A DNA stretch of 31,496 nt, taken from positions 1 through 31,496 of the IMG/VR virus record IMGVR_UViG_3300028280_000010; one strand, 5' to 3'. Position 1 is the first letter of the stretch; every line of letters starts with the position of its first letter. Source of the stretch: a virus (Duplodnaviria; Caudoviricetes). Both the position numbers and the translations under genes were made by a program. The notes under the pieces are model-generated. The model did not search any database, was not told the origin of the DNA, and worked only from the letters and a program-made list of their open reading frames with translations. Below are positions 1 to 31,496 of the stretch, in pieces.

Positions 1-323
1 TTAGTAGTAGTTTCCTTAGCTAAATTAATATCAAAACCGGTAGAATGTACTATGGGTTCTAAGTTCTGCAAAACTTCTGTTGATAGACCTTGAGGGAAAT
101 TATCAATTAAAACAATAAATTGGGTATTGAGAGGTATAGAAGTATTCCATTGACTTAAACTTCTTAAAAAAGAATCTCTAAAACTAACTAAAGGTGAACC
201 TGGTAAATTGGTACCCAATAAAGATAAACCCGGTTGAGCTAATGTACCACCGATTAACGAGTTAACCGGGTTTGTTACTCCTCTCAAAGCATTATTAACT
301 GAATTTAGTATTTTAGTAGGCAT
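1..323 (-). CDS. Partial ORF (3' end runs off the window), probable tail tube/baseplate-associated structural protein
   Basis: Not in the ORF track. Read by hand from ATG at 323: MPTKILNSVNNALRGVTNPVNSLIGGTLAQPGLSLLGTNLPGSPLVSFRDSFLRSLSQWNTSIPLNTQFIVLIDNFPQG..., open to position 1. Preceded by TATAAATA and follows the tail tube gene. Function inferred from context only. Confidence 0.6.
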   Translation of the reverse strand, partial: MPTKILNSVNNALRGVTNPVNSLIGGTLAQPGLSLLGTNLPGSPLVSFRDSFLRSLSQWNTSIPLNTQFIVLIDNFPQGLSTEVLQNLEPIVHSTGFDINLAKETTT

Positions 324-330
324 TTATATA

Positions 331-338
331 TATTTATA
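331..338 (-). promoter_or_regulatory. T4-type late promoter TATAAATA
   Basis: Exact T4 gp55 late consensus 7 nt upstream of ATG 323. Confidence 0.7.
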
Positions 339-341
339 CAC

Positions 342-368
342 AAAAAAGCTCTCACGAAGAGAGCTTTT
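342..368 (-). terminator. Rho-independent terminator after the tail tube gene
   Basis: Minus strand reads AAAAGCTCTC-TTCGT-GAGAGCTTTTTT: 10-bp stem ending in a U-tract, about 22 nt after the stop at 391. Confidence 0.85.
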
Positions 369-390
369 AGGACCGTAAAAGGGTTTTTAA

Positions 391-936
391 TTAAGATGTT
401 TGTCTAAAATAGTGATAAGTTACAGTAACTTCAAAATCTTGCACCGTCCCATCGGAAGTTACATCGTAAGTTAATTCACCTACATTTTGAATAGCAACCC
501 CAACTAATTGGAATTGCGCAACTCTATCAAGTTCTTTGTCAAGTAAAGCTAAATCAATGACACTATCAGCAGTAGGCATGAAATAATTACCAGTGCTATC
601 AGCATCATTAAAGGTGTCATTCATTACTTGCAAGAATCTATTTCTTAAATCATAACTTTCATCGCATCTAAATGTAATTGTATACCCATCACTTCCAGTA
701 TATTTTGCAACACCAGGAACGTTAAAATTAAGACCCATATATGGTAATGCTTGTGATGTAATTTCTTTACCAGGTAAACTAGCTGTCTTCGCGTAAACTA
801 AATCATCTTCATCAAAACTGATAGTTGTACCTTCCCCGAAGCTAATATTAAGTACTCTAAAAAGATTATCTCTTGCAAAATCTTTTGTTTGAGCTTGTGT
901 ATAAAAATTTTGAATTGTTTGTCTTGTTTGTGCCAT
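391..936 (-). CDS. Tail tube protein (T4 gp19-like)
   Basis: 181 aa with gp19-like pattern: R.NLFRV, KTASLPG, YMGLNFNVPG, YTITFRCDESYDLR, VGELTYD...VQDFEVTVTYHYF. Downstream of the sheath gene. Confidence 0.85.
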   Translation of the reverse strand: MAQTRQTIQNFYTQAQTKDFARDNLFRVLNISFGEGTTISFDEDDLVYAKTASLPGKEITSQALPYMGLNFNVPGVAKYTGSDGYTITFRCDESYDLRNRFLQVMNDTFNDADSTGNYFMPTADSVIDLALLDKELDRVAQFQLVGVAIQNVGELTYDVTSDGTVQDFEVTVTYHYFRQTS

Positions 937-971
937 GGTTATTAATATTTATTCATTTTAACTAATTTTAA

Positions 972-1679
972 TCAGTCAGCTAATAATAATTTATATGTAG
1001 TACCACCTATAACAATATTGACATACTTTGTCTGAGTCACTGCAGCTGTGGTAACAGTGCCGGAAAAACCTGATAATGTTCGAATATTACCAATAGTTGC
1101 AGTATTGGTATTGATTTGACTAGGTACGTTGACACCATTTACAGTTAAACCAGCAAATACCGGTGAATCAGTAGTTTCGAGACCTAAATCTACAGAGGTT
1201 ATTGTATCATCACTTGCAGTAAGAGAGAGTGTACCTTGAGACGTGCTTTCAGCTTTAGTAAAAGAATCTCCTATATCGTCATCAAAATTTTTGACAACTC
1301 CGCTTATTTCTTGAACATTAGATGATAGTATGTTTACATCAGTTTGATTTGCTTTACTATTAACTTCATTAGATAACGTGTTAAAATTACTGTCAATTTC
1401 ACCACTTAGATATACTATATCTGCTGCTACAGAAACTGCACCACCATCAAGTGCTGCTATATTAACAGTATTATTATCAATACTACCAGAAAGATAATCC
1501 ACATTTAATGTATTTTGCGAACTGTAAGCTGATAAAGCGTTAAAACTATCACCTGCTAAAAGACTATATGGGATTTTCTTGGATGTATCTGTTTGTACAT
1601 CTACTATATATAGTAAATCGGTATTATCAAAAGTAATTGGTGATAAAGTGGGTAATTCTGTTAATTTTCTATTAGCCAT
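972..1679 (-). CDS. Putative virion structural/fibre-like protein
   Basis: N-terminus MANRKLTELPTL..DLLYIVD...TSKKI resembles fibre attachment segments; repeated YLSG/LSS motifs; ends in a beta-hairpin-like YVNIVIGGTTYKLLL. Paralogous to 1684..2103. Confidence 0.55.
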   Translation of the reverse strand: MANRKLTELPTLSPITFDNTDLLYIVDVQTDTSKKIPYSLLAGDSFNALSAYSSQNTLNVDYLSGSIDNNTVNIAALDGGAVSVAADIVYLSGEIDSNFNTLSNEVNSKANQTDVNILSSNVQEISGVVKNFDDDIGDSFTKAESTSQGTLSLTASDDTITSVDLGLETTDSPVFAGLTVNGVNVPSQINTNTATIGNIRTLSGFSGTVTTAAVTQTKYVNIVIGGTTYKLLLAD

Positions 1680-1683
1680 AATT

Positions 1684-2103
1684 TTATGTTACAGATTGAA
1701 GTACTCCGCTTAAAAATGTTAATGTCGTTGAACCAATTACAATACTATTTGTAATACCTGGTCTTATTAACCCTTCAATTGAAGGTAATCTTTGATCAAT
1801 GACTTCAGAACTATCAATATTTAAATTTTTAACATTTCCAGATAATTCTGATACATTAGAACTTAATATGTTTGTATCAGTTTTAAATGCAAATGTTGAT
1901 ATATTACCAGTAAATGATGATACATTTTCTAAAGTACCGCTTATTTCTAAGACTCTTGAATCAAGATCAGTTATATTATCACCTACAAGATTAGAAAATG
2001 TTATTTTATTAGATGTACCTGCAATTGAGTTTACAATATACAATATATCATTGTTACCTGCAACCGTAATTGAGTTTAAATTTGATACTTTTGTATCCGC
2101 CAT
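1684..2103 (-). CDS. Putative virion structural/fibre-like protein, paralog of 972..1679
   Basis: MADTKVSNLNSI..DILYIVN...TSNKITF and TDTNILSSNVSELSGNVKN match the neighbour's segments. Late promoter core 5 nt upstream. Confidence 0.55.
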   Translation of the reverse strand: MADTKVSNLNSITVAGNNDILYIVNSIAGTSNKITFSNLVGDNITDLDSRVLEISGTLENVSSFTGNISTFAFKTDTNILSSNVSELSGNVKNLNIDSSEVIDQRLPSIEGLIRPGITNSIVIGSTTLTFLSGVLQSVT

Positions 2104-2108
2104 GTAAT

Positions 2109-2116
2109 TATTTAAT
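2109..2116 (-). promoter_or_regulatory. Late promoter (ATTAAATA)
   Basis: ATTAAATA-ATTAC-ATG(2103), 5-nt spacer. Confidence 0.6.
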
Positions 2117-2131
2117 TAAATGACTTTGTTA

Positions 2132-4513
2132 TTAAACTAATTCGTTGAAATCTGTACCTGTTTTTGTTGCGTAGAAATTAACTAATATAAACTCTGCAGC
2201 TCTTGTTGGCTTCAAGTATATATCCACTCTCAATTCATTTGCATCAATGATATCAGGTGTATTGTTTCTCTCATCGCAAATAATTAGGTAATCATATAAA
2301 CCTTCTGTATTTTTAACATTTTCAAAAATTGGTGTTAAAGTATTTACAACTCTTGTTCTTGTTAACAATGTATTTGGTTCGAATATAAAGTTTCTAACTG
2401 TATTCTTAGTTGCTTTTTCAAGATATAAGAATAAACGTCTTACATTAATTCTATCAAATGCACTTGGTAACTTTTGCAATGTTTTTTGACCGAATACAAC
2501 TGGACCTTCAACTGGGAATGATGTAATTGGATTAACTGAAATCTTATATAACTGATCTCTTTGTTTTTGTGTCGGTGTTAATGCTAAACCTGTTGCCCCG
2601 ATTAATCTACCTCTTGTAAATCCGGCTGGTGCAAACCATGGATCGAAATTAGCATCTGTATTAGCCATTGTAGATGCAAGATAACCAGATGATGGGGTAT
2701 ATGATAAACCTCCGTAAACAGTGTCTGTACTCTGTATCCATTGACCGTAAGTAGCTGCGTAACTTGTATTTACCTGTGAACTAAATGCCTTAATTGGATT
2801 TAACACATCACGTGAGAAATTCTTATCACTATCTTGCAAAGTTAAGAAATTTTCACCTGATACGAAAATTGATCTCGGTAAGTCAGCAATGAAAATATGA
2901 TCTTTTCTTCTAAATTCAGCAAATGTTGTGAATCTAGTTATAACATCATTCCAATAACCTCTATAATCGATACTATCACTTTGTAATGAAGTATTATCTA
3001 CTCTAGTTGCTCTAAAGCCATCAATTGCTGAAACAGCTGCTATATCATCATATGTATCAGTACCTAATGCTTGTGCAGTTGAATATATTGTTGATAAACC
3101 ACCATCGACTGTAATGTCGATATCAAATCTTTCTGAATTTTCTACAGTGTCTAATAATCTATCGATTTTTCGAGGTACATCACCAATTACTTTATTACTA
3201 AGTATTGTTGACGAATATGAACCAAGTGCAAATAAGCTATCAGCTGTACCAGGTAAGTTGTTACCAGCACTTTCAACTACCGTTTTAAGAGCAGCTTGTG
3301 TATTGATAGTTCCACCAAATGCTGTAGAAAGCGTTGGCCAATTACTATTTAACTCATCTTGCACCTTAGTTGTTATAAATCTTACTTTTGTACGAGGAAT
3401 GCCATCTGCATTTAAATATGTCGAAGCTGTCCTATTACTTAGGAAATCATTAATTAAAATATCCATCGTAGGTAATTGATCTTCCGTTTCAACTCTGAAT
3501 GGAATTGGTTCACCACCTAATGGGTCATTAATTTTTCTATGATAATCAGTTGAACCGACAACTGTTTCTTGAAGATTTAACGATAACTTAATAGTATTAT
3601 TCGTGGTAGGTGTTGTTCTAAGTCTGAATAACCCGATAGATAACGTATCATCGAATTGGTTCGATGAGATATCAAAATCAGTTAAGTTTTCCATTTGTTC
3701 TGATATACTACCATCAGAATAACCGAATGTATTAGTATTATTATCAGATTTAGATGAAAGTAAATTTTCAAGTCTAGTTGACGGTAAATCAATAAAACTT
3801 TCAACTGATAAATTGTTTTCAGTACCGCTATTAGCTTCGGTAAGTGTTTTAATATTGAGAATACCGTCAAAATCTGTCGCAGGGTTTAAATTAGTATTGT
3901 CAATTGCTCCTAAATAAAAACCTTGGAAAGATTGGTCAATAGTGGTCTGTGCTTTATTAATAACAAGTATAGCTGCTTTACCTAAATCCGCCAATGTGCT
4001 GAAATTATCTGCTGTCTCATCTAACCATTCGAAACCATTTCTCTGTTGAATTCTAAAATATGTTTCTTGACTTATTGTGTAGTGTTTTGGTTCACCAATT
4101 AATACTGTTCGTGTACTTGATAACGCACCACTATTACTAAAAGTATTAAGTTGTGTTACGGACGATGCACTATCATCAATTGAAACTGCAGATGCAGGGT
4201 ACGCTAAAACACTATAATTATTACCAAATCCTATACCTCTATCTGTACCATAAGGCATTCTATAAACGAAAACATTTGCAGGGCTGTTAAATAACGCTCT
4301 AGCTGTATTTGATAAGTATAATTCTGCAGGAACTGTAGGATCACCGTAAATATCAACAAATTCACTTTGTGAAGTTACTTGAATTACCTCATCAGTAGGT
4401 CCTCTATCACTGAATCCAGTTATTAATACGTTAGTACCAGCTGGTACTACAGGTCTTATAGATTGATCGATTTCTCTAATTTCTACACCGGGAGATTGTA
4501 TTGTACGTGCCAT
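2132..4513 (-). CDS. Contractile tail sheath protein (T4 gp18-like)
   Basis: N-terminal SPGVEIREID...GPTDE...FVDIYGDP; C-terminal PWFAPAGFTRG, QRDQLYKISVNPI, FGQKTLQ..PSAFDRINVRRLFL, FEPN, CDERNNTP, IYLKPTRAAEFI. Confidence 0.97.
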   Translation of the reverse strand: MARTIQSPGVEIREIDQSIRPVVPAGTNVLITGFSDRGPTDEVIQVTSQSEFVDIYGDPTVPAELYLSNTARALFNSPANVFVYRMPYGTDRGIGFGNNYSVLAYPASAVSIDDSASSVTQLNTFSNSGALSSTRTVLIGEPKHYTISQETYFRIQQRNGFEWLDETADNFSTLADLGKAAILVINKAQTTIDQSFQGFYLGAIDNTNLNPATDFDGILNIKTLTEANSGTENNLSVESFIDLPSTRLENLLSSKSDNNTNTFGYSDGSISEQMENLTDFDISSNQFDDTLSIGLFRLRTTPTTNNTIKLSLNLQETVVGSTDYHRKINDPLGGEPIPFRVETEDQLPTMDILINDFLSNRTASTYLNADGIPRTKVRFITTKVQDELNSNWPTLSTAFGGTINTQAALKTVVESAGNNLPGTADSLFALGSYSSTILSNKVIGDVPRKIDRLLDTVENSERFDIDITVDGGLSTIYSTAQALGTDTYDDIAAVSAIDGFRATRVDNTSLQSDSIDYRGYWNDVITRFTTFAEFRRKDHIFIADLPRSIFVSGENFLTLQDSDKNFSRDVLNPIKAFSSQVNTSYAATYGQWIQSTDTVYGGLSYTPSSGYLASTMANTDANFDPWFAPAGFTRGRLIGATGLALTPTQKQRDQLYKISVNPITSFPVEGPVVFGQKTLQKLPSAFDRINVRRLFLYLEKATKNTVRNFIFEPNTLLTRTRVVNTLTPIFENVKNTEGLYDYLIICDERNNTPDIIDANELRVDIYLKPTRAAEFILVNFYATKTGTDFNELV

Positions 4514-4520
4514 ATACTAT

Positions 4521-4528
4521 TATTTATG
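4521..4528 (-). promoter_or_regulatory. Late promoter (CATAAATA) for the sheath gene
   Basis: CATAAATA 7 nt upstream of ATG 4513. Confidence 0.6.
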
Positions 4529-4545
4529 GTATCCCAGGTAAAAAA

Positions 4546-5160
4546 TTATACCAATTCCACTAATAACTGAGAGAATGCAAATTCAAAAGTAGTTTCGATC
4601 TCATCAGCATTTCGGTAACTAAAGTCGATCCCACCTAAATTCACGGGAAACGCATTTGTGTATACAAATTTAACTTTATTTTTATCAAATTCATCTAACG
4701 CGTATAAAGTTATATCGGTTTGATATAAATCGGGTGAAGTTAACGTTTTATTTTGATTTCTTTCTTTAGGAGATACGTTAGGTGTCTTAAAAATATCTTT
4801 ACCGTTAAAATGAGATTCCTTTTCATCGTTTAAAAGGTCAAGCCATTTATAAATTACCCAATAATTATTAAATTCATTATCAATGGTAAAATTTACAGTA
4901 ACATTTTCATAAGCTGGTCTTGTATGTTTTGAAACTTTAAATGACTGACCTGCATATCCAAGATTTTCTTCCGGTATTCGTATTGAAGGTACAACTGAAC
5001 CGTAAACTGAAAATTGTAAGCTATTTTCAATGATTACTGTATTTTCTCTTGCACCGAGATATTGCTCACTTATATCTTTTAATATAGGGGGTAAATTTAA
5101 AACAAGTAAAAACTTATCTGATCTACTTTTATTGAATTGGGATTGATTTATTGTTGCCAT
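4546..5160 (-). CDS. Tail completion/tube terminator protein (T4 gp3-like, tube fold)
   Basis: VPSIRIP...YENVTVNFTIDNEFNNYWVIYKWL...DITLYALD...FVYTNAFPVNLGGIDFS matches the gp3/gp19-family pattern. Confidence 0.7.
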   Translation of the reverse strand: MATINQSQFNKSRSDKFLLVLNLPPILKDISEQYLGARENTVIIENSLQFSVYGSVVPSIRIPEENLGYAGQSFKVSKHTRPAYENVTVNFTIDNEFNNYWVIYKWLDLLNDEKESHFNGKDIFKTPNVSPKERNQNKTLTSPDLYQTDITLYALDEFDKNKVKFVYTNAFPVNLGGIDFSYRNADEIETTFEFAFSQLLVELV

Positions 5161-6833
5161 ACTTTAAAGCCTTGCATTTGTAATTGATCTATTTCACTAT
5201 TAGTATTAGAAGCGTTGCCTATAATAACCGGTAATGTATTTTGATACCCTTGTTTTTCATTGGTATATAAAGAAGTCGGGTTCATAAAGTATTTAATGCC
5301 ATAATCCATTTGCTGTAACTCTAAAGGTCTATTATTTGTATCCTTTTTCGTTACCTCAAAATACGTTTCTACTATATCATTATCAAGTATGATTAAGTTC
5401 CACATTAGTGAGGTGACTAAATCATCGTGATGTCCCTTCTTTGCATTCCATGTACCGTTCGCTGCTTTTACATAGTTTCTCAACTCTTTAACTGTTCTTT
5501 TATCATTTATCTGAACCGATTCAAGTTCATTAATCCAATACCGCATATTGGTAACAGCTTTATATTTTGTATTTGTATGTGATATAATACCTAATTGCTG
5601 TTTTTTCTTATTAGCTAATGAACCACCCCACGATACTATATTTTCATAATCGTGGGTATTTTTAAGTATATCAACTACTTGACCTCCGCTATTATTTCTC
5701 TCAACGCAAACTAGAGGATTACCCCAATGTTGTAAAATTTCGTAAACTTTTTCAGTAAAATTATAAGGTGATATTTCATTGTTATGGTATACTGCAACTT
5801 GTTGAATGTTGGTTAAATCGGTATAATCTAATATTTGAACTACTGACGCATCTTTACCTAACCCTTCAGCAGTATCGACGCTTGCTATATATATACCATC
5901 TTCTTTAGGTTCGTCCCATAAAAGATATTTACCATTATCGAATACAAATTTCGGTTCAACAGTTTTACTATTTAACTTTTCAAATAGTTCATTATTAACC
6001 GAACTCTCACCGCTAGAAATGAACTCACAATTAAATTCTTGTTCAAATGCTTCTCTACTACCAATACTATTAATAGTTTGTTGTCTCCATTTATCGTCTC
6101 TACCTGGTATTTCATTCCATAAAATTTTATCGCAAGCCCAATCATTTTCACCATTTTCAGCCCCTGAATATAGCTTATAAAAAAGATTATCAGTACCATT
6201 AGCTGTTGATGCTATAAAAATTTTAGATTTTTTAGATGATGAAACGATAGGGTAAACAGATTTCCAGAAGTCATCAACCAGATGCGGTTCAATGAAAGCA
6301 AGCTCATCAAGAATTAAACAGTTTACAGATTGACCACGAGCTGCAGTACCAGTTGTTGTAGATATACCAATCCTTGTGCCATTTGCTAATACAATAGACG
6401 TTTTACCATATTCCTTTACACCAGGTTTTAACCAGTTAGGTAACTCCTCATACGCTAGTCTAATTCTACTCATGATTTCTAATGCAGTGCCTTCTTTATT
6501 AGCTACAATAAGAATACGTTGATCATCATTGAAACATGCAACCCATAGAGCGTAGATAGTCATCATAGTTGTTTTACCAATTTGTCGACTTGCTAGTAAT
6601 ATAAAGAAACGATTATCTCTCATCTTACGAAGTGCTCTTTTTTGACAGTAATGAAGGTCAATAGTCTTTTTACCTTCATCTAAAGATATGATATAAAAGA
6701 ACTTTTCAGCAAAGTGTAAAATGTTTTTTTGACATTTTTTTAAGTCTTTCACCATAGTTGGTGTATATTCAAACTCTGCACCAGTCGTGGGCAGATTTGG
6801 ATTATTCATATAGTTTTGTTTATTTTTAATCAT
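5148..6833 (-). CDS. Terminase large subunit (T4 gp17-like)
   Basis: YMNNPNL N-terminus, Walker A ASRQIGKT, ARGQSVNCLILDELAF Walker B, ASTANG coupling motif, FEQEFNCEF, nuclease motifs VDTAEG, VERN and HDDLV. Confidence 0.97.
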   Translation of the reverse strand: MIKNKQNYMNNPNLPTTGAEFEYTPTMVKDLKKCQKNILHFAEKFFYIISLDEGKKTIDLHYCQKRALRKMRDNRFFILLASRQIGKTTMMTIYALWVACFNDDQRILIVANKEGTALEIMSRIRLAYEELPNWLKPGVKEYGKTSIVLANGTRIGISTTTGTAARGQSVNCLILDELAFIEPHLVDDFWKSVYPIVSSSKKSKIFIASTANGTDNLFYKLYSGAENGENDWACDKILWNEIPGRDDKWRQQTINSIGSREAFEQEFNCEFISSGESSVNNELFEKLNSKTVEPKFVFDNGKYLLWDEPKEDGIYIASVDTAEGLGKDASVVQILDYTDLTNIQQVAVYHNNEISPYNFTEKVYEILQHWGNPLVCVERNNSGGQVVDILKNTHDYENIVSWGGSLANKKKQQLGIISHTNTKYKAVTNMRYWINELESVQINDKRTVKELRNYVKAANGTWNAKKGHHDDLVTSLMWNLIILDNDIVETYFEVTKKDTNNRPLELQQMDYGIKYFMNPTSLYTNEKQGYQNTLPVIIGNASNTNSEIDQLQMQGFKVWQQ

Positions 6834-6838
6834 TTCAC

Positions 6839-6852
6839 TATAAATATTTACA
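6839..6852. promoter_or_regulatory. Overlapping divergent late promoter cores (palindromic TAAATATTTA)
   Basis: Plus-strand TATAAATA at 6839-6846 is 5 nt before ATG 6852. Minus-strand TGTAAATA at 6852-6845 is 11 nt before the terminase ATG at 6833. Confidence 0.6.
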
Positions 6853-7697
6853 TGACTCGAGTAAATACTCTAACCGAAATATGGAATACATATAATAAAA
6901 ATATTCTATCTGAAAATGTACCAGGTGAAAAAGCAGCTAAGTTTGGTACCAAACCTGGTAAAAAACCTGTCATTGCTAATGACGTTAAAAAAGGTTTTAA
7001 AGATGATAAATCATCAGGACCAAAAAATGCAGATGGTTTTCATGAACCTATCGACCCTAAAACCGCTAAGAAAGAAGATGAGTTATATAATAGTGCTGAT
7101 TATTCTTCCGAGAAATATACTAAAAAAGATAAAAAAATAGAGAAAAAGGTAAAAGAGAGTATAAATAATTACATGAAATCTACTTTTGATAAACTATTTG
7201 AAAACGTGATGGGTGAAGAAATGAACCCTGATCAAGAAACACAGGAATTAGACGCACTCGGTATTGATACTGAAGTTGAAGAAACAGGTGAGGGTGATGT
7301 AACAGTTACTCTTGATCGTGAGATGGCTAAATCACTTTGCGATTTATTACAAGCAGCAATGGGTGAAGAAGATGAAGACGGTGATGATGAAGAAGATTAC
7401 GAAGGTGAAGAAGGATTTAATTCTTTCGACGAAGCTGAAGAAGATGAAGATGAAGATGAAGATGAAACGGTTGACGAAGCAACAGAGCTTAAAGCAGTTC
7501 CAGATTCAGCAGGACACGGTTTAACATCGACTGGTAATAATAAAGTTGGTAAAATTAAACCAAAAAGTAAAAAAGCTTCTGGTTCAACTAAAAAATATGA
7601 AGAAGGTGAACCAAAAGAATTAGGTGATAAGAAAGCACATTTACAAAGTAAAAAAAATAAAGTTACTTTAAATCAAGGTCAAGATTTCATCCAGTAA
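6852..7697 (+). CDS. Charged, low-complexity late protein; candidate head-internal/prohead core protein
   Basis: Start re-assigned from 6816 to ATG 6852 (MTRVNTL), which avoids overlap with terminase and fits the promoter. Lys-rich ends and a poly-D/E centre. Internal promoter and in-frame ATG at 7173. Confidence 0.6.
   Translation: MTRVNTLTEIWNTYNKNILSENVPGEKAAKFGTKPGKKPVIANDVKKGFKDDKSSGPKNADGFHEPIDPKTAKKEDELYNSADYSSEKYTKKDKKIEKKVKESINNYMKSTFDKLFENVMGEEMNPDQETQELDALGIDTEVEETGEGDVTVTLDREMAKSLCDLLQAAMGEEDEDGDDEEDYEGEEGFNSFDEAEEDEDEDEDETVDEATELKAVPDSAGHGLTSTGNNKVGKIKPKSKKASGSTKKYEEGEPKELGDKKAHLQSKKNKVTLNQGQDFIQ
7160..7167 (+). promoter_or_regulatory. Intragenic late promoter TATAAATA
   Basis: TATAAATA-ATTAC-ATG(7173), in frame with the enclosing ORF. 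Confidence 0.6.
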
Positions 7698-7717
7698 AAT
7701 AAAATTATAATTTAAAT

Positions 7718-7750
7718 AGCACAATCATTAATTTGGTTGTGCTTTTTTTT
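7718..7750 (+). terminator. Rho-independent terminator
   Basis: AGCACAATCA-TTAATT-TGGTTGTGCT followed by a T-run; one G-U pair; 20 nt after the stop at 7697. Confidence 0.8.
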
Positions 7751-7764
7751 GCTTAAATATAAAT

Positions 7765-8091
7765 ATGGACCCGTTTTCTACTTTTTTTACCAATCATAGA
7801 CATAGAAGAGCAATACCCGGTGCTGGTGACCCAAGATATATGAGAAAGCATCAAAATATAGTTCCTGATTATGTTAAAACTGACCCCACAAAAAACCCTA
7901 AAATAGAATTAATAAGGCAAAAAAGAGGTAAACAAATATGTGATAATAATACTCTTAATTATATAAGAAAAGAATATAACGTTATACCTTTTAAAGGTGA
8001 AGTTAAAAAATTAGGAAGTACAGGTATCAAACTATATTTCGATAATAAACTAAATAAATTTGTAATAGAAAATGAGCCAACCAAATTATAA
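7765..8091 (+). CDS. Hypothetical basic protein (late)
   Basis: 108-aa ORF; CTTAAATA 5 nt upstream; overlaps the start of the neck gene. Confidence 0.65.
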   Translation: MDPFSTFFTNHRHRRAIPGAGDPRYMRKHQNIVPDYVKTDPTKNPKIELIRQKRGKQICDNNTLNYIRKEYNVIPFKGEVKKLGSTGIKLYFDNKLNKFVIENEPTKL

Positions 8092-8938
8092 TAATGAGTA
8101 CCCCGGTTTAGTGCAAACTGATGAAACCTGTTACAGATTTACTGATAAAGCTATACAGTCAAGTGAACGTGTACTATTTTCTAATTGGTGGAGAGAACAA
8201 TTAAATCAATTTGGGGTGAAGGTAAATTATTTTGTTAACACGTATAATGTATTAAGTGCTGATAATTTTTATGGTGAACAAACTACAAAAACATTTGCAA
8301 ATCCAAGACAAATAGTATTAGCTGTAACGTTAAATGAAAATGCTATTACTCTTTCACAGTTTGGATTTGAAAGTGATGATGAAATAACAGCTTACATACA
8401 TATAGATTCTTTTTATAATGATTTTTATACTTTAAGTTCTGTTTATGATACACAATATAATGTTGTGGAACCAAAAGCAGGTGACGTTTTTGAATTAACT
8501 GAATATGGTGATGATAGACCTAATAATAGACAATCAAAATATTTCGAGATAACGCAGAAATTAGACCAAGATATATCTCAAATAAACACCTTGCAAGGTC
8601 ATTATGTATTTTTAATAAAAGCTAAGCGTCTAGATTATAGCTTTGAACCAAATCTACCGGTAGAGTCTAGTATAGATCGCTCTAAAATATTGGGTAATGA
8701 GGATTTTAACGGTCTAGGGACAGAAACATGTGAAACAATCGGTCTTGAAGATATAACTGTTTCTGGTGATTATCAAGTATATGAAGATTCATTTGCTGGA
8801 AGATTATCGGGAGGCGAAAATGAGCAAAGTCAAACTAAGAAAGATGGTTACGATGAATATAACATCGATGGTGTCAGTAAGACAGATGTATTTGATATGT
8901 CAAGAAATGATACCGATGTCTATGGTGATTACTATTAA
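8072..8938 (+). CDS. Neck/head-closure protein (T4 gp14-like)
   Basis: EQLNQFGVKVNY, FYGE....F, LSQFGFESDDEIT, EPKAGDVF, YFEIT and YVFLIKAKRLDYSFE follow the gp14 pattern. Confidence 0.8.
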   Translation: MSQPNYNNEYPGLVQTDETCYRFTDKAIQSSERVLFSNWWREQLNQFGVKVNYFVNTYNVLSADNFYGEQTTKTFANPRQIVLAVTLNENAITLSQFGFESDDEITAYIHIDSFYNDFYTLSSVYDTQYNVVEPKAGDVFELTEYGDDRPNNRQSKYFEITQKLDQDISQINTLQGHYVFLIKAKRLDYSFEPNLPVESSIDRSKILGNEDFNGLGTETCETIGLEDITVSGDYQVYEDSFAGRLSGGENEQSQTKKDGYDEYNIDGVSKTDVFDMSRNDTDVYGDYY

Positions 8939-9147
8939 AAAATAATAGTTGTTAACCAATCATCAGCCTCTTTAATCGATTTAAAATTTATTTCTTTTAG
9001 ATTACCATCTACGTTAAATACATACGTAACATATTCATTATCAGGCAATATTTTTACATCCTGAAGTATATAAATTTTATTATATGTGAATAATTTAGTA
9101 TTACTTTTAGTTCTATTTATAAACTTCGTCCCAGGGATAAATTGCAT
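8935..9147 (-). CDS. Hypothetical protein
   Basis: 70-aa ORF, last in a chain of overlapping minus-strand ORFs. Confidence 0.55.
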   Translation of the reverse strand: MQFIPGTKFINRTKSNTKLFTYNKIYILQDVKILPDNEYVTYVFNVDGNLKEINFKSIKEADDWLTTIIF

Positions 9148-9379
9148 CAGTATCTACTCCTTTCAAATATAATTGAATATCATGTTTCATATCTAGGTAA
9201 CGTTCATCTACATATTTTTGGAATGCGGTAGGTTTGATCCAAGCTGAACTACGTTCTGTATCATAACCAATTCTTTCAGCCCTACTACAAGCTACATTAA
9301 CACCTTCATATAAACATGCAAATCTTGCAACAAAATCTATACCATACTCTTGAATAATATCATCAGTCTTTTTTATCAT
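9113..9379 (-). CDS. Hypothetical protein
   Basis: 88-aa ORF with normal composition, overlapping both neighbours. Confidence 0.65.
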   Translation of the reverse strand: MIKKTDDIIQEYGIDFVARFACLYEGVNVACSRAERIGYDTERSSAWIKPTAFQKYVDERYLDMKHDIQLYLKGVDTDAIYPWDEVYK

Positions 9380-9758
9380 ATATAGATTGTATCACAGTTC
9401 CTATTAAAAAATAAATTAATCTATCTTCATCTATACTGTATAAATTTATAATTTCTTTTATATTATATAAATTAGAAGAAAGAATCTTTTTATTTAAATT
9501 AAAAAAAGAATTATCTAAATCTTTATTATTTTTTGATTCTATTTTAGAGATTTCCTCTTCAAGTAGTTTAAAAAAAGTTTCAAAAGATTTAAGTTTTTTA
9601 TTTTTCTGATAAACTCTCCCCGATAGTATTTGTTTCTCCTTTACATTATCATCTTGTTTAAAAAAGTTGATAATATCCTCTGACGCAATTTCTTTTTTTA
9701 TTTCAGGTCTATCGAAGCCATTTGGTACTTCTTTAATAATTTTATTAAATTTTTCCAT
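9363..9758 (-). CDS. Hypothetical protein
   Basis: 131-aa ORF overlapping both neighbours. Confidence 0.6.
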   Translation of the reverse strand: MEKFNKIIKEVPNGFDRPEIKKEIASEDIINFFKQDDNVKEKQILSGRVYQKNKKLKSFETFFKLLEEEISKIESKNNKDLDNSFFNLNKKILSSNLYNIKEIINLYSIDEDRLIYFLIGTVIQSIYDKKD

Positions 9759-10116
9759 TATCAGCTATTATTGGCGTTGTAACCATTGCTGTACCTATAT
9801 TAACAGCAGCTCTAATTTCATTTTTACATTCTTGACAACGATAAATCGTATCTTCTCCAATTGATAGTGTTACATTTTGTCTTGCACCGCAAGGACATGT
9901 AACTTCGATAGTATTATCAAATTCTAGTTTTTTTATTTCTGCGTTTACCTCTAAAGTTTTCTTTATAAGAAAATTTTCATAAACAGTGTTGAAGAAATAA
10001 AAGAATAATACTTGCAATATTGTAGCTAAAATAAACACTAACCAATCCTTGAATATTATACCAAACAAACCACTAACTAATAAAGTTAATGTTATTGACG
10101 TTAATAATTTTCTCAT
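9745..10116 (-). CDS. Membrane protein with a C-terminal zinc ribbon
   Basis: Two hydrophobic segments (about aa 4-22 and 26-45), then CPCG...CQEC. Confidence 0.65.
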   Translation of the reverse strand: MRKLLTSITLTLLVSGLFGIIFKDWLVFILATILQVLFFYFFNTVYENFLIKKTLEVNAEIKKLEFDNTIEVTCPCGARQNVTLSIGEDTIYRCQECKNEIRAAVNIGTAMVTTPIIADNGKI

Positions 10117-10496
10117 TACTTTATTTTACTAACCTTTTTTGTAATATCAACTAAATTACCTTTCATTTTAACAATATCTTTACCAATAGAATCTAAAGGT
10201 GTTTTATTTTTAATTACTTCGTTGGTATTTGCAATTTTTAAAAGCTCTTCTAAATTTTGTAGTGCAACGAAAGCACTAGATGCTACGTCGTCGAATTCAT
10301 TTAATGGATAAGGTATATTTTCTGGTGCAATATCGGTTCGATTTTGTTTGCTCATAATATCCTGAACACTGGATGGCTGCGACGGATATTCGGTTTTCTG
10401 CCCGGATACATCTCTTGCAACGTCAGGCATCATCTCTTGACTCGGGTCTTCTTTTAATATTTTCACGAAGTCATTAAATTTTTTGTATGATTGCAT
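10116..10496 (-). CDS. Hypothetical late protein, candidate head-internal protein
   Basis: MQSYKKFNDFVKILKE N-terminus; TATAAATA 5 nt upstream. Confidence 0.6.
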   Translation of the reverse strand: MQSYKKFNDFVKILKEDPSQEMMPDVARDVSGQKTEYPSQPSSVQDIMSKQNRTDIAPENIPYPLNEFDDVASSAFVALQNLEELLKIANTNEVIKNKTPLDSIGKDIVKMKGNLVDITKKVSKIK

Positions 10497-10501
10497 ATAA
10501 A

Positions 10502-10513
10502 TATTTATAAATA
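10502..10513. promoter_or_regulatory. Back-to-back overlapping late promoters (TATTTATAAATA)
   Basis: Perfect 12-bp palindrome containing TATAAATA on both strands, each exactly 5 nt from a start codon (10496 minus, 10519 plus). Confidence 0.8.
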
Positions 10514-10518
10514 ATAGT

Positions 10519-10935
10519 ATGAGCTTATACCAAAAACGATTTAAAAAGTTTTTATCTGAACAAGATGATGAAAATACCGAGTTAACAGATCAAGAAGCAA
10601 TGGCTTCTACACTTGATGCTGAAACGTCTCCTGAAGATTTTGACGTAGATGCACCAGCTACAGGTGAAGATCCAATTAATACCCAATCAAAACAAATGTT
10701 TGAAGAATTAAACGGTTGGATTATAAAAATGGATGAGTTTTCTAATTACCTTAATGGTACAACAGATAGTATACAAACTTCATTAAATGCCGCGTCATCA
10801 GATACAATTTTTGACAGTATCTCAAATGCAGAAACTAAAAAAATTGCTAGAGTAGCAATGGAAGTCTCATCACTCAGTGAAATTCTTAAAGGTTATTTAG
10901 CAGGTGCTAACGATCCAAAGTATAAATTTAATTAA
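10519..10935 (+). CDS. Acidic hypothetical late protein, candidate head-internal protein
   Basis: MSLYQKRFKKFLSE N-terminus, acidic linker, helical C-terminus. Confidence 0.65.
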   Translation: MSLYQKRFKKFLSEQDDENTELTDQEAMASTLDAETSPEDFDVDAPATGEDPINTQSKQMFEELNGWIIKMDEFSNYLNGTTDSIQTSLNAASSDTIFDSISNAETKKIARVAMEVSSLSEILKGYLAGANDPKYKFN

Positions 10936-10949
10936 CTTTAACTAACTTT

Positions 10950-10957
10950 TATAAATA
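10950..10957 (+). promoter_or_regulatory. Late promoter TATAAATA
   Basis: TATAAATA-ATAAT-ATG(10963). Confidence 0.7.
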
Positions 10958-10962
10958 ATAAT

Positions 10963-11451
10963 ATGAAAAGTAAATTCGATACAATATTTGAAGCCTATAT
11001 TAGCAATAAAACTCTTAATGAAAACTACGACGGGAAAGGTGCTGTAAATTTACTAGACCAACTTAAAGAAGAAGTACCAGAATTAGAAGACAAGATTAAT
11101 CAAATACTTTCACAGGTATTCGATGTTGTCGATATATTAAATCAAGAGCCTTATGCGGATGACCCTGTATTGGGAAAAGCATACGGTTCACTTATAGACG
11201 ATCATGTAAGGCCCATGGGTACGTTTAAAGAAGATAATGAAGATTTTGGTAATACTGACTATGACGTTGAAGAACCTTCTGTTTTCGAAAGACTTGAATC
11301 GCTTATGAGACGTCAGCCTAAACTTATAGGAGTTTTAAAGCCTATATTACTTGAATTTGAAGATGCATTAATGGAAATTGATAAAATAGATAATAATGAT
11401 TTTGACCCTCAAGAGGTGTTTACCAGTCTTGCTAGACTTTACCCATTTTAA
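10963..11451 (+). CDS. Acidic hypothetical late protein, candidate head-internal protein
   Basis: MKSKFDTIFEAYISNKTLNE N-terminus. Confidence 0.65.
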   Translation: MKSKFDTIFEAYISNKTLNENYDGKGAVNLLDQLKEEVPELEDKINQILSQVFDVVDILNQEPYADDPVLGKAYGSLIDDHVRPMGTFKEDNEDFGNTDYDVEEPSVFERLESLMRRQPKLIGVLKPILLEFEDALMEIDKIDNNDFDPQEVFTSLARLYPF

Positions 11452-11463
11452 TTAAATAATATT

Positions 11464-11748
11464 ATGAAAACGGATCAAAACTTAATTTTTGAAGCTTATA
11501 CTAAAACTAAAATTCTAGCTGAAAATGAATTAGACCCAGAAAGTGGTAGATTAGATGATGATTTAGTACCTGCTAAAACAGAAACAATCGGCGAATTTGA
11601 TAATTTTATTGACGCTGCTACTAATTTTGCCGATTCAATTGACGATAAAGAGCTCGAGTTTCTCGTAAAAGGCTTAACGAAGGATAATTTAGGTTCGTTT
11701 TTAGGTGTTATACGCGACGAGTACGGGTATCGTGGTCAGATCAATTAA
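11464..11748 (+). CDS. Acidic hypothetical late protein, candidate head-internal protein
   Basis: MKTDQNLIFEAYTKTKILAE N-terminus shares IFEAY with the previous gene; ATTAAATA 5 nt upstream. Confidence 0.65.
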   Translation: MKTDQNLIFEAYTKTKILAENELDPESGRLDDDLVPAKTETIGEFDNFIDAATNFADSIDDKELEFLVKGLTKDNLGSFLGVIRDEYGYRGQIN

Positions 11749-11753
11749 TATAA

Positions 11754-12785
11754 CTAACTATTTTTAATCTCAGTTAATAATAATTTAGCTTTAAGACCTG
11801 AATGAGTATTTTTTAATATAAATTCAGGTTTTATTTTGTATTTATCACCAGCTACGCATATATCATTAAAGTCTTTAAACTGCTTTAATTCTTTAGGCCA
11901 TATAAAAACTTTTTCATTATTATCAGCCAATATAATACTTTTACTTAAAGCTGCTTTATCACAGTATTGGTTATCTAATACATAAATTTTTTCATATAAG
12001 TTTAGTTTATTGATCTGTTGTAATTGTAATGTTGTAAACATTTTGTTACTCTTTTCAGTAATACCGCAAGTAGCTAAACCGTTTTCAACAAAATAACTAT
12101 CAATCGGACCTTCAAATATAAAAACGTTATCTAAGTTTGAATTTATATTTTGCATACCATATAAACTTCTTTCAGCACCCACTTTACTTAGATATTTCGG
12201 TCTTTCAAATAAATCCTTTTTAGTTAACCCTCTGGACTGATAAAATATAATATCACCATTTTCATCATAGAAAGGTAAGATTAGTCTATTTTTATGAACT
12301 ATATCTTTTAACGATATATAAAACGTTTTAGGCTTATTAATACCTTTATCTAGTTTACGCGTTTTAATTAAGTTTAAAGCTGCTATAACTGCTGCATTAT
12401 CTTTATAGTATTCTACTTGACTAGGATCAGATAAGTTAATACAATCTTCTGGTAAACTCTTATCTATTACCTTTTTAACTTCTTCAGGTTCTTCTATAGG
12501 TAAAATCTCTATATCAAACTCTTTAACTTCATTTATAATTTCATGTAAAGATTTATTCGTTACTTCAGTTATAAATGTTAGGGCCTTTTTACTATACCCG
12601 CAGTTATGGCAATATGCTAACTCATTTTCCGGTATATAATAAAATCGTTTTTTCTTACCCCACGATTTACCTTCTTTACAAATAGGGCAACAACCATTAT
12701 ACGATTTATTGTATTTATTATATGAGATCTTATAGATATTCTCATATAAAACGTTTACAACATATTGCTCTGGTATAACTATCAC
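11754..12785 (-). CDS. DNA primase (T4 gp61-like)
   Basis: GTG start; zinc finger CPIC...YCHNCG; RLILPFYD...YQSR; TOPRIM motifs FEGPIDS, VLDN and KDFND. Confidence 0.93.
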   Translation of the reverse strand: MIVIPEQYVVNVLYENIYKISYNKYNKSYNGCCPICKEGKSWGKKKRFYYIPENELAYCHNCGYSKKALTFITEVTNKSLHEIINEVKEFDIEILPIEEPEEVKKVIDKSLPEDCINLSDPSQVEYYKDNAAVIAALNLIKTRKLDKGINKPKTFYISLKDIVHKNRLILPFYDENGDIIFYQSRGLTKKDLFERPKYLSKVGAERSLYGMQNINSNLDNVFIFEGPIDSYFVENGLATCGITEKSNKMFTTLQLQQINKLNLYEKIYVLDNQYCDKAALSKSIILADNNEKVFIWPKELKQFKDFNDICVAGDKYKIKPEFILKNTHSGLKAKLLLTEIKNS

Positions 12786-12791
12786 ATTTTA

Positions 12792-12819
12792 ATTATAAAT
12801 GCAATATATTATATTTCAA
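12792..12819 (-). promoter_or_regulatory. Sigma70-like promoter TTGAAA-N16-TATAAT (primase)
   Basis: The -10 box ends 6 nt before GTG 12785. Confidence 0.7.
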
Positions 12820-12821
12820 GT

Positions 12822-13067
12822 CTAACCCCTACTTTGTGTAGTATTACTATCAGATAAAGCTGAATTATAATCTTGTATAAGCTCACCTGTCTTAGCATCT
12901 TTAATAGATACTAAACCTTTTTTAATTATATGACCAGTAACTGGGTCAGACATAACAGCTTGTTCATAAGTTTTACCATTAGCATCGTATGTATTGAAAA
13001 CAGGTCTTACCGTTTCCCCGGTATATGGAGAACGTATTTGCTGCGGGTTTATAAATTGATCTTGCAT
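12822..13067 (-). CDS. Hypothetical late protein
   Basis: 81 aa; CATAAATA 5 nt upstream; repeated SPYTGE/DPVTGH/DAKTGE turns. Confidence 0.65.
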   Translation of the reverse strand: MQDQFINPQQIRSPYTGETVRPVFNTYDANGKTYEQAVMSDPVTGHIIKKGLVSIKDAKTGELIQDYNSALSDSNTTQSRG

Positions 13068-13075
13068 ACAATTAT

Positions 13076-13960
13076 TTATGACAGTAACTCTAATAATCTA
13101 TTTTTTTGAAAAAATGTTGTATACCATTTTGTGTCGTTTTTAACAATTTGACTTAAATTATAATCTTTACTTAATTTTTTAAATTGATCATAATCAGTTT
13201 CACTCTTACATTCAGATAATTGATTTAAAACATAATCTCTTTCATCTCTATCTTCTGTTAATGTTACTAATTCAAGATTTCTTTTATATATTTTAACTTC
13301 TTCTTCTGTTAAATTAACTTCACCTTTAAAAAATTTATCTATTTTTACTTTACCGAAACCTTTTAAACCAGGAATATTGTCACTTTTATCACCTGTTAAT
13401 GCTTTAACTTTAATAAAATCTTTAATATCATATTTTAATATTTCTTTAAAATTACCTTTATTAATTTCCACCTTTCTTATCGGGTCATATACTGAAACTT
13501 TACCAGAAATTAATTGACAAAGATCTTTATCTACAGTAACGATAATATGTTTAAATAATTTTTTAGTAATATGAAATTTAGTCTTAGTAAGTTTATCGTA
13601 AGCATCGTTTATTATCTTAATAACATCATCAGCTTCGTATGATCTAGGAAATATTGATGGTATACCTAATGTATTTAACATTTCCTTAATGATTTCGTTC
13701 TTTGCATGCACCTCTTTACCGTATTCTGGATCACGATTTCCTTTATAATCTTCTAGAAGTTCCTTACGTTTATTGAGTCTATAGTCAGGTTTTTCGTCCC
13801 ACACACATATAACCTTATCTGGTTGATACATTTCAACATAACTTTTAACACTATTCAGAAACATATAAACATGATAGTTTTCTGACACATTTTTAATGTT
13901 CTTAGCTACCCAATATACTCGGTGAACTAAATTATTACCGTCAATTGTTAGTATTTTCAT
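13076..13960 (-). CDS. 5'-3' exonuclease/flap nuclease (T4 RNase H / PolI 5' nuclease family)
   Basis: IDGNNL, VWD, YKGNR, YEADDVI, VTVDKDLCQL and GDKSDNIPGLKGFG (H3TH) motifs. Confidence 0.93.
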   Translation of the reverse strand: MKILTIDGNNLVHRVYWVAKNIKNVSENYHVYMFLNSVKSYVEMYQPDKVICVWDEKPDYRLNKRKELLEDYKGNRDPEYGKEVHAKNEIIKEMLNTLGIPSIFPRSYEADDVIKIINDAYDKLTKTKFHITKKLFKHIIVTVDKDLCQLISGKVSVYDPIRKVEINKGNFKEILKYDIKDFIKVKALTGDKSDNIPGLKGFGKVKIDKFFKGEVNLTEEEVKIYKRNLELVTLTEDRDERDYVLNQLSECKSETDYDQFKKLSKDYNLSQIVKNDTKWYTTFFQKNRLLELLS

Positions 13961-14210
13961 TTTTTTTATATTGTGCTGTTATGACTTTATTAACATATTT
14001 TGGTACCTTTTCAACGAATTTAATAATATCCTTGTCAAGTCCCTCGTCGAAATCCTTTTGCGGTATTTTCGTTGTTTTCATATCAGGCATCCTAAGAAAA
14101 TTATACGTCTGTTCCTTTTTATCCCTACATACAAACGCAAATAACTGACCTGCATATGGTCCATGGTGACATGCATAAACATTTCCTGAATTTATTTTAG
14201 TTTTGCGCAT
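13941..14210 (-). CDS. Hypothetical protein
   Basis: 89-aa ORF overlapping both neighbours. Confidence 0.6.
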   Translation of the reverse strand: MRKTKINSGNVYACHHGPYAGQLFAFVCRDKKEQTYNFLRMPDMKTTKIPQKDFDEGLDKDIIKFVEKVPKYVNKVITAQYKKNENTNN

Positions 14211-15156
14211 AAATCTTAACTAATTCTTCTAATTGACTGTCAAAATCAGTATATAAAGGTTCAAAAAATAGTTCTTCTTGAATCTTACTGCAGTCAATGC
14301 TATATCTAAAATCATGACCAAGTCTATCTTCGACAAACACCGCACTTTTATCTAAATCCTTATTCATTATCTTGCAGATTTTATCAACTAATTCGATATT
14401 TGTAAATTCTAATCCAGACCCGATGTTATATACTTCATTTTTGCCTTTTGTCGCGACTGCCCAAACAGCTAAATTATGATCATACACGTGTATCCACTCG
14501 CGGATATTTAAACCTTCACCGTAAATTGGTACTTTCTTATTTTTACTAAGTGATTTTATAATGGTCGGTATGAATTTTTCACTATGCTGATTAGGACCGT
14601 AATTATTGCAGCATCGAGTAATACTAATATTGCAATTAAATGTATTAATGTACGCGTTACATAAGAGATCGCTTGATGCCTTACTAGCAGCATATGGAGA
14701 ACGAGGGTCAATCGGAGTCGACTCAGTAAATGAGGGGTCATTAAACCCTAAATGTCCGTAAACCTCATCAGTTGAAATATGTACCATCTTACCGTATTTT
14801 GCATTACGGAAACACTCGAGTAAATTCTGCGTACCCACTACATTAGATTGTATAAAAATAGACGGATCTTTAATACTATTATCGACGTGAGACTCTGCAG
14901 CGAAGTGGAATATATAGTCAAATTTATCTTCTGTCTCAAAAAGCATATCTAGCTTCTTTTTATCTACTAAATTAAATGTATATTCTTTATCACATAAACC
15001 AGCTACATATTTTTTATTTGACGCGTACCCGTTTTTATCTAGACACACTATACGATGCTGCGGGAAATTATCTCTAATAAATCGGATAAAATTACCTCCT
15101 ATAAATCCGTAACCGCCGGTTACTAAAATATTTCTTCCATCATTACTTTGCTTCAT
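14197..15156 (-). CDS. rmlB: dTDP-glucose 4,6-dehydratase
   Basis: ILVTGGYGFIG, HFAAESHVDNSI, HISTDEVYG, SPYAASKASSD, NNYGPNQHSEKFIP, REWIHVYDH, DRLGHDFRY. ATG 15156 preferred over the track's 15162. Confidence 0.95.
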   Translation of the reverse strand: MKQSNDGRNILVTGGYGFIGGNFIRFIRDNFPQHRIVCLDKNGYASNKKYVAGLCDKEYTFNLVDKKKLDMLFETEDKFDYIFHFAAESHVDNSIKDPSIFIQSNVVGTQNLLECFRNAKYGKMVHISTDEVYGHLGFNDPSFTESTPIDPRSPYAASKASSDLLCNAYINTFNCNISITRCCNNYGPNQHSEKFIPTIIKSLSKNKKVPIYGEGLNIREWIHVYDHNLAVWAVATKGKNEVYNIGSGLEFTNIELVDKICKIMNKDLDKSAVFVEDRLGHDFRYSIDCSKIQEELFFEPLYTDFDSQLEELVKIYAQN

Positions 15157-15901
15157 AACCAATTTTATTATTTGTTCTCGTTTGTATAGCTTTTACAAAA
15201 TTACCAGCATCTAATAAATCGTCAATTGTACCGCAATCAAACCACGCAGCTCCTTTATCCAATTTATAAATGCTAATATTTTTCTCTGCTATATACTGCT
15301 TAATTACATCGACGATTTCGTATTCACCGCGATTGCTTTTCTTACAATTCTTTGCTTTATCGATGACTGTATCATCGAAGAAGTATAAGCCGGGTATAGC
15401 GTAATTACTTGGTGCATCAACGGGTTTTTCAATAACATCAATTAATACCCCATCATCATCAAAAGCAGCAACTCCATATGCATTCGGGTTATTAACTTCA
15501 TAACCAAATATAATATTTTCATCTGGTAAGATATTTGCAAGATCTTCGTTTAATGTATCGCTATAAAAAATATTATCCCCTAAAGCTAATACAACTGAAT
15601 GTCCCTTAATATATTCTTCTGCTAAAATAAATGCTTGCGCTAAACCATTAGGGTCTTCTTGCATTACAATATTCTTTTTTACTGGTAAGTCTAGCTTCTT
15701 AATTAATTTTTTAAAATTATAATACTGATCTGGTTTGATAATAAAGATAATTTCATCCACACCAGCATCCAACACCGTCTGTATGGGATATAGTAATAGC
15801 GGTTTATCGTAAACTGGTAAAACTTGTTTTGAGATACTATATGTTAGCGGGTACAATCTTGTACCGTTACCACCAGCTAAAATTATACCTTTTCTTGCCA
15901 T
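15143..15901 (-). CDS. rmlA: Glucose-1-phosphate thymidylyltransferase
   Basis: Start re-assigned to MARKGIILAGGNGTRLYPLT (15901); SKQVLPVYDKP, LALGDNIF, EKP, RGEYEI and WFDCGT motifs. Confidence 0.95.
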   Translation of the reverse strand: MARKGIILAGGNGTRLYPLTYSISKQVLPVYDKPLLLYPIQTVLDAGVDEIIFIIKPDQYYNFKKLIKKLDLPVKKNIVMQEDPNGLAQAFILAEEYIKGHSVVLALGDNIFYSDTLNEDLANILPDENIIFGYEVNNPNAYGVAAFDDDGVLIDVIEKPVDAPSNYAIPGLYFFDDTVIDKAKNCKKSNRGEYEIVDVIKQYIAEKNISIYKLDKGAAWFDCGTIDDLLDAGNFVKAIQTRTNNKIGYEAK

Positions 15902-16746
15902 AATTCTGATTTTTGTAAAATAGCGCAATTAAGTCTAATATAATATTCTTCATCTCCAAAATCAAAATCAAAGTCTCTCTTAGCTTTACTATTATCTAAT
16001 ACACAATTACTTCTATTAGCTTTGATTGGTAAATCTTCATACGGTACAAATTCCCATTTATCGTTTTGCAAACCGTATTCAGTCATAATATCTGTAACTT
16101 CTTTTGTTGATAAAGTATTACTATGTACTGCATTATAAATACCTGGTTTAAAATTCTCTGCAACTACCTCAACAAACTCACATAATCTTCCTACATCAGT
16201 TTTACTATTTTTAAAGTTAATAATGTTATTGTATTTCTTAAGTTTAGAAAGAAGATTCTTATGGTCCATCTTACCTGTAACTGGCATTCTAATACGAATA
16301 ATATTAGTAAAGTCTTTATCTAAAAACATCTCGCTTAAATGCTTTGTCTTACTATAAAAACTAGAATCGGGATTATATATACCAAAATTAGGTTCGTCGT
16401 CTTCTACATAATCTTTATCGTAACCGGTATATATACAACCAGAACTCACGTTAATAAATTTAGCATTTGCAGCTTTACACTCTTCTTCAATTACTAGCGG
16501 CACTGTAATGTTATATAACGTACACGAAGCTTTATTATCTTCGCATGCATCTACGTTAGGGTAACCTGTATATCCACATGTATTAACTATAACATCAATT
16601 TTATGCGTTTTAATAAATTCTCGAAGACGATACGGTACGTGATACTGATCGTCTGTCTGGTTAAGAAGGTATGTAAGATGGTTATCTGAAAGGTAACTAT
16701 TAAGATATTTACCAATAAACCCTGATCCGAGTATAGCTATATTCAT
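15883..16746 (-). CDS. NDP-4-keto-6-deoxyglucose 3,5-epimerase/4-reductase (RmlD-fold, NRS/ER-like)
   Basis: LGSGFIG Rossmann motif, GYTGYPNVDACE, SSGCIY, PNF...SSFYSKTK and IRIRMP resemble the bifunctional NRS/ER (UER1-type) subfamily. Confidence 0.8.
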   Translation of the reverse strand: MNIAILGSGFIGKYLNSYLSDNHLTYLLNQTDDQYHVPYRLREFIKTHKIDVIVNTCGYTGYPNVDACEDNKASCTLYNITVPLVIEEECKAANAKFINVSSGCIYTGYDKDYVEDDEPNFGIYNPDSSFYSKTKHLSEMFLDKDFTNIIRIRMPVTGKMDHKNLLSKLKKYNNIINFKNSKTDVGRLCEFVEVVAENFKPGIYNAVHSNTLSTKEVTDIMTEYGLQNDKWEFVPYEDLPIKANRSNCVLDNSKAKRDFDFDFGDEEYYIRLNCAILQKSELWQEKV

Positions 16747-16753
16747 ATACTAT

Positions 16754-16781
16754 ATTATAGTATAAAATTACCAAAAATCAA
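16754..16781 (-). promoter_or_regulatory. Sigma70-like promoter TTGATT-N16-TATAAT (rml operon)
   Basis: The -10 box ends 7 nt before ATG 16746; the -35 box overlaps the TGA stop of the upstream gene. Confidence 0.7.
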
Positions 16782-17086
16782 TGTAAAGAACTCATTATAA
16801 ATTTTTGTATATACTGGTTCAATGCATCAGCATCAATATCATTTTTAGCATAAAAAACAGGTTTTATTGAGTTACCGTTAAAATCATATCCCATAATTAT
16901 GAAACATTTCATAAATTCAGCACATGTTGAAACCATTGCTTCTATTTCATTATCAGTTTTACGGTTATTAAATTTTTGAGTAACGAAATTCTTTAAAGCA
17001 TCTCTAATCAAATTTTCAGTTTCTTGATCTATTGGCTTATCGACGATTTCTTCTTTACTCTTTTTTTCTGAATCTTCGTCACTCAT
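16778..17086 (-). CDS. Hypothetical protein (late promoter)
   Basis: 102 aa; ATTAAATA 5 nt upstream. Confidence 0.65.
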   Translation of the reverse strand: MSDEDSEKKSKEEIVDKPIDQETENLIRDALKNFVTQKFNNRKTDNEIEAMVSTCAEFMKCFIIMGYDFNGNSIKPVFYAKNDIDADALNQYIQKFIMSSLH

Positions 17087-17090
17087 TAAA

Positions 17091-17447
17091 TTATTTAATA
17101 CGGCTGAACGGGTTATTTGCAGGGTTATTATTAATACCCTTCTCTAATAACTGGTTAACTACCACTTCAATACTATCTGTTTTTAAATAGAAACCTTTAT
17201 TAAAATTGTTTCCACCATCATCGAATTCGAATAAAACGTCACCTTTTTCATCTTTATTAGTAAAACATGTTATATAAACACTATGGTACCCTGGATCTAC
17301 TAAAACTGTCCATCTTCTTGGATCGACATCTGAATATGCATTAAACATTTTAAGAACTACAAAGCCATTATCTTTTAATCTCTTAATAAAATAACCAGCA
17401 GTTTTAATTTTATTTTTCACTTTATGCTCGGACCAATCTTTTTTCAT
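17091..17447 (-). CDS. Hypothetical protein
   Basis: 118-aa globular-looking ORF immediately downstream of the clamp gene. Confidence 0.65.
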   Translation of the reverse strand: MKKDWSEHKVKNKIKTAGYFIKRLKDNGFVVLKMFNAYSDVDPRRWTVLVDPGYHSVYITCFTNKDEKGDVLFEFDDGGNNFNKGFYLKTDSIEVVVNQLLEKGINNNPANNPFSRIK

Positions 17448-17450
17448 ATA

Positions 17451-18185
17451 CTAATTAATTAATGCTGAAATAATATAAATCAATTGAGTATTACCTTTTT
17501 TAAAATCGCAAGTAATAACACCCATATCTGTATTAATATTAAATTTAACTTCTCTACTTCCACCGAAGCTAATTAATCTAAATGAATCAAAATTTACAGG
17601 TAAAGGCTTTTCAATATTACCTTCATATTCTTCACTCATTAAACATACAAAGTTATCAGAATTATGTCTAGATCTATCACCTAATTCACTATAAATTTTA
17701 TGATCTTCTTCGTATATATAAACCTTAGACGTTTCAGTAGCAAACGTACTACCTTTAAATAAAGTATTAAGTTCTTTTTCTTTTACTGTGAAGTTATTAT
17801 TAAAATTTAATTGCTTTATCTTTTCAACATTTAATTTCGGTTGTTTAATAATACCATCATCTAGTAAATGATACTTAAATTTATAACCATTATTATTATA
17901 AGCAATATTATTTGTATTAATTTGTAATTTGATATCTACAGATGGTATAATATCTAAAACTCTAACAAGCTTTTTAATATCTGGTAAATTTAAAGTAGTC
18001 TTATCTTCTAAATCAGTTTCGATTTCAATAGAAGTTCTACATACTATAGTTGCATCAGCAGATGATAAAGTACAATTTATTCTACTACCTTCGATAGATA
18101 ATATGCATGCATCGTTAAGATTTGAAACTGGTACTAAAAAGTTAGATACAAAGTCTTTTTTATTTTTTATTTTTAAATAACCCAT
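17451..18185 (-). CDS. Sliding clamp (T4 gp45/PCNA-like)
   Basis: 244 aa with a two-domain alpha/beta pattern (VSNLNDACILSI...LNLPDIKKLVRVL...FKYHLLD...LIYIISAL) in a replication context. Confidence 0.7.
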   Translation of the reverse strand: MGYLKIKNKKDFVSNFLVPVSNLNDACILSIEGSRINCTLSSADATIVCRTSIEIETDLEDKTTLNLPDIKKLVRVLDIIPSVDIKLQINTNNIAYNNNGYKFKYHLLDDGIIKQPKLNVEKIKQLNFNNNFTVKEKELNTLFKGSTFATETSKVYIYEEDHKIYSELGDRSRHNSDNFVCLMSEEYEGNIEKPLPVNFDSFRLISFGGSREVKFNINTDMGVITCDFKKGNTQLIYIISALIN

Positions 18186-18202
18186 AAACTAAATCTATTA
18201 TA

Positions 18203-18775
18203 TTAGATTTCCTCTTTTTTTCTAGCTGTTTTTTTGACGGTAGATTTTTTTTTTGCATATACTTCTTTATATGTCTCAGTAAACTCTTTATATACAACAG
18301 TCATCTCATCTACCTTTCTATGTAACTTATCTACCCGTGTTAATACCTTTTCAACTAGATTAAACAGTTCATCTTTCTCATTTACATCAAAACTAAATGT
18401 TAATTGATTATCATCAATTTGTGGTTGAACTGGTAATTGTTGTACCGGTTCGACTGGTTGCTGAGCCTGCACGACTGGTTGTTGTACCTCAGGTTGAGGG
18501 GTTGGTGCAGCCTGCACTTGTTGTACAGGCTGCTGAGGTTGAGTATAGACTTGTTCAATTTGTTTCTTTATCTCATCGCTTTTACCCCTTTGTAAAGTAT
18601 TGGTTGGTCCTACTATATTACCATCCATCTTTTTAGCCTCACCGTACATATTACCCATGAAGTTAAGTAAGGCAGCTCTTTCTTCATCCGGTGAAAGCTG
18701 TCTTGATAATTGTGGCATTTCACCATCACCTGACATATCAGGCATTGGTATTAATTCTGGTTGTCCGTCAGCCAT
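18203..18775 (-). CDS. Hypothetical Q/P-rich protein with a coiled-coil C-terminus (late promoter)
   Basis: QPQQPVQQ low-complexity centre, QLTFSF motif, basic tail; TATAAATA (18781-18788) 5 nt upstream. Confidence 0.7.
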   Translation of the reverse strand: MADGQPELIPMPDMSGDGEMPQLSRQLSPDEERAALLNFMGNMYGEAKKMDGNIVGPTNTLQRGKSDEIKKQIEQVYTQPQQPVQQVQAAPTPQPEVQQPVVQAQQPVEPVQQLPVQPQIDDNQLTFSFDVNEKDELFNLVEKVLTRVDKLHRKVDEMTVVYKEFTETYKEVYAKKKSTVKKTARKKEEI

Positions 18776-18783
18776 TTTATTAT

Positions 18784-19641
18784 TTATACGTCAAGACCTT
18801 CAAGTAGCTCTTTTAGAACTTCATCCTCATTATCATCTTTTTTAGTTTCAGTAACAGGAGTTGCTACCGGTGCAGATTCAATAGGTGTATTAACAACTAC
18901 GTCTTTAACAACGTTATTATCTGCTGATGCATCTCTTACATAATAATGCTCATCCATCATAGTCTTAAGCTCACCTACACTCTTAACACTAAATACACTA
19001 GTTAGATCAAACACATTATCATAAATTACCTCATGTTTATCTTCGTCTAAGTTATCAATTGCACTCGGCATACCAAACTTTGACGAAACGTAAGTTGGAA
19101 AATCACCTTGCTTCTCAACCTTTACTCTAAAGTTAACACCGTTAGGTCCTAGGTCAAAAATACGAGGACCTAACTCTGCTGCATCTTCCCCTTCAATAGC
19201 ATCGGTAATAATATTATGAATTTGCTTACCGTATCGAAGCATCTTTACCTTACCATTATTTTCTGGATTAACAGGATCGTTAACAACATAAACATTAACT
19301 AACCATTTCTCAGAACGCATAATTGCCTTAGCCTTTTCTTTTTCTTCTTCATTACCAGTACGAAGAATCTTATAGCGCTCTTCAGCAATAGGATCTCTTT
19401 CACCAAAGGTTTGAAGAGAAATAGCACTAGTATATTGACCAGTTGCAAAACTATTCCAACCATGTTGGTAATAATGAAAGAATGTCTTGGAAGGATCTTT
19501 CGCGTAAGGTAATAACCTTACTGTAAAAGTATTACCAGGAGGTGTCTTTAAGATATCACCTATTGCACTATTATTATTATCATTATCTGCTGCTAATGCA
19601 GACTTAATACTATCGAACATTGAACTTGTTATATTACTCAT
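18784..19641 (-). CDS. Single-stranded DNA-binding protein (T4 gp32-like)
   Basis: VRLLP, HGW, FGERDPIAE, WLVNVYVVNDPVNPENNGKVKMLRYGKQI, IFDL...GVNFRVK, PTYVSSKF and an acidic tail. Confidence 0.9.
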   Translation of the reverse strand: MSNITSSMFDSIKSALAADNDNNNSAIGDILKTPPGNTFTVRLLPYAKDPSKTFFHYYQHGWNSFATGQYTSAISLQTFGERDPIAEERYKILRTGNEEEKEKAKAIMRSEKWLVNVYVVNDPVNPENNGKVKMLRYGKQIHNIITDAIEGEDAAELGPRIFDLGPNGVNFRVKVEKQGDFPTYVSSKFGMPSAIDNLDEDKHEVIYDNVFDLTSVFSVKSVGELKTMMDEHYYVRDASADNNVVKDVVVNTPIESAPVATPVTETKKDDNEDEVLKELLEGLDV

Positions 19642-19647
19642 ATTTTA

Positions 19648-19675
19648 ATTATAGATTATGTTTTTTGTTTTTCAA
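19648..19675 (-). promoter_or_regulatory. Sigma70-like promoter TTGAAA-N16-TATAAT (SSB)
   Basis: The -10 box ends 6 nt before ATG 19641. Confidence 0.7.
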
Positions 19676-20288
19676 CGAATATTTTAAAATTATTAATTAT
19701 TTTTTTAGCTTTTGAACTTGAATAATATTTTGTCCTAATATAATTGAGTCTTGAAAAGTTAGAACTATACATATTTTTAATCTCCGTATCAATTGAAGAT
19801 AAGATTTTTTCAAAATTGTTAAATGCAAATAATATGAATATTATAACGTCTCTATTTTTTACATGTTTAAGAAAAACATTATATTCACCTTCTTTTACAT
19901 TTAAATAATTTTTAATATCAATATTATTACTATTACAGTAATTGTAAATGAATTTAACCGACTCTTGCATTTTCAAGATAGTTTTATCGTCATCCGGATT
20001 ATTAAGTAAAAACTTATCATTATATAAAGTATAAGCTTTTATCGCTTTTTGACTCAAATAAAATTTTAAATCAAAATAATTTTCGTTATATACAAAATAC
20101 GGTGCTTCAAAAAAGTCTTTTATTTTTAAATGCTGAAATTTATTAAAAAATGCACTTAGCTTATTAACTACAATATAATTTTCATCCGGAAAATTATCAA
20201 AATTCTTTCTATACTTAACTGGTTTATTATTTACCTTTTTACTAATTTCTAAAAAATTATTATATATTACTTTTTCTTTTTCAGTCAT
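19656..20288 (-). CDS. Putative helicase loader (T4 gp59-like)
   Basis: About 210 aa, basic and aromatic, directly upstream of the gp32-like gene as in T4. Loose matches from memory (KLS, MQESVKFIYNY, KAKKI). Start MTEKEK at 20288 preferred over 20297. Confidence 0.5.
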   Translation of the reverse strand: MTEKEKVIYNNFLEISKKVNNKPVKYRKNFDNFPDENYIVVNKLSAFFNKFQHLKIKDFFEAPYFVYNENYFDLKFYLSQKAIKAYTLYNDKFLLNNPDDDKTILKMQESVKFIYNYCNSNNIDIKNYLNVKEGEYNVFLKHVKNRDVIIFILFAFNNFEKILSSIDTEIKNMYSSNFSRLNYIRTKYYSSSKAKKIINNFKIFVEKQKT

Positions 20289-20565
20289 TGAACCCATTAA
20301 ATTTATTCAAAAATTTAGTTACATATTTACTTTTAGTTACCGATGGTTCGGTTTGAATATATTTTTTAATAGCTGTAAATTCATTTTCTTCTTCAATAAT
20401 ACTAATAAAAATATCACGCAAGGCTTTATCTTCAAGTATCTTTAAAAAAACTGTTGCAAAATTCATCTTTTTATCATTTACTAAAGACACAAAAGTGCAA
20501 AAAGAATAAAATGATTTTTCAAATTCTTGATTTTGTATATCTTCAAACGGTATATTATTTTTCAT
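20281..20565 (-). CDS. Hypothetical protein
   Basis: 94-aa ORF overlapping both neighbours. It occupies the T4 gp33 position but no motif was recognised. Confidence 0.55.
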   Translation of the reverse strand: MKNNIPFEDIQNQEFEKSFYSFCTFVSLVNDKKMNFATVFLKILEDKALRDIFISIIEEENEFTAIKKYIQTEPSVTKSKYVTKFLNKFNGFND

Positions 20566-21442
20566 TTATTGGTTTAAGAAATTTAGTAATATTAATTATT
20601 GAATCGTTTAAAATTCCACCTGCAGCGTCTTCATGACCACCACCTTCTATTAGTTTTGAAGCTAACTTACCCATATTTAAAGTGCATTCTTTACCACGTC
20701 TCATGTATACGCTTTTACCCTTAATGTTTATCATAATAACAAAATCAACCTTATATTTTTTTATAATATTTTCTGCAATTTCATTCGGACTAAAAGTTAC
20801 CATTACACCAGCTACATTATAATCATTTCCACCGATCTTAATATTACCAAAATTGATAGGTTCTTCTTTAAAAAAACTGTCAATTTTATTTTCTATAATT
20901 TTAAGAGCATTTTTATGGAATTGATTAAAACCAAAAAAGCCATCTTTAAAATCTTGTTCAAATTTGTTAACTCTATCTCCAGTATAAGACCAAAATACTT
21001 GATTTAATGGTTTACTAAACGGTAAGCTTAAAGTATAGCTGTCATAGTCGTCAATTAATTTTATTAAAAGTTTTTGATTTTTATTTAACTTACCCTCTAA
21101 CTTAAATGTATCGTAAATTAATTTGGTACATGAAGTATAATCTTTAATAATCGGCTTAGCATTTTTATAATTATTGATTAATTCAGTATGCTCTTTATGG
21201 TGATCAACTATTATAACATTTTTTAAATCACATAGTTTTATTTCATCTTCTTTTAAATTGAGATCACTAATTATTACCAGGTCATAGTCATTGAATTTAA
21301 AAGAAGATGCAACATCAGTTAAAAACTTTTTTTCAGTAGTGACTGAATATGATATAGACGCATTTTCATATGCATACTTTAAACATAAGTATGAACCAGC
21401 TCCATCGAGATCTGCATCAGTAATTATATGGATCTTAGGCAT
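20555..21442 (-). CDS. DHH/DHHA1 family phosphoesterase
   Basis: TDADLDG, IISDL, IIVDHH, IDDYD and the DHHA1 motif GGGHEDAAG. Confidence 0.9.
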   Translation of the reverse strand: MPKIHIITDADLDGAGSYLCLKYAYENASISYSVTTEKKFLTDVASSFKFNDYDLVIISDLNLKEDEIKLCDLKNVIIVDHHKEHTELINNYKNAKPIIKDYTSCTKLIYDTFKLEGKLNKNQKLLIKLIDDYDSYTLSLPFSKPLNQVFWSYTGDRVNKFEQDFKDGFFGFNQFHKNALKIIENKIDSFFKEEPINFGNIKIGGNDYNVAGVMVTFSPNEIAENIIKKYKVDFVIMINIKGKSVYMRRGKECTLNMGKLASKLIEGGGHEDAAGGILNDSIINITKFLKPINEK

Positions 21443-21464
21443 TATTTTTATTTAGTTCCTCTTT

Positions 21465-22805
21465 TTAATTACTCAACATGTTAAGAGTACTAGTTAAATC
21501 AGACATTTCACTACCTTCATCATCAACGTTTAACGTTTCATCTTCAGAAATAGTTAACGTATCGTAATTTAATCTTAATGCTGTATAACCGTAATTAGCA
21601 CCATACCTATTTTTCATCATACCCATTTTAACAATACCTAACTCTTTATCTTCATCATCTTGAAATATACTAAAAATACAGTCAGCTGTAGCAGCCATTC
21701 CAATAGATTCTGATATAGTATCTAAACCAGGGTTCTCTTCATCGTAACCTGACCTATTTAACTGGGTAGCAGAAATAAAAGGGCATTCAAAAACGTAACT
21801 CAATGCTCGTATACCTTCAGCAACATGCTTAACTCTTTCATAAGAATTATCACCAAGAGGGCTTTTTAGTAGATTTAAATAATCAAGAACAACTGCATCT
21901 ACTTTAATACCTCTATTTTTTAATTCGGTAATATAACCTTGTATATTCTGAGGTGTAACAGTACTAGGAGGAAACTCTTTAATTAAAATTTTACTATTTG
22001 GTTTACCATTATTATAATTTTTTATTTGAGCTGATAGGGATTGACCAGCTCCTTTTAATTCTTTCATTGGTATTCTAGTTATATTAGATGATAATCTTCT
22101 TGCGTATATCATCTCAGACATTTCAAGACTTATAACTAAAACTGTCTTACCTTTAGCAGCTATATTACAAGCTATATTACCTAAAAATATAGATTTACCA
22201 ACATTAGATTCACCTGCAAATACATATAACGATCTACCATTTTCTAAGAAACCTCCATCTATTTTATCATCTAACCATTTCCAACCGGAAGATATAGTAG
22301 GTTGGTCTACATTCAAGTCATCTACAACCTTATCAATATTTTCAAATAAATCTAAACCTATTTCTTCTTTTAAATTAACATTACAACTTTTTTCAAAACT
22401 ATCTAAAATAAAACTCGTATTAACTTCACCTTTACTAACATCTTCAGCAACTGATAACATTGTATTGTATATCGCTCTTTCTTTTAAGAAACGTTCAGTA
22501 TTAGAAGTTAACTCTTCATCGTTAAAGTTTTTATCAATATTAGAAAAATTCTTTACAACAGACTTAAAACTATCTTTTAATTCGTCATTAATTAAGTAAG
22601 ACTTTAACTCAGTTACAGTAGGTATACTTTGCCTCTTTACATAAAAACTTTTTATAAGACTAAAAACAGTCTTAATATTTTTATCATTAAAATAATCAGG
22701 CTTTATATGGTCTATAATTTGAGTTAGATAACTTTCGTTTGTCAAACTTTTATAAACTATAACTTGCTCGTAATAATCTAAATTTAATCTTCCTATTTCT
22801 TCCAT
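21465..22805 (-). CDS. Replicative DNA helicase (T4 gp41/DnaB-like)
   Basis: Walker A AGESNVGKS, ISLEMSE, IKEFPP, VLDYLNLL, SATQLNRSGY, ISESIG...TAD and KNRYG motifs. Confidence 0.95.
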   Translation of the reverse strand: MEEIGRLNLDYYEQVIVYKSLTNESYLTQIIDHIKPDYFNDKNIKTVFSLIKSFYVKRQSIPTVTELKSYLINDELKDSFKSVVKNFSNIDKNFNDEELTSNTERFLKERAIYNTMLSVAEDVSKGEVNTSFILDSFEKSCNVNLKEEIGLDLFENIDKVVDDLNVDQPTISSGWKWLDDKIDGGFLENGRSLYVFAGESNVGKSIFLGNIACNIAAKGKTVLVISLEMSEMIYARRLSSNITRIPMKELKGAGQSLSAQIKNYNNGKPNSKILIKEFPPSTVTPQNIQGYITELKNRGIKVDAVVLDYLNLLKSPLGDNSYERVKHVAEGIRALSYVFECPFISATQLNRSGYDEENPGLDTISESIGMAATADCIFSIFQDDEDKELGIVKMGMMKNRYGANYGYTALRLNYDTLTISEDETLNVDDEGSEMSDLTSTLNMLSN

Positions 22806-23470
22806 TTATTAATAAAGTAATGTTGACCATCGTAAAACTCTTTATCAGGGTTAGTTAATCCTGGACTAGAATGTATGATAGGTATATCAACTACACCTAT
22901 TATAACTTTGTTCCTATTACATTCAAGTGAGAAATCTAAATCGTAATAGTGCCATTTGCATGGGTATGTCTCATCGAATTTTACTTCTTCAGGTAACTGT
23001 TTAATATTAATACCAATAAATACTCCATCGATAATTAAACATCTGCTAGGGATAGACCCGAAAGAAGTATACATATATGACTCTTCATTCCCGTGAGCTA
23101 CACAACCTCTCTGATCCTTTCTCTCTGACATAAGATGCCATAAAGCAGGGTTGCCAATTTTACAGGAAGTAGCTCCAGCTAGCCCAAATACTGTATATCG
23201 GTTCGCACTATCCTGCAGACGAGATCGCAAGTCTCTTGTATTAATAAAAACATCATCATGTATAAAGACAGCAATATCAATATCATTCTGCTTAGCATCT
23301 TCTAAGAAATTATTATAGCATTTTTGCAAACTCCTAGTATTATTCTCTTCGTAATGTACATCAAACGGCATTATTGGACCATAATCTGCTAAAACGCGAT
23401 TTAAAGATTTATAGAGAGGTGTCGTCTCCTTTTTACTTTTTGTAGCTGTATAAATTTTTATGTTATTCAT
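22793..23470 (-). CDS. GT-A fold glycosyltransferase (GT2-like)
   Basis: SLQKCYN, AVFIHDDVFI (DxD-like), FGLAGA, IIDGVFIGIN, FDE, WHYYDLDFSL and IIHSSPG. Confidence 0.8.
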   Translation of the reverse strand: MNNIKIYTATKSKKETTPLYKSLNRVLADYGPIMPFDVHYEENNTRSLQKCYNNFLEDAKQNDIDIAVFIHDDVFINTRDLRSRLQDSANRYTVFGLAGATSCKIGNPALWHLMSERKDQRGCVAHGNEESYMYTSFGSIPSRCLIIDGVFIGINIKQLPEEVKFDETYPCKWHYYDLDFSLECNRNKVIIGVVDIPIIHSSPGLTNPDKEFYDGQHYFINKWKK

Positions 23471-23801
23471 AATCTTTGCGATCGTCTAATTCAGGCTTGT
23501 TTTCTCTATTCCAAATCATACCCATAATATTCCATAAAGCAGCACCTAGATGATCTTCACTTTCATCCCCAGTGAAATCTTCCATTAAATGTCTCATTGC
23601 TGAATCATATAAGACGGAATGCTTCATTCCCTTCTTCCAATTATTTTCATTATAAGTTTCTGCCCCTTGCAGATATCGCTTCATGACATCGTTAAGTGCT
23701 TTATGTGGTACAAGACTCATACGCAACTTACCATCAGCATTATCACGTTGAGCACCTGTATCAAATTGCCGCGGCTTGCCAGTTTGTTTTAGTTTATCCA
23801 T
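23463..23801 (-). CDS. dATP/dGTP diphosphohydrolase domain protein (DUF5664-type)
   Basis: FDTGAQRD..GKLRMSLVP...GAETYNENNWKKGM...DSAMRHL...EDHLGAALWN is the characteristic pattern of this family. Confidence 0.8.
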   Translation of the reverse strand: MDKLKQTGKPRQFDTGAQRDNADGKLRMSLVPHKALNDVMKRYLQGAETYNENNWKKGMKHSVLYDSAMRHLMEDFTGDESEDHLGAALWNIMGMIWNRENKPELDDRKDYE

Positions 23802-24267
23802 TTATAATATTATAAACTGGTTCCTTATATATTATATCTTGGGAGTTAAAATCATTTTCAACTATTTCAAAATTTTTACCTAACCATTTTTTATAAAAGC
23901 TACATCCATCGCTTCTTATATCGGAATTAACGTAATAAAAATCAATATCATCTTTATGTTTAAAGATTGCATTTTTAATCAAAAGTTTTGCTACACCCTG
24001 ACCACGGGCACCTTTATTTGTAATAATAAAATATGTTTTTAACGTTTTTTCAAATTTATCATTAACTGTATATGCATGTAGACCAAGTACTCGACCTGCA
24101 TCATCGGTACACAACTCAATAGGAAATTTTTTCCACCAATTTCTACCAGACCATACATGTCCAAACGTATTTAGTATAAAGGAATCTGTATTATCGTAAA
24201 CAAATTTGATAAATCTTAGTTTATCTAACTCATTACATTCATTAATTGTTACATAATTTATATTCAT
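23794..24267 (-). CDS. GNAT family acyltransferase
   Basis: Acyl-CoA-binding motif A (ITNKGARGQGVAKLLI) and a motif B-like VNS....CSFYKK. Confidence 0.75.
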   Translation of the reverse strand: MNINYVTINECNELDKLRFIKFVYDNTDSFILNTFGHVWSGRNWWKKFPIELCTDDAGRVLGLHAYTVNDKFEKTLKTYFIITNKGARGQGVAKLLIKNAIFKHKDDIDFYYVNSDIRSDGCSFYKKWLGKNFEIVENDFNSQDIIYKEPVYNIING

Positions 24268-24935
24268 AAAGTTAAAAATGGTGAATCATACACAAAACCA
24301 TCTATTTCTGTTAGACCTTCGTATGAATAATTGTAAAGGATACCTTGTTTTACTTCTTTATATTCTAAACCTTTGATAGATGATATATTACCATCTTTAT
24401 AAAACAACGTGCTACCTTGTCTAGCTATATATACGTTCATTGTTTTAATGTTTACTATCCAAAGTGCAAAAGTACCTTTAAGTTTTTCTATTGTATATAA
24501 AATATTTTGAATTTCAGCTTCAGTATCTTCACAAGGACCATGATTATATTCAAATTCATCTAATAATGCTGGTATAATACTACTATCTACCGGGTTATCA
24601 TGCATTGGAAGGTATTCATCTATTAACTCCTCATAATTAGTTAAAACACCATTATGTGCTACTATCCAATCACCAAACCAAAACGGGTGAGACGTTTCAT
24701 CCTTCCAATCCCTACCTGTTTCTGTCGGCGCTTGATTATGTCCAAGGTATAAAAAACGGTCACCCTTCGGTAGATTTATTTTATTCCAATCAACCCCTCC
24801 ATTTTCTTTCATTATATGATAATTTGCACCGCCATAACAATAAAATATACCGGTAGAAAAATTACCACGTTTTTTATTAGCTTGCTCTAATATTTCAAAC
24901 GTACTTAGATTATTACTGCAATATATACCACACAT
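24264..24935 (-). CDS. Class II (Ntn) glutamine amidotransferase, stand-alone
   Basis: MCGI with catalytic Cys2, RG, LGHNQAPT, SHPF, VAHNGVLTN, VDS and LKGTFALW. Confidence 0.9.
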   Translation of the reverse strand: MCGIYCSNNLSTFEILEQANKKRGNFSTGIFYCYGGANYHIMKENGGVDWNKINLPKGDRFLYLGHNQAPTETGRDWKDETSHPFWFGDWIVAHNGVLTNYEELIDEYLPMHDNPVDSSIIPALLDEFEYNHGPCEDTEAEIQNILYTIEKLKGTFALWIVNIKTMNVYIARQGSTLFYKDGNISSIKGLEYKEVKQGILYNYSYEGLTEIDGFVYDSPFLTL

Positions 24936-24943
24936 ATAATTAT

Positions 24944-24971
24944 ATTATAGCATAAAATAGGATAAAATCAA
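24944..24971 (-). promoter_or_regulatory. Sigma70-like promoter TTGATT-N16-TATAAT with extended -10 (TGCTATAAT), heading the GATase-GNAT-DUF5664-GT-helicase run
   Basis: The -10 box ends 8 nt before ATG 24935; the -35 box overlaps the divergent late promoter AATAAATA (24970-24977). Confidence 0.7.
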
Positions 24972-24982
24972 TAAATAATAAT

Positions 24983-26359
24983 ATGAGTTTACATAACTGG
25001 AGTAATAAAAAAATTATCAACGAGAGTACTTCTAATTATATGCATAATATGCAAGATATTGACCTTGACATCGTTCAAGAAGCAAGAGGTAAAAAAATTG
25101 CAGATCCGCTTAGAGCAAAACTAATGGGTATGGAAGATATTAGAGATTTAAAAGGTACTATGACACCTAGATACTTTGCAACCAAGGTTATTAGATTTTT
25201 ACAAAAAGAAAACCCTGAAATAGATGTTGCAGATTTATCCGATGAAGATATACAACAAGCTATAAATGTCGTAGCTCAGGTATCAAAACCATTAGCACAA
25301 AAACCGGAAGTTAAGATTACGACAAGAGAAAGAGGTTCAGCAAAAGAAGGTCTCAAGAAAGGTGATACCGGTTTTGAGACTCTTCAATTGAATCTTGGTG
25401 GTGATACAAAATTAAAATCTGAAGGTGAAGTTGGGGAAAATGATTTATATACAGTCGTTAGCGACGGTTTAAAATATAGAGTAACTCTTAACAATTTTAA
25501 AGGTACACAAATTAATTTGGATGATATATCTCAAGATGACGTTGTTTCAGTTGTAATTGTAAAACCGAGTGAAATGGAAACAGTTGATAAATTTGGGGGT
25601 GAAGTCGATTTAGGTCAAAGAGAAAAATTAGTAGCTGACTACCCAGAAGGTGAAGAAGAAATGGATATGGATAGTGTTATTGATGCTGTTAAAAAAATGA
25701 GTTTTGATAAAAATAAGTTAACAGCTGATAGATATGGTCGTAAACATGGTATTTCCCAAGAAGGTGATTTAGAAGATTATGAACTAGAAAATAGAAGAAT
25801 GAGAATGGATTTTCCAATAGACACAAGTGAAGAAATCGGACCAGAAGATGCTGAAGACTGTCCTTATAGTGATGAAGAAATTGACACCGAAAAAGCTGAT
25901 TTAGACGATGATGGTGAAATCTCTGAATACGAAAAGAGTAGAGGTGAAGCTATTGCTAAAGCGATGAAAAAGGAGCAAGAAAGAGCTGGTCAGTCACATG
26001 CAAGAGCAGTTGCTGATCATTATGAAGATGAAGAGGCAAATCTTGACAACACACCGCTTGAAGAATTATCTATTCTATCACCTGATGAATTTGAAATGGT
26101 ACAAAATTTCGAAAACTTTAATCCTGATGAATGGGGATACAATACACTTCAAAAATTCTACTTCAGAAAAAGAGAAGGTGGAGAAGATGAAGAGTTTTCA
26201 ACCAGCCAGTACATGTCAACAGCTCCTGTAGAAGCGAGAGAAGAAGCTGAAGAGGTTAAGATGTCTCAATTAGAGATTAATCAACATCTTGCTGTTCAAG
26301 AAAGACAACGAGTACAAAACTTATATGCACAGCAAAGGCGCCATACACACGGCTACTAA
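24983..26359 (+). CDS. Large acidic late protein with an EF-hand-like loop; candidate head-internal protein
   Basis: 458 aa; AATAAATA 5 nt upstream; KKIINE near the N-terminus; DLDDDGEISEYE loop; very E/D-rich C-terminal half. Confidence 0.7.
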   Translation: MSLHNWSNKKIINESTSNYMHNMQDIDLDIVQEARGKKIADPLRAKLMGMEDIRDLKGTMTPRYFATKVIRFLQKENPEIDVADLSDEDIQQAINVVAQVSKPLAQKPEVKITTRERGSAKEGLKKGDTGFETLQLNLGGDTKLKSEGEVGENDLYTVVSDGLKYRVTLNNFKGTQINLDDISQDDVVSVVIVKPSEMETVDKFGGEVDLGQREKLVADYPEGEEEMDMDSVIDAVKKMSFDKNKLTADRYGRKHGISQEGDLEDYELENRRMRMDFPIDTSEEIGPEDAEDCPYSDEEIDTEKADLDDDGEISEYEKSRGEAIAKAMKKEQERAGQSHARAVADHYEDEEANLDNTPLEELSILSPDEFEMVQNFENFNPDEWGYNTLQKFYFRKREGGEDEEFSTSQYMSTAPVEAREEAEEVKMSQLEINQHLAVQERQRVQNLYAQQRRHTHGY

Positions 26360-26378
26360 AGTATTTTAATATACAAAT

Positions 26379-26414
26379 AAAAAAAGGTATGAAATATTTC
26401 ATACCTTTTTTTTT
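26379..26414. terminator. Bidirectional Rho-independent terminator
   Basis: Perfect 34-bp palindrome AAAAAAAGGTATGAAAT/ATTTCATACCTTTTTTT between convergent genes, with U-tracts on both strands. Confidence 0.9.
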
Positions 26415-26416
26415 AC

Positions 26417-27163
26417 TTATTTTACAATTGATATACAATCATTCTTTTCATACACAGCGTCTAGCTTATCTTGCTGTTTATATAAAAGAGGATCTTGTAA
26501 CTTTGCGTCTATAAAACCTTTTAATCTAAGAGCACTACTTGCACTGTTTGCATCACAAGGATATTCACCAGAATAGCATGTATATGTATCAGCAAAATTA
26601 ACTCCAAGCTCTACACCATTTAAAATAATCTGTTTTTTACTCATTTTTAGTAAAGGAGCTCTCACTCTTACATCTACTTCACGATTTAATAAACAAATCT
26701 GATTCATTTTATCTACAAATTGTACCGAACCATCCCAATAACCAGCAAGACTATCGGCTTCTGCTGCACCGTACCACACTTCATCAGCTTCCATTTTTTC
26801 TGCATATGATAGTAATATGCTTAAAAACATTAAATTACGAAATGGTACATATGATTTAGGTTGAGCCTCACCCATTATATCTTTTACATCAGGTGTATCT
26901 ATATCATCATTAGTAAGAGAAGATGTATCAGCTATATCCTTAATATAAGTAACGTCTAATAATTTATTAGTAAATGTAACATTAGGAAAGTCATGCTTAG
27001 CATTTACTAACTGCTTTTCAGCTGCTTCTAATTCTTTATCATGACGCTGACCATAATTAAAAGTTACAGTATGTACTTCATTATATTGTTCAGCTGCTTT
27101 ATAAAGCAGTACAGATGAATCCATTCCACCTGATAAGGTTATAACTATTTTATTCTTCTTCAT
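26417..27163 (-). CDS. queC: QueC-family PP-loop ATPase (7-cyano-7-deazaguanine synthase-like) with an atypical zinc site
   Basis: LSGGMDSS, FNYGQRH..EL, SSLT, SYVPFRNLMFLS, APLLKMSK and TYTCY. Deviations: YWDGS for the usual YPDCR and CDANSASSALR for the usual CGxCxSCxxR. Confidence 0.85.
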   Translation of the reverse strand: MKKNKIVITLSGGMDSSVLLYKAAEQYNEVHTVTFNYGQRHDKELEAAEKQLVNAKHDFPNVTFTNKLLDVTYIKDIADTSSLTNDDIDTPDVKDIMGEAQPKSYVPFRNLMFLSILLSYAEKMEADEVWYGAAEADSLAGYWDGSVQFVDKMNQICLLNREVDVRVRAPLLKMSKKQIILNGVELGVNFADTYTCYSGEYPCDANSASSALRLKGFIDAKLQDPLLYKQQDKLDAVYEKNDCISIVK

Positions 27164-28250
27164 CGTTTACTTCATCTGGTATAATTTCATCTTCTTCAGA
27201 TTTATTACTATACTTCCATTCTTGTTTAATTTTCTCTTCAACAACTGGTATAATAGTATTATCCCACAGTTCCGTATCATCTTTCCACTTACTATAATAT
27301 CCAAGTTTCTTACCATCTGGTAATGTATAAGTAGAACCAGTTTGTATAACTGCTCCTAAACCTACTGCAAGATCTAATAGACCATAATACTTGTTTAAAC
27401 CTTTATCGAAAGATAGATACATTTCACCTTGCAAGTATTGCTTAACAAATCTATTTTTAACCGTTAATGCTCTAAGTATAACACCTGAATAATTCTTCTG
27501 ACCAACAGCTAACTTACCATCTGTATTTTTATCTTCTTTAACAGGTTTACGGGCTAATTGAATAGTAACTGAAGGGAGGTAAACAGTAGCAGTACCACCA
27601 GGCATTGCTTTAACTAAAGAAGGAAATAATGCAGCCGGATCTTCATAGATATGATTAGTAGCTAGAATAGTAGTTTTAGTTAATCCCGATAACTGAGTTA
27701 AAGTGCGTAATAAAGATTTCATAGCTTTAGCTCTACTACCCATATCAGCACTTACATTGCCTTTCGTCTGGCGATTAATCTGTAATTGACTCTCCATATT
27801 ACCTAACGAATCAATAGCTATAATAAATTTACCTTCTTGACCATTTTCCTTCACTTTAGTTAAGAAGTCAAAAATAGTATTACGACATTCTTCAATACTA
27901 AAAACAGGTACATATTTTACTTTGCTAACATCTAACCCTAACGCTTCGGCACCGTCTTTATCAATAGCGTTTTCACTATCAAAAATAACTGGTATTAAAC
28001 CTTCTTTCTGGGCATTGGCTAAAATCTTTTGCAATATAAAACTCTTACCAGTCATACTAGGACCAGCTAATAAGGTCATTCTATTTCTCGGTATACCACC
28101 GAATAATGAACCAGACACGATACCATTTAGTACCATCGATCCAGTATCTAACCAACCATCTACATTACTAATAGCACTTTCATTTAAGAAAGATGCATAT
28201 GGATTAGATTTATCAATTACAGATAAAATATCATCAATTTCTTTACTCAT
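27150..28250 (-). CDS. uvsX: RecA-family recombinase (T4 UvsX-like)
   Basis: DTGSMVLNGIVSG...GGIP, Walker A AGPSMTGKS, FDSENA, IDSLG, ADMGSRAK, TNHIY, GG and KNRF motifs. Confidence 0.93.
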   Translation of the reverse strand: MSKEIDDILSVIDKSNPYASFLNESAISNVDGWLDTGSMVLNGIVSGSLFGGIPRNRMTLLAGPSMTGKSFILQKILANAQKEGLIPVIFDSENAIDKDGAEALGLDVSKVKYVPVFSIEECRNTIFDFLTKVKENGQEGKFIIAIDSLGNMESQLQINRQTKGNVSADMGSRAKAMKSLLRTLTQLSGLTKTTILATNHIYEDPAALFPSLVKAMPGGTATVYLPSVTIQLARKPVKEDKNTDGKLAVGQKNYSGVILRALTVKNRFVKQYLQGEMYLSFDKGLNKYYGLLDLAVGLGAVIQTGSTYTLPDGKKLGYYSKWKDDTELWDNTIIPVVEEKIKQEWKYSNKSEEDEIIPDEVNDEEE

Positions 28251-28258
28251 ATACTACT

Positions 28259-28286
28259 ATTATATAACCGTTCCTCCTATAATCAA
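28259..28286 (-). promoter_or_regulatory. Sigma70-like promoter TTGATT-N16-TATAAT (uvsX-queC)
   Basis: The -10 box ends 8 nt before ATG 28250. Confidence 0.7.
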
Positions 28287-28314
28287 ATATTTCTTGAGTT
28301 ATAATCATAGGAAA

Positions 28315-28351
28315 CCTCTCATATTTTTTAGTTATGAGAGGCTGTTTTTTT
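28315..28351. terminator. Hairpin, probable terminator
   Basis: CCTCTCATA-N9-TATGAGAGG, downstream of the 28368..28742 gene. The longer T-tract is on the plus side, so orientation is uncertain. Confidence 0.6.
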
Positions 28352-28367
28352 ATTTATTTTTTTTTTA

Positions 28368-28742
28368 TTATTCGTCGAAGAGCTTAATAACTTCTGGCTC
28401 TTCATTATTACCCGCTACAGGTGTATTTGGTACTAAAGTTGGGTTGACAATTTTTTCGTATTGTTCAACAATACGACTTTCAATTGAAAAACCTGTACCT
28501 ACAGCGATATTACTTTTTCTATACGTAAAGTAGTTAGCACGAGATTCATTATCATCAGGTGTTACAAATTCTTGAAAAAATAAAGGAAATAATTGAACAG
28601 CCATTTGACCTTGTTCTCCTTGTTGAACGGTAATCATTACCGGGTTCTTTACGATGAGCTCTTCAGGTGTATCTGCTTCTACTTCTGCAAAAACTGCACG
28701 ACCAGCGTTATCGATAAATGTACTATAATTTTTTTCTTCCAT
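28368..28742 (-). CDS. Hypothetical protein
   Basis: 124 aa, beta-rich N-terminus (LIVKNPVMI...VQLFPLFF), with its own promoter. Confidence 0.7.
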   Translation of the reverse strand: MEEKNYSTFIDNAGRAVFAEVEADTPEELIVKNPVMITVQQGEQGQMAVQLFPLFFQEFVTPDDNESRANYFTYRKSNIAVGTGFSIESRIVEQYEKIVNPTLVPNTPVAGNNEEPEVIKLFDE

Positions 28743-28748
28743 ACATAT

Positions 28749-28776
28749 ATTTTATATTATTAGATTAAAATATCAA
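28749..28776 (-). promoter_or_regulatory. Sigma70-like promoter TTGATA-N16-TAAAAT
   Basis: The -10 box ends 6 nt before ATG 28742. Confidence 0.6.
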
Positions 28777-28826
28777 CCTAAAAGATCGTTTTTTATTAAT
28801 AAAACCAGTATATGCAGTACAGAAAG

Positions 28827-28834
28827 TATAAATA
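28827..28834 (+). promoter_or_regulatory. Late promoter TATAAATA for the endonuclease
   Basis: TATAAATA-TTATT-ATG(28840). Confidence 0.7.
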
Positions 28835-28839
28835 TTATT

Positions 28840-29472
28840 ATGCAAGGATTTGTTTACAAAATAACTAATAATATAAACGGAAAAAATTATATTGGTATAA
28901 CTACAAGAAGCATTAAAGAACGATGGAAAGAACACTGCCGTTTATCAGTTCTTAAAAAAAATAAATTTAAGCTATACCCTGCAATGAACAAGTATGGTAA
29001 AGATAACTTTACGATATGTGAGCTTTATAAAACTACAGATATGGATGATTTAAATCTAAAAGAGAAATTCTATATACAACATTATAATACAATTGATATC
29101 GGTTATAATATTTTAACCGGTGGTTATAATTCTAAGCATACAGATTCATCAAAAAAACGTATAAGTGAGGCTAGATTAAAATACGGTTCCCCGTTTAATA
29201 TAGGTAGAAAGCATTCAAAAGAGCGTACTGAAAAAATGCATAAAACCAGAATGGAAAGATATGGTACTTTAAAGACCTGTAAGTCAGGCGAAGAAAATCC
29301 AAATTATAAACCTTTCGATAAGCAAACATTTGAACAGTTAGTTAGAGAAGGTAAAAAATTACATCAAATAACAGAAATACTTTCTCTAGATGAATCTACA
29401 GTAAGATTAAAATATAAAAAAATATACGGTAATATTAGCTTCCCCTCACTTAAAAAAATGTTAATTAAGTAA
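28840..29472 (+). mobile_element. Free-standing GIY-YIG homing endonuclease gene (Seg-like)
   Basis: FVYKITNNINGKNYIGIT..IKERWKEH, E..YI and GYN catalytic domain; NUMOD3-like HTDSSKKRIS and GRKHSKE; GEENPNY; C-terminal HTH-like segment. Antisense to its neighbours. Confidence 0.88.
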
Positions 29473-31496
29473 ATCGAAAAGATTAGTCATCACCGCATTA
29501 CCTGGTTTTTGAATAGACCATTTAACATTATCGTAAAATCTTTCAATGATATTGTAAAGATTTTTCTCGAACATTTTATCGTAATCAACGTGAAATATTT
29601 TTTTAAACTCATCTGGGTAATAATATTTGTATGCTAAACTTGGTAAGTTATACGGGTTAGGTTGTTGTAAGTAAAAATATCTAACTTTATCACCTGAACT
29701 AATAGTTTCATACTTTTTCTCTATATCAAATTTTTTAAGTAGCATATTATGATAGTAAGCAGCTTTAACGTGTATAGGCATACCTTTTGCAGTTTTCCAA
29801 TCATCACATTGACCTGCATATTTTTCATAGCCTTTTAAACCAGATACAAACGTAATATCTTCGACTGGTAAATCTTTAAATATCTTATACGTTTTATCTA
29901 GAACTGCATTAGTTTTAGCAATACTTTGAGTAGATAGCATCGTTTCGATAATTTCTTTTACATGAGGTTTAATAGCATCAGGCATTGTACTTCTAACAAC
30001 CTCAACCCCAGTATACTTATACTTATCCATTGGTATACCTTCATCATCTAAAATATGCATAACATAGCGTTTCTTCTGCAAAAACACACCTACATCAGCT
30101 ATAACCTCACGTTTAAAGATAAATCTACAGTCTTTAGAATTTAAGTTTTTACCACCCCATACTTTAATTTCATCATTTAAGAAATCTTCAATATTTTGTA
30201 CTTCATCATGAAATGCTTGAGTTAATTTACCTGAATCATCTTTAAATGTTAAACCGGCTTTAACGAGAGGTTTAACTGAAATATAACTACTATCAGTATC
30301 GTTATATATGATACAATCATTTAGAGTTTTTTCATCTTCAATATTAGCTTTTTCTTTAATATACTTTTTAAGTAATTCGTTTGATTGCTTAATAACTGCT
30401 TGACCAGTTAATGTAATTGAAGCTGCAATATCATCATCACCAAAAGGTGCATGCTTATTACCAAAGTAACCGTAAATGGAATTAATTAAAACCTTAATAC
30501 ATAACTGCTTTGCATCTAATTGTTCTATCTCAAATTTAAGTTCTTTATTCTTATTCTTAGAATATTCTCTTTTTAATTTACCTAGTTTAGTTTTAACAGT
30601 AACCCTTTTATCATAGTAATAATCTAAAATTTCAGGCATAACACCTTTTTTCTTTTGAGTAAATAATACGTTCGCTTTACTAATAGCTATTTCTTCCTTT
30701 TTACAGAACTTTAAAAACTTCTCATGACTCAATGTAAAAACTTGACCATTAGCATGCCGTATAACTATTTCATTATTATTCTTATCTTCAATCTTACCTA
30801 CTTTAGTTTCCGGAGACATATTTAGAGATATCATCACATTCGGATACAGAGAGTTAGCATCAAACGATATAATATTTTCTTGAAACCCCTTCAAAGGCTC
30901 ACCAACATAAGCACCCGGGTTCTTACCAGTGTCTGCATTTCTAATAAACGAAGGTACACACTGACCACGCTTTCTTGATATAACTGCAGTTGCACCATTA
31001 ATTACCGATAGAGATCCCATAGCAGCTTCAAAGGTAGTTAAACCCACGTAAGCTAACATCTTAATTAGTTCTGTATACTTTAGTTTATCTTCTAAGTTAG
31101 TTAGCAGTCTAACGTCTTGAATATTATATTCAACAAACGTCTGCCAATCAGTATCAGCTAGAGTAGCAAGATTCATATTACCAAAATCTACTTTCTTTTC
31201 ACCTAACTCGGCCTCACCAATCGCATCAAGTTTATAACTTTCTTTTACACCTACCGAAAAACGTTTATATACGTCTAAATAGTCAATTAATGAAATACCT
31301 TCAACATACCAACGTTGCTGCTCTTGACCAAACTGACCCCGTATTGTTCTACTATAAACCTTACCAGAAGGTGATATTCTATTAGTCCATTCCTCACCAA
31401 GTATACGAGTACACCTATTTAAGATATAAGGTAAATCAAAAAACTCACTATTCCAACCTGACATAATATCAGGATAATCTTTTTCAACATACTCAA
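29461..31496 (-). CDS. Family B DNA polymerase (T4 gp43-like), 5'-truncated by the window edge
   Basis: Frame open to the window end (...EYVEKDYPDIMSGWNSEFFD). ExoII GWNSEFFD, SYKLD, ExoIII YNIQDV; polymerase motifs SFDANSLYP, KVLINSIYG, YNDTDS and KKRY. Confidence 0.97.
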   Translation of the reverse strand, partial: EYVEKDYPDIMSGWNSEFFDLPYILNRCTRILGEEWTNRISPSGKVYSRTIRGQFGQEQQRWYVEGISLIDYLDVYKRFSVGVKESYKLDAIGEAELGEKKVDFGNMNLATLADTDWQTFVEYNIQDVRLLTNLEDKLKYTELIKMLAYVGLTTFEAAMGSLSVINGATAVISRKRGQCVPSFIRNADTGKNPGAYVGEPLKGFQENIISFDANSLYPNVMISLNMSPETKVGKIEDKNNNEIVIRHANGQVFTLSHEKFLKFCKKEEIAISKANVLFTQKKKGVMPEILDYYYDKRVTVKTKLGKLKREYSKNKNKELKFEIEQLDAKQLCIKVLINSIYGYFGNKHAPFGDDDIAASITLTGQAVIKQSNELLKKYIKEKANIEDEKTLNDCIIYNDTDSSYISVKPLVKAGLTFKDDSGKLTQAFHDEVQNIEDFLNDEIKVWGGKNLNSKDCRFIFKREVIADVGVFLQKKRYVMHILDDEGIPMDKYKYTGVEVVRSTMPDAIKPHVKEIIETMLSTQSIAKTNAVLDKTYKIFKDLPVEDITFVSGLKGYEKYAGQCDDWKTAKGMPIHVKAAYYHNMLLKKFDIEKKYETISSGDKVRYFYLQQPNPYNLPSLAYKYYYPDEFKKIFHVDYDKMFEKNLYNIIERFYDNVKWSIQKPGNAVMTNLFDLLN

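Follow-up and report, generated by a model that had tools for sequence, protein, structure and literature searches.

A GNAT in the slot of a predicted preQ1 formyltransferase suggests an acetylated guanine substitute in the DNA of a T4-like phage

Results

The window (the whole 31,496-nt stretch of phage DNA analysed here) carries a chain of GATase, GNAT, DUF5664, GT2 and helicase ORFs that overlap by 4, 8, 8 and 13 nt, respectively, with QueC upstream, overlapping uvsX by 14 nt and separated from the GATase by one antisense gene (Table 1). This layout had been described in a sequence-only reading of the DNA, and ORF calls and family profile searches bore it out, with the same coordinates, overlaps and gene order and with every ORF described for the hypermodification region on the minus strand. 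Relatives keep the order uvsX-QueC-(variable antisense gene)-GATase-slot-GT2-helicase. The promoter proposed to head the chain is present as a site, yet the region holds 14 promoter-like sites against 9.2 +/- 3.2 in shuffled sequence and so the site is a candidate only. Because of a two-way terminator-like hairpin 3′ of QueC, the GATase transcript probably does not include QueC. The antisense ORF probably stands outside the pathway.

Table 1. Genes and other features of the window discussed in the text.
Feature	Position	Strand	Basis
gp32 single-strand binding protein	18784..19641	-	Family match; lineage tracks acyltransferase type
gp41-like replicative helicase	21465..22805	-	Family match; lineage tracks acyltransferase type
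GT2, GT-A fold glycosyltransferase	22793..23470	-	PF13712 E 3e-11, above cut-off; invariant HDD; fold
DUF5664 / PF18909 dATP-dGTP diphosphohydrolase	23463..23801	-	PF18909 E 6e-20, above cut-off
GNAT in acyltransferase slot	23794..24267	-	PF00583 E 4e-5, above cut-off
Stand-alone class II glutamine amidotransferase (GATase)	24264..24935	-	GlmS N-domain E 3e-9; PF13522 E 1.5e-5, narrowly below cut-off
Candidate sigma-70-type promoter	24944..24971	-	10/12 consensus matches and TG extension
Acidic ORF of 458 aa, variable, without family assignment	24983..26359	+	No match in family profile searches; relatives 25-98% identity, often partial
Two-way terminator-like hairpin between QueC and antisense gene	26379..26412		Sequence scan
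QueC (7-cyano-7-deazaguanine synthase)	26417..27163	-	PF06508 E 1e-52 and TIGR00364, both above cut-off; canonical catalytic motifs, reduced zinc site
Family B DNA polymerase, cut by window end	29461..31464	-	Family match; lineage tracks acyltransferase type

The catalytic motifs of QueC (S11-G12-G13-x-D15-S16, Y37/Q39/H41/E44, V106-P-F-R-N110 and Y197) are invariant, and among the canonical features of QueC (PMC13329287) the window protein has SGGxDS, YxQxHxxE, VPxRN and a Tyr after the first zinc Cys. At the position of the YPDC motif the sequence reads YWDG/S, which keeps the essential Tyr and Asp and loses the Pro and Cys, and only two of the four Cys of the zinc motif C(x)8CxxCxxC are retained, so that activity of this QueC is not assured. 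All four Cys are found in G013, G016 and L034, one in the other relatives and none in Flavobacterium phage immuto_2-6A. QatC and Cap9, which act in protein deazaguanylation, share the QueC fold, but QatC lacks the YxQxHxxE and VPxRN motifs of the 248-aa window protein (PMC13329287). No CD-NTase or qatA/qatD neighbour occurs among the window's family matches, and protein deazaguanylation was judged unlikely from the QueC motifs and gene context.

The GATase is a separate ORF, 1.5 kb from QueC, and its matches in cultured phages are at 24-30% identity only. Cys2, Arg23, His83, Asn95-Gly96 and Asp117 are invariant in 12 diverse members and presumably have the catalytic roles that they have in GlmS. 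In the alignment Gln68 takes the place of the GlmS Arg that binds the glutamine carboxylate; an invariant Arg75 is close by. The GATase is likely to be the ammonia donor for QueC.

Among the pathway genes the window itself shows QueC only; folE, queD, queE and dpdA are missing from it, as had been remarked, because it is a 31.5-kb fragment of a genome. The others are known from relatives. G001, whose helicase and polymerase are 96% identical to those of the window, carries FolE2, QueD, QueE, QueF and a DpdA3 that is 51% identical to that of immuto_2-6A, and DpdA3 is also present in all five complete relatives (G012, G013, G014, G034 and G051). The full complement of FolE, QueD and QueE together with QueC and QueF was found in single genomes of G001, G012 and G013, while in G014 the QueD match was no more than weak (E 6e-8). 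A search for FolE1 (PF01227) was empty in five relatives; in G001 this is explained by FolE2, which replaces FolE1 there and in G014. The QueF of relatives is bimodular, with both Pfam domains, and matches immuto QueF at E 5e-74; between DpdA3 and QueF lies an AAA_28 kinase, as in immuto, for which a structure-database search returned nothing useful. These genes in such near relatives point to a preQ1 derivative, QueF arguing for preQ1 rather than archaeosine, and the window is likely to hold part of a phage pathway that replaces DNA guanine with preQ1.

The slot after the GATase was compared in 56 distinct GATase loci and holds a GNAT in 35, a formyltransferase in 13 and neither in seven, with one locus cut. 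The formyltransferase (PF00551, PurN-like) is an orthologue of DpdN: among 50,697 phage records it matched immuto DpdN alone (4 records, 40.5%, E 5e-30), the protein YP_010114479.1 that was named DpdN in PMC10516641, where its role as a preQ1 formyltransferase is itself a prediction. Orthologues from formyl-type relatives are 40-45% identical to it. The two genes were never found together, either in 33 whole records (GNAT in 10, DpdN in 16) or in 19 further ones (3 and 4), but most of these are fragments chosen via these same genes, so that exclusivity rests firmly on the five complete records, of which G014 and G034 have GNAT, DpdA3 and QueF with DpdN not found, and G012, G013 and G051 have DpdN, DpdA3 and QueF with GNAT not found. 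The GNAT family recurs in such runs of unrelated phages. L478 has the order DpdA3, a GNAT of the same family, kinase, HNH-like ORF, QueF and FolE2, as in immuto except that a GNAT stands where immuto has DpdN, and L392 has a kinase-GNAT fusion directly 5′ of QueF.

Both the family profile and the fold search identify the window protein as a GNAT and not as a PurN-like formyltransferase. Its predicted structure has the GNAT fold (pLDDT 85, GNAT matches at E 1e-8), and motif A (R88-G89-x-G91-x-A93) is invariant in the alignment. The fold search returned only generic GNATs of 10-17% identity, with no substrate named, and tblastn among cultured phages found nothing. A cluster look-up yielded one generic name. 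The fold alone leaves the acyl donor unfixed. The protein likely works as DpdN would, from outside the DpdN family. Because GNAT and DpdN exchange in one gene slot, transfer of an acetyl group to the aminomethyl group is proposed; on balance the GNAT is predicted to be a preQ1/dPreQ1 N-acetyltransferase that replaces DpdN, its likely product being N-acetyl-dPreQ1.

The acyl or formyl gene travels with DNA-replication proteins: its type follows the lineages of the helicase, gp32 and polymerase, whereas the genes on either side of the slot recombine across types. To say that the whole replisome tracks acyl type would be too wide, since the primase does not (identity to the window is 83-85% for formyl types and 75-78% for some GNAT types) and the split of the clamp is weak (75/55). 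Terminase identity is 74% in the one formyl-type record that covers this gene, against 77-94% in close GNAT types. None of GATase, DUF5664 and GT2 co-segregates with the acyl gene, by AU tests on the 35 loci that have all four genes; for GT2 there are 7 label changes (AU p 4e-48). Seven empty-slot loci, which one helicase analysis kept, and loci lacking the gene concerned were left out of the trees.

The DUF5664 ORF scores 71.5 bits against PF18909 (cut-off 27) and belongs to the same Pfam family as the characterised enzyme of Z-genome phages, which converts dATP, dUTP and dGTP to dNMP (Poubanne et al. 2026, PMC12884076); a structure-database search with it gave nothing useful. It lies within the DpdA3 cluster in L144 and is missing from three of the five complete relatives (G013, G034 and G051). 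A role as an obligatory dGTP remover was therefore rejected, and the protein would be an accessory, optional enzyme of the purine dNTP pool.

In GT2 the DxD-like H71-D72-D73 is invariant. The best fold match is majastridin (2qgi, TM 0.69), of GT-A fold and with no substrate named; a sequence search of solved structures yielded nothing useful, nor did tblastn among cultured phages yield any match. The rml genes vary among relatives, and no rmlA match was found in G001; a supply of sugar for the base from the rml block, as first proposed, is not supported.

Discussion

What survives of the pathway first envisaged is a 7-deazaguanine DNA modification with an acyltransferase likely decorating the base. 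One pathway of five genes is unsupported: the GNAT does not co-segregate with the GATase, GT2 and DUF5664, DUF5664 is patchy, and immuto_2-6A, whose DNA holds fdPreQ1 (PMC10516641), has no match to the GATase, GT2 or PF18909 profiles.

That phage provides the closest known system. The relatives share with it DpdA3, QueF, the kinase that separates these two and a QueC whose zinc site is incomplete, and formyl-type relatives the DpdN orthologue as well. Unlike immuto, the window has a GNAT of unrelated fold in place of DpdN, the acyl gene of the window group sits in a replication cluster, FolE2 stands in for FolE1 in G001 and G014, and the GATase, GT2 and DUF5664 are without a match in immuto. 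DpdM, a validated dPreQ1 methyltransferase with mdPreQ1 as product (PMC10516641), is small too and caps the amine of preQ1 in the DNA of phages, but its cap is methyl and that of the window GNAT is predicted to be acyl.

In the proposed mechanism FolE2, QueD and QueE, seen as genes in relatives, would make CDG, which QueC would convert to preQ0, with ammonia likely freed from glutamine by the separate GATase. QueF would reduce preQ0 to preQ1, and DpdA3 would exchange the base for guanine, probably at nearly all positions; near-complete substitution was measured in three DpdA3 phages by Cui et al. The GNAT would move an acyl group, most likely acetyl, from acyl-CoA onto the aminomethyl group of preQ1, giving N-acetyl-dPreQ1 in GNAT types where DpdN relatives would make the formyl form. 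The modification is likely to serve as a shield against host nucleases.

Could GT2 add a sugar to the same acylated deazaguanine? A glycosylated base is kept in consideration because QueC, GATase and GT2 occur together in most loci: of 64 distinct distant loci with GT2, 56 have the GATase just upstream of it (six are cut, two lack the GATase), the three genes remain together at a distance from the helicase in L466, L473 and L477, and GT2 is present in all five complete relatives. However, GT2 does not track the acyl gene, fdPreQ1 of immuto bears no sugar (PMC10516641), L478 (a record 77% complete) has the GNAT pathway with no GT2 match, in L443 and L468 GT2 has neither QueC nor the GATase close by, G001 has many other glycan genes, and N-acyl-preQ1 lacks a free hydroxyl. 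A base both acylated and glycosylated is thus improbable, and the substrate of GT2 is most likely not the acylated base. The GATase and QueC might instead act as a split Gat-QueC that makes archaeosine (dG+), either by itself or in a mixture with acyl-preQ1. In Enterobacteria phage 9g, Gat-QueC, in which a class II GATase is linked with QueC, yields dG+ (Hutinet et al. 2019, PMC6884629); the two genes are neighbours in the window as well as in the unrelated L478, and one PHROG (phrog_10428) covers both proteins. Unlike those of 9g, the window genes are unfused, with the antisense gene and terminator-like hairpin between them, and the relatives have a bimodular QueF with DpdA3, from which acyl-preQ1 and not archaeosine is predicted; the GATase is moreover present in genomes with an intact DpdA3-DpdN-kinase-QueF run. 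Archaeosine is accordingly very doubtful.

The GNAT lies beside a GlmS-like GATase and a glycosyltransferase, an arrangement that amino-sugar chemistry would also fit. It is quite improbable, though, that the consecutive GATase, N-acyltransferase or formyltransferase and GT-A enzyme constitute an amino-sugar module that serves glycans of the virion or the host and not DNA bases, despite the nearby rml block and the sugar-nucleotide genes inserted into the same run in relatives. The formyltransferase is the DpdN orthologue, and 16 of 61 DpdA3 loci have it flanked by DpdA3 and the kinase; the formyltransferase of the G001 glycan cluster is another protein, matching the DpdN profile at E 9e-5 where true members reach <=1e-48; the GNAT family occurs within DpdA3/QueF runs of unrelated phages; and it is replication genes, not GT2, that the acyl gene tracks.

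The association of DpdA3 with a nucleotide-kinase-like gene hints that the modified base is incorporated during replication. It is tentatively conceivable, if unlikely, that every guanine becomes N-acetyl- or N-formyl-preQ1 via a pre-replicative nucleotide, made by DpdA3 exchange, kinase and acyl cap with dGTP removed by the pyrophosphohydrolase, and that each type needs a matching helicase, gp32 and polymerase. If so, two DNA chemistries would be maintained as distinct replication lineages between which the surrounding genes are still exchanged.

A T4-like phage with a GNAT where close relatives carry a predicted preQ1 formyltransferase thus likely has an acetylated guanine substitute in its DNA, as judged from gene content and order. 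Acetylation by the GNAT would predict that 7-deazaguanine DNA bases number nine, the ninth having a defined mass (nucleoside [M+H]+ about 338.146, from fdPreQ1 at 324.1308 plus CH2) and an enzyme assigned to it, and the way GNAT and DpdN replace each other in a single slot in nature also backs the still-predicted assignment of DpdN. The kinase beside DpdA3 may be a reason why DpdA3 achieves complete substitution and why it fails in E. coli when expressed without partners. With acyl type tied to replication-protein lineage, these phages may offer a natural experiment on a replisome facing fully modified DNA.

Gene layout and preQ1 pathway genes

Record G000 consists entirely of the window, a partial T4-like phage sequence of 31,496 bases. 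ORF calls placed the six genes singled out by the sequence-only reading on the strand and with the overlaps (4, 8, 8 and 13 nt) claimed for them, and their identities as QueC, class II GATase, GNAT, PF18909 (DUF5664-type), GT2-like and gp41 helicase were borne out by Pfam, PHROG and NCBIfam. QueC and uvsX overlap by 14 nt, and a terminator-like hairpin was found 3′ of QueC. The promoter proposed to head the chain fared less well: a promoter-like site is present, but such sites were not clearly commoner than in shuffled sequences.

The sequence-only reading saw no FolE, QueD, QueE or DpdA in the window and took this to mean either a substrate other than a deazaguanine or genes located elsewhere. 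A 185-kb relative, G001 (88% complete; identity to the window 96% for polymerase, 96% for helicase, 87% for QueC and 76% for GNAT), was read end to end; Pfam was run on 138 proteins, of which 130 were among its 197 ORFs and eight came from other loci. G001 carries QueF, QueD, FolE2 and QueE, together with a protein that shares 51% identity with the DpdA3 of Flavobacterium phage immuto_2-6A (immuto), and the group therefore possesses the genes for preQ1 and DpdA3; from these kin we infer the same set for the window's own genome. Of 61 distinct loci with DpdA3, 59 have an AAA_28 kinase within 2.5 kb after it, usually with QueF next. DpdA3 has been linked with complete guanine replacement (Cui et al., PMC10516641).

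Coordinates of features in the window and in related loci
Locus	Position	Observation
Window	14197-16746	rmlD-rmlA-rmlB block without rmlC match; G001 without rmlA match
Window	20555-21442	DHH phosphoesterase gene after helicase; shortened to 125-130 aa in several relatives (L010, L020, L024, L029), GNAT and DpdN types alike
Window	24983-26359	Antisense acidic 458-aa ORF without family; highly variable; extra antisense ORFs beside it in some relatives
Window	26417-27163	QueC
Window	28840-29472 (+)	GIY-YIG homing endonuclease overlapping polymerase 3′ end; most relatives without it
G001	L065:18804-19874, L066:1849-8959	Adenylate/guanylate cyclase, FecR, CsgG and CsgF consecutive; followed by a gene for spermidine synthase and two resembling AdoMet decarboxylase genes
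G009	C1:30542-31569	Primase apparently in two frames, perhaps a sequence error
G014	L191:5837-6322	Nucleoside 2-deoxyribosyltransferase-like gene (PF15891) between GNAT and DUF5664; Z-genome phages likewise have such genes alongside DUF5664
Relatives	L010:13672-16139, L011:4307-5416, L037:11531-13409	In some of the relatives, insertion of cytidylyltransferase-like, cupin and GDP-sugar genes either side of GT2
DpdA3 loci	L073:14273-16996, L387:4868-7361, L388:3597-5759, L390:5983-7433, L478:5175-7956	DpdA3 flanked by kinase-family genes and, often, by pyrophosphohydrolases (PRA-PH, HD, MazG, NUDIX)

The acyltransferase slot

In relatives, the slot directly 3′ of the GATase holds either this GNAT or a PurN-like formyltransferase, whose only match among 50,697 phage records is DpdN of immuto, the predicted preQ1 formyltransferase of Cui et al. 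(PMC10516641). The immuto genes run DpdA3, small ORF, DpdN, kinase, QueF. Across 56 distinct GATase loci the slot held GNAT in 35, DpdN in 13 and neither in seven, and was cut in one. Whole-record searches, mostly of fragments selected via these same genes, found no record with both GNAT and DpdN among 33 records (GNAT 10, DpdN 16, neither 7) or 19 further records (GNAT 3, DpdN 4); in another 14, DpdN was found once, in the slot of G044. Five complete records split cleanly (GNAT in G014 and G034; DpdN in G012, G013 and G051), and all five carry DpdA3 and QueF.

Searched with a profile, a set of 1.84 billion proteins yielded 40 relatives of the GNAT, 21 of them with E 1e-10 or better, and two distant contexts were examined. 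P0020 comes from an unrelated phage whose polymerase is of the PolIII type. It joins an AAA_28 kinase and a member of this GNAT family in one protein, and identity between the kinase half and the DpdA3-linked kinase of G001 is 35%. QueF is the next gene after P0020, and QueD, FolE and QueE lie close by. Another unrelated phage, L478, carries QueC, GATase, NUDIX and dUTPase genes ahead of the order DpdA3, GNAT, kinase, ORF, QueF, FolE2, with QueE further on; no DpdN match was found in this record (77% complete). Because of these two contexts together, the GNAT family is likely a non-homologous replacement of DpdN. The earlier claim that an acyltransferase decorates the base is likewise likely, given the exchange in the slot and the DpdA3/QueF contexts. 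The fold search returned generic GNATs only; the acyl group transferred by the predicted enzyme is probably acetyl, and we favor, with some confidence, the reading that the window GNAT replaces DpdN to yield N-acetyl-dPreQ1. No earlier report of acetyl-preQ1 in DNA was found in the literature covered (main texts in open journals); the word "acetyl" is absent from the main texts of PMC10516641 and PMC6884629, and PMC8056088 mentions an unrelated Aeromonas phage GNAT, base unknown. Other distant family members (P0011, P0018 and P0032) are fusions, either with long N-terminal regions in which Pfam has no match or, in P0032, with a 5-hmdU DNA kinase-like domain.

Roles of GATase, QueC, DUF5664 and GT2

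The single five-gene pathway of the sequence-only reading was not supported. No match to the GATase profile, the GT2 profile or PF18909 was found in immuto (the targets included no positive; the same kinds of search do match relatives), and capped preQ1 therefore does not need these three. DUF5664 is absent from many GNAT loci and from G013, G034 and G051, and lies inside the DpdA3 cluster in L144; the one characterised stand-alone member prefers dATP (PMC12884076).

The GATase retains the Ntn catalytic set and adjoins QueC in the window and in L478, and its simplest role would be ammonia supply to QueC. By analogy with Gat-QueC, which acts in archaeosine synthesis (PMC6884629), the pair might instead make archaeosine. 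The window QueC keeps the motifs that PMC13329287 showed to be essential, except YPDC and the zinc cysteines. QueC variants short of most or all of these cysteines (noted for the window and L395) occur across this group, and immuto QueC has lost them too; in some outgroups all four are retained. In immuto, preQ0 could come from host QueC. GT2 is a true GT-A protein. It comes after the GATase in 56 of 64 distant loci, including loci where these genes no longer adjoin the helicase, and so may have a role on the base; against such a role, GT2 lineages do not follow the acyl gene, and the L478 record has no GT2 match. Rearranged loci include QueC-GATase-GT2 off the helicase (L466, L473, L477), GT2 without QueC, GATase or helicase (L468) and GATase beside the helicase without GT2 (L384).

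Timing of modification

In the proposal of Cui et al. (PMC10516641), every one of these modifications is added after replication; they also found that DpdA3 failed to function in E. coli. Of six cultured DpdA3 phages, four (immuto, CP220, phiST and Ahp1, the last a DNMK match) have a kinase-family gene no more than two genes away from DpdA3, and pyrophosphohydrolase-type genes occur near DpdA3 in immuto (PRA-PH), phiST (MazG) and L478 (NUDIX). RHph_I1_18 has a dUTPase in place of the kinase, and the gene adjoining DpdA3 in BSP7 gave no Pfam match. Kinase plus pyrophosphohydrolase would be the expected set if the modified dNTP were made first and then incorporated, which we take only as a hint; the kinase could also salvage modified dNMP.

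Acyl type and replication proteins

Among loci whose slot is filled, the 15 DpdN types group into a single branch on the helicase tree (100/99), and DpdN types also do so for gp32 (100/99) and polymerase (100/99, 6 of 27 rows); the clamp agrees weakly with acyl type (75/55) and the primase does not follow it. The label changes six to seven times on the GATase, GT2, DUF5664, QueC and uvsX trees, for which AU tests rejected a single DpdN clade (p 2e-80, 4e-48, 7e-5, 3e-63 and 2e-5, respectively). Between L036 (GNAT) and L037 (DpdN), identity is 98% for GATase, 96% for DUF5664 and 95% for GT2 but 60% for the helicase. Taken together, these results indicate that both slot flanks move between types while the slot gene remains with the helicase, as it does in 53 of 53 loci. 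On these trees the acyl gene goes with replication genes and not with GT2. Since a single branch reflects a single historical event and related loci have labels in common, the tie does not prove co-adaptation; structural genes might also follow acyl type, as one terminase hints. The rooted helicase tree suggests that DpdN beside DpdA3 was the older state, that GNAT was gained in the slot and that DpdN was regained there once. The tie of acyl type to the replication proteins of these phages is unexpected.
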